The notes under the pieces were generated by a model that worked only from the letters and a program-made list of their open reading frames with translations, was not told where the DNA came from and did no database searches. Position numbers and translations under genes: made by a program. From contig ML996688.1 of the NCBI GenBank assembly GCA_010356995.1, positions 1,834,579-1,898,578 of the forward strand: DNA of 64,000 nt, in the 5' to 3' direction. Positions 1 to 64,000 of the stretch are shown here, piece by piece. The stretch is from Trichodelitschia bisporula (taxonomy: Eukaryota). Numbering within the stretch: position 1 is the stretch's first letter; each line of letters begins with the position of its first letter.

Positions 1-837
1 CTAGTCTTTGAGCCGGAGTTCGATTCCGCCATCAACAGCGACGATGAGATGAATGAGACGAAGGAAAACGGAGATACGCACAAGCATCGCGAACGGGAGG
101 CAGCGGTCAACTCGCTTCACAGACACGAGCTCATTGCACTTGCATCGTGTTTCGTCAGTCCAATGGCCGTGGCCTACATGCTGCACGCCATTCGACCATA
201 CCTGTCAAGCCCCTCTGGCGGACTCGTCTCCAATTCGAATCTGACGCTGTTTGTGCTCGCCGCCGAAGTGCGGCCAGTGCTGCACCTGTTCCGGATGGCA
301 GAGGCGCGAACACTTCATCTGCAGCGCATCGTGGCCGAATCACCGGTCGAGCCAATTCTCGACGCGGAAGGCATCCAGTCGCTCGCGCAGCGCATCGACG
401 GTCTAGAGCGCAAGCTGTCCGCGACGTCAGACAAGCCCAACGACAAGGCGAACGACAAACGCGATGAAGTGGCGCTCACGCGTGTCCGGCAGCAGCTGCA
501 GACGCAGCTCGACGCGCTCAACCGTGCAGTGCGGCGGTACGAGAAGCGTGAGATTACGCAGACACTACGTACCGAGGCGCGCCTGGACGGGCTGGAAGTC
601 CAGCTTAGGGATGCGCTCACACTGGCGGCCGCGGCAACACGAGGTCAGCACCGGCGCGGCATCTTCACCATGGGTGTTGACTTCGTGTATTCCGTCTATG
701 TCTACACTTTTGCCATCTCTAGCTATATGCTGCATGCTCCGGCTCGGCTGGCCAGCGGAGTGTATCGCTATCTGCTCGGGCCGAGAAGAAAGAAAATTCG
801 CAGAGTTAGGCCAAAAGACAAGGCGGCTGTGGAATAG
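1..837 (+). CDS. 5'-truncated hypothetical protein with hydrophobic segments and a coiled coil
   Basis: Frame is open from base 1 to TAG at 835-837. Heptad-like segment (QQLQTQLDALNRAVRRYEKRE), hydrophobic stretches and a basic C-terminus. Confidence 0.75.
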   Translation, partial: LVFEPEFDSAINSDDEMNETKENGDTHKHREREAAVNSLHRHELIALASCFVSPMAVAYMLHAIRPYLSSPSGGLVSNSNLTLFVLAAEVRPVLHLFRMAEARTLHLQRIVAESPVEPILDAEGIQSLAQRIDGLERKLSATSDKPNDKANDKRDEVALTRVRQQLQTQLDALNRAVRRYEKREITQTLRTEARLDGLEVQLRDALTLAAAATRGQHRRGIFTMGVDFVYSVYVYTFAISSYMLHAPARLASGVYRYLLGPRRKKIRRVRPKDKAAVE

Positions 838-1295
838 TAATGCACAGCCGATGCTATGATCTGTCGAATATTGAGACCGGCAAGTACCTTCCGGGCACAG
901 GTCGCACAACGTCATCTGTGCAGAGTTTCAGCCTTCCCAATCGAATCGGTGTCCCGATCTTACCACTTCTCTGCATGAATATGTCAGAGCAGATGCCGTT
1001 GGTGTACGCCCTCCCCTGCATCTCCCTTTTCGTCTATATCCGGACGTTAATCCTTGGATGAGATGCATCTCAGCCTCGTATCTGCAGTCTCGATCTGCAG
1101 TCTCATTGCTGCCTGCTGAGATAGCTCCGCTAAATCCCGGTGCTGATCGTCGTTTCTTATTTCGTTGGCGCTTCCACCCCTGCTCACTTCGGCGCCCATT
1201 TTCCTACCCCACATCTGCCCCGCATCTATATAAAGCAGCCTCGTTGCCGAGTATCACAGCAACAATCAACATCGCCACATCTCAATTCCGCAATC

Positions 1296-2502
1296 ATGTC
1301 ACTCCAATCTGACCTGAGCCTCTCTGCCGCCAAGTTCGATCCAGCCGCCGTCCCGGCCCAAGCTGCGCGCCTCAACGGTGTACTGCTGAAAGTCATGAGC
1401 CAGGGGCCGACATGGAATGAGGTATTTCTCTCCGTAAAATGGAAGATTGTCTCTGACCAAAAAGGTGGGCGCTGCGCGCTATCGTGAGATGCGCTGGAAC
1501 AACGAGACGGCACTGCCCCGGCCACCGGTTCTCGAGTCTGGCATCAACGCCACTATTCCGTCTCGCGACAAGGGGCGCGATATCCCGATTCGCCGGTTCA
1601 AGCCGGAAGGAGAGATTCGCGGGACGTTCATGCACATCCATGGTGGTGGTTGGGTGTTGCAGAGCGAGGCTCAGTGCGTGGCTTCCACGTGGCGTGCGTG
1701 GCATGCGCAAGGCTGATTAGGGCAGTCAGGATACGCTGCTCAAGGCTATTGCCGACATGGGTGGCCTTGCCGTTGTATCTGTTGGGTATCGACTCGCGCC
1801 AGGTAGGCCTTCTGCTTTTTCGTAGGAATGGAGCTGACCGGCAGAACACCCTTTCCCTGCTGCTCCGGACGACTGCGTCGATGTTGCCAACTACCTCATC
1901 GAGAATGCAGAGCGCGAGTTCGGCGGGCCGTTGCGCTTCTTCAGCGGCGAGGTTGGTTGTCACGCCCTTTATGGTCCATGTGACTAACTCTCCAGTCTGC
2001 CGGCGGCCACCTCTCCCTTCTTACGTACCTGCACGTACATGCGAACCCGAAGCTGCAGCTCGCCGGCCTGGTCCTGCACTTCGGCTGCTACGAGCTTTCC
2101 TCCTTCCTGCCCAGCTCATACACCAAGAAGAACACGCCGATCGTAACTCTCCAGGGCATGCAGGATTTCATAGACGCCTTCCTACCCAACACGACCGAAA
2201 TCCAGCGCCGGGACCCGCTCATCTCCCCCCTATGGGCGGACTGGGTTGCTATTGGCAATACTTTGCGTGAGGCAGGTGGCAAGCTACCGCCCATACTCTT
2301 CACTGTTGGTACGGAGGACCCGCTGTTGGATGACTCGGTGTTTATGGCGGCGAAGTGGCAGATGGCGGGTGGAGAGGCGATTCTGAAGGTGTACCCGGGC
2401 GCGCCGCATGGGTTCATCTTGTTTGAGGAGAAGGTGCTGAAGTCAGTTGGGGAGTGCTTGCGGGATATGAAGGCTTTCTTTGCGGAGAAGTTGGCAGTTT
2501 GA
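1296..2502 (+). CDS. alpha/beta hydrolase, HSL/Abhydrolase_3 family esterase (4 introns)
   Basis: After splicing GT..AG introns (~1422-1464, 1674-1725, 1803-1844, 1952-1995): HIHGGGW, VGYRLAPEHPFPAAPDD, GESAGG nucleophile elbow, DPLLDD, PGAPHGF. TATATAAA near 1227-1234. Confidence 0.9.
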
Positions 2503-2995
2503 GGGGGTAGAGAGCGTGGGATCGCAGGGAGCACGCATTGCTTTTGTCGATTACGGAGGTCCCTTGTCCGGTAACTGAGTATCGTTCGGCGCTTTCTACG
2601 GTTGGTTCGTTGGTAAACGATATTGGAGGCGAGAGTCTTCTTCCGTTGAGCCTTGACTGCCGTTTTAGCCACCCCTAGTGAGTTCCTTGATTGTCAAACT
2701 CTGGTTGACGGCTACTTGCAGCTCCCTTGAAGTATCTTCACATCGAGCGCCATGGACTTCCACTTCCACATCCAGTCAGTTTCTCTACCTCTTCCTCCTT
2801 CCAGACCACATTTCCGGCAACAATCACCTCGAACCCTCGATATCATCCTTCTCGTTTCTAACCCGCCGGTCCTGACCCACCCCTCGCTCCCTTCCCCCTC
2901 CAACACGCAAGCACTCTCCTCCCTTCCCCCCACAAGCCCATAAATACCCACACCCTCTCCCCCCAAAATCATCATCACCATCATTACCCACCGCC

Positions 2996-5900
2996 ATGCG
3001 GTCTCCCACCCCCACCACGACGCTCCTCGTCGCCCTCAGCCTGCTGTCCCACACCCAAGCCGCAGCCCTCAAGCCCCGCAAGGNNNNNNNNNNNNNNNNN
3101 NNNNNNNNNNNNNNNNNNNNNNNNNNNNNNNNNNNNNNNNNNNNNNNNNNNNNNNNNNNNNNNNNNNNNNNNNNNNNNNNNNNNNNNNNNNNNNNNNNNN
3201 NNNNNNNNNNNNNNNNNNNNNNNNNNNNNNNNNNNNNNNNNNNNNNNNNNNNNNNNNNNNNNNNNNNNNNNNNNNNNNNNNNNNNNNNNNNNNNNNNNNN
3301 NNNNNNNNNNNNNNNNNNNNNNNNNNNNNNNNNNNNNNNNNNNNNNNNNNNNNNNNNNNNNNNNNNNNNNNNNNNNNNNNNNNNNNNNNNNNNNNNNNNN
3401 NNNNNNNNNNNNNNNNNNNNNNNNNNNNNNNNNNNNNNNNNNNNNNNNNNNNNNNNNNNNNNNNNNNNNNNNNNNNNNNNNNNNNNNNNNNNNNNNNNNN
3501 NNNNNNNNNNNNNNNNNNNNNNNNNNNNNNNNNNNNNNNNNNNNNNNNNNNNNGGCTCCTTCCACGGCGGAAACAGAGCCCCGATTCCCTGGCCGCCGAA
3601 TCAGCCCGCGCTCCAGCCGGGGCGCGATCATGCGCTTGATGCGGAGACGAATATGGATCCTGAGACGGCGTTGACGTGGGATCGGCCTGAGCCGGGGCCG
3701 AGGAGGAGGGGGGTTGAGGGTGGGGATGAGGAGGGGGTGGAGGGGGAGGCGGGGAGTTTGATTCCGGTTTCTGGGCATATTGCGCCAATGGTGGTGCCGG
3801 ATGAGAAGGACAAGGCAAAGAAGCCGAAGCACAAGAGTGACGACAAGAAGCCTCCCGTGGACGGCCTCAGCCGAAGGGGAGTCGAAGGGGAAGAGGTGGA
3901 GGGTGAGGCCGAGAGGTTGATTCCTGTCAGCGGGCATATCGCTCCGATGTACGTGCCCGACAAGAACGACAAGCCGTGGCACCCCAAGCACAAGGACGAC
4001 GGTAAGCAGCCCCCCGAGCCGGGCACGCCCTGGCAGGCCAAGCGGGATGCTCTGCTCAGCTCAGCCGGCTCCACATCCGCGGATACGGAGCGGCAGGTCG
4101 AGGCTAGCACCCTCGAACGTCGCCAGGTGTGGACGAGCGAGATCCGGTACTGCTACCCCGAAGGCTATAATCCCGAGAAAGACGTGAGCTTTAAATTTGA
4201 GGGGTACTGCGTCCACCCCGAGACCGAAGCCAGGCTACCCGCGCTGCATAACATCTCCACCGCCTGCCCGCAGGAGCGCATGGTTCCGTTCCAGCCGCAG
4301 CCGGTGAATCCGGTAAACCAGTGCTACCCACGGGAGAAGTGCTGCGTGAGGGACTCAGTCCTGGCGAAACTCAAGGCTGAAGCGGGCTCTGCCCCAGCGC
4401 CACAGAGTGTGCAGAACCCGGTCGCCCAGGCAGCGGATTCTGATCGAGGCATTCGCGCCGTTGAACGGCAAGACCAAACTCCCTCCTCGGCTTTTGAAAA
4501 GCGGCCGTGCCGAGGCGCCCTCAACGGTTATGCCATTCCGGGCTACTGCGTCACCACGGTCACCGGCGCTGAGTATCCTGGCCAGCCCGAAGCCGAGACC
4601 TGCCCGCCGATGGATATATGGGCCCCCTGGGCGACAGATGCGGAGCAATGTGGGCCGGGGGAGTCGTGCTGCGCGCGGTTTCCGGATGATCTCAAGCGCG
4701 CAGTCCGCGCGCCCCGGAGTGTGCAGGAAAAGAGGCGCTGCACGGCGGACCTCGGCGACACTGCTGCGGGGTATTGTATTGATCCGTTGACCGAGGCGGC
4801 GGATCCAGCTGGCGATGAGGTGTGTGACCGGAAGTTTTGGTACCCGCCGAACAGCGACACCAACGGCTGCACGGCCGGTCAGAAGTGTTGTGTGAAGCTC
4901 GCGCGCCGCGCTGAGAGCAGCATAAGCCTCACCTCCTTCAGCAAGACGACGGTGACGGGGACATGGGCCACGTCCGGCGCGTGGTCCAACGCTACTCGTA
5001 CGTATAGCTGGTGGGGCACAGCTGGGTACACCACCACAAGCAGCAAGCTCTCGCGCCGCGCTGAGAGCAGCAGCATCAGCCCCATCACCTTCAGCAAAAC
5101 AAAGTTGACAAGCAAGTACGCCACTTTTAGCACGCTGCCCAACACCACGTACACCTGGACGGGCCCGTCTGTTTACACGACCACGACCACGACTACCAGC
5201 AGCAAGATCACAACGCTCACCACGACGGGCACATCTACCTATACCTCCATCGCCACGGCCATCACGACGGCGAGCAGCAAGCCCGCGACAGGCACCACGA
5301 GCAGTAAGTCCACGACCGGCACCACGACTAGCACCACGACAGGCACCACAGCCGCGGGCAACGGACTCACCTTCACAATTCCGCGCCGCGCCGAGAGCAG
5401 CAGCATCAGCTCCATCACCTTCAGCAAGACGACGTTGGCCAGCAAGTGGGCCAACACCACGTACAGCTGGACGGGCCCGTCTGTTTACACCACCACCACC
5501 ACGACTACCAGCAGCAAGCTCACGACGCTCACCACGACCGGCACCAGCACGTACACCTCCCTCACCACGGCCACCACAACTACGGGCAGCAAGCCCACGA
5601 CAGGCACCACAACCCCAGGCAACGGGCTCACCTTCACAATCCCGCGCCGCGCCGAGACCAGCAGCATGAGCAGCAAGCTCACAACCCTCACCACAACCGG
5701 CACCACAACCTACACCACCACCCTCACCACCTCCATCGCTGCCTCCTACTCGCCCCTCCCCTGCCGCGCTCTGGTATGGGAATTCCCCCCCAACGAAATG
5801 CGCGGGACCTGCGCGCCCCCAACGCAAAGCGGGTGTCCCAACGGTCGTTTCTTCCACGAAATGCAAGAGTCAGGCCACTCAATCTGTGCCGACGCGGGGT

Positions 5901-6619
5901 TGCGGTGCTGTGTCCCGTTTGTTGCGCCGACTGGGGCTGAGCCCGCGCTTTGCACGATTAGGAAGGCGTGGGGACTGGATCCGAGGGGGCATTGTGCGGA
6001 TCCGTTTACGAAGGAGGGGTGTGGGAGTGAGGTCTTTCAGCCGCATGACGGTTGTCCGGCGAAGTATATGGGGTGTTGTCCCGAGAAGTCCGGGGTCGGG
6101 GAGGGACGCGCGTATACCATGAAGGATGGGCGCAAGGTCCCAAGTCGGGGCGTTGCGCCGGCGGTGGTGGTGGCGGCGGAGTTTCCGCTTAGGAAGTGGG
6201 AGAAGGAGGGGAAGATGGGGATGGAGATGGGGGAGATGGGAATGGAGGAGAAGGTGCTTGCTGCGCGGGCGACGGGGACGGTGACGACGACGGCGATGAA
6301 GACGAAGCAGATCGTTGAAACCGCGATGCCGATGCCGACGGGGAACGAGACGTGGCTCCTAGGCCGGGAATCGGACTCTGATGACTCTGATGACTCGGAC
6401 TCGGATGACGAGCACGAAGGCCGTAGATGCTTGGCCCGGCGGAGGCATCAGAGTGCCAAGGGGCAGAAGAAGGGGTTTTGCGTGGAGAAGGGGAAAGAGG
6501 ATGAGTGCTGGACGAAGAAGAAGACGCCGTTGCTCAGGGAGGGACATGAGGTGCGCCCGGTTTGGGGCGGGGATTGGAAGTGTTTGGCTGAGGGGATGTT
6601 GTGCTGTGTGAAGGGGTAG
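2996..6619 (+). CDS. secreted repeat polyprotein with KR/RR sites, six 6-Cys modules and Thr-rich repeats (interrupted by N gap)
   Basis: Signal peptide (LLVALSLLSHTQAA), long stop-free frame after the gap, repeated dibasic sites and C..GxC..C..C..CC modules. Frame across the 3084-3553 gap cannot be verified. Confidence 0.8.
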   Translation: MRSPTPTTTLLVALSLLSHTQAAALKPRKXXXXXXXXXXXXXXXXXXXXXXXXXXXXXXXXXXXXXXXXXXXXXXXXXXXXXXXXXXXXXXXXXXXXXXXXXXXXXXXXXXXXXXXXXXXXXXXXXXXXXXXXXXXXXXXXXXXXXXXXXXXXXXXXXXXXXXXXXXXXXXXXXXXXXXXXXXXXXGSFHGGNRAPIPWPPNQPALQPGRDHALDAETNMDPETALTWDRPEPGPRRRGVEGGDEEGVEGEAGSLIPVSGHIAPMVVPDEKDKAKKPKHKSDDKKPPVDGLSRRGVEGEEVEGEAERLIPVSGHIAPMYVPDKNDKPWHPKHKDDGKQPPEPGTPWQAKRDALLSSAGSTSADTERQVEASTLERRQVWTSEIRYCYPEGYNPEKDVSFKFEGYCVHPETEARLPALHNISTACPQERMVPFQPQPVNPVNQCYPREKCCVRDSVLAKLKAEAGSAPAPQSVQNPVAQAADSDRGIRAVERQDQTPSSAFEKRPCRGALNGYAIPGYCVTTVTGAEYPGQPEAETCPPMDIWAPWATDAEQCGPGESCCARFPDDLKRAVRAPRSVQEKRRCTADLGDTAAGYCIDPLTEAADPAGDEVCDRKFWYPPNSDTNGCTAGQKCCVKLARRAESSISLTSFSKTTVTGTWATSGAWSNATRTYSWWGTAGYTTTSSKLSRRAESSSISPITFSKTKLTSKYATFSTLPNTTYTWTGPSVYTTTTTTTSSKITTLTTTGTSTYTSIATAITTASSKPATGTTSSKSTTGTTTSTTTGTTAAGNGLTFTIPRRAESSSISSITFSKTTLASKWANTTYSWTGPSVYTTTTTTTSSKLTTLTTTGTSTYTSLTTATTTTGSKPTTGTTTPGNGLTFTIPRRAETSSMSSKLTTLTTTGTTTYTTTLTTSIAASYSPLPCRALVWEFPPNEMRGTCAPPTQSGCPNGRFFHEMQESGHSICADAGLRCCVPFVAPTGAEPALCTIRKAWGLDPRGHCADPFTKEGCGSEVFQPHDGCPAKYMGCCPEKSGVGEGRAYTMKDGRKVPSRGVAPAVVVAAEFPLRKWEKEGKMGMEMGEMGMEEKVLAARATGTVTTTAMKTKQIVETAMPMPTGNETWLLGRESDSDDSDDSDSDDEHEGRRCLARRRHQSAKGQKKGFCVEKGKEDECWTKKKTPLLREGHEVRPVWGGDWKCLAEGMLCCVKG
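3084..3553. other. assembly gap (470 N)
   Basis: Run of N. Confidence 1.
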
Positions 6620-6885
6620 GGGTTCGTGGGGGGTGTATTTCTTGTTTCCGTTTCCTGTCTCCTGGGGGTTCTTTGATTTGATGCCCTTGGGGATAGTTGT
6701 CTAGGTGTTTGGCGCGGTGGTGCAATATGATTATTTCCTCGGCTAAGCGGTTCTGCAGTGTACTCGAATGCCTTTATCTTTGTCTTTGCCCCCTTCGCCG
6801 CCGTTCTCAATTCATCACCGCTCAGTCCTGTCTGTGCATGCAATCATGGCCTCGCCAAGTCAACAGTAGCCTCACCACCCACACG

Positions 6886-7456
6886 GGAGGATGAGTGCTG
6901 GACACGTAAGAAGACGATTCTGCTCAGGGAAGGGCATGAAATGCACCCCGTGTGGGGTGGAGACTGGAAATGTCTTGCTGAGGGAATATTGTGTTGCGTG
7001 AAGGGGTAGGCATAGGGGGTGTATTCTTGTTCCTTGTTCCTTTCTCCTGGGGGTGCTTTAATTTGTGATTCAGATTGGTGACTATGGTTATCTCTGCAGT
7101 CGTAGTGTAATGCGACTGCTTCTTCTACTGAGCAGTGCTGTGGTGTTGTTCTTTAATGTTCTCCCTGAGCCCTTCGCCGTTATTCCAACTTCATCTTTGC
7201 TTCGTTTCGTCTGTGGGGGGTGTAGAACAAGGCTCACTGGCACGTATATACAATATGGTAATTGTGAAAGAGTTGATGAAAGACAAGGAGAGGGGAGAGT
7301 TAGAGACTCTCGAGGTTTAATACACGATGTCTTCAACGCTCCTTTCCACAATACTCGTATTACATCATATCACTTGATGACATAAGAATGCCCCTTCCAT
7401 CCACATCAGCGTGCCACACATCACAGCCTCGCCAAGTCCAGCCTCACACCAACACG
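6886..7456 (+). repeat. diverged tandem duplicate of the 3' end and 3' flank of the Cys-rich gene (copy of ~6497-6885)
   Basis: EDECWTRKKTILLREGHEMHPVWGGDWKCLAEGILCCVKG* repeats the gene's C-terminus. Downstream blocks (gggggtgtatt, gcccttcgccg, gcctcgccaagtc) recur in the same order. Confidence 0.9.
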
Positions 7457-7525
7457 TGATGTGACTCACCTCTTTTTGCCGTTACACTCAAATTTTAGCT
7501 AAGCACCTATGTGGTCATCAAACCA

Positions 7526-7597
7526 AGCTGAATGGCGCAGCGGAAGCGCGCCGGGCTCATAACCCGGAGGACGGTGGATCGAAACCACTTTCAGCTA
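7526..7597 (+). tRNA. initiator tRNA-Met (CAT)
   Basis: 72 nt. Acceptor stem AGCTGAA/TTCAGCT with A1-U72, anticodon stem CCGGG-CTCATAA-CCCGG, T-loop GATCGAAA typical of eukaryotic iMet, followed by a T-run terminator. Confidence 0.95.
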
Positions 7598-7901
7598 TTC
7601 CTTTTTGCCTTTTTGCGCGAGGCCTGGTGAGGGTCAATGAGGTTGTCTTGCATGTACTAAAGGGCTCGATAGGTAATGGGCGTGCTTCAATTTTGTGTCA
7701 CAGGACCGAGGAAGTTGTACACGTGCTCTAAAATTTGATATTGAGACAGGCAGAGACTGCTACGCCGGATATCGCCATCCCTAAGGTAAACGTCTAAATC
7801 CACACCAAACCTCATCATGCACTACCCAGGAGTAAACAGTGTAACCGCCACCGACACCTCGACACCACTCTAACGCCCACTTTCTCCACTAGATCAAGCA
7901 T

Positions 7902-8551
7902 CTAAACCGCCCCACTCCCCCTCGTAAAGCTATACCCCTTCCCCCCCCCCGTCGCGGGACTCTCATACGCCCCCCGATACTCCGTATCCCCCCCAACACC
8001 AACACCACCCATAACAGGCGAATGACTATCCAACGGTCCCCACCCCCTTCCCTCCACTTCCCCTCCGCTCAAAGCCTGATACGCCGGCGCCGGCCGCCCA
8101 GGCACAGGTTCTTCGTCGTCGCTGTCGTGTGCCCCGTCGATATCGCGTGTGCTGCTGTCCCAGATCGGATCTTTGGGCGCGGAGGAGGAGTCGAGGGGTG
8201 TGGCGGTGTAAGGGGAGGGCGCGAGCCAGGGGTCGAGGGCTTGGGGGTCGCGGAGGGAGGTGCGCAGCATGAGGGATGAGAGGGCGGTTGTTAGGAGGAA
8301 GGTTACGCTGGGGGGGTTGTTAGTGGAATTTGGGGAGGAGGGGAAGGGGACGTACAAGATGAGCACCCCGACGGAGGCAGCGGAGTATCCGAGCTTGCAC
8401 TTCGCCTCCGGGCCGTAGCCAAAGGTCGTGCAGTTCCCCTGGTCGAGGGGGAGTTTGGCGTCTGTTGTGCCTTTGTCGATGCCGGCGCGGTTCCAGGCGA
8501 GGACGGAGGCGAAGGCGGAGAGCCAGAGGATCTGGTTCGGATCAGTATAAA

Positions 8552-8584
<33 letters not shown>

Positions 8585-8905
8585 CGGGGACGCACGCAGA
8601 ACACAGCGTCCACAGCGACGAAGGCGATTGCCTTAGCGAACTTCGCGGTGCGGGTCCACATGGGCACGGCGACGAGGTAGATCAGCGCGGGGATGGAGAG
8701 GAAGCACTGGCTGCGGTTAGGTTACGAAAGAGGGGGGAGAGGGGGAAAGACGAACGAGACCGAAGAACCACCCCGGCCGGCTGTCAACGCTGCCCGGCTT
8801 AGTGAGGAGGGCGATGGTGATGCATGCTGCGACGAAGATGATGATGGCTTGGAAGGCGTGGAGACAGGTTTTTGCCTTTTGGAGTTTGCTGATTGCCTGG
8901 CGCAT
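7902..8905 (-). CDS. MARVEL-like four-TM membrane protein (3 introns)
   Basis: Spliced product has four hydrophobic helices (HAFQAIIIFVAACITIALL; CFLSIPALIYLV; ILWLSAFASVLAWN; AASVGVLI) with a Cys pair in the second loop and an acidic C-tail. Confidence 0.75.
8552..8584. repeat. 33-nt poly-G (poly-C on the transcript) inside an intron
   Basis: Homopolymer within the ~8533-8597 intron of the MARVEL gene. Confidence 0.9.
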
Positions 8906-9644
8906 TGTGGTGGTTGTGTCGTTGACGCCTCAGGGTGTGTCCGGTGTACAGATGGTGAGCGGCGGCGAACGGTGTTTTGTCAAAGGTAGGTATCCAAGGA
9001 GCGGAGAGAATGAAGTGGCGGACAAGAAGGTCAACACAAAGCTCTTCTCTCCCCCTCAAATGTCGCGGTTCTCGTGCTGCATAGTTCGTGTTTGGGGCTG
9101 AGCGAGGCAGAAGCCAGACGCGCTGCTGGGCGGATGCGAAGAAAGGGAGAGAGTCTAGTCCGAGCGCCTGAGCCCAGCTGGAGGCTGAAAATGCACGTCT
9201 CCGCCCTAAAAATAGTGGCGGAGCGGAGGCGCGGCGCTTTATTGCCGGCATGGGTGCTCGCGTGGATACTGGCGAGGCGGTTGGTGGATGGGTTTTGATA
9301 GACATGAGATGGGAGGAGGGAATGAAGCCGAGCAATGCATGCAAGAACAGTAAACATTGACAAATCGTGGTGTTTAGTCCCATCCGTCGCCATGACGCGT
9401 GAGATCTGGCCCTCCATGAGGCGACAAGGCACATGGCGGCGTGGCGTTAAGGCCGAAAGTCTAGACGATGCCAAGGCGGCTGTGAGGCGACAAGGCGACA
9501 AGGCGACAAGGCGACAAGAAAACAAGGCCATCAATTGTTTCTCAGGCATCAATCCGACCCCACCAAAGACCCCGCCTCGGCCCATGATTTTCACTCCACC
9601 ACGCAGCTGCATCACAGCTACAGTACACCATCACGACCGCCAGA

Positions 9645-11167
9645 ATGTCGTCCATAACCGCCTCCGATCCCAAGATTGGTAGGTCTACTCTCCTCCCTGT
9701 TAATCAGTACCGCTGACCCTTACCCCACAGCGCCGTATTCCACCTCCAACACTCTCTCCTTCGCCTACCCCTCCGCCCGCGACCGCTGGCCCATAATCCT
9801 AACCCAAGGAATCGACGACCTGCACCGCGCCACCGCCTTGCTCCCAGACTCCCCCAAGTGCACAGAGGGCAAGACCCTCATCGCCTCCCTCGCAAAGCTA
9901 AAGTACGAGCTGCAGCACAATCGCCCACTGACGCCTTTGCCGGATGATGGCCTCCCCGATATCGAGGCGTATAATGCGGAGCTCGAGGGCCTGAGTCCGT
10001 TAAGCTGGTTCGATGGACCGTGGTTGTTTGTCGAGTGTTATTTGTACCGGTGCGCGGCGCTCCGTCCTTGAAAGAAAGGGGCTAACATGAGCAGGTAGAC
10101 GCCTGCAGCAGCTCTTCACGCTGAGCACGCATTGGAAGGCGTATGACATCTTCCACGCCACCAAGACCACCGCGCTGCGCTCGTCCCGGCGGGCCATAAT
10201 CGAGCTCGCCACGCACTTCAAAGCCATCACCCAATCTCTGTCCTCCTCTTCCTTCCCGAGCGAAGAAGACAGGGAAAAAGCCGCCCTCCTCCTCTTCCAA
10301 GAAGTATCCCTCATCAGCCTCTGGGGCAACGCAACCGACCTCTCTCTCCTCCCCGACCTCTCCCACTCCGCGTTACAAAAACTCCAAGGCGCCGCCGCAC
10401 GGCAAGCCTCCGCCGGGAATCTCCTCGCCAACGACCTCCCCGCCGCCTTCGAGGTCCTCCGCGGCCTCCAAAAAGCCGGCAAGCCGCGCCGCGTGGATAT
10501 CGTGCTCGACAATGCGGGGTTTGAACTGTACGTCGACCTTGTCCTGGCGGCGTATCTGCTCGTGGCGGGGCTGGCGGATAGTGTTATCCTGCGCCCGAAG
10601 AGCATGCCCTGGTTTGTGAGCGATGTGGTTGCTGCGGATTTGTACGGGTTGTTGAATGCGCTTGCCGATCCGGCGTTTTTTGGGGATGATGTTGCCGAGG
10701 CCGAGGCTGCGGATTTACGGTTCTTGTTTGAGAAACTGAGTGTGTTGCATGCGGAGGGCCAGATGATTCTCCGCCCTGATGCGTTCTGGACGAGCGCGCA
10801 TAGTTTCTGGCGGCTCCCGAGCCAGGCGCCGGATCTATGGGGTGATTTGAAGGATGCGGCGCTTGTGGTGTTTAAGGGGGATTTGAATTACCGGAAACTG
10901 GTGGGGGATGTGATGTGGCCGCCTACGACGCCGTTTAGTGAGGCTATTGGCCCGTTGAATGAGGGGCTGAGGGTGCTGGCGCTGCGGACGTGTAAGGGGG
11001 ATGTTGTGGTTGGGTTGCCGGAGGGGAGGGATGAGGAGTTGAGGCACACGGAGGGTGCGGCGGGGCAGTTTGATGAAGAAGCGAAGAAGGATGATAAGGC
11101 GAGGCGGTGGGCGTGGTGTGGGAAGTGGGCGGTTGTGCAGTTTGCGGATGGGAAGGGGGGGGAGTAG
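9645..11167 (+). CDS. DUF89/ARMT1-like damage-control metal-dependent phosphatase (2 introns)
   Basis: Motifs RDRWPIILT, WLFVECYLYR, SLWGNATDLSL, DIVLDNAGFEL, PWFVSDV, FKGDLNYRKL, LRTCK. Confidence 0.92.
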
Positions 11168-11252
11168 CGAGGAACGGGACATATGGGTGATATGTACGGG
11201 ATTAGACGGCTTCATTAGACGTAGATAGGTGGGTATCGTAGTACGGGTCTCG

Positions 11253-14245
11253 CTATAGCGCCCATTCATCCACCGTCTCATTCGGACTCACGAACGGGAC
11301 ATCGATCTGCTTGACCGCCAGCTCAGAGCAGAGCACACTATCACACGATTAGCCCCGTCCCCACACCCCGCAATCTCAAAGTGTACTCACCAACTCCCCC
11401 CAACCAACTCATCCAACTCCCTCGCCTTCCGTTCCCTCCCCCTCCCCCCATGCACCCCATTCGCAATCTCCCCCTGCAACTCGCGAATCCTGCGCCCCTT
11501 CCCCAGCCCCGCCAGCTCAACAACCTTCCCAGCAAGACAATCCGCATGAAACGCATGCTGACACGGGAATACAAAGAACGCGCGTACAACGAGGGGCATC
11601 CGGCACACAAAACACTTCTCCCCCGGCGCCACCACCGCACACCGTCCCCGCAGGGCGCGCACCTCGCTCCGAATGTGTCCTGCGGCGCGCGCCGCGGCAT
11701 CCATATCCGCCTTCAACCCGTCGATATGCGCGCTATACCCCTCGAGCGCGTGGCAAATTTCCTCTTTGAAATCATCAATGAGGACGAAGTCTGGGAAAAA
11801 CGGAATCAGGTCCTCGATCCTGAGCAACGGACATCGCTGCAAAAAGCTCAACGCGCTTGAGATCCGCGCTTCTTGCCGGATTACCTGCCGCGCTATTGCT
11901 AACCAGAGTTTCTTTTGTGAGGCCGGGGGGGCAGTGTCAGCGACGCTAGCCGCGAGGTCGATTTCGTTGTGCGCCAGCGCCAGCGCGACGGCGGCGCCCT
12001 GGCTGCCCATGCTCGTGTGCAGTTGCACGCAGGAATGGACGCGCGTGTGCTGCATGCACAACCTCAATGCAAAATCCGCATCGTACGGCGAGTCCGCCGG
12101 TGGATTAGCGCGGAGGTACGCCAGCAGCGCAGATTCGTCGCGGGTCGGGGCCGCGGCGTAGATCGAGATGAGCGTATTGTGCACCGCCGGAGAGAGGGAG
12201 TCCAGGCTCGTGATTACGAAGTTGAGATACCGGACGGCTTGGTTCTGGGACAGGGAGACGCTGGTTAGGGTTGTGTAGTGGAGGAGGGCGGGGATGAGGC
12301 GCTCCGGGTCGAGGTTTGTTTGCCGCATGAGGATGTCGACTAGTTCGGCGGGGACGTGGGCCATGAGCACGGCGGCGTATTTGTAGAAGGTTTCGGGGGC
12401 GGATTGTTTCTGCAAGACATCGAGGGCGGCAGGCCAGCGCTCGCGCTGCACCCAGTACGCGAGGACGTAATTGTGGTCCTGCACCGCCGTCGCGAAGAAG
12501 AGCAATTCCTCCTCACGGCCATGGCTGCTGATAACCTCATACGTCGTCTTCACATCCAAATCCGCCCTGTACCTCGTCGCAAACTCCTGAAACTCCTTCC
12601 GCACAACGCTGAGCAGTCCCTCGCTAGCCTTCGCATCGACTCCAGCCGCAAGCTCCGCCTTCGTAGTAATCGTGTCGTCGAGCTCGTTCAGCTTCGCCAT
12701 GTACAGCTCGACCAGCCACGCCGCGACCATGACGCGCTGCATCGTAGCCGCCTTCTTCAGCGTCGCGAGCTTAGTGAGCAAGTACTTGCGCAGCGCGTCG
12801 TGCTCGCCCTTGTCTATGAACGTAAGCGCGACTTGCTCGAAGGGCTTCGCGCTGCGCCCGTACACCGCCGCTGCCTCGAGAAACTGGCCCTTGTTCACGA
12901 GATAATCGCCCGACGCCGTAGCGACCGCATTCTTCTGCGCGCCGTCGCGGGCATACTGGCTCGCGGCGTCGAACTGCTGCGCCGCGAGCATGATGCGCCA
13001 TATATCGCGGCTCTCCTCGTGCGCCGCGATCTCAAAGACCTCCTCGCGCGTCAGCAGCCAGAACGTGTTCTTCTTCACGTCCGCGAAGAGGCCGAGGTCG
13101 CTCTGGCCCGGGGCGAGAACCAGCTGGTCCAGCACGACTGCATCGTCGAGCACGTTCGTCCCCACGATGCGCCCCTCGACTAGCTGTAAAATGTGCCACT
13201 GGCTCAAAATCATCGACGTAGCCGGCTCCTGCGTCGCGCGCGGCCGCCCACTCGGCGCAATCGACGGAGGCAGCTGTGTGCGCGGGAGGAGCTTCGCCTC
13301 CGAGAAGACGCGCTCTCCGAGATCGCTCACCTCGCCGGTAGTGAGCAGTTTCCCGCGCAGCACGCCCTGCGATGAGAGCCAGGCGAAGGAGCGCTCCGCC
13401 ACCGCCTCTGGGCCACTCAGCCCTTGCGTTTCAGGCGAAATGGCGAGCATACACGCCCCCGGCGCCGACGACCCATTCTCGCGCACGGCGGGGGCTTCAT
13501 GCTCGAAGAAGCGGGAGAAGATGGCGGCGCTGCCCTCATGCGCATGTGCCGCCGCCTTGCCGGCGAAGTGCAACAGGCGCTGCGGGGTAGCGACAAGCAC
13601 GCGCCAGGCGTTAGGGCGGGAGGGGAGAGTATCAGCGTAGATACCGACGACAGGCGCATCGCCGGCCTTGTACACGCCCTTTACGTATTTCTCTTCTCTC
13701 CTATAGAACTCCTGCGACGGCTCAATATACGTCTCGTAGACGTTACCGTCGAGCGTGCCGAGGAGGATCTCGCGCGTGGAAGCCGTGGGCTGGGAGGGAT
13801 GCCAGGCGACGCATTCGATCGAGACACCCTTTAAGCGGGAGAGGGGCTTGGGGTGCTTTGACTGGGAGTGCAGGTAGAAGTTCTCGCCCAGCGAAGTCGA
13901 GATAAGGAGATGCGAGGCCGTGGGGTCGAGGAACATGCGGCGAATGACGCCCACCTCGGAGGCCTTCTTCGGGAGGTCAATGTCCTCGATCTCGCCCGCA
14001 TTCTCGAGGTCTGGCAGTTAGAAAACAAGCAACCCGGAGCGCAAGGCCCACGCACCTATCCGTAGAATACGGCCTGTCGAAAACGCGAGGATGATGGCAT
14101 TGTTGGCCACCTGCGCCGCGACAAAGTCCGAGGGCCGCGAGAATTGCAGCTGGACACGCTCGACGTTGAAGATGGGGAGGGCGGCGTCGGAGGCGTCTTG
14201 GAAGTCGGAGGCGGGGACGTAGCCGCTGGCGGGGACGATGGACAT
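11253..14245 (-). CDS. PEP3: vacuolar protein sorting protein Vps18/Pep3 (HOPS/CORVET core)
   Basis: FLDPTASHLLIS, KKNTFW, helical clathrin-like region, LRIEDLIPFFPDF, RING C-x2-C...PCQHAFHADC...CVLCS. Introns near 14012-14055 and ~11338-11390. Confidence 0.95.
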
Positions 14246-14994
14246 GGTGACTACGGCATGGGAGTGGCGGTGGTGGTAGAGAGGAAGAGCCGAAGAAGAT
14301 GACGGGACACGGTACTGTATTATTGTTTGCGGTGGAGGTGGAGCCGTGATGTCCAGCCAAGGTTCAAGCTGCCGGTGCTCGTGATAGCTTGATACTGAGG
14401 CAGCAAAACTTGGAACCTTAGGCATACATAATTACATCAGCGGAGTTTCTGCCTTGCCCCTTTTCTCCCTCTGCAAGGCAGCAACAGCCTCAGCGATCAG
14501 GCACCACGACCAAAACAAGTCAAGCCGTTTTCCGGGAAGGAACTCGCCACCCAAGCCCTCGCCTTCCCCCCACCCAAACTCGCGCACCTCCTCCCGCCGG
14601 GCAAGAGAGAGCGGTGACTCGTAACCACGAAAACTTCTTCCCATCAACACCGCAAGGTATCTCATCAAACTTCATCACTCTCTCATCGCTGTTCCTCTTT
14701 TACATCCATCCTGCACTGTTACCCATCACATTTGCAGCGAATTTTCCTCCTCTACCGCGGCAAACGTGTCCTCTTCTTTGGGGTGCAGTCATCGCCCCCC
14801 AGTCTCCTCCCCTCACCCGACCACGCTACCTCACTGCGACAAACAACCCCCCCCCGGCCTCGGCCAAAAAAATCTCTGCACCCACAACAAACTTTCCCGC
14901 CCCGCGCGCCGAGCAAAGCCAAGCTTTCCGCTCCACGCTCCACGCTCCTCTGCTGCTAAGAATTCCGCCTTGTCTCCGCTCCACCCCGCAACCA

Positions 14995-15175
14995 CAAACA
15001 TCAATCGTGCAGAGAATCACCAACATCAACACCCGCAACTAACACACGCTAGAGTAATTGCTACAGCTGCTTGCACCGTAGCTGTTTCCACTCAGCACCA
15101 CATCAATCGTGCAGAGAATCACCAACATTAACACCAACAAGACGCGCTAGAATAACTGGTGCAGTTGCTTGCTCC
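14995..15175 (+). repeat. ~75-100 bp direct duplication in the EPL1 5' leader
   Basis: catcaatcgtgcagagaatcaccaacat occurs at ~14999 and ~15101, each followed by similar cgctaga...gcttgc. Confidence 0.85.
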
Positions 15176-15193
15176 CGCTCGGCAATCGTCGCC

Positions 15194-17051
15194 ATGGCGA
15201 CTCGCGCCACGGGTCAGCGCTTCCGGCAGCGTAAGCTGTCGATGAAGCAGGTGCTCTCCATCGTCGCGGAAGAGGACTTCGCCTCGGGCTTCGACGACGC
15301 CCAGCGCCCAGTCCAGAAGGTGGAGACGGGTGTTGAAAAGGGGGAGGAGACGGTGAGTTCGCGCGGATTTGCTTCGTGATCCCGTGACAACTAACGCAGC
15401 CTAGGAACACCATCTCCAGGCCGTGATCTCTGCCACGGCGGCCGGTAAGAAGGCCACGCTGTATATCCCCACGCCGGATGTCAATCCGTGCAGAAAGCGG
15501 GATTTCAGCGCGGCCTACCGGCCGGACTTCAAGCAACCGCTCTCGTTCATTAAGTCCTCCCAGACGGTCGAAGATCTGATCGGTCCGGCGTATTGTGCCG
15601 ACCGTGAAGATATCGAAAGTGTGGAGCGGGTTGTCTCCGGTATCCACCTTGGCTTAGGTGATACCCCCAAGCGGCGTATGGTTCTCGAAGCCTTCGAGTT
15701 GCTCTTCACCCACTTCGAGGAGCGAGCGGCAGAATCTGCCTCCGACCCGGGTCCACCTCTCCCGTTCGAGCAAATGGGCGTTGGAGAGTCCAAGTACGTC
15801 AAGCAGATGGTACCTCGTTTTGCGAAGGACCTGGAGTTCATAAAGAACGTGTACGAAATCTGGGCCAGCAAGCGCTCCAAGAACGGCAACCGGCCGCTCA
15901 TGCCCACCCTCAAGTTCGAGCGCAATGCCGAGACCGACGATGCAGACCCCTACGTTTGCTTCCGTCGCCGGGAGATCCGGCAAGTGCGGCGCACCCGCGG
16001 CGGCCTCGTCCAGGGGCAGGATAAGCTGAAGAGACTGCGCGTCGAAGTCGAATCGAGCCGCCAGCTGCAGTACAAGGCGGCGGAACGTGAGGAGACCGCA
16101 AAGGAGCGCCTGCGCGTCCAGCGCAAGGTCGTGACCGAGCGCCAGAACCTCAAGCGCCTCAAGCGCCAACTGGGCATCCGAGAGTCCGACGAGGACCTGA
16201 TGATCGATCGCAAGGTATGTGTCCCGTCTGAAGCCGCTTTTTCCGTAGCCAACACTCCGCAGGAGCCCGCTCCCAAACCCAAGCCCAAGATCGATGCCAC
16301 CGTCATTCAGCGTGGCACCGTGCCGGGCATGGTGCCCAAGGCACCACTAGTGCGTGCCGATGGCCGCCCACCAGACTCAGATCTGGTCCAACTGACCGAG
16401 GAGAAGGCACGCAAGGATGCCGCGATTTCCTCGGTCATCCAAGAGAGCATGTTGAAACACCGCACGTGGAACACCGACTGGGTCGACCTGACCTGGCGGC
16501 CAATCACGCCGCCCACCGACCAAGCCGCGGCCAAGCCGGGGTACCGCACAGCAGTGACCGAGTTCCTGCCATCTCCTCCAAGCAGCGTCAGCGATGCCGA
16601 AGATGTCGGCATGACCGACGGGGGGCGCACCCCCAAAACCACCATCAGCGAGCGTTCGAACTTCCCGATCCGATATGCCTCGCCCGCTCCAGAATCCGAT
16701 GTCCAGGTGCCGCGCGCGTCGTATCGTCGCCGTGTGGGCCGGGGCGGCCGTCTCTTCGTAGACCGCCGCGGTGTGCGGCAACCGGTGCGCGATGACGCAC
16801 CACGCTCGCCGCTTGATTCGCCTGCAACTGAGCGCCTAGCCGACGCATTTTACTACGACATAGACTCTGACGAAGAGGCAGACACCTACTTCGCCGATGC
16901 CTACGACGAGTGGAACATTAAGTACCGCGTTGCCTTTGCGCATCTTCCCAGCAGGGGCACCCAGGCCCAGGGTGGATCAGCCGAGGCTGTAAATGGAGGA
17001 CAGCAGCGGCCGAAGATCATGGGCGCGCCGGCCGGCATGAAACGGGAGTAA
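15194..17051 (+). CDS. EPL1: Enhancer of polycomb-like protein 1 (NuA4 subunit; 2 introns)
   Basis: RFRQRKLS, VETGVEKGEE.EHHLQ, YIPTPD, DDADPYVCFRRREIRQVRRTR, YRRRVGRGGRLFVDRR. Confidence 0.92.
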
Positions 17052-19021
17052 GCGAAGTCGTCCGACATCTTGCGGTCACCGGTGTTGAACTCCGTGGCCT
17101 TTTGTATTTGTATTCAAGGATTCCCCTGTACTTGTGGAGCGTTATGGCGGTGTTCGGGTTGGGGGGGTGGGAGGTCTGGCGGCGATTTCAAGGTTTCATG
17201 GGTGGCGGGTTGTCGGTTTTGCGGTGGGCGCTGGGCGCTGGTTAGGCGGGTTTTTGTGTCCGTGGATAGATTGGGCGTGTGCCTGGTCCTGCTCCAGCAA
17301 TGGAGAACTTTGTATGTGTGCATGATGTTGCCTTGGTGTTGTTGCCGTGATGTCTTCGCCGAACGGGATTGTTCGTGTCGTCCTCGATCGTCATCTGGCC
17401 GTGATCCGGGGGCTGGTAGCAGAGGAGCTGAGAGTCCGCTGTACGCGGCGCCAGCTGAGATGCGGTGTGCGGGGTCCATATAATAACCAGCGAGGAAGCC
17501 AGCTGTTCGCCATCCGCTCGTGCCTCCGTGCTCAGTATCGGGGATCGTGCTGGCGGTCCCAAAGACCGGGGGAAAATATCGCCACGATACGTATCGAATC
17601 CTTCGTGCTTGAGTGTCCGTGGTGAGTGATCGTCGTATTCCATAAGCTTGCTAAAGCGATTTTGAATTCCTGTAAGCTGTCAGCTTTGAACTGGGTCTTG
17701 GTGGAGGGGCTTTGTGGCGGTTTCTTCGTCGGAGGCTAGCTTACGGTTTGTGCTCCGCTGGACTAATTGAAAGAGATGCTGTCAAGGACGAACAAGCGCC
17801 GACGTCCGTAGGATTGTCCAACTCGTCCCCGTGGCGAAGCTGCTCGGTAGAGGTGAGGAATTCCTCTCGGAAGCCTTTGTCGTGGCAAGCTCGCGCTCGA
17901 AGGAGGGGAAAAGAGAGAGGGAAATATGGGACGAGAAGAGGATCTCAGCTCCATAGCTCAAAGAGCATAGTCATGAGCGCCAGTCCACCGGCCGTTCAGC
18001 AGAACCCCGAGTGGAATATTCCCCTCCACTCTGCTCCCCATCCAACGCACTCTCACCCCAACCGCCGGGCAAAAGAAGTCGAAAAAGGCAGCTCCATTTC
18101 CAGGCAGCAGAAGAAAGAAAACCGGTCGGAATCTCCACAGTTAAAGAGACAGGATGGTGAGTATGAGGGGAGGTGAGAAAAGAGCGGCTCGCACTCTGCA
18201 ATATTAATGCTGCGTCTGTAGCGGCTTCGAGGCGGTTAAGCGGGGAAGGTGGCCGGGGGTCCTTTTGGTGGGCTTGGCTGGGCTGGATGGGGACTGAGAA
18301 AGTCGTTGCGCTGCTGAGTGGGGGTCTTGGTGGAAGGTGAGGCGGGGAGTTTGCATTGGTGGGGAGACCCTGTGAGCCTCGTGCAGGGGTGGCGTGGTGA
18401 GGTTTGGATTGGGAGTGAGGTTTGGATGGGGAATTGATGGGGGGATTGTGATATGATGTGTGAGTGAGCTTTGAGAGCGGGGGATGGAGCTGGATGTTAT
18501 TGTCTTACGGAAGGTTTCAAAATTCTCAATGAGAGATTTCTTGGAGGATGCAGAGCTCCTCGCGGGATCTGTTGCTATTGCCATAATAGCGGCTATCGTC
18601 ATATACTGGAAGCTCGCGCCCAATTTCGGCAACGAAATTCAGTACCGCAATATCTGATGTTTACAGTAGGCGGAGAAAATTGCGAGGGAAAGGATGTACA
18701 GCGCATGCTAGAGGTGAATGCCATAGCTATGGGGGCCAGATTGATGCTGCGCGGCCAGTGAGCTTCTATCAGCTTGGCAGAGTGACGGGAGCATTCAAAA
18801 CCGGCAGCAAAAGACGTCGAATGGCGACCCCAATTTATCTCCCTAGCATGCTGTGCTCTGCCCCTACATAAAGATATCTCCCATAGCGGTAGGGCCACCA
18901 ATTGTACACACCAGAGTCGGCTTCATACTTCCCGAGTGTTGAATACGCAATGCTAAGCCCGAGATATAATCCTTCCTCCCGCAACCTCTCTCACCACACT
19001 ACGACGAGCCCAGCTCGCCCA

Positions 19022-19093
19022 TCTTCCGTAGTCTAGTGGTCATGATTTCCGCTTGTCACGCGGACGGCCCGGGTTCGATTCCCGGCGGGAGAG
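19022..19093 (+). tRNA. tRNA-Asp (GTC)
   Basis: 72 nt. Acceptor TCTTCCG/CGGGAGA, anticodon arm TCCGC-TTGTCAC-GCGGA, T-arm CCGGG-TTCGATT-CCCGG, followed by a T-run. Confidence 0.95.
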
Positions 19094-19508
19094 ATCTTTT
19101 TGCCGTTTTCGAGGACGTCGGATGTGGATGTGTCGGATCGTGATTACGGAAGCGGGACTCAGCGCTGCGGGGGAGAGGTGTGATTGGCTGAATGGGAAGG
19201 CGGGTATGGTATTAGCGATGGTGATGGGCGAGGAGGGCCTGCTTTTTGATGGATTTGATAGGAGCTTGATATGGCCGGGGTGGAGATTGGGTGTTGACTG
19301 CGAGAGCAAGGAGAGCCCTCTATTTTGCGTGTCTGAGATCCCACTGGAGTCGGCGGTGATGGGGGATGTGCCAGCCTCGACGCAACCTAACCACCCTTCA
19401 CTGGAGCTCCACTCAAATGATGTTCCCTAGCCCACAATGAAGATTGGTTGTTGTTGAGAGGCGGCTCGCCGTTTCCTGGTTAGATCTGCTCACATGACCC
19501 ACAATGTG

Positions 19509-19516
19509 TATATATA
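19509..19516 (+). promoter_or_regulatory. TATA-like box upstream of the tandem hairpins
   Basis: TATATATA about 40 nt before hairpin 1. Confidence 0.45.
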
Positions 19517-19556
19517 CCGGTTATCTAGCACATATTCTTCGAGCATTCCTCCCATC

Positions 19557-19771
19557 GTCCTTCCATCTTTAGGCGCCAGGATTTTGTCGTTTGAGAAGTA
19601 ATTGTCCGGAGACGTTATATCCGATGCGAATCTTAAGCCCGAAGGTAGTGGTTTCGTATGCTGCTGTACGAAGTCTTTGACTACCTGCAGACTTGAAATT
19701 CACTTGGGACGTAGCGTATCCCTCAACTACTTCTCAAACGACAAAAGCCTGGCGTCTAAACGCGGAGAGAC
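19557..19771 (+). ncRNA. long rod-like hairpin 1 (candidate small-RNA precursor)
   Basis: Arms pair along nearly the full length (taggcgccaggattttgtcgtttgagaagta / tacttctcaaacgacaaaagcctggcgtcta; ggtagt/actacc; ggtttcgta/tacgaagtc), with several G.U pairs on +. Confidence 0.6.
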
Positions 19772-19806
19772 TTACTGGATTCTTCGATGAGGTTTCTCCT
19801 CCTTTC

Positions 19807-20019
19807 GTCTTTCCATCTACAGGCGCCGGGACTTTGTCATTGGTACTACGATTGTTTGATATACTGTATCCGAAGTGAATCTTGAGTCCCAAAGTAGTGG
19901 TTTCGTATCTGCTGAGTGAAGCCTTCACTACCGGCAGACTTGAAATTCGCTTGGGACACAGCGTATCGGACAATTGCACGACCAATGACAAAATTCCGGG
20001 CGCCCAAACGCGGAAAGAC
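19807..20019 (+). ncRNA. long rod-like hairpin 2, diverged paralog of hairpin 1
   Basis: ggcgccgggactttgtcattggt / accaatgacaaaattccgggcgcc; gattgtttgatatactgtatccgaagtgaat / attcgcttgggacacagcgtatcggacaatt. 250-nt period relative to copy 1. Confidence 0.6.
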
Positions 20020-21357
20020 AAGCGGAGGAGATAATATGGGAGGGAGTTGGGTTGGAAGTCTGGATGGAGGACGGGTGGAAAGAGGAGATGAAGTCGGCGG
20101 AGGTGAGAGCGGAGGCCGTGCGCCAAGGGAAATGAGACGGGAGGGAACTGGGGGGATTGGGATGGTCGATTTTTGTCACACAGTTCATCATCTCTTTATC
20201 AGATCTACGACTACGTTGAATGTACACATATTTGCCTCGCTGTTGTTGAATGTGTACTATGGTATGTGCTGCTAGAGATGGTGTTGTTTGAAGTCGGTGG
20301 TCGGACATCGGGCGACCCTGAATATCGTGTGCACTCTTGATGCAGTTCGAAGCAAGCAGATGGGAAAAACATTGAGAGTTCAAGTTTCGAGTCCGAACAT
20401 ATCGAATTTATGGTCAAGTCCTGCAGTACGTCTATTCCCCTCCCCTCCCCCTGTTGAGCGGGAGCTCGACTGACGTCCGAAGCAGATCGCGAAGTGTATC
20501 TCAGTATCTATCAGCAGTTAATCCTTCAGCTATGTACCCGTATGGCACTGTCGACTAAGCTCAGTCCTGTCCAAGGGCAGAACCGGGTCCTTACCCGCTT
20601 CGCCTTTACCATGGGATGGGTGACTAGATAGTGCATCAATGCACGATGCCTTCATTGTCCCCGCTACCAGAGCCACCGGAACGGCATTTCCCCATGTTCA
20701 TGATGCCTTCACGATGACGACTTCCAACAATGACACCCTGTTGAAGACATTTAACCTTCAAATTCTCCTACCATCCAGCTTCCTACACCAACATCCACAC
20801 CAAATTGCTCACAACGGTGAGCGGCCATAGGAACTACTTCGCAACAATTTCTACGATTTCGCAGGGCCTGCTGTAAGTTATTGCTTTGATTTGCACTCTG
20901 TTAACTGACGCTTGTGCAGGTTAATTCCGATAGTAAACTCCGTAGGCAATATCCAAATCCCAATACTACGTTGAAATGTACGGGACTAACACCTCTGTCG
21001 TGGCATCTCCAAGCCGGATTCGTCAGATGAGAACTGTCCTTTAAATGACTGAGCTACCTCCCTATATCTAGGCATATACAAAGTCTCACTTCAATGGTAA
21101 GCATCACATCCTCAGCCTGATTTTTCATGAACTCAGATTCCATTGAACACCTAGATACAAATCGCAATGCTATCCCACCACAGTATCAAATATTCCGGGT
21201 ATCATCATCCATATTTTTTATCGTCGAGTCGTCATCAGTCATCAGTCATCACGTATACCATCAGGTTAACGCCAGCAGCCTGTCAACATATACCGTAAGG
21301 TGAACATCAACAGCCTGTCAACATCAACCATCCGGCAACCCCAGCAGCCCGCACCAT

Positions 21358-24300
21358 CTACCACCCATAGCTCTCACAGCGATTGAGCCAAGCAGTAGCA
21401 AACAGAACACGCCATTCATCAGCCCCCATCTTCTCCGGATTCTTCCACATGCCCACCTCCTTCGAGTTCGCCAGGTACTGGCGCGCAACATCCGCCGCCG
21501 TCTGTCCGAGATCACGATCCTTGAACGCCTGACGGAGTTCCTGCTGCACCTGCGAGTGGTGGTACATGCGGAGACGGGATTCCTGCGCATCTGCGGGGTC
21601 GGGCCACATGTGCGTGCCGATGAGCGAGGCGAAGGGGTTGGTGCTCGAGGGCTCCTGCGGGGCGACCTTGGCGAGGTTGCCGGTCGCGTTGACCATGATC
21701 TGAGATGGGTGGCTGTTTATGGCCGGAATGATGCCGGGCATCGAGTGGAACGTGCCGTAAGGGAACAGCGTCGCGAGATTGGCGTTGTCACCGCCCAGAT
21801 CGCCATCGAGATCCGGAGGAGGGCCGACGGGATCCGGAACCTTGACGACTCCCTCGAAAGCGAAGTTATCCGTGCCAGTGGGGGAGGTGGAGTCCGGAAC
21901 GCTAAAGTGGTGACCGGGATGCGGCTCGCCCACTTCCTTGGGACTCTTGTGCTTCACAATCTTGACGAGGTTCTTGAAGGAGAAGTCGCTCTTCTTGGAA
22001 GGGGCATCGCTCGGCGCCTCACTCGGCTTAGAGGAAGCCTCGCTCTGGCGCTTGGGGCCACCGAACACGGGAGCGGCGCCTTCGTTTGCATCGTCGTACT
22101 GGAAAGCGAGCAATGCTTCCTTGTCATCGGCGTCGATCGTGATGTTGCCCTTGGGATTGTTAAGATTCTCTGGGAACAGGCCCGCGGAGTTGCTAGAAGT
22201 GCTCACATCGCTCTGAGACTTCTTGAAGATCCCCAGGACTTTCTTCGCACCCTCAACCAGAGCGGCCTTCTTTTTGCTCTTTCCGCCATTCTCGGTGCCC
22301 TTCTCTTCGTGGTCGCCATCGTAGTCGTACGGGATGGTCGCCTGGCTGCTAAAGGACGAGACCTTGAGCTCGGATTCCGCACCAGCCCTAGGCGTCGCAA
22401 TGTGATGCTGGGACGGCGAGTTCGAATTGAACGGCTTTTCGTCATGGCTGACTTTGCTGTCACCCGGATTGCCGAACAGTTGGCGGGACATCGGGTTCGA
22501 CTCACTGAGCTTTCCGTCACCGATGGCCACGTTGTCCTCCGGAAGAGCGACCGCTTGGCGGCACATCGGGTGTACCGTGATGATACCTCCTCCATGGTTG
22601 ACTATCGTGTCATCTTTCGCTAGCAGGACCGGCTTCCCATGCACATCACAGAACTTGCGCTTACGGCTCTGCGGCTCCACATACGGGGTTGCCTTACCGA
22701 GCTCAGGGAGCTGCTTTTGAGTGTCCGTGGTGAGGGGCGAGTAGACAACGGTGTTGCCGCTACCCGCAGCGCCCGCACCCAAGGTGCCGTATGGGCCCAT
22801 CGGCGGCATCAGAAAACCGTTGTCTGCAATCTCGTTGGTAGCTCCCAGGCTCACTCCGTTGCCTTCAATGTCGTTGGTAACTCCCTGGCTCATTTCGATG
22901 TCCATGGCCTGACCGTTGACGGCTCCATCGTCCCCTTCGTGGTCCACGGTGACCCAGTCCATATCATCATCGGCAACCGGCTCCGGCTTGGGCTTGTGGA
23001 CGACAGTGGCAGTGCTAGGAGAGGCGAAAACTCCGCGGTCACCGTCAGCGCTCTTCGGGCCGAGAAAGCGATCAATCTCGAAGTCGATAGCCGACGACGA
23101 GTCCTCTGCATCTTGGACTCCCAACTCAACTCCGTGCGGGCTGTCAACAACGGCGTGGGCGCTCTTGGAAGTACTCATGTTGCAGTGGATGCCATAGGAA
23201 TTGAGCTGACTTCCAGGCTCGTGGATGGAGTTCTCCGGCTCACTCTGATCGGCATTCGATTCGCGCAGACGCTTGATTATGTCGGTAATGGCCAGCGCCT
23301 CCTTCGGCTCCTCGCTCGAGCTGGAATTTGCAGTCGCATTGAGGTAGGCTTTAACAGGGAGGAACTTGCCGGACCGGCTCTGAATGCCAATGCGGTCGGG
23401 CAAGCCGTTGGGGCGGCCATTGGAGACCCCCAGGACAGAGTCTGTATCGGATGCCGGGGCGTCGAACCATTCGGAAGCCTTGGGGCGGCGATCCACCTTA
23501 GCAGGCTTTTGCGACAACGCACCACCGGGCCCACCAGCAATCTTGCCATGGTACCTACGCAAGTCGCCATCTTCACGAGGCTCGCCGCGAACATAGGGCT
23601 TTACACTCGAAGGCTTTTGCGACAAAGCACCATCAGGCCCACCTACTTCCTTGCCGTGGTACCTACGCTGGTCGCCATGTTCAAGAGGCTCGCCACGAAC
23701 ATAGGACTTAGGATCATCAGTCGGACCCCCAGGCTTCTGCGACGCAGCTCCTTCCGGACCACCTTTGGCCTTGCCGTGGTACTTGCGCCAATCGCCATGC
23801 TCGAGGGGCTCCCCGCGAACGTATGACTTGATTTGTTTCTGCGAGGCAGCAGCTTTGGGACCCCCTTCCAGCTTTCCGTGGTATGTATACGACCCAGGAG
23901 TCTGGACGGGCTCACCACGCACGTAGGACTTAGGGGGGCTGTAACGGGGTTTGTTGTCGCATTTGCTGTCGCTCCTCGGGTCGTCATCGGAGCCCTGACC
24001 CTTTGAGGTGTGAACAGACTGACCAACACTCGTGCCGTCAGGGAAGATGTAGGATGCAGGCGCATCAGCCGCGGTAATAGGCTTACGGACTTCGGCACTG
24101 TCGGATTTACTTGCACCAGCCACGGGTATGCTCTTCTGAGCGCCAGAGCTGTCGGGTCCATTCAAGTCGATGAATGGGATTGCATTGTCGATATCCAATG
24201 GTGTGATATCCGACGGCGTGGATGACGACTTCGAATGGTTCCCACTAGCAGTGCGCTTGAAGCCGTACTTGCGGTCGAACTCTTCGATTTCCTTGGGCGT

Positions 24301-25505
24301 CGGGGGCAGAGGGCGCGAAGCGCTCACCTGGCGCTTGGAGGGACCGGCCGTTGTCGAAGGATCAGCGCTAACCTGCGCAACTTGGTCGCCTATAATGCAA
24401 GCTTTAGCATACTTTCTCATCGCCGATGGTTGTGCAGTGGGACCCTTACCTTCACCGCTCACAGGCTCGTACGGATTGACCTTCCATGCATTCAATGCGT
24501 CGTACTCGCGGAGCATGTCGTCCCAGTGCGAATTGACCTGCTTGGCAAGCGACGATTGGGACTCTTCGCGAGCGTGGGCACCTGATTCGACACCATGGGA
24601 GTTGATTGGAGTTTCCGGCTGGTCGCCCTTGATGCCGTCGTTGGAAGCATTGGTCTTCTTATTTCCGAGGGTAGCACCCGCAATATCGGCAGACGCAAGC
24701 TTCTGCTTCAGGCTCGCGAGCTTCGAGAGCGCTTCCTCGGTCTTTTGACTGATAGAGTCCCTCTCCTTGTACTCCTGGAGCAGGGCAGACGAATCTTGAA
24801 CAACGCGCTCCTGACGCTCCCGACGCTCCTGACGCTTGTGAGCTTCTTGGACTTCCTTTTGCAGAAACTCCTGAGCCAGCTTTTGGTGCGTCTCCGAGTT
24901 TGGAATCATTACCGGCATGACCGGCAGAGGAGGCTCGTCCGATGGCTTCTTCGCAAGGGTGTGTGCGCCATTGCTAGACGCGGAAGCCGAGCGAGATCCC
25001 ATGGTGCCTAGGCTTTCGGTCAGCTCATGCCAGTTGGCATTGCGCAATGTCAGGCAAACTCACGAGGTGTAACCGAAGCTCCGGACAACTTCACTTTCTC
25101 GCGCTCGGTGCGTTCCTTTTCACGCTCCATCTCCTCGAAGCACTTGATCTTCTGAGCGACGCGCTTCTGCTCGGCATCCATCTCCGATTCTGGAACTCGA
25201 GTGAGGGCAATGTTTGCGTCTGCCTTCTCTCTCGCCGATTTCAGCAAGACCTGGAGATCGCGGTATGCCTCGCGAATCTCGAGTCCTTCCTCGGCGTTGA
25301 GCTTGTCGGGAACGGAAGCTTTCTTGCGCAAACTCTTCGGCGTGCGAGGCTGTGAGATCGAAGTGGGTGCCTTGGAGGGAATCCGTGGAACCGGGGGAAT
25401 TGGGGAATTAGCAGGATGAGTGATTGAAGAAGCTGAGCCTGTAGACTTAGGAGTGCGAATTGAAGGAGCTGAAGAATGTGAACGCAACGACCGGAACGGA
25501 GTCAT
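21358..25505 (-). CDS. large low-complexity hypothetical protein with four internal ~35-40 aa repeats (1 intron)
   Basis: ATG at 25505 (MTPFRSLRS). Intron 25008-25063 joins the two ORFs in frame, followed by a 1229-codon open frame. Confidence 0.8.
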
Positions 25506-26880
25506 GGCAGTGCTCGAAAAACTCAATGGGAACAATGGAGGGGGATGTGTGAAGGAGAGGAGAATGGCTCGAATTTCGTCACTGAGGGCCGAGCGAGCGG
25601 TGGATGGGCGGCTTGGCCGCCCGCCAAAGATCTCGAAAATGGAAGTCGCGTAGGGTCGAAGGCGGCGTATGGGGAAGTGGTGTGGGGAAGGAACGATGGT
25701 GGTACTTGCGGGGTGGTGATGGTCTGTGCGCACCGCAAGGCTGGAACTTTTTCCATTTCAGGAAGGGCACCCTTCGACGTCAACTTTTCGTTACCGTCAA
25801 GACCACGAGGCACTGGTTTTCGGCCTCCGTCTTTCGCTTGGCTGTGGAGGCTGCTGAGCATATGCTCACCGGCCACAGCTTTTTGTCATTTACAGCATCG
25901 CCAACCATCTTTTCACTCACGTCTGTGACTGAAGGACACTGTCATGCACCGCCTCATTCATCGGCCATTCTTAGCGGAGCGGCTGCGTTATCTGTTTCCA
26001 CATCTGGGATGGAAGCACAATAAACACCAGCTGCAATCTTCTCGCGCATTTGTAACTTCTTTTTATCCAGATCGGTCTCTTAACATGAAGGTGATCCCTC
26101 CGTTGTGCCCGCTGCTGCCTCTGGCTCTTTGTGCGGTATGTCCGACAAACCACCGTCTTGGACGGCAGTCATTAACCGCTTGGGCGCTTGCTTGTCGGCA
26201 TCATCATATTCCCACATTCAGGGGACTCCGCAATGGCAGAGGAGGCTGGAGAGGCGCGGATCATGCTCGTTCTGGGGCATGAGACGGTTTGGCGATGGTA
26301 CCTCCCCCCTGAAAGTGCACGTATTTTAGGCTCTAATTATAGGACAGTATTTACGAAGTCACAGACGATATTACCATTGAACAAGGCTTTGGATGTTAAT
26401 GTGGGTCAACTTCACTGCAATCAAAGTGCAGTATCATGGATTGAGAAACACTACGATCTAGAATTCAGACCACTAATTCCATATGCTCCCCATGAAAGCG
26501 ATCTACAAGTAACGTAGTCTGATCCACCCCAGCTTGCTTCCGGCCACTCATTTGTATCAGTGTGTCCCAAATAAATCTGCGAAAGAAAGCATCCCGTATC
26601 CATTCATGTTCTGAGCTGTAACCGGCAAGTTACATGAATCCATGCCTTCAAACTTCAGGTCCCCCAGCAAGCCGTTCAATGGAAAAATAACTAGGGTATG
26701 AGGATGTGTCGTTGGCGTCGCCGGTGAGGAAATGGAGGTCGTAGTGATCGCCCATTCCTAGCATCATAAGAGTCCGTCATCCCAGTATGACCCCGAGGAA
26801 AATACAGACCGCTCACGTCATCAATCGTTAATCCGTCTGGTCCGCAAATGCTCGAGTAGTAAGAAGCAGGTCGTCCTAGG

Positions 26881-28002
26881 CTAGTTCGCCGAGTTCTGCG
26901 ACCGATGATCCTTCTTCTGCAGATCAGCAGGCGTCGCCTTGCGCGTCCTAAACTAATCAGTACCAATCTATCAACGATCTGGATGCCGGACTTACACCTC
27001 AGTGATCTGCCCCAGGCCATGACCGTAAGAGGTCGGAAGTGGCATGCCCGCTGCCTCGTGCCAGATGTCCATGTTCATAGCAAAGGAAAGGCGACCCATG
27101 GCGTGAAGGCGCTTCAAATATTTCTGCACCTGGCTGCGGCTCTTGATAACTTTGGTCGAAATGACGCCGGGATGATTAACTGTTTTGCGTCAGTGCACTG
27201 CGGAGAGGACAAGGCAAAACTTACTGAGCATGTGAAGACGGCTCTTTGGCTGCAGATTGGTACGACGAGTGCGCTTGTGATGGGGAGCATCATCGGCCTC
27301 CTCCGTGTCATCACGACGGCGCTTCTTCAACTCCTTCTTTGCATCCATGTGCGCGCGATAAGCAAGGCAAAACTGTTCTTGAGCCTGGGCGTAGGTGTCA
27401 TCGGTGAATTGATTCACCACCCAGCTCGGGAAGTAGAGGCTGTCGCTCTCCTCGTCCCCCTCATGCTCAACAATCCTCTTGAAGTTCAGGCCGCCTTCTT
27501 TAATAAGCAGGTGCCTAAATCCCCTCTTGTCCTGTTTAATGAACAGGAGGCTCATCCGACGCTCGTCGAACTGAATGGCCCGCACCATGTTCTTCTTGAA
27601 TTGGTCGCGGAGCAGCGCCATGTCAGGAAGGATGGAATCGGCAGCACCAATGTCGCTGTTCTGAGCCGCAGCCACGTAAATCTTCGAGAGCCGAATCATC
27701 TGAGTCCGAGCCTCGTACGCAACCCACTGGTACTCCATCGCGCGGGTCTTGGCCTCCTCAGCCGACTTAAAGCGTGTGATCATGCCGCTAACGCTGGGGA
27801 TGCGATCCTCCTCGACTTCAACCAAGCCGCGCCAGCCCTTGCCGAAGGTGCCAACAGTCTCCTTGAGGCGTTCAATGTAGGCCTCTGCGCGGCGGACGAG
27901 AGCCTGCTGGGCCCTGGTCGACCCATGCTCGCCGATTTTGAAGCGGGCGGCGGTGAGCTCGAGCCTGTTGACCTGCTGGTAGATCTTCTGAAGGGGAGCC
28001 AT
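26881..28002 (-). CDS. hypothetical helical protein (2 introns)
   Basis: MAPLQKIYQQVNRLEL... Introns at ~27180-27224 and ~26948-26995 (GTAAGT donors, CTGA-type branch sites) keep the frame open to TAG at 26881. Confidence 0.65.
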
Positions 28003-29538
28003 TGTGATGAGATTGAAGAGGGGGAGGATGGTGTGGTGGCGGTGAAGAGAGAGATGTTGTGGTGCGTGGTGGTGGGGAGGTTGTTTGTGAGGAAGTGGAT
28101 GGCGGCGGCGGAGTGAAAGAGGAGAATGTGGTGGCTGATGATGGTGAGGATGATGAGTGCCAGTAGGCAACTTCAGGAGGCGATGTGGTGGTGGGCAGGT
28201 GGTTGAAAGCAGTGAGGATGCTAGGGTTGCAGTTGTGTTGTGGTGTTGCACTGGAGAGGAAGGGAGAAGGTTTGAAAAGGGCGGAGGATTTCTTTTAAAG
28301 AGGACACCGAGGACGCCGAGGACACCTTGCTCGTGGACGTGTTGTGGAAGTGACAGCGCCGTGAATTCTTCTGGCTTCTGTGGTGTTTTGGAGGTTGCTG
28401 CTTGGCGCGAGCGAATAGTTATTGTCCGGTCTCTCTGGTGTTTTTGATGTTGCTGCTTGGCAAGGAGCGAATGGTGATTTCCCGGCTCTTGGAGGTCTTC
28501 CGTCCTGGTCAGGTGGACGCCGGCTTGGGAGATCATGAGGGCCCAAGACCTTGAGTTCCCAAGATAGATAGACTGCGTCCTCAGACACAGCAAGACGCAG
28601 CCTTCCATATGCCCAGAAGCGGTCTCCTTTCCCGAAAATATGTCTCTTTTATCGTGGAACATGTTGATTAGCAACCTCTGAGAAGGCTGTGAATTCTCCC
28701 GTTCCCAACCCTCTTTCCGTTGATGAAATTTCCAGCAGTTGTATAGCAGTTGGCGCAGGCTGTTAATCAACCGAGCACCTGGTAGCTCTTTCCGATATCA
28801 GCAACGTAACGCATGGTGATATATAGCTGGAAGTGTACCATATATAGTCATCTGGAGTACAAAGTACTGAAAAGGTTGCTGCTGAGTTCAGTAGCCCCAG
28901 CTGAAGTTGGGTGTACTTATGTACTTGAATAGCTTAGGCAATCGCAGAGATTGAGATGGAATTGAATCGATGGTCACGAAGATAGAGACAACTACAAAGA
29001 ACGACCTAAGGCGCTTGGTCTTTGGGTATATTGAGCATTTACGACCGATTTTCCAAACCCATCCATCAACCACTGTTTGCCAACTCCTCCGCATACTCAT
29101 ATGCCAACATCCTCTAACAGGTCTGTCTTCGCACGATAGCCTTTTGCAACCTGATACCCTTTCCAAGGTCTACCATGAGTAGTTAAAACCTGCATAATAG
29201 GAAAGTATACTTAGAAATACAGATGTAGCGAAGATGTAAAAAGAAGATGACGTGTAGTCGGACAAGGCTGAGATGGTGGAATTAAGGTTGCCATCCCTGT
29301 CGGCTCAAACAATCACGTGAAGGAGGCATCTACTCTTGCTATACTCTCACATCGAACAGCTTCAGTCGACGTCCAATGGCTTTATTTCTCAAGCGTATAA
29401 GATTCAAAATGTATTCCTATGCGATACATCGTCGAACGTTTCACAATGTCACGTGACCGATGACGGAAGACCACGTCCGGAGCTCTATCCAACTCTCACC
29501 CCCCAAAACCCCCTCCTCACAACCTCCCACCCCTCACA

Positions 29539-30658
29539 ATGTCTCCTCCCCCCTCAAAACCCATCCACATCCTCTTCGTCGGCGCCGGCGCCGTCGGCTG
29601 CTTCTACGCCTCACGCCTGCACTCCGTACGCCCACCCCCCCACTCCCCAATCCCCCAACTCACATATCCAGCCCTCCTCCCGCATCCTCGTCTCCCTCGT
29701 CTGCCGCTCCAACTACCGCGCCATCGCCTCCTCAGGCGTGCACATGAAAACGCATACCTTCGGCGACTACCACTTCGCCCCGCACGCCGTATACTCCTCC
29801 ATCGCGCACGCCGCCAGCTCGTCCGACGCTCCGGCTGAGGGATGGAATTACATCGTCGTCACGACGAAGGCGCTCCCCGACGTCACCGATGACGCGCGGG
29901 ACATTGAGCCGCTGGTGCGGCGCGGCGCGGACGGGAAGACGGCGATAGTGCTCATTCAGAACGGCGTGGGCGTGGAGGAAGCGCACCGCGCACGGTTCCC
30001 AAGGAATCCGCTTATTAGTGCGGTTACGGTTATTAGTGCGGAGCAGATCAGTCATGGCGTTGTGAGGCAGAACCGCTGGACGAGGATAAGTCTGGGCCCG
30101 TACTCGGATGGGCTGGGTGGGCGGACGGAGGAGGCGCGCGAGTTGGTGCGCGTGGGCGGCGAACGCACGGATGAGCTCGTGGCGTTGTTTACGGATGTGG
30201 GCAAGGTGCGCGATGCGGAGGCGTATGACGAGGTGGGGTTGCAGCATGTGAGGTGGCATAAGATCTGCATCAATGCGTCTATGAACCCGTCGGCTGTGCT
30301 GTCGGGCGGCGTGGGCAATGCGGATATGGTCCTGGACGAGGAGCTCCGGCGGCATTTGAAGGGGTGTATGGACGAGGTGTTCCTCGCCGCGCCGATGATC
30401 TTGGGAAGGCCGTTTCCTGAGAAGCTGGCGCTTCCGGAGGCTATACTGAAGAGCACGGAGCGGAATAAGGGTGGCAAGCCGAGTATGTTGCTTGATTGGG
30501 AGGCGGGCAGGCCGATGGAGTTGGAGGTCATTCTGGGGAATCCGGTGCGCATTGCCAGGCGGCATGGCGTGGAGATGCCGCGGCTGCAGAGTTTATATGC
30601 GCTGTTGAAGTCTGCGCAGCGGCAGCGCGCGACTCAGAAGACGGCGGCGAAGATGTGA
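29539..30658 (+). CDS. 2-dehydropantoate 2-reductase (ApbA/PanE) family protein (1 intron)
   Basis: ILFVGAGAVGCFYA Rossmann motif, VTTKALP, LIQNGVG, RWHKICINASMNP, PSMLLDWEAGRPMELEVILG. Confidence 0.92.
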
Positions 30659-31207
30659 GTAACTCGAGACGAGCCGCTGGGTGGCGACGATGGGCAGTGT
30701 TTGGTGTTTGACGCCTGTTTTGATGCTGGTGATCAAACATCTGCATTACGTCAGATGCAACACCAGCGTCTTGCTCTGCATCGTTGCGGTGAGCTTCGAT
30801 GCCGTGTATCCATCGTTCCATCCAGCCGTAGCACCCCGTACATAATCCCATCCAATCGAAACGTGGTCTCTATGAGGCTGAGTTCCCGGGCTGGCGTGCC
30901 TGAACCCCCCTCACCCCGCCGCGCCCGGAAACCCCCCGCTCGAAGCCCCCTGCTTCCGCACTAGAACTATCTCCCTACCGTAAATAGCCACACCACGCCC
31001 CCTTAGCACTCCACCACTAAACAGTCGTCAGCCATCAGCCATCACATCAGCCTCAAGACGTCGCGGCGCTGATAGAAAAAGGGGATGACCTGTCCGAATT
31101 GTTTCTCCGTCAAATACTTTCCGTCCGACCACTTTTTTTGCACCGCCTAACGAACTCTTGTAATCGCCTTTCTTCACGCTCTCTTGCCTTCCCCGTTTCT
31201 TGACATC

Positions 31208-32736
31208 ATGGCCGACACTCCCGTCCCCCCCAGCGTGCGCAAACGCGTCCTGCGCGTGCTCTTCATCTCACTCCTCCTCGATCTCGTACGTTAACCCGAG
31301 TCCCTCTCACGCGAGCCAGACTAACATCCCAGATCTCCTTCACCTTCATCCTCCCCCTCTTCCCAAAACTCCTCCAATTCTACCGCACCCTCGAACCCAC
31401 CACCGGGGACTCCAACACCGTCCTCAACCGCGTCTTCACCGGCCTAAACACCTACAAAAACGCCTTCGCCCGCCCCATAAACGACAGGTACGACATCGTC
31501 CTCCTCGGCGGCGCCCTCGGCTCCCTCTTCTCCCTCTGCCAAGCCATCGCCTCCCCAATAATCGGCCTGCTGAGCGATAAATACGGCCGCCGCACCGCCC
31601 TCCTCTGGTCCATGGTCGGCAACATCCTCTCCGTAACCCTCTGGGTCGGCGCCGTCGATTTCCGCACCTTCCTAGCGTCCCGCGTCGTCGGCGGTCTCAG
31701 CGAGGGGAACGTCCAACTTGCAACCGCCATAGCGACGGATATTAGCACGCCGGAGCAGCGGGGCGCGACGATGGCGCTGGTGGGCGCGTGCTTTAGTATT
31801 GCGTTTACGTTTGGTCCGGCGCTGGGGGCGGCGTTGGCGAATATTACTACTTTTGCGGCGAATCCGTTTGCGACGGCGGCGGGGTTTAGTTTGATTTTGA
31901 TTTGTACGGAGACGCTGTATTTGTATTTTTGTCTGCCGGAGACACTCCCCGCGGCCGCGGAAGAGAAGAGCAATGAGTCTGCTAACGGACACGCCAACGG
32001 CCACGCGAAGAAAGGCAAGAAAGCGATCCCCGCGCCGCATGTGCGGACGAACAGCCACACGCTGCTCAACTTTGTGCACTTCAGCTTCATCCTCTTCTTC
32101 AGCGGCATGGAATTCAGCCTCCCCTTCATGACCTGGGATCTGTTCCAATACACCTCTTCCCAATCCGGGCGGCTCCTGGGATATATCGGGCTCGTGGCGA
32201 GCTTGATTCAGGGCGGATTTGTCCGCCGCGTGCACCCGCTGCGGGTAGTCCAGCTCGGGGTGCTGAGCTGCTCTATTGCGTTTGTCCTCTTGGGGCGGTT
32301 GGACACCCAGATGGGCCTGTATGCGGCGGCCACGCTGCTGGCGGTGACGAGCGGGACGGTAGTTACTGGCCTCAACAGCTTGAGTAGTTTTGAGGCTGGG
32401 GCGGGTGAGAGGGGGAATAAGCTTGGGAATCATCGGAGTTTTGGTGAGTTTGTCCAGCTCGGGAGACTGCGGTCGCCTTGGGATGGGTGTGGTGTGATGG
32501 GAGACAGGGGCTAACTGTGTTGTGTAGGCCAGATCGGACGCTCGCTCGGCCCGCTCATCTTCTGCACGCTGTACTGGTGGGCTGGACGGGAGGTGGCGTA
32601 TGCGGTTGGGGGCGCGGGGATGGTTGCTGTGTGTGGGCTTGTGTTTACGGCGTTGAAGATGCCGCCTGGGACGGAGGTAAAGGGACGGGTGAAGAAGGGG
32701 AAAGGGCAGGGGGAGAAGGGGAAGGTTAAGGCGTAA
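31208..32736 (+). CDS. MFS transporter, tetracycline-transporter/MFSD10-like (2 introns)
   Basis: SLLLDL.ISFTFILPLFP, motif A GLLSDKYGRR, SRVVGGLSEGNVQLA, AFTFGPALG, GQIGRSLGP. Confidence 0.92.
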
Positions 32737-33063
32737 GTGGGCATCTTGCGTGATATGGGGATTGGGGGAGACTTGGGCTGGGTTTGGAGGATGGGGATGG
32801 CGAAAATGGGTAATCTAATCGCTCGCTTTGTATATGTGGGTGGGGCTTTGGTGGAGGCGGGGAGGGCATGATACTCGAGGGTTTCCAATGTGTCTTTTGG
32901 AGCGTTGACGGGGCGAATGGAATGAAGAAGCAACTTCTGGACCTCAGCAGTGTTCCATGCTATATCATTCGCGGCGCCAATGGGCACCGGCATCTATGCC
33001 GTCTATCCATAACCGAACATGGGATATCTGACCCGCCAGATGCAATCCCTCCTCCCTCCCCAT

Positions 33064-34886
33064 CTACTCCAAGAACTGGAACAGGGACGTATGTACAACA
33101 TTCAACGCGCGGTCGGCATCGCGCGCCCAAATCACACACGAGATATTGATCTCGCTAGCACCTATACCACATCAGCAAACCCACTTACGAAAAGGAGGTC
33201 CAGAACCACCGCACTCACCTTGAGAAATCATCTCAATGTTAATGTTATTCTCGCCCAGCACCGAGAAAAACCTCCCCGACACACCCTTCAAGTTCCGCAA
33301 CTGCTGCCCCACAAGACTCACAATCGCCATATTAGCCGCAATATCCACGACCCCCAGCTCCGCCAGATCCGTAACCGCATCCTGCAGCCTCTCGTCCTCA
33401 ATAACATCCACATTGTCCCCGCTCAGCATGCTATTCTCCGAGTGCAGCGCCATGGACACGTGCACCTCGCTCGACGAGATGAGGTCAACAGACAAATGAT
33501 GCTTATCCAGAATCGAGAAAATCTTAGCCAAGAAACCATGCGCGCGCGTCCGCCGGTTGCTATGTATGTTAAGCACAATAATCGAGTGCTTGATCGTCAC
33601 GGCCGTCGGACGCTGCGGCGCCTGCAGCGCGTCCATGTTCGGACGAGACCGGCAGCGGAACAACGAAGGCCGGTCCAGCGCTTGGACGGCCAGCGGCTCC
33701 ACCACCGGGTTCGGCGAGATGACGGTGCCCGGGCCGCGCGGGTTCATGACGTTCTTGATGCGGATGGGGATGCGCGCCTTGATTACCTGCTCCATGGTGA
33801 AGGGGTGGATGACCTCGGAGCCGTAGAAGGTCAGCTCGGCGGCCTCGGCGGGTGTGACGGAGGGGATGAGTTTTGCGGTTGGCACTTTGCGCGGGTCGGC
33901 GGTGAAAATGCCGTCGACTTCCTTCCAGATCTGTAGCTCCGCGGCCTGGACGCCGACGGCGACGAGTGCGGCGCATAGGTCCGTGTAGCCGCGGCCGATG
34001 GAGTGCAGCAGGCCCTCGGGGACATGGCCAAAGTAGCCGGTGATAATGGGCACCTTGTCGCCGCACGCCAGCACCTCCTGCCCCAGCGCCTTAGCAAGCT
34101 CCTTATACGCACTCTCCTTGACCAGCTGCGGCACACTGTAGCGCTTAATAACATCCGACAAATCGACATACTGCGCCGGGCAACCACGGTCCTCCAGCAG
34201 GGCGGCCATGTACTGGCAGGCCAGCTTCTCGCCCTTGGAAATGATCTTGTTCTCGGCGCCGCGGCTAACCTCTTCCAGGTGCTGGGCGGACTCGAGGATC
34301 TTGATCAGGTTGTCGCACTCGGCGTTGACCTGCACGGCGAAGGCATCGACGCTGTCGAGCGACTCGAATGCGTCGCGCGCCGCCTGGATGTGGTCGACGC
34401 GGATGGCTTCGACAATGGGGAGGTAGAGGCGCGAGCCGACCTTCTCGGCTTCCTTGGCCGCGCGGAGGAGTCTGGCGGGGTGCATGTGTCAGCGCTCCGC
34501 CACCATTTCCGTCTCCCCCACGTCGCGAGGGCAGCACTCGGAGGCGGTATACGAGAAGACCGTAATGGAAACTCACCTATTCGTGGTGCCCTCCAGCTTC
34601 GTATTGTTGCTACGCGCCGAGCAGACAACAGCAATGCGCTGTTTCTTCAACCCATTCCTGCAGAAACACACTCCGTCAGGATCCGCTCCCACCGCCTCGC
34701 GCGTCTCCAGAAAGAACCGACTCACTGCACAATGTCCGCAATATTGCCCGGAAACTTGCCGACGCTGGTGCCGCCAAACTTCTGCACGACCCAGTTGCCG
34801 CCTCCCGGCAAATTCTTCTCCTTGGTGTGGGGTATTGACTGCTCGTAGGAGTGGCCGTTGACCACGAACTCGCTGTGGGCGCCCAT
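33064..34886 (-). CDS. HOM3: aspartokinase (3 introns)
   Basis: WVVQKFGGTSVG, AVVCSARS, GRGYTDL, WKEVDGIFTADPRKVP, AAELTFYGSEVIHP, ACT domains, EMISQGASEINISCV. Confidence 0.96.
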
Positions 34887-36003
34887 CTTGGCTAGAACGA
34901 GTAGGCGATGAAGGGCGGAAAAAGAAATTGTGCTTTCTCAAGTTAGTACTGCTGCTAGCAAAGCGTTTGGCGTGTGTTGGGCGTTTTACGTCCAAACGGT
35001 GCTGCAGGAAGGTTTTTTTTTCTGAGTCGGAGCGAGCGGCGGCGAGGACAAAGCTTTGCGGACTTTGAATGGAGGGGAGAGGGTCTGAGGGAGGGGTGGT
35101 CCCTGTGGGGTAAATATATGACGGAGCGCTAGATCACTGAGCCGACGTGAATGTGCTGCGGCTTCACAAAACCCCAACCCACCTCAAATAGGTGCTTGCT
35201 CGCTCTGACCGAGTGGCCTAGGCTGTGGTCGAGAGATTGTAAGTAAGAAAAAAACCGATAATTGAGCCGAATCTGCAAAGCGTTGTGTCACTGGGCTTAC
35301 GACTGGCTGAAGGGGATTTGTAACCTGGTGATCCAGTCAGCACTATTGGACGCGACGGCCGAACCTGCATACCACGATACGATGATCAGATACGGGAGCC
35401 GCACGTGAAATGGCGTAGGTGGGAATCCAGTGTGTGGATTGGGTGTTTGTATTTGTGAGGCAAGGCTGTCCGCGAACCAACTGGCTTGTAGCCTTGCATC
35501 GATGACCCTCAATCGCTTATATACTGAGGTCGAGGGAGTACTTTGGGAGCATGTATCTCCATTGACTCAATGCGAACATCGGACCTCCCTCGGAACATGT
35601 CTCCTCACCCCCCGAGAGTGATTCCTATTCCAGTAATCCCTCCCTCCGACTTCCCGAACATCAATCTCCTCCTGCCTCGGCCAACACTTCAATTCCCCCA
35701 CGAAAACAGCTCAATATTCTGCAGTGCACGACGACGAGAATGTACAACACCGTGCTGTACCCCACAGATCTGCAAAACGCCTGACTTTAATCTATCTAGA
35801 GGCTGCAAGTGGACCGCCTCCGATATCCCCCGGTCCCCGCCCCGTCCTACTCGAGAAAACCCTTGCCCCGGCGCCTTGCTATGCATAGTAAAACCGTACA
35901 GCCTTGTAAAAAGCACTATTACACCAGCCCATCACCCGGTGTGACCCGTCACCCACGCGCCGAAATCCAGACACATCCGGCCCATCCAACACGCATAACG
36001 CCG

Positions 36004-38066
36004 CTACATCTCCCCTTCCCCATGGGGTTCATCTCCGGTAGAAGTCCCGGTCCCTGTCGTGCGGCCGATCCCTCTGCGGGCTGCGGCTCCGCGTCCTCCT
36101 ATGTCCCCAGTTCCGGTCTGGCCCGAGCCGCTCTTCACGGTCACGATCACGGTATTCACCGCGCGGCGGCGGTGGTCGACGGTCATCCCTTTCCCATGGT
36201 GGTGGATGTGAAAAGCGCCCTGGAGGTTCGCGCCCTGGAGGTTCGCGCGAGCGCCGCTCATCAGGCTCACGGGATACACGGTCGTGGCGTCGAGCAGCAT
36301 CTGGTGTCGTGTAGCTAGGAACGTACGTATCCTTGAAGCGCGGGGGCTCCCTAGGCTCCCGCGAGATCATCGGATTGTGCGGCAGCGGATGACGGGCACC
36401 GTTCGGAGGTGGAGGCGGCAAATGCGCGTGACGCGGGGGGGGCGGGAGATTCTCATACTGGTAGGGCGGAGGAGGACCTTGCTGCCAGGGTGTACGACGC
36501 GGAGGCGGCGCGTTCCCCTCCAAGGCAGCAGGAGGCACTCGGTTGTTGAAAGGCGGTAACTGGGGCGCCGGCGTGTCTTTCCACCCGGGCGGGCGCGAAG
36601 ACGGCGGCGGCTGCGGGAGAGGATGATGCGGGAGAGGCACCGAACCCGTCCCCGTCCACTCCCCGTTCGCGCCAATCCCGACACTGCCTCCAGCGGGTGC
36701 GGGTGGCAGAGCTTGTTTGGTGCTGCGACTGCTGCGACGGTCAAGCTCGTGGGAGTCGCTGTACCACGGTATCTCGTCTGGCCGCGAAGGGAGCGGATGG
36801 TTCTTAAAGAACGGGTGCTCAAGCGCATCAATGGCGTTGATGCGCTTGCGCCAGTCCAGTTTGAGCAGTTCTCCAAGTAACGACACTGTGTCCTTCCCAT
36901 ATCTACGAATTCTTTTAGCGCGGCTACCATAGCAACGACGTCTAACCCACTGTTCAAAAGAGGCTTCAAGTTTGCCTTTGCGAGGCTCGAAGGTCTTGAC
37001 GCCCTCGCACCCAGGGAGTGACGACCAACCCGGCATAGACTCTTCGTTGGGTGATCCAACAAGATCAAAAATGAGCTGCGCCTGGTGCAGCTCGCTGTTG
37101 CCCGTAAAGATAGGCTTCCTGTTGAACATCTCACCCAGTATGCACCCTATACCCCACATGTCGATTGCAGTAGTGTACCGACGGAGGGAGAGGAGCAACT
37201 CGGGCGGCCGGTACCAACGCGTGACAACAAGCATCGTGTAGTCGCGCTTCGCCTCACCGCCGCCGGCGCCCGGGCGAGGCACAGGCTCGTCGTAGTGGCG
37301 CGCGAGGCCGAAGTCCGCGATTTTCAGGATACCGCGGTTGCTAATGAGGATGTTGGCGGCTTCAGGCGTCAGCTAAATCACAACAAGTACCGAAAAGCTT
37401 ACCTTTCATGTCGCGATGCAGAATATGACTCTGTTTCAGCGTCAGTTATCTCGAGCCAAATGCTGGCAAGACTCACGTTGTGGAGGTACTTAATCCCCCG
37501 CAGCAGCTGCAGCATGTAACACTTGATGTACTCCAGCTTGAGATGGACATCTTTGTTTTCAAGCAGACCCGACAAATCGTGCTCCATGTACGGCGTGACC
37601 ATGTAGAGTATGCCTCGCTTGCGTGGTTCTTTGTGGTCAGTGAAAGTCCGTGGTGGTACGGAATCCGAACCTCTCGGTCGCTCCACGGCCATCTCCTCCA
37701 GTTTGATGACATTGACGTGCGACAGCATCTTGAGCAGCTTTATTTCGCGCAGAGCCGTAATAGGGAACTAGCCTGTTAGCTACCATCGCAGCATGAGCAA
37801 ACGACGAACCCCGTCTTTTTCATGGTGCATGAGGATCTTCTTGAGCGCGACAACAGCGCCCGTGCGAATAGACGTCGCCTTGTAGACTTCGCTGTGCCCG
37901 ATGTCAGCTTGCGCGCCTTGCAATGGCTCATGTCTTCATACCCAAATGTGCCTTCCCCAAGCTTCAGGCCGATCTCATAGTTGCGGATGCTGGAACAGCC
38001 GCTGTAGCTGCGGTTCAGCGGCACCGGAGCCGTCGGAGTCGACTTCGGCGGACTTGCCTGCGACAT
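36004..38066 (-). CDS. BUR1: Bur1/Sgv1 (CDK9-like) Ser/Thr kinase with Pro/Arg-rich tail (multi-intron)
   Basis: [69 protein letters not shown]. Confidence 0.93.
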
Positions 38067-38565
38067 TGTAGCGACAGATAGGGGGGACAGAGATGAGCGG
38101 GGCGATGACGGAGGAAGTCCGTTATGACGATGCAGACATCAAGGGAGGGGGTTCACAAAATGTACTGGCAATAAGAGTCGGGTTGTCAATGCTGATGCGC
38201 CGATGAAATAGGTAGGAGCATAAGAAAACAAACCATGAGAGGATATGGCCAAATCCGAAAACTAGGAAGTAGCTGTGTGGAGGCGAGGAGAGAGTGAATT
38301 TGATGTCGCCGTTCGACGCCGCCAGCATTCCATGGTCACTGCCAAAGCCGCCAAGCATCACGCCGATCTCAAGGAACGACCCGCGATCTCGGCTGATAGT
38401 TTTGCCGCAAGCCGGGGAACATCAATCCGCCCGACATCCTAACATCGTCACCGTCCCTACCGAAGCGAACTTGTCGTCTCTTTGCTGTCCTTCATCGAAC
38501 AACGGTACGCTACCTGTCGCTACCTGCATGATGCTATGCTGACTCCATCCCAGCCTGCAGTCGCA

Positions 38566-38778
38566 ATGGCCGGCCCGAATCATACGGGCTCGCAACCGCT
38601 GCACTTCCACCCCCCTCGCTTCTTCCACAGATTCGCGGGCACCGCTCTCGGCGCCAGCATGTGGTTCTTCGTACGACATTCCCGATACTTAAGGACTCTC
38701 TAACTCTCGCAGCTCTTTTACCGGATGCGCAAGGACGGACCGGCTTTGATGGGCTGGAAGCATCCGTGGGACCATTAG
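38566..38778 (+). CDS. NDUFB2: NADH:ubiquinone oxidoreductase accessory subunit NDUFB2-like (1 intron, 38671-38712)
   Basis: Spliced peptide ...FHRFAGTALGASMWFFLFYRMRKDGPALMGWKHPWDH*. Confidence 0.85.
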
Positions 38779-41770
38779 TCGGGCACAATGAGAGTCAAGG
38801 ACGGGGAGCGGCGCTCAGCGGTTGGTTTGGTGATCCCCTTGTACAGCCCGGGATCATAGATCGGAGTAGCTACACGCTAATGGAGCATGTCGCGGTCTTT
38901 CCGAACACAATGTGCTTCGTTTCCTACACATCCCGCCCCAATTGCAGGCAGCTCCGCGCGCAACAAAGTACCTGCTGGAGATGGGATGACAACCTCGCGT
39001 CGTCTATACTATAATCTCCCTAGCATGGAACCATACGCTAGCCTGACACTCACCATATCTGCGAGCCAGAGTTTTGTCATTGGCCTCCGTACCCGCATGC
39101 ACGCTCACTTGCCTAGTAAGTTTTGAGACAATGTATCTTGTGTGGCCATCACTGTTTCTGAATTATCGCCTCTTCAGGGACCGCTGGGGCGACGCCCCGC
39201 TAACCGACCCGCTCAACCCAGATTCACTCTCCCGTATAACCCTCTGGACTCCGTTCCAGGCATCTCCTTTCTGGTTGCTATTTAGGGCATGCGGCTCGGG
39301 CAAGGGCCGTTACCAGTTCAGGAGGACAGTGTTCTGGGAGTCAAGTACTGAATGCGGGCTTAGGAGATTCGCGCATAACAGGTGCTTCCGAAGCTAGGGA
39401 CATTCCGCTGCTAGCCATTTGGCCTTCACAGTTTGGTAGAGCATCAACGCGATGTGTGGCTGTATATATGCAGCATCAATGACAATCCAAAGCTTTGCGA
39501 TTGTACAAGCTCATCCCATGTAGCACTGACATCAACATTTGAGCTGAATCCGTGACCCAAATCTGAGCACGTACTTGTCCAATTGGACGAAGTTGGGGAG
39601 AGAAGGCATCGAATGCGAGCCATCTGAATTGGTGAGTGGAATTTCAATGTTGTTTGTCCGCTTGTAGATGCGAAAAGGGCAATCCCCGATTTTGGTAGTG
39701 ACATTCATGCAGAATATCAAGAAATGAATCCAGGCACATGCTTTTAGGATTAGACAAATATTTGGCATTCATTCCATTCACGTTCAATATCATTGTTGAA
39801 TAATCGAAATGAACTGTAGGAGATGGGCTGAGGGTTCTTCATGAAAGACGCAATGTCACGATGCGGATGAAACATAAAGATTGTATCAAGCATCAGATTA
39901 TCCTCCGGCCAGGAGAACATTGCTATGTGGGAGTCACCGCAGCCCCTGAATGGGAAGGCATCTCCATAAACAACACTTGCGACCAAAGAACAGTAGACAA
40001 AAGTGAGACAAAGATAAAGGAATGGATATAATGTCTCCGATGTCTGGGGTTGTGATAGCCCATTGTCCTGCGCATGCGCAACGTCGACAAGGAGGCTTGA
40101 AATCGTGTAGGCAAACGAATGGACCACAGCCCGCGCTGGCCCACAATCAGCCGGACGAAGCTCTAACAGTCGAGAGTTATGCGGGAACAGGGCCGCGAGG
40201 GACCTGAGGGACGGAAGGGTACTGTGTATGTGGAGAGGTGGAGTTTGAGGGACGAAGCACATGTCGCCAGCTGCAGACCAGGTCCCCTCGAGCTTGGGCC
40301 ACGAACGAACCCTCTAACCGGTCAAGCGTCATCGCACGTGGTACCCCGCATTATCCGTTTGGAGCGTTGCACTTTTGTTGACTTCAACGGCCACTTTGGG
40401 CCATTGTGTGCGCTGACCTCACCTTACAAAGTGCCAGAGTCCCGAATCGGGCTCTTCGGATGTCGGAGTCTGGAGGAGTTGGGAAATTCCATACCACGTC
40501 TCTGCTGACTCCACCGAATGCGCCTTACCTCGTCCGGGAAAGGCGACAGGGTTCGGTCTCCGCACGGCGGGGCGTCTGATTGGGTTTGATCGCGATCTGG
40601 AGATTGAAGTAGATGAATTGGCAGCACAACAGCCCGATAAGACGCAGAGACACCGATCCCCCGCATATCGCGCACAAAACTCTGTTGACAGTTGGCAGTT
40701 GAGTTACGGGACATGTCTTGAGCGGTGGAAGAACGTGTGGCGTGATGGATGCATTATTGCGGCAAGAGTCGGAGGGCGATCCGTCGAATCCGGCGATCAG
40801 GCTATTGTTGCTCGTGTTTGCTGGATGCGGATAGGGAGGGGGTCAGAAAGGACGGTAGGGATGGGCGCAACAGGCGGTTAGATAGCGAGACCATGGTATG
40901 AAGTGATAAGATGAATAGAAATATGAGAGGTTAAGAGGCTCACCGATGGACGTACGCGGGAGGAAATTCGTTGTTGATGATGACGGGACATGACATAAAA
41001 AGTATTGATGCCTGATGTTGGATGCCATTCGGCCTTGTCGCCTCAAGTGCCTCGCTAAACTGTCTGTGGGAGCCTGAAGGATTAGGCATAAGGAATGATC
41101 GGCGAGGCAGGGCGTGTCGCTCGCCGACGACTTCTCGCTCCTCTCCTCTCAGCCAAAGGATCCCCACCAGCTCCATCATCACCAACCACCTCCACCACCC
41201 TCCTCGACCCTCCAAACCCCGCAGCAACACCAACCTCAACTCTATCATCGACTCCGACCTCCAGTCAATCTCCCCTGCTCCCATCTTCTTCGACCAAAAC
41301 ACCCGATACAAAGCAACATTGTTCACGTTCATCCCCGCCGTGCTCCCAGCTTCAAATCTTTCCGCGCAGCCTGAGTAGCCTCCCGAAACCTCCACCCCGA
41401 TTGGGTATACACATGCTCTTTGTGTAGATACACTCAAAAGGAAAACACGTTTGGCGCAACAATAGCTTGCCTGGACGTACTACAAAACCCTACATTCCTC
41501 CTCCGCCGTCGACGCCATTCTCTCCCTCTGCCATCCCGCCATCTCCCCCCAACCATCGTCCAGATCGCTTTCGACCAGCACCGGAGGCTGTGTGCCGCTG
41601 TCGCTGCTGTCGTCCACCGTCTACTCTGCACCGGATCCGCAGTGCGCATCTTTGCATAGCAGCTGCAGTGTCCCTTCTTCCTCCGCCCGCCAGCTCCCTC
41701 CCTGCCCCACTGTGCCGCGCCGTGAGGCACAAACGCGCAACGGAAAAATTCGTCTTCTATGCAGCGTGCG

Positions 41771-43999
41771 ATGGCTTCACGCAAGCGCAATGCGCCTGGC
41801 GCGTCTCCTCTCCTCCCGCAGCAACAGGCGCAGCACTTCCAGCCGGACCTCTCCTTCCAGCCGCAGGATCCGAACTCCGGATTTGACGCGAGCCTCGTCG
41901 ATTGGTCCACCGCTGACGGCCTGAACGTCGGAGCGCCGCAGTATGCCGAACCGGTCTACGACGCCGTGCAACATCAGCTCTACGACGTCGCCGCCGCCGT
42001 ACCCGTGACCGCCGGCCAGGGTGTCGCACCCACCGCCGCTAGCCAGCTAATCCGCCGAAATCCACAACAGCAGGTCGCAACGCGCGTACGCAGCGCTTGG
42101 ACAGATCCCACTGGTCAGATGCCGCCGCCGGGGTGGGAACAGGTTGAGGAGGAGGAGGACCTGGAGGCAAAGGCCATGGCGGCGAAGCGCGAGGCCCAGG
42201 CGAAGCGCAAGCAGATCCCGCCTTTTGTGCAAAAGCTCAGCAGGTGCGTTGCCGTCGGTACTGAGCGCAGCGAAACTAACGTCGACAGTTTCCTCGACTC
42301 TTCCAACAACACCGATCTCATCCGCTGGTCCGATGACGGCTGTTCCTTCATCGTGCTCGACGAGGATGAGTTCGCCAAAACCCTCATACCTGAACTCTTC
42401 AAGCACAACAACTACGCATCGTTCGTGCGCCAGCTCAACATGTACGGCTTCCACAAGAAAGTCGGCCTCTCAGACAACTCGATGAAGGCGAGCGAGAACA
42501 AGCGCAAGACGCCGAGCGAATACTACAACAAATACTTTCGTCGCGGATGCCCAGAGCTGCTGTGGCTCATCCAGAAGCCGAAGAGCTCGCCGGCGACGAA
42601 GCGGAAACGCGACGACAAAGGCGGCGGACAAGGTGACAGCGATGACGAGCGCAAATACGCTGCTCCAGAGTCTCAGCCACAGCTCGCTGACACGGTGGCC
42701 GGTGCGACCAAGGACCTCACGTTGGTCCCCAAATCGGAGTTCGACAGTCTTCGTCAAGAGATCGTGTCACTGCAGCGGCAGCAGAAGCTCATCTCGAATG
42801 TCATTCAACGCATGAAGCAGCAGAACGACCAGCTGTACCAGCAGGCTAACGCCTTCCAAATGATGCACGAGCGACATGAAAACTCCATCAATGCGATTCT
42901 CACCTTCCTCGCCACCTTCTATAATCGCAGTCTGGAGGGTCAAGGTGGACCCAACATCGCCGACATCTTTTCACATGCTATGCCCCAAAACGGAACGCAG
43001 CAAGGCAATGTCGTCGACATGGGTGACCTGCCGAATGTCGATCTGACCAACATGCAGACGCCCTCACCTTTGCAGCGCGCCCGCCGGCAACAACTCCTCC
43101 TGCCGGCACCAGCGGCTAAAAATGATGACTCACCCGTGACGATGCCGCCATCGGCGCGTGCAACTGCCAGCCCCAAACAGCAAGCGCGTCAAGCCATGCC
43201 TGTCTTTCGTAACAACAACGAGCACCCCACACCGCCCACCGAATCCGCCCAGACGCCACCCATCAAAACAGATGTAGAGACGCCGGTGACACTCGGGGAG
43301 CCGCATGATGTCATGTCCGTCATCCACGCCGCCAACGCAACAACCCCGGCATCGACCGACCCGGGCATGGACTTCGACTCAGCCCTGCACCACTTTGAGA
43401 ATTCGGGCGGGAATACGCCGCTGACAGCACAGGAAAGATCTGAGATTCTGTCGCTCATTGCGGCCGACACGGCGACTGTGGACCAGCAACAGCGGCGGCC
43501 GACGCCATCCAACAATGCGCTAACGAACCCCTTGCCACCGCAGCTTCCGAGACTCACCCAGATCAGCGCCACCAGGGATCAACTCGACCTGCTTCAGCGG
43601 CTGCAGAATGAGCAGGCGGCCAAAGTGCGTAACCTGACGGACCGTCTGCAGCCGCTGTCGCCGAGCGGCACGATTCCAGGGCTCGTGAACAACGGCACGC
43701 CGACACAGGGTGACGGATTTAGCCTTGATGACTGGCTTGAGCCGGTTGACTATGGCTTTCCGCCGCAGTACGAGGTTCAGCCCGGGGTGCCTGGACTGGG
43801 TGGCCTGGAGTTTGACTTGAATGAGAACCAGGCGCCGCCGGGTACCATGATGGATGGGATAGTGCAAGACGGGTACAACGGGAAGAGCCAACGGGTTGAG
43901 AGTATTTCGAGCCGGGGTGCAAGTCCGACGAGTCCAGATGGATATGGTACGGGGAACCACGCGGTGGGCAGTCCGAAGAAGCGGAGAAAAGTGAATTAG
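41771..43999 (+). CDS. HSF1: heat shock transcription factor (intron 42244-42288)
   Basis: HSF DNA-binding domain PPFVQKL...LIRWS...FKHNNYASFVRQLNMYGFHK, heptad region, INAILTFLATFY, C-terminal NLS PKKRRKV. Confidence 0.93.
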   Translation: MASRKRNAPGASPLLPQQQAQHFQPDLSFQPQDPNSGFDASLVDWSTADGLNVGAPQYAEPVYDAVQHQLYDVAAAVPVTAGQGVAPTAASQLIRRNPQQQVATRVRSAWTDPTGQMPPPGWEQVEEEEDLEAKAMAAKREAQAKRKQIPPFVQKLSRCVAVGTERSETNVDSFLDSSNNTDLIRWSDDGCSFIVLDEDEFAKTLIPELFKHNNYASFVRQLNMYGFHKKVGLSDNSMKASENKRKTPSEYYNKYFRRGCPELLWLIQKPKSSPATKRKRDDKGGGQGDSDDERKYAAPESQPQLADTVAGATKDLTLVPKSEFDSLRQEIVSLQRQQKLISNVIQRMKQQNDQLYQQANAFQMMHERHENSINAILTFLATFYNRSLEGQGGPNIADIFSHAMPQNGTQQGNVVDMGDLPNVDLTNMQTPSPLQRARRQQLLLPAPAAKNDDSPVTMPPSARATASPKQQARQAMPVFRNNNEHPTPPTESAQTPPIKTDVETPVTLGEPHDVMSVIHAANATTPASTDPGMDFDSALHHFENSGGNTPLTAQERSEILSLIAADTATVDQQQRRPTPSNNALTNPLPPQLPRLTQISATRDQLDLLQRLQNEQAAKVRNLTDRLQPLSPSGTIPGLVNNGTPTQGDGFSLDDWLEPVDYGFPPQYEVQPGVPGLGGLEFDLNENQAPPGTMMDGIVQDGYNGKSQRVESISSRGASPTSPDGYGTGNHAVGSPKKRRKVN

Positions 44000-44754
44000 A
44001 TGTGTGATGCGTGTGAGATTGCGGGTCGATGGGCGAGTGGCGGTTGGATTGGGCGTTATTGAGGAGGATTCTTTCGGCGTAGCATGGTCATAGCCCCGGA
44101 TGGGCACAGGAAAGGGGAAAAGGGAATTGTGGGTATCTCAACGCGAACGTGTTGTTATCGTTCCGGGGTACTGTACTCTGATTAGCGAGAAGGCTTCGCG
44201 GTCTGGGTCTGCATCATTACCATGGAGATACATCCGTGGACTGGGCGGGTTGGCTCCGCTCAGCGAGAGATCTTGTGGTCTTGAATGCGAGTCTCGAGAC
44301 TGGCGAATCTCGCAATGCTAGGTCTCGTACACATGATGATCTGGTGACTCGTTCGGTGTTTGGTAAACGGCAGGGTGCTGGTGATGGCGAATTGTCGATG
44401 AAGACACGCTGCAAGAAAGTCGATTAAGGTAGTGCGGCCTCTTGCGCAGCCAAAGTTTAGCCAGTGCGGAGGTCAGGAAAGAAAATGACGGAGAAGGGTA
44501 TGCTACGAATAGCGGATGTAAGGTTGTTGTTGTAGATATATCATGGCTACGGATGTATGAATGGTCTGCATGGTCAGCCCCCGCAAAGCACATGCTGGTA
44601 CCGAGCGATCAATCCCCGTCCTCCCCCACCTTGGCACGACCCCACCATCAAGATATTCCCCGCTGGTGATCATCTCAAAAATTTATCAACCGCGAGTGTG
44701 ATATCAACACTCACTTCCCTCCACCTATCTCCCTTTCCTCCTCTTCAAACCACC

Positions 44755-47135
44755 ATGACGACCATCAGGGTGCCATGTTCCTCCGCCAACATTGGCCCTG
44801 GCTTCGACGTCGTGAGCACACACCCACCCATCCCCCGCCCTCACGCGCACCGCTAAGAGTTAGATTGGCCTCGCGCTGTCCATGCACCTCGAGCTGCGCG
44901 TCACTACAGATAAATCCGCGCCGCCGGCCCCGCTCAACTGCACGCTTTCGTACGAGGGTCTGGGAAAGGAGGAGGTCAGCCTCGATCCTGGTGAGAACCT
45001 GATCACCCGTACCGCGCTGTGAGCCCGCTGTTCTCCGGCTTGAATGCCACTGTCGGTCAAGGCTAATTCCGTCGTTTTGCAGCTATGTCCTCCGTTGCCA
45101 TGACCAGCGCGCATTCCCGGTCGGCACCCATGTGCACATCAAGAATCCGATCCCTCTCGGTCGCGGACTGGGCTCGTCCGGCGCGGCTGTGGTCGCTGGC
45201 GTCGTGCTAGGCAACGAAGTTGGGCAGTTGGGGCTGGACAAGGCGCGCATGTTAGTCAGTGAGAGTCCGGCGGCGGAGATGAGCAGGACTGACGTCGCAG
45301 GATTACTGCCTCATGATCGAGCGGCATCCCGACAACGTCGCCGCGGCGCTGTACGGCGGCTTCGTCGGCACGTACCTCAATGACTTGGATCCAGAGGACA
45401 CAGAGCGCAAGGAGATCCCGCTCAGCGAAGTGCTCCCGCAGCCTGCGGGCGGCGTGGATACGGGCCTCAGGCCGCCGGAGCCGCCGCTGAATATCGGCCA
45501 CTATAAGAAGTTCCGGTGGGCGAAGGAGATCAAGTGCATTGCTATCATCCCCGACTTTGAGGTTTCGACGGCGTCGGCACGCGCTGTTCTGCCTACACAG
45601 TACTCGCGTGCGGATATGGTGTTCAATATGCAGCGGATTGCATTGCTGGCCACAGCGCTGGGGGAGTCGCCGCCGGATGCGGGGATGATCTACCAAGGCA
45701 TGCAGGATAAGGGTGGGCTCCACGATGCTTAAGGATCACTCGTACTAATGCGCATAGTCCATCAACCATACCGCAAAGGTCTCATCCCTGGCTTGACCGA
45801 GATTCTACAATCCGTCACGCCCAAGTCGCATCCCGGCTTGATGGGAATTTGCCTCTCTGGTGCCGGACCTACAAGTAAGCTGCTCTACGAGTGGTAGGAC
45901 CGCACTAACAGTCAGTTCTCGCACTCGCAACACACAACTTCGAGACCATCGCTGAACACCTCATCGCTCAATTCGCCAAGGAAGGCATCAAGTGCCAATG
46001 GAAACTGCTCACTCCCGCCGAGGAGGGCACGACAGTCACGCGTGACAGCGACGCTGCTCCCATGGAGGGGCTCACATACGCCGCAGCCGGCGTGTCCATC
46101 GATGCCGGCAACGAGCTCGTGCAACGCATCAAAATCGCCGTCAAATCGACACGGCGACCGGGTGCGGACGCCGAAATCGGCGGCTTCGGCGGCGCACTCG
46201 ACCTGCAAGCAGCTGGATACGACAAGGCGCCGGTGCTAGTGCAGGCCATCGACGGAGTGGGCACGAAGCTCAAGCTGGCGTTCGCAATGGGCAAGCACGA
46301 CACGGTGGGGATCGATCTCGTGGCGATGAACGTCAACGATTTGGTCGTGCAAGGCGCGGAGCCGCTGTCGTTTTTGGACTACTACGCTTGTGGGAAACTC
46401 GATGTCGATGTTGCGGCGAGTTTTGTTGAGGGCGTTGCGGCGGGCTGTCGGGAGGCGGGCTGTGCGCTTATTGGTGGTGAGACGGCGGAGATGCCGGGGA
46501 TGTATGCTGAGGGGGAGTATGATGCTGCGGGTAAGGCGACGGGTGCGGTGAGGCAGGGTGTGCAGTTGCTGCCGTATAAGGAGGCTATGGTGGCTGGCGA
46601 TGTGCTGCTTGGTTTGGCGAGCAGTGGGCCGCATTCGAATGGCTACTCGCTGATTCGGAAGATTGTCGAGCGGGCGGGACTGGAATATCAAGATGCAGCG
46701 CCGTGGGATCCGAAGATGAGCGTGGGAGAGAGCTTGCTCACGCCGACGCGGATATATGTGAAGAGCTGCCTGGCGCTGGTTAGGGCGGGGCTGGTTAAGG
46801 GGATGGCGCATATCACCGGCGGCGGGCTGGTGGAGAATATCCCGCGTATGTTGCCCGAGCATCTTACAGCCCTGGTGCATGCGGGTGTGTGGCACGTACC
46901 GGAGGTGTTTGAGTGGTTGCGCAAAAGTGGAGGAGTGACACCGACTGAGTTTGCGAGGGCGTGGAACACGGGCGTGGGGATGGTATGTGTTGTGCCTGCG
47001 GACAGATTTTACGAGGCGAAGGACTTGCTTGAGGCGGAGGGCGAGACTGTGTATAAGGTGGGTGTACTGCGGGAGAGGTTTGATGGGGAGGAGGGGTGCT
47101 TGGTTGTTGGCGGCGATGAGGCGTGGGGAAAGTAA
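44755..47135 (+). CDS. THR1-ADE7(purM): homoserine kinase - AIR synthetase (PurM) fusion protein, ~710 aa, 6 exons
   Basis: Exons 44755-44811, 44864-45018, 45083-45254, 45301-45712, 45758-45874, 45916-47135 total 2133 nt. N-half has SSANIGPGFDV, PLGRGLGSSGAA, ERHPDN, HQPYR, LSGAGPT. It continues without a stop into YAAAGVSIDAGN, DGVGTK, VAMNVND, GGETAEMPG, HSNGYSL, HITGGG. Confidence 0.9.
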
Positions 47136-48205
47136 GGATGGTGTTGCGATACGGCATTAGAGGCAGTGTTAGAGATCTGCTCCTAGAACTAGATCTACCT
47201 CAGTAGATTGAAGAGGAGCAGAGTGCGAAGTGACTATCGTAGTTCGCAGTGTTCCCGAACGGGTAATCAGCTATCGAATTGCACGTCGCACCGTCACCGT
47301 CCATCGCTGCTGATGACTGACCCTCCGGCAGCAGCAGTCGATATATCGAAGCTGCATGAAGTCGAGCTTCCCGTGTCGTTGCAAGGCTGATAATTAGTTC
47401 GATCCGAACGCCCGGTTTTCTGCAGGCTGCTCTAAATAAATCTCCGCTCCCCCCTGCAATGCTGCTGACTGCGCGTCGTGCATGACGTGCCCCGCGATGC
47501 GTCTGGACTGTACATGTCGAGATGTACTACATCCGGGTGTTTTGGGAGACTTAACTCTACCGAATGTGAGTTATAGTCTATCCAAGAAAGAGATGAAGAT
47601 GATGTTGAAGAGGCTGGATGGCAGTGATGTAAAAGGAGTCCAGTTTTTGCGACCATCACGACCCCCCTGAACTTTTGACTGGCGCGACAACACCACCGAA
47701 CCCCAACAAGGCAGGATGATGAAACCCGCATCAACGACGGCCAACAACCAAGGCACAAATCACCATCATCACGGAGAAAATAATCTCAGCCTAACAGGAC
47801 CATTTCTTCTCATGCCCGGTTCATCGAACGCCACGTCGCGCCACCGGCGCGCGCCCAACGCGGGAAAGGCTGGTGGCTGGTGGCTGGGAGTCCCACCTCC
47901 CAACCACCCCTCCTCTCTACGGGCAGCCACCTATTTTTGAAGCTATATGTCCTCTCACAGTCCTCCCACTAAACAAGACAGAGCGCTAAATCCGTCCTCG
48001 CTTTTATCTGCAGCTAGTTACCGAATCGTCGCTTTTGCAGCTATCTTCGACACTTCCGGCCGACCCGGATATTCTCCACTCCCAGCCCCGCGTCGCGCCG
48101 CCTACCGAATCCACATATCAACCCCCATCCGCCAGGTCGACTCGACAACGCATTCCGCATCCATTCCTCCCTCCCTTACCGCTCCAACCAACCGGCAAAA
48201 CCACC

Positions 48206-49534
48206 ATGTCTTCTCCTCCAACCCCCCCCCTATCATCCCTCTCCTTCCCCCCCCCCGCCCTCACCCACCAAAATACAGCCTACAACAACCACAACTCGCG
48301 CTACCACCTCGCGCCCACCTCCCCAGCACCACCCGCATCCTCAGAAACCTGGCTCTCTAAACGTCTCCCGCTCCTCACGCCCAGTCCCCCGCCTACACCA
48401 CCCTCATCCCGCCCCCAAACGCCGTACTTCCCCGTCCTCTCCGCACGGCCCGAAACCCCCCCCCCAACGCAGCGCCAGCACTCGCAAGCAAGCACCGCCT
48501 CCCGCGCCGGGCCACGGGCTAAATCAGCTTCCCGCGCGCTCTGGGGCGGGTTGTTCACGGGCACCTCCGCGCCTGTAGCCGTGGGCGTGGGGCTATCGCA
48601 AGCGCCGACGCCGGCGCCGAGGGACGAGCACCAGGCCTACACCGCGCATTCACGCACCACATCCACCGCATCCATCGCATCCTCTCGGCAGTCCTCAAGC
48701 CCAAGAGCTGAAGACGAAGCCATGGACCCGTTCACCGCGCGCCCGCACCCCACCCAGCGCTCCAGCCACACGCACACGCTCAGCGCGCCCAAGAAGCTTT
48801 CCTCATGGTTCAGCCGCCCGTCTCGTCCCGCCGCGCAGACGCAGAGACAGGAGGGCGAGGATCCGCTGCTGCGGCCTCCGATGGAGTTGTTGCTCCCGTC
48901 CGGGGAGCACGATCCCTTGGATCCGAGCGCGTATAACGATTTGTTGGCGCAGGCGGTGGGGGTGATTGTGCAGCTGCAGGAGAAGAATAGGGTGCAGGAG
49001 GGGAAGTTGAGGGATGCGCTTGCGGAGGTGGATGTGCGCGGGGAGGAGGTTGAGGAGGGGAGGGTGAGGGTGAGGTGTCTTAGGGGGCAGGTTGAGGGCT
49101 TAGGGAGGAGGGTGGAGGAGTTGGGCGGGGAGGTGGAGAGGGCGAGGGTGCGGGATGGGATGCTGAGTAAGGAGGTTGAGCGGTTGAGGAGGGGTGATGA
49201 TGGGAGCGCGCGGGAGCAGATGCGCCGGACGAGTATTCGCGTTGTGCCGTTTGAGAGCGGGATGTTGCCTGTCCGCGAAAGGCGGAAGAGGGGGAGTGAT
49301 GCGTCACTGGGCGGGGACTCGGGGATTGGAAGCGAGGCGGAGACGGATGAGGGGAGTGTTGGGAGTGGGGTTGAGGGGATGGCGGAGAGGGTTAAGATTG
49401 TGAGGGTTGAGACGGGGGAGGAGTGTGCTAGCGGTGTGAGGGCGGAGAATGCGGCGTTGCGGGCGCGGGTGAGGGAGTTGGAGGAGGTGGTTGATGGGTG
49501 TTTGGGGTTGGTTGCTGGGGTTGGGGGGCGATAA
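48206..49534 (+). CDS. hypothetical protein with Pro/Ser-rich N-terminus and coiled-coil C-terminus
   Basis: Single long ORF with a good start context (accATGt). Heptads such as ENAALRARVRELEEVVDGCL. Confidence 0.75.
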   Translation: MSSPPTPPLSSLSFPPPALTHQNTAYNNHNSRYHLAPTSPAPPASSETWLSKRLPLLTPSPPPTPPSSRPQTPYFPVLSARPETPPPTQRQHSQASTASRAGPRAKSASRALWGGLFTGTSAPVAVGVGLSQAPTPAPRDEHQAYTAHSRTTSTASIASSRQSSSPRAEDEAMDPFTARPHPTQRSSHTHTLSAPKKLSSWFSRPSRPAAQTQRQEGEDPLLRPPMELLLPSGEHDPLDPSAYNDLLAQAVGVIVQLQEKNRVQEGKLRDALAEVDVRGEEVEEGRVRVRCLRGQVEGLGRRVEELGGEVERARVRDGMLSKEVERLRRGDDGSAREQMRRTSIRVVPFESGMLPVRERRKRGSDASLGGDSGIGSEAETDEGSVGSGVEGMAERVKIVRVETGEECASGVRAENAALRARVRELEEVVDGCLGLVAGVGGR

Positions 49535-49797
49535 TGTGCGCGGTGCAATCGGCTTCTGGCTACGGTTTATGGGTTATGGGCGGGGATAGATGGTCGGGTT
49601 TTTCTTTCTAATGGCTGCAAGGCTGATGTATCATAGTACGACACTTCACGGATGGACTCGACCGGGCGGGTAGGACAGCGATACAATGTATTCGTCTTCC
49701 AAAAATAATGCAATACCACGAAGTCAGAAAATTAGCACGTCCTCCACTCCTGTTTTGACCTGCACCACCCCCTCATGCCTTCCGTCACGACCACCAT

Positions 49798-50364
49798 CTA
49801 CGAGAACGCAGCAATGCCCTTTTCGAGCGCATCACCCACATCCTTCGTCGCACTGGCAACAAGGCTCTGCACCGCCGCCGGCAACTTCCCCTGAATCGCC
49901 TTGACCAGCGCATCGGACTTCGCCTTCTGCCTCGTCAACGACCCCTTAACATCCGCCTTGAACCCCGCCTTCTCAATGATCGGCTTCTTCGCGATCAACG
50001 CATTAATCACATCCTTCGTCGCCGTCACCAGCTTCCCGCTCGGGCCCTGCAGCTGCAGCGCGCCAGTCAGGGGGATCGCTTGAGCGGCAGTCGTGTCCTT
50101 GGCCGCCTTGTCGAGCGCGTCTTCGATAGCCTTGCTCTTTGCGTCGAGCGCGGCCTTCGCCGTGGCGGCCGGCGAGGACTCGGTGATGCCGGCGAGGGCG
50201 GATTGCAGGTCCTGCAGCTTGGCCGTCACGTCGCCGAGGGCCGCGAGGACGGGCGCAACTTGCTGCAGGCCATTGTCGATCTCGGTGATCTCGGTGATGG
50301 CCTGGCTGGGGGCGGCCCAGGCGGCGCCGAGGAGGGCGAAGGTGATCAGGCTGGAGAAGTGCAT
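49798..50364 (-). CDS. secreted HsbA / cell-wall mannoprotein-1-like helical protein
   Basis: Signal peptide MHFSSLITFALLGAAWAAP, Ala-rich amphipathic helices, INALIAKKP, C-terminal KGIAAFS. TATAAG on the minus strand near 50509-50514. Confidence 0.85.
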   Translation of the reverse strand: MHFSSLITFALLGAAWAAPSQAITEITEIDNGLQQVAPVLAALGDVTAKLQDLQSALAGITESSPAATAKAALDAKSKAIEDALDKAAKDTTAAQAIPLTGALQLQGPSGKLVTATKDVINALIAKKPIIEKAGFKADVKGSLTRQKAKSDALVKAIQGKLPAAVQSLVASATKDVGDALEKGIAAFS

Positions 50365-52769
50365 TGTGCCGGTCTGGTCCCGTTAGCCTTATTTTCCGTC
50401 CCGGTCCAGAGCATACTCACAGTAGTCTAGCGATGCGATTTAAAGTGACGTCAAAAAGGAGCGAATTCGGTTGCTTCACCACCACCACCCTCGCGCCCAC
50501 CGGCCGCTCTTATACCCACAGCAACCCCATCACATGCCCCCATCTCGGGCACTAAACCCGCATCGCTAACAGGCATGAAGCCCGCATCGTCAACGTCGCC
50601 AAGCCAATATCCATCGCCACCATCCGCCCCGTGCGCACGCACCGCAACCCATATCGCGACCCGCCCACGTTTCGGGTAAACGCCGAGCCAGACGCATCAA
50701 CCCACGCACCATGCCGAAGGCCCACGCTTGGCCCTGAAAAGCGTCAATGCCTCTCGGCCGAACCTGCTAGTCGCCGCGAAAAGACGTCACGAAACGGCTG
50801 CGCCTGGATCAGCTGTTCTTCCCCGCATATCACACATCATATCCTCTGCCGCCACCATCTGTCTGTTCATGCCGAATGTATCCACCGGATATATCTACAC
50901 ATGCTCCAGTGTCCGCGGCCGTCGGCTCAGCAGACACATGTGCTGGTCGAGCCGCAGCCGGGTAAATAGGGCAATATGCGATATGCAGCGGCCCGTGCGT
51001 TACGATGCCGGTAGGTGGGCAGCCACGCTGCGGCCACGCTGCGGGAGCCGGCCGTTCCTGGGGTGTGGGCGCCAGCTGGTCGGTGGACGGGACGACCGGG
51101 GGGACGGGTAGGGGGCTGTTTTGAGCGGGAGGGGTCGGGGTGTTGATTTGTTCCGCAGCGGGGGAGGGGTGGGGGAGGATTGCGTGCATATTCAGGACGG
51201 GTGCAGCTGGTCTGAGCGATATGGAGATTCATTTCGCCGTGGAGGGAAAGCTGCAAGCTCGTGATATCTCGTCAACGCGCTGTCAGTGTTGAGAGAAGGG
51301 CCGAGGGCGGAGTGAGGGCAGGGTGATATTACGTCGTTGCTGCGATGCTGTCAATAGCACGCCACATGTAGCAAGAAGCAGGGGATATTGGTCGGATGGT
51401 ACTTCACATGTCGACTTCGCTTAAGCGCAACGTCCGAGCTGCAATAAGCATTTCCCTTGGGATGGCTTATTGTTCTTACACGATGCACGTATATCATCGA
51501 AGCACAGTCGTCATGGTGGCCTGAAAACTTATCTGTCAGTTTTAGCGACAGTTCATCCGATTACCGAGTCCGGTCGCTGTCCCGTCGAACCGCATCTGGC
51601 CTCAACGAAGGATCGAGATGCACCTCGACTAACTGGTGTCCAAGCGCCGGTAACTATCGAGCGTCAATATGGTCGGCAGAAGCCGCCGAGCGCAAATGTC
51701 ACCATCAACCTCACCATTAATCAATGTCCAACCGAATCCCATCGCTTCCGCTATTGATGAAGTCCAAAGTGCCGCCTATAATAGGCGAAATGTCGTCAAG
51801 ACCATCTCCGATTTACTGGAAATTAGACAGAACCGCGGAACAAGGGCGCAAGTTCGCCCTCAACAACATCGCTGAGCTCATGTCCGCACCCCCGCACTAT
51901 CTCGGTGGAAATTCTGTATGCCCTACACTTGCTGTAGTCCACCGTATCGATGATATTCCCACTGATCTCCAGCGCCTCGCGATATCAGACGCGTACGAGT
52001 TGGAGAGCAGCACGCGTGCGGCGTGGGCATCGACAAGTTCAGTCAGAAATTGGCTCCATGTCTTGCTACCCCGGGAGCACCTGCGCTCAATTGTCTTTAC
52101 GGAGTCCTGGAAGCCGTGGAGCTCAACATGAGAGGCCAGTGCATCGTCCAGCTTGGTGTCAACGCGGCCCTGCTAGAGGCCTTGGGAAGCTGGTGCGGTG
52201 CTTCGTGCAATCGAGAATCCGTTAGGTATAGACATTGATGGTGCGAATCCTGACCAATTCCTCGCGCAAGATGAATCTTGCTGAATATTGACGCGGAGTT
52301 GCCATCGGCTGAGTTGTCATCTCGGCGGCGTTTTGGCATAGGCTCGCGGGTATCTGAGTTGCGGCGGTGTCCCAATTGCCTCAACCATTTGGATTCTGAT
52401 AGAGTAATAGGCAAAAGTAGCCAAAGAGAGGGGGTGAGAAAAGCTGCTTGTCGATATCGTGCAAAGGGTGAAAGTGAGTGAAGTCCATGAAGTAAAGTTG
52501 TCGTCAGGTTTCAACGACATCGGGAGATGAGGTCAAGGGCAATCTGAAAAAGTCGTCCCAGTTACCTGATAGTCTCTGCCTCTCACTCTGCGAAATGCTG
52601 CGTAATGTGCGGACAGAACTCTCTGCGAAACGGCTTGGATTATTTCTGGGTGGCGCTTGCGCCCTGGACCTCCGGGCGGTGTGGCGGGGCAATATCCTGT
52701 CAAACTCCGCTCCGCAACCTCGCCCACCAGCGCCGTCGACAATTATCCCCCGATCCATCACCACCCACC

Positions 52770-53183
52770 ATGGCCGTCCCACGTTCGCGGATATTGGACC
52801 TCATGCGGGTAAGCTCGCTTCCTCCAGCGCCATCAACACTAACCCCCAGGCCCAATGCCGCATCTTCAACACAACCTTCAACCCCACAGGCCAACGCCAG
52901 GGCGGCAAAGTCCTACGGCAACGCCTCCGCGGCCCCGCCATCGTGGACTACTACCCACCGCGCGTGCGCGTAGTCCAGGAGCTGAAGCGCGCGTATCCGA
53001 CATGGGAGTTTGAGGATGAGGAGGAAGACGATCGGTTGGAGAGTATTAAGATGCGGAAGCAGAGGGGCAAGGGCGCGCCGAAGAAGCGGACTGCGGCTGG
53101 TAGGTTGATTCATGTGCGGGTTTGGGGTGGAACTGATGAGGGCAGAGTCGAAGCAGCTTACGAAGCGGAGACCGAAGAACTAG
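52770..53183 (+). CDS. RSM27: mitochondrial small-subunit ribosomal protein Rsm27/mS33 (2 introns)
   Basis: MAVPRSRILDL...CRIFNTTFNP...G.KVLRQRLRGP...YYP...RKQRGKGAPKK. Introns 52809-52848 and 53100-53145. Confidence 0.92.
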
Positions 53184-53756
53184 GGCGAGGTGGAGCGGAT
53201 GGGGGAGTGGGGAGGTGTATGAGTACTTTTGCGCTGCTTGTAGAGGGGAAAGGCGGCTTGTTGCTGCGGTTTATGAATATACGCAACGCCCTCTTCATAC
53301 GAAAGCCTTTGGTACTGTTGCTGTGTGCATGTGCCTGCCGCGATATCCTCTTCGCAGCGGCTAATATTCACTCCAAGGGGCCAGATCTCACCTTACTGAT
53401 GAGCTACAAGCTAACTCCGGGGCGGCCAGACGTGGGCCATCTCACATATCATGAAATGGCGAGATCTTACGATCTGGAGCTTCATACAGTCCCTTATCCT
53501 CTCACAACGCGCTCTATTATGACGACGCTGACGCTAAACAAGGACGGCCGAAAACTCTACTCATTGGAGCTAGGCAGACCAAGCGGAACCTGAAGGGCTC
53601 AGCGGAAGGCGGATGCACATAGGCAAAGCCTTAAATACAACGTGCCTTCAGATTTTCGGGAACGATCCGCACTTTGAACACATGCGAAAGCATATACTGA
53701 CACCGGGGAAAGGTCGGGGGAGAAGGACTTGCAAGCTCTCTACCTACAAGCAGTCG

Positions 53757-53860
53757 GGGTATCATGAACGTCAATGGAATAGGAAGTACGAGCCAGGGTA
53801 TCTTGAACGCGGATGGAAACAGAAAGCATACGCGCCGGGGTATCTTGAACGCGGATGAAG
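53757..53860 (+). repeat. three ~40-bp-period degenerate direct repeats
   Basis: gggtatc(a/t)tgaacg..atg at ~53757, 53797 and 53838. Confidence 0.8.
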
Positions 53861-54063
53861 CAGAAAACAAGCAAACAAACAGACATGAGAATCAATGCCA
53901 CTCGTCTCCGAGAAGCTTCCGGGACCACCGACGACAAAGAAGATGCGACCTTCCACCATATAACTCCCAGGAACTCCATGAAAACCTAGTTGATAAAGCC
54001 CCCGAAACCCAGGTACAACACGCATCGTAAGCCCGTCTCATCGGCATGCCATGCATCTCCCCA

Positions 54064-55750
54064 TTAAGTTGGGACTTGAAGAGGAGCAAACTTCCTCGGC
54101 GCAGTCTGGCAGTCAATCTTCGTCTCGCGGATGAAATCAGGCAGCAGAAATCCACCCTGGATAGCGCCACCGGCTGTCTTGCGCTTGAAGAACCGACAAA
54201 GACGTGTCTTGAGCGTCCGAGGCTCCGACTCCCGTTTGTGGATGGTACCAGTCACGTAGTTCTTGAAAAGCACAGCGTACGTGAAGGCAGTCCCCTCCTG
54301 GCTGCAACAAAGGACGGAAGGCGAGTTGTCTTCACAGCCCCGCGGCGAGTCCTCGGTGCGCCACAGGAGGGACGCGGACTGGATATGCGTTTCGCGGTCC
54401 CAGATGTAGCAGGTACCCTCTGCGATTGCCTGCTCGGGTTTGTCGAAGGAACGCATCTCGGGGTGGACGTTCATGTTGGCTAGGAAACAGGGTGCGCCAT
54501 CCAGTACCGTGCTGTAATTCGGGGCCCAGGGGCGGAGGCTGGTTATGGCGCCAGTTGGTAGGTACAACTTGGGGAGATCGTCGCCTTTGACGACGGAGAT
54601 GTCGTGTTCATAACTGAACGGGAAGGGGCGGAGAAGGTTGAGGTTCTTGTCAAAGGTCTCGTCGATGCGCCCCATCTTGACCGAAGGCTTTCCGATGTTG
54701 ATATTTATTTTAGGTTTCCCGGCGCCCCCGGCAACGTCGACCCGCTTTCCACCTTTGCAGCGAATGTCCACTTTCTTGCCGACCGAACTGGTAGGCGGAC
54801 CTTGAGGAAGATCGCGGTTTGCAATCTTGGAAAACTTTTTCTTGAGACGATTCATGTGGTCAATAACGGCGCGATGGAGTGTATCCTTTTCGCCGGCGGT
54901 CTTTGCATAGGCATGGGAGGGCACCGTGATAAGCTTTGTCTCCTTGCCATTCGGATCCTCAGAGTAGTCATTGTAACTGAGGCGAAGTCCGACGGCGGCA
55001 GGCGAATTGGCCTTATGCGGCGCAGGCTTGAAATCGGCGACGCTATATCTCACGCGCAACTGCCCGATGAAGGGGCACACCCCGCGGTTGTTGACTTCTC
55101 GAAAGAGGACTTTCTTGCTGGAGTAAAGGATGACAACGTACCCGGAGATGTAGACCTGTGCGCCAACGGCGGCCGGGAACGTGTCGCGAATGATTTCGAG
55201 ATCTTCGTGGCCGAAGAACCGGCGAGGGTTCAGCGGGCCGGAAAGTGGATCTTCGATGGGCTCAATATCATGCAGGGGGAAGTAAAAGGGCGAGTCCGTT
55301 ACGAGATGACTGCCTGGAATGATATGGACGTCCGTTCCAGCGACCTTCAAAGCGCATGGCTCATCTGACTCGTCAACGGCCCAGAACCTACGGGAACCGG
55401 AGCGCTCTGTGATGATGTAGACTTTGTTGCGGAAGGCGAGGGATGGATGGTGGGTGCGGAGGAGCGCTTCGTTGTTGTGGATTAGATGTCTTTCTGTGTT
55501 GGCGCGGATGGCGGCAACATCGGGTGGGCCCCACTGTTTCGACTTGGAGCCTGACTGGTCAGTGAGTGTATGGCAAAGTAGAGGTCGACTTACGAGGCAC
55601 CTCACGGACGGTATAGGGTCCGTCGGGCTGGCCGTTGAGGAAAGATGGCCGGTAGTCGACGTCGGCCAGAGGGATTGAGAGAATGTTGTATTGCCTCGGG
55701 TTGGACCCGATCGTGAAGTCCGAGTACTTTCTCTTCGTGCTTCGCTTCAT
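54064..55750 (-). CDS. hypothetical protein with a possible divergent trypsin-like C-terminal domain (intron 55551-55593)
   Basis: ATG at 55750 (MKRSTKRK). The intron joins exon 1 in frame to the 513-aa ORF. ITVPSH / HDISV / NSPSVL occur in H-D-S order. Confidence 0.75.
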
Positions 55751-56944
55751 AGTGGCGGTGTTTGTAGATTGGGTGCTGGGTGGACAGCTGTGTTGGCGGA
55801 CTGTACAAACAGATTTTGGAGTTTCGTGAGGAGTAAAGGGGATGGATGTTTGGGGGAGGAATGGTGGGAGAGTGAGTATATAGTTCATGACGACCGTATT
55901 GTGCGCGAAAGGCTGTCAAGCCATTATAAGTGTAATGCGGGTTTCTTGGCTGTCAAAATGTACAGTGATATGTCTGATGCTGGATATCAGACGGGATCAC
56001 CGACCCCCGAAGGGGCAGGACCCATGCCACGTATTTTGCGGCACATCTGTCAAATGTCAACGAGTCTCATGGCACTGCTAGAGCTAGGGTACCTTATAAA
56101 GCCCGATCATCTAGGGATGCTATCAGCTGTACCTCCACAATTGCAGCATATAAGCCCCCACCCTCATCACCTTCAACTTCTCCACGGCCGAACCACCAGT
56201 TCCCAACGGCTCCTCATGCCTTTCATAATCGGCCTCTTCCCCGCGCGGGAGTGAAGGGATGAAGGACAGCCGCGAACATCATCATTATTCTCTGTTTAAC
56301 CGTTTCAGCAGTGTAGACTTGTTGTATAAGTATATCATTGTACTCCATGTCTGGAGAGGGGCAGTCTCGGAGACGCTCAACACCGGTCGGAGGAAGGTAT
56401 TGTCATGACGTTAGTCTTCCGAGTACTGTCAAAATATAAACAAGGCAAACGAGGGCATCGCCAATGGAACGAAAGCACCATACGCAGTATATATGATAGA
56501 GGTCTTTGAGTGTAGGTAACAAGAGGAGGAGAGCGTTTAAGCGTCCGCCCGTCCGACTCTTGAGATCAAAAACAGTGCATGTAGGCCACAGCCGAGTCAC
56601 AACTAAAAGATGTGCTGTAAAAATTGTCTCGTGAATGCGATCACCCCGAGTTCACCACATCCTCTGAAGGTGAAGACGGAAGCTGTCAAGAAGGCTGACG
56701 TCGGACCTAAGTCGAGATAGTTCGAGGCCCGTGCTCAGCCAAGCCGCCAAAGTCCGAGAGAAGTCCAGGGCTGGGGCGACGACGCAACCGGGGCCGCTCA
56801 CCTCCGACCACCCCCCAAACCACAACCTCATCCCCGCAAACCCCCCTCTATCGCCTCTCACCAAGCTCTGCGCACTCTCACCACCACCGCCTATTCCTCA
56901 CCACTTAGCACAGTTCCCCGCGCAGCGACGCGCCTACCGCCACC

Positions 56945-57354
56945 ATGAAGCCCGTTGTTTCTGCTATGAATGCTTGGAGCTGGTAAGCTCCTTATGGAAG
57001 CCTGGGAGCTCGGGCTAATAAGCGCAGCATTGTCGTGTCGGTCTTTGCGATCATCATTCTTTCCACTATCGGCACTATGTTCAAGGTAGACCAACCTCCG
57101 CGGCGCGCATGCTGGATCTGGGCTGACGGGACAGAACAACAATCACATCATGATGGGTAAAGCAGAGGACCCGAAGGATGGCAAGGCCGTTGGTGCTGCC
57201 GTATTCGGCGCTGTGGCCGTGTACCTGGTGCGTCTCATCTGCTGTTACTGCTGGCTACATGGCACTGACAATCTAGGGTTTCCTCGTCTTCTGCGCCAGT
57301 CAAGCATGGCTGCACGTGCGGGAGAGCCGGCGGGGCGCGATAGCACTTTCATAA
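56945..57354 (+). CDS. V-ATPase subunit f / RNase kappa-like two-TM small protein (3 introns)
   Basis: Spliced MKPVVSAMNAWSCIVVSVFAIIILSTIG...MMGKAEDPKDGKAVGAAVFGAVAVYLGFLVFCASQAWLH..RGAIALS*. Confidence 0.85.
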
Positions 57355-57586
57355 GCACATGGGCGGTTGACACTGGCGTTTTGGGGGTGTTTGATCATTG
57401 GTTCAGTGGGTACATAATGCTTCCGACATCCTGAATGCAATGGCTCCTTTGGCCGTCTACAACTGGGCCTCTACCGATTTGCTTTTGCCGCTTCTTGTTC
57501 GGCTCTGCTGTTCCTATTTCGCCACTCCGCCGATGCCCGCCTATGCCATTTTCCCAGCCAAAACGCCGCAAATAGAAACCGTTAAA

Positions 57587-59462
57587 TCACTGATCATCGC
57601 TAGATGCTCCATCGTCATCCAGATCCTTACTCATGTATGGACCGTCCAAGTGGTATCCCAGGCGCGCATAATACGACCGTACACCCACGCCACTGATAAC
57701 GGAGATCTTCTTGCTCCCGTGTTCGAACCGCGCGATGCGCTCCGCTTCCTCCATCAGCAGCGTCCCGAAGCCCTGGTGCTGGAACTTGCGGGGGTCGCGC
57801 GCGTGCACTGGCACAGCGCTGCCGTAGACATGCAGCTCGCGCACCAGACTAGTCGGCTGGCCCTTCAGCTCTGGACGGAATGTGTGGGTATCGCTGCACT
57901 TGCGCAGGCGTAGCAGCGCAATCAGAATGTCTTGCTTCGGGTCCTCGTACGCCAGGAACGTCTCCCACCCGCCGTTGGCAGCGTAGTCACGGCGCACGAG
58001 CTCAACCTGCGACGGCCGGATCTTATGCTTAACCTCGTTAATACCAACCTCCCGAGTGCGTACGTCGCGGCATGTGGTCCCGAAGTCCTTCATGCGCGCT
58101 AGCGCCAGCTCCCGCAGGTTACCGTTCTCTACGCCTGCCGTCACCAAGGGCATAGGGATGTCGCGCTGCACGCGGTAGATACGCGTCCATGGCGGGACGA
58201 GCGCGAGGATGCGTGCAACAATGTCAATGAGCTCATTGGGCGTGTAGTTCTTGTACCGCCCCGTCCGCCAGAGCTCGTACAGGCCGGTGCCGCGGATGAC
58301 GAGCGTGGGGTAAATCTTAAGGCCGTCGGTACGGAAGGCAGGATTCTCAAAATACTCGCGGAACTGGTCGAGGTCGCGCTCCATGCCGACGTTGGGCAAG
58401 TCCGGCATCATATGCGAGACTACCTTGAAGCCGGCGTCCTTTGCGAGGCGGAAGGTCTCGGCAACGGCGGCGACAGTGTGGCCACGGTTCGTGTCCCGCG
58501 CGACGTCCTCGTAGAGCGACTGCACACCGATCTCAAGGCGCGTACAGCCGTAGCGCAGCATGGCTGAGAGGTGTGAGTCGAGGCAGTAGTCGGGACGTGT
58601 CTCGATGGTGATGCCGACACACTTGATGGCCGACATCTCCCCCGCGGCGACCGCCTCATCGACGTCCTTCGTGCTGTAGCCACTGAGCGCGTTGTGCAGC
58701 TGTGCGATGAAGCCGTCGCGGTATGACGCAGGCAGCGACATGAAGGTACCACCCATGATGATGTACTCAACCTTGTCGACGCTGTGTCCGAGCGCCTTGA
58801 TCTGGTCGACGCGGCCACGCGCCTGTTCGTAGGGGTCGTAACGTGCTCGAATGGCGCGCATCGATGTCGGCTCGTACCCGGTATAGGACTGTGTCGAATA
58901 CTCGAAGTCGGAGTCCGGGCCGCCAGGGCAGTAGACACATATGTTGCCGGTATAGGCGATGTGGGGGCAACGATGAGGCTTGCACATGACGGCGACGACG
59001 GCAATGCCGGATGATGTTCCTGAGAGCTCATGAGTATTTGGTGAAGAGGTCAAGGATGAACTACAGAAGCGGAGGGCTGGGATGGCAGAGGCGAAAGGCA
59101 AGGATACGACGCACAACTGGAGCGGGCAACGGAGAGTGGAGAGGCGTACTTATGGGCTTCGCTATCAATTTGGGCAGAATGTACTTCTTGTAGTGTTCCG
59201 GCACCGCCGCGATGATGGCCACGAGCGGCGGCTGCTGGCTGAGATAGTGCTTTTTGGCCATTTGGCCGCGCAGAGCGTTGAGGTTGAGGTCCTTTTTCGG
59301 CGCCTTATTATCCAGCTGCGACTCATGATCCTCGATCAAAGCGTTCACGATGTCGGCGCAGCAGCGCATGTAGCGCTCGTTTTCTGGAGGGAGCTTGACA
59401 TTTTTGGGCAGTCTGCGGGGTCGAGTCTCTGTGGCCGTAGAGGTGGCCGTAGAGGTGGTCAT
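57587..59462 (-). CDS. ELP3: Elongator complex catalytic subunit Elp3 (radical SAM + KAT; intron ~59020-59149)
   Basis: [52 protein letters not shown]. Confidence 0.97.
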
Positions 59463-59807
59463 AGTGGGGGTAGTCGTTTGCGTGAGAACGGGCTCAGTAG
59501 GTTTGGAGTACAGTTGACTACGGTTGACTGAGTGTAGAATGACTGTGACGTAGATATCTCGAAAAACTGGCTCTATAAGTGGCGATATCAGAAGTTGTTG
59601 TCTCGTCTTGACCGTCGGAAGAAAAGCCGCCCACATGTCCCACACGTGGGGCATAATGGGGTTGCCAAGCCACGGCTTCCTTCACCCTCCCCGGCTTGTC
59701 CTTGCGGCGTTTGGCTATTCGCATCCGCCCAGGACAACAACATCAAGAACCTCCCCTCACCTTTCCTCAATTCCGCACACCCCTACCCATTGAGCCTGTC
59801 CCTTACA

Positions 59808-61115
<1,308 letters not shown>

Positions 61116-61349
61116 GCGATGATACCACTACCAATGGGAGAGCGCGCGTCTTGATATAGCCATTGCATACGATTGAGTGATTATAACGGGTAATCGCAAT
61201 ATTTGATGTCGTCTTGCACGATTGATTATTTGAGGAGCGCTGAAGTCATGTGACCTGCCTGCCGCCCCAAGCTGCGGAGAGCTTCCCTCGACTCGGACTT
61301 GTGACAGGACCTCCGTCGCGCTGCATCCAACTCGTGCCACACCGCAGCA

Positions 61350-62805
61350 ATGCTGTCCGGAATCCTCATCTTCAACCAAAAAGGCGAAAATCTCATTTTC
61401 CGCTCCTTTCGCTCCGACTGCCGCCCACGGCTAGCCGATATCTTCCGCATCCAGGTCATCTCCAACGTCCATGTCCGCTCGCCCATCCTTACGCTCGGAT
61501 CGACAACTTTCAGCCACATCCGACACGAGAACATTTACTTGGTGGCGGTGACGAAGAGCAATGCAAATGCCGCGCTCGTATTTGAGTTCCTCGAGCGCCT
61601 GCGCGCGCTGGGGAAGAGCTATTTCGGCAAGTTCGATGAGGAGGCCGTGAAGAACAACTTTGTGCTGGTATATGAGCTCCTCGACGGTGGGTACACTTGC
61701 TGCGACGCTTGTGATGGCGACACATGCGCAAATGCTGATGTAGGCAGAGATCCTCGACTTTGGTTACCCGCAGAACACGGAGACGGAGACGCTGAAGATG
61801 TATATTACAACGGAGGGAGTGAAATCGGAGCGCAATATTGTAGGTCCACTGGTGCCACTTCTTGAATGCACTAACCGGAGCAGGAGGATACGTCTAAGAT
61901 CACAATGCAGGCCACCGGCGCGCTATCATGGCGACGATCCGATGTCAAATACCGTAAGAATGAGGCCTTTGTCGACGTCATTGAGGACGTCAATCTGCTC
62001 ATGTCGGCGACGGGCACCGTATTGCGCGCCGACGTCAACGGCCAGATTGTGATGCGCGCATACCTGTCGGGCACGCCGGAGTGCAAGTTTGGGCTCAACG
62101 ACCGGTTGACATTGGGGGAGGACAATCTGGCGCCATCGGGCAACCGCGCCGGCACAAAGGCGACGCGCGCAGCGGCGGGCTCAGTCACGCTTGAGGACTG
62201 CCAATTTCATCAGTGTGTCAAGCTGGGCAAGTTCGACACGGATCGCATTATCAGCTTCGTGCCGCCGGACGGCGAGTTTGAGCTCATGCGGTACCGCGCA
62301 ACGGAGAACGTCAACCTACCGTTCAAGGTACATGCCATTGTCAACGAGGTCAACAAAACCCGTGTCGACTACAGCATCGCCATCCGCGCCAACTACGGCA
62401 GCAAGCTCTTTGCCACAAATGTCGTCATCCGCATCCCGACGCCGCTCAACACGGCGCGCATTAGTGAGCGTGTGTCGCAGGGTAAGGCCAAGTACGAGCC
62501 GGAGCAAAACAATATCGTATGGAAGATTCAACGCTTCTCGGGGCAGTCGGAGTTTGTGCTGAACGCTGAGGCCACGCTGACGTCCATGACGAACCAGAAA
62601 GCATGGAGCCGGCCGCCGCTGAGCCTGAGCTTCTCGCTGCTCATGTTTACGTCGAGCGGCCTGCTGGTGCGGTACTTGAAGGTGTTTGAGAAGAGCAACT
62701 ACAGCAGCGTCAAGTGGGTGCGGTATATGACGCGCGCGGGGAATTACGAGATCCGGTGAGTGCGAATGTCTTTATGAGAGTATGGTCTAACAGCGCAGGT
62801 TTTGA
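61350..62805 (+). CDS. APM4: AP-2 adaptor complex mu subunit (3 introns)
   Basis: [75 protein letters not shown]. Confidence 0.95.
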
Positions 62806-63437
62806 TTACTGCATGGCGTTGGGGTTGGGTTGCATGGCTGCCGATGATCTGGGATGGGATTGCTGGCGGTGGTTCTCTGGAGCTCACGGATGGGCGTGCA
62901 TTTGATGATAGTGTACATAGGTCAGAGCTCCAACCTCGAGGCGATGCTCGAGGACGGATTCGAAGTGGATGTTGCCCAAATACGGATGGTAAAAGGGCCA
63001 GAGTCTCCGTGAGATTGTTTGAGGCTGCGCTTGGCGCGTGTTCAAGTCCCGAAATGGCCGAGGTCGCCAACGTGGCCGATTCCGGTGTGACTCCTGTACC
63101 TCCATACTACTCGAACATTTGGAGCATCAATTCAGCATTGGCCGAGGACATGATCGTCAATGCTCGAGAAGCCCATGCCAGAGATCGGGACGCTGAATGG
63201 CTGGCTGGTAGCTGGAATTCCCAGTCCTCTGGTGTCTGCCTTGTCCATCTCATCCCGTATCCCCCATTGTTATCCACCATCTCGTATTCCCCGCCGTTGA
63301 TCGCTGCACAGCCCCACCACAACCACACGCGTCTCAACTCCACTTAAGCAAAGTCATGCCGATTTCCGTTCTCAATGTCAAGTCACCACATTTTATAACG
63401 CGAAGGAAAATGTGACGCGGCCACTTGAGCCGAAAAA

Positions 63438-64000
63438 ATGCCCGGCGATGATAACAACTACGGGTTCGATGGGAATCCAGATATTTACGGCATTGGTATG
63501 GCCCAAGGCCCTTCTCTCCGCCTCGCTCCTTGACTGATCGCCGGTGAACAGGAATCCGCGTGGGATACTACACGCAGGCGCTCACGATATGGGTTGCCAA
63601 TCTTTGGGCTCCGCAGGAGGCGCCCTTCACTCAGTCGGTCACAATACAGTTCCTGGTAGCGCTCCTCGTCGGCGTGTGCGTACTGTGTCGAAACCCGACT
63701 GATACATACGCCGTGGAGCCATATATGCTAATGCAAGTGGCTTACTACGTAAGTCAAGTTGGCTGACCGAAATTCATTCGCCTCTGATCCCGCAGACCAT
63801 GACCATGAGCTTCCTCGGCCGCCCAACGCCCGAGCTGCTCATCTGGGATGTCCACTACAAGTCGCGCTTCATCCTTGACGGAATTTATCTCGGGATGAGC
63901 AGCTTTGATCTGTGGTTTTGGTGGTTTGGTGTATACCAGCTTAAGCCAACCGCGACACCTCAAGGAACGCCGGTCTTCTTTGTATATTTTGGCCAGACGG
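63438..64000 (+). CDS. 3'-truncated multi-TM fungal hypothetical protein (2 introns visible)
   Basis: GNPDIYGIG|IRVGYY.Q N-terminal motif seen in a fungal membrane protein family, followed by hydrophobic helices. Introns ~63497-63551 and ~63749-63795. Confidence 0.75.

Follow-up and report, generated by a model that had tools for sequence, protein, structure and literature searches.

According to Johnson et al. (2022; PMC9757828), less than half of the published fungal microRNA-like loci stand up to basic checks, and only a few show conservation. Well-supported fungal mi/milRNA loci are described there as having fewer than 20 nt between the two strands of the duplex. The read criteria call for 19-25-nt reads, more than 80% of them from the hairpin strand, and an abundance floor, and tier 1 is kept for loci whose hairpin is conserved in related species. 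Excerpts of the work on Neurospora crassa (PMC3547838) describe milR-1 to milR-4 as abundant Pol III products, with milR-4 cut from a tRNA transcript, and report for milR-5 to milR-9 that some low-abundance loci give poly(A) RNA and that several are bound by Pol II. A dcr2 mutant of Trichoderma atroviride has raised levels of likely precursors (PMC9676055, as excerpted). The Drosophila hairpin RNAs (hpRNAs) include tandem hairpins on a common transcript, as in hp-CG4068, and a hairpin near the 5′ end of a spliced RNA, as in hp-tHMG-solo (PMC10317233, as excerpted).

The locus considered here is a tandem pair of long hairpins on contig C2 of the Trichodelitschia bisporula assembly (25.8 Mb, 44 contigs), within the window, i.e. 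the whole stretch of 64,000 nt that was analysed. The pair lies in a 4.3-kb gap between two converging genes, with the following setting.

Ends at 17051, + strand: upstream neighbour gene, without a Pfam hit
19022-19093, + strand: tRNA-Asp gene (Rfam RF00005, 59.7 bits), anticodon GUC as read from the sequence
19509-19516, + strand: TATA box TATATATA, seen in the sequence, with a putative core-promoter role
Ends at 21358, - strand: convergent downstream open reading frame of 1233 codons, without a Pfam hit

The + strand gene ending at 17051 may resemble Epl1. Spliceosomal introns, together with genes such as Pep3/Vps18, mark the DNA as fungal, probably from a filamentous ascomycete. The tRNA-Asp gene stands 460 nt upstream of the hairpin unit, is followed directly by a T5 run and probably lies outside that unit. 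The TATA box noted in the preliminary description of this DNA is present 40 nt before copy 1 and is the sole TATA[AT]A match in 19000-21500; it is probably the core promoter of the RNA that carries the hairpins.

The two units are paralogous fold-backs, as had been proposed, with ∼75% identity between copies and a period of 247-250 nt. By alignment, the duplicated unit consists of one hairpin and ∼25 nt of 5′ flank, and conservation between the copies is about equal in this unpaired flank and in the stem. The parts of the pair are listed below.

19557-19771, + strand: hairpin copy 1, by folding an imperfect rod of ∼85 bp, arms 75% complementary
19589-19599, + strand: lower-stem patch of copy 1, pairing with 19729-19739 within a perfect 19-bp helix
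19618-19640, + strand: 5′ arm of the middle duplex of copy 1 in the predicted fold; candidate 5p strand with a 5′ U
19644-19685, + strand: apical stem-loop of copy 1, from fold energy; holds the common 15-nt block 19645-19659
19687-19710, + strand: 24-nt 3′-arm block of copy 1, found by pattern match; candidate 3p strand
19772-19806, + strand: spacer of 35 nt, by alignment a repeat of the pyrimidine-rich 5′ flank of copy 1
19807-20019, + strand: hairpin copy 2, from the fold, arms 67% complementary; a few extra pairs extend it to ∼19795-20030
19839-19849, + strand: lower-stem patch of copy 2, pairing with ∼19976-19986; different sequence, partial pairing
19867-19889, + strand: 5′ arm of the middle duplex of copy 2 in the predicted fold; candidate 5p strand
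19893-19932, + strand: apical stem-loop of copy 2, from fold energy; holds the common 15-nt block 19894-19908
19934-19957, + strand: 24-nt 3′-arm block of copy 2, found by pattern match; one difference from copy 1

Each copy folds back on a single strand into an unbranched duplex. Minimum free energies are -105 to -111 kcal/mol, with z scores of -9.6 to -10.6, and none of 200 shuffled sequences is as stable, which answers the comparison with shuffled controls that the preliminary description had called for. The rods are also the two most stable among 1276 windows of 215 nt after GC correction. Long fold-backs alone mean little in this genome, because five others of at least 110 nt are present in 336 kb of sampled DNA (45 sequences, window included).

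No Rfam family reaches its gathering score at the hairpin locus on either strand; the best match by E-value, to a plant MIR model, scores 34 bits where the cut-off is 230 bits. The hairpins are outside any coding sequence and are not a known structural RNA. The pair thus shares with the fungal loci of Johnson et al. (2022; PMC9757828) an intergenic position, an unbranched hairpin, the lack of a structural-RNA hit and a genome with Dicer and Argonaute genes. It differs from their well-supported loci, which the excerpts describe as short, in having a much longer stem, and from their loci generally in having two paralogues in one exon. On present evidence it would be placed in tier 3 of their scheme.

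Evidence for transcription comes from contigs of two runs (X1 and X2) of one sample from one study, mapped to 14530-22029 and unstranded, and thus also compatible with antisense transcription. Neither run is recorded as RNA; both are taken as such because they skip canonical introns of the upstream gene. A single contig covers both hairpins in each run, spanning 19485-20425 in X2 and 19076-20425 in X1, with no sequence differences, and both runs join 20425 to 20486 across a + strand GT..AG intron. The transcript features are as follows.

19485-20425, + strand: exon 1 of a spliced non-coding RNA, from contigs, which cannot show the true 5′ end; holds both hairpins
20426-20485, + strand: intron 1, GT..AG, with a branch-point-like CTGAC; skipped in X1 and X2 contigs
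20873-20919, + strand: intron 2, GT..AG; skipped in one X1 contig with 22 letters on the short side
20942-21000, + strand: possible intron 3, weak, with GT..CG ends; one X2 contig of depth 6.5 with 22 letters on the short side
21097-21154, + strand: intron 4, GT..AG; skipped in both runs

Intron 1 fixes the + strand for the host RNA and points to Pol II, of which this RNA is presumably a product. The rods had been predicted to be transcribed, and in this one sample they are: both are in exon 1 of a spliced + strand RNA, within a contig joined across + strand GT..AG introns. Intron 4 and the later exons may belong to the same RNA, although no single contig links intron 4 to the hairpins. The contig data speak to presence and splicing, and not to level, start or processing. 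Contig depth is close to nil over 18280-18779, and X2 shows a step from 6 to 62 at ∼19485; the step fits a start near the TATA box, and it is not evidence for one, as contigs cannot show starts or levels.

The locus resembles the N. crassa milR loci (PMC3547838, as excerpted) in being a hairpin locus of a probable filamentous ascomycete, and small RNAs from hairpins are known in Neurospora. Unlike milR-1 to milR-4 of that report, the host RNA here is spliced, and the tRNA gene upstream has its own T run. There is also a parallel in layout with Drosophila hp-CG4068 and hp-tHMG-solo (PMC10317233, as excerpted): a long tandem inverted repeat of imperfect hairpins lies in one spliced RNA, near the 5′ end. 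There are differences from the Drosophila hpRNAs of that report as well, in that the host is a fungus, there are 2 copies as against 9-20, no homologous target gene was found, and siRNAs are hypothetical here.

Telomerase RNA of filamentous ascomycetes is also a spliced Pol II RNA. This identity was considered and set aside, as 19000-21500 has no telomere hexamer in either orientation and no Rfam hit.

Before the convergent gene, the open reading frames of at least 50 codons are three, of 96, 63 and 53 codons, and that of 96 codons starts within the 3′ arm of copy 2. The two longest were searched and gave no Pfam family and no usable Atlas hit, although such a blank does not show absence. This agrees with the earlier statement that the host RNA has no credible open reading frame. 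It also bears on a reading in which the RNA is a structured lncRNA or 5′ leader whose rods act whole, with no discrete small RNAs, for example by binding a dsRNA-binding protein, by titrating Dicer or by blocking scanning to the downstream small open reading frames. The RNA was assembled unbroken across both rods in both runs, and the two copies have the same loop hexamer and the same 15-nt block beside it, which might suit a protein-binding apex. However, there is no Rfam family, the downstream frames (53, 63 and 96 codons, the latter two searched) show no sign of being genes, and by established RNAi biology the two Dicers of the cell would be expected to cut a stem of 85 bp. Action by whole rods is therefore regarded as improbable.

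The hairpin pair matches only itself in the 25.8-Mb genome at E values up to 10, so that the copy-number check raised in the preliminary description came out in favour of a single locus. Likewise, with as many as 3 mismatches allowed, the 24-nt block is found nowhere in the genome outside the pair. No dispersed copies were found, though very old ones could escape such a search; its sensitivity is illustrated by an unrelated palindrome, which gave 89 matches of 68-100% identity on both strands, self included. That palindrome, first met in the sampled DNA, represents a dispersed resident family of ∼220 nt with TA-flanked ends, which from its sequence looks like a MITE.

This raises the question of whether the hairpin pair is itself a DNA fold-back relic, duplicated in tandem, which stems from a template switch or from an ancient palindrome of MITE type and is transcribed only through the adjoining TATA/pyrimidine-rich promoter. 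The genome does carry a palindrome family of the same size, and the pair resembles its members in being a whole-element palindrome of ∼220 nt with arms 65-80% complementary and G.U pairs about as frequent as A.C. The 5′ flank, which is unpaired, is about as conserved as the stem, as a relic would allow. Unlike the resident palindromes, which are dispersed (89 matches), TA-flanked and without an excess of changes on both arms, the pair is unique, unrelated and in a spliced RNA. No sequence likeness to the family was found, there are no dispersed copies, and neither copy has a target-site duplication (flanks read by eye; no direct repeat, no TA pair). The canonical introns of the host RNA, of which there are at least two, also stand against a relic. 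We hold this explanation, the main rival of the reading preferred below, to be possible rather than probable.

In a four-arm alignment of copies 1 and 2 (∼101 columns), 7 columns are changed on both arms and yet paired, 1 is crossed, a crossed pattern being a change that chance should give as often as a two-arm paired change, and 10 have mismatches common to both copies. The two-arm changes of the preliminary description, including the transversions that it quoted, are thus recovered; of 12 alignment settings, 11 give a count of 7 and the other gives 8. RNAalifold reports 6 covarying pairs of 68. Simulated independent mutation gives a mean of 1.1-1.6 two-arm changes (P at most 0.0013 for the 7 observed).

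The resident palindromes provide a second control. Pairs were drawn from 19 of 21 MITE-like elements (L070 gave no palindrome and L074 was too short); they are non-independent and have a mean of 77 columns, against ∼101 for the hairpins. None of the 171 pairs reaches 7 two-arm changes, the maximum being 5, and among 80 pairs of matched divergence the means are 1.6 paired and 1.9 crossed changes. Against both controls, then, the two-arm excess holds up as real, and routine arm repair in this genome does not account for it.

Five of the seven changes fall in one 11-nt patch, 19589-19599, where the copies differ at ∼2/3 of positions and copy 1 is perfectly paired, whereas the two columns outside the patch are at the neutral level. 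If the pair is a relic, the two-arm changes would be the result of one or two template-switch or intra-hairpin conversion events and not of selection, and their clustering inside the perfect 19-bp helix of copy 1 is in keeping with this. The signal may amount to about three events rather than seven, one of them the 11-nt patch, because a single template switch can convert several mismatches to pairs at once (bioRxiv 10.1101/2021.04.15.439925, as excerpted). Against the relic, the resident palindromes are a natural test of unselected arm repair, and no such patch is found in their 171 pairs: none has 5 two-arm changes within 11 columns, and the maximum is 3. The pattern fits a lower stem that is free in sequence and held in pairing; it also fits one rare DNA event. 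Of the selection on RNA structure that had been proposed, the excess of two-arm changes stands, but the changes are clustered in a patch and there is no overall strand asymmetry.

The strand arguments of the preliminary description fared less well. Over the whole arms, G.U and A.C are equally frequent, with 8 of each in copy 1 and 10 of each in copy 2 (18:18 in total), counts that rule out a G.U strand bias as evidence; the G.U-rich stretch of copy 2 quoted earlier is a locally favourable pick. One-arm changes from a Watson-Crick pair give 8 G.U pairs, 9 A.C mismatches and 7 transversion mismatches. Nothing overall points to selection for wobble pairs, because G.U equals A.C, as it does in the MITE-like controls (121:118); the missing G.U excess is what a relic would show. 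Taken whole, the rods lack the strand asymmetry of folding that had been put forward as a check. The minus strand is slightly favoured in copy 1, at -105.6 against -102.5, whereas copy 2 prefers the plus strand, at -105.4 against -99.9, and the consensus folds are nearly alike on both strands (-71.2 vs -68.8).

A preference for the + strand is confined to the apical stem-loops, which fold at -13.8 kcal/mol on the + strand against -9.1 on the - strand in copy 1 (4.7 favouring +) and at -12.5 against -6.6 kcal/mol in copy 2 (5.9 favouring +). Three one-sided apical changes stay paired through G.U, an observation made post hoc. The middle duplex of copy 1 is stabler on the untranscribed strand (-20.6 vs -11.6).

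The 24-nt 3′-arm block and the 15-nt 5′-arm block are as first described, yet their invariance is not unusual: a 24-nt window with at most one difference occurs in ∼24% of simulated pairs at the observed identity (P 0.24-0.26 for the blocks). The zone of the 24-nt block, the upper 3′ arm, is identical between copies at 35 of 39 positions, against 36 of 53 in the lower stem (P 0.02, with zones chosen post hoc). The invariant block was accordingly set aside as evidence of a mature RNA (P ∼0.24). What speaks for the small RNA proposed earlier is the conservation between the two copies, and it stays a candidate.

The head-to-tail period of ∼250 nt and rod-like folding on both strands are also features of a viroid-like or retrozyme-like circular rod RNA of ∼250 nt, of which the locus might be an integrated dimer. 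No ribozyme family is found on either strand, at the gathering score or at E values up to 5, and the + strand of 19000-21500 lacks two hammerhead core motifs. Divergence between the copies is 25%, the spacer closes no rod, and three 18-nt matches in viral contigs have neither a hairpin nor a hit to a model of the pair (R1). An origin of this kind is extremely improbable.

Homologues were looked for with the same model. Run on the window, on L006 and on 24 motif-matched loci, it recovers only the two copies; sampled stretches amounting to 200 kb yield no hit, and 8 further loci none with E below 0.96. L006 is the one exact match to a 21-nt pattern in a metagenome scan; having no hairpin and no further likeness, it was rejected as an orthologue and taken as a chance match, so that the metagenome and viral sequences scanned gave no orthologue. 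Six motifs of the locus have no match in the literature searched or in nine supplements of PMC9757828, and titles and abstract openings on polycistronic or tandem fungal precursors mention no such locus; both literature searches leave subscription journals mostly uncovered.

Genome searches give no source gene and no credible target, at a sensitivity below which seed-only targets fall, and no gene elsewhere was found with the extended homology expected of a target. Outside the pair, the 3′ block matches 22 sites with 2-3 mismatches over 18 nt, where a reversed control matches 7, and none of its genomic matches extends, the best reaching 25/43. The 5p candidate of copy 2 could pair with a single place on C11, in a duplex that includes one mismatch and three G.U pairs and has -31.1 kcal/mol, against -39.9 for a perfect duplex; it is one match from five patterns tried, and there is no clear gene at the site. 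The copy-1 patch matches a retroelement fragment at 17/20; this was rejected as a target, since 4 non-self matches against 4 in the control put the match count at control level.

Two loci of the genome combine helicase and Dicer-dimer domains with paired RNase III domains, and three loci have a Piwi domain. By established RNAi biology, the imperfect 85-bp stem is a plausible substrate for such Dicers. Our preferred reading, to which we give about an even chance, is that the pair is a two-hairpin Pol II precursor cut by Dicer, similar to fly hairpin-RNA clusters or to a polycistronic MIRNA gene of the plant type. A tandem duplication of one ancestral fold-back would have placed two long hairpins in the first exon of a non-coding gene, which would be transcribed by Pol II, probably from the TATA box. 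The host RNA is spliced, and its two rods are predicted to fold. Dicer may then cut the imperfect stems of ∼85 bp into 19-25-nt duplexes, most likely out of the apical stem or out of the middle duplex, which joins 19618-19640 to 19687-19712 in copy 1 and has its equivalent in copy 2. One strand would be taken up by Argonaute and repress RNAs to which it is partly complementary. In the lower stem, pairing would be required and a fixed sequence would not, and therefore the copies could diverge there while staying paired.

In support of such a precursor, both rods are in one spliced + strand RNA in an organism that encodes Dicers and Argonautes, two-arm changes number 7 against 1 crossed and no control pair reaches 7, the apical loops favour the transcribed strand, and there are two copies only, with a duplicated unit that is almost exactly the hairpin. 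Counting against it are the equality of G.U and A.C, the clustering in the patch, the non-significant blocks, the lack of a credible target and the ∼47 nt that would separate the strands of the middle duplex, where well-supported fungal loci have fewer than 20. The microRNA-like reading of the preliminary description thus keeps its single locus and its transcription, and loses its strand-bias argument. The pair is a fair but unproven candidate microRNA-like precursor. The hairpin pair itself is genuine, occupies a single locus, is transcribed and bears a partial signal of paired evolution.

Perhaps this fungus has evolved polycistrons that resemble plant MIRNA genes or fly hpRNAs, with long tandem hairpins in spliced non-coding Pol II genes, a sequence-constrained upper duplex and a freely covarying lower stem; such loci might make up a recurring class of fungal small-RNA genes that possibly arose from the palindromes of the genome. 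We consider this somewhat unlikely. A locus chosen by genome structure alone, with a host transcript, two paralogues and named candidate duplexes is a clean test of long-stem and tandem-hairpin small RNAs in fungi. The resident palindrome family, for its part, is the genome's own neutral control for telling selected hairpins from fold-back relics. If the hairpins yield no small RNA, the locus would be a decaying palindrome with one template-switch scar.

With respect to RIP, the indices, each from only 215 nt, are 1.3 for TpA/ApT and 0.71 for (CpA+TpG)/(ApC+GpT) in copy 1, and 0.77 and 0.97, respectively, in copy 2. The changes between the copies are balanced in direction over the same 215 nt.

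Assembled RNA contigs from two runs of one sample, X1 and X2, cover the surroundings of the two hairpins. Upstream, both runs skip an intron with CT..AC ends at window 17669-17743; it belongs to a minus-strand spliced transcript that starts near 18230 and enters the 3′ end of the upstream plus-strand gene. RNA at low depth across window 19076-19493 connects the tRNA-Asp gene, from its 3′ end, with the hairpin region. This RNA is possibly read-through beyond the T5 run of the tRNA gene, and if so, a minor precursor linked to the tRNA would result.

Downstream, in window 21001-22029, a contig with the plus-strand intron 21097-21154 extends into the 3′ end of a convergent minus-strand ORF of 1233 codons, and the spliced RNA that carries the hairpins may therefore overlap the mRNA of this ORF in antisense. 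One X2 contig (depth 6.5) skips window 20942-21000, which has GT..CG ends. A branch-point-like CTAAC precedes the CG by ∼11 nt, and the first AG follows 13 nt after the CG. The CG is possibly a non-canonical 3′ splice site, seen in this one contig only.

Elsewhere in the host genome (G000), a site complementary to the copy 2 5p small RNA candidate and several fold-back sequences were found:

L077:1501-1524 (contig C11, 369515-369537), site complementary to the copy 2 5p candidate
L042:5973-6194 (contig C5, 505972-506193), palindrome family member; further members, L055-L074
L080:1394-1540 and 1675-1821 (contig C14, near 821.6 kb), LTR-retroelement fragment with fold-back inversion
L040:8589-8887, fold-back of 303 nt, unrelated to the hairpin pair
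L047:1805-1915, fold-back of 111 nt, also unrelated

The complementary site is single and pairs with the candidate with one mismatch and three wobbles; no clear gene is present in the region around it. The palindromes are MITE-like: dispersed elements of ∼220 nt, palindromic throughout and flanked by TA at their ends. A similarity search of the genome gave 89 matches, both strands counted, and copies often occur in groups of two to four within a few kb. The retroelement fragment, which we take to be Ty3/gypsy-like, has a 147 nt inversion that is a 99% perfect fold-back; the fragment lies near the end of a contig and near stretches of N. In the 111 nt fold-back the G.U to A.C ratio is 6:1, and the plus strand folds better.
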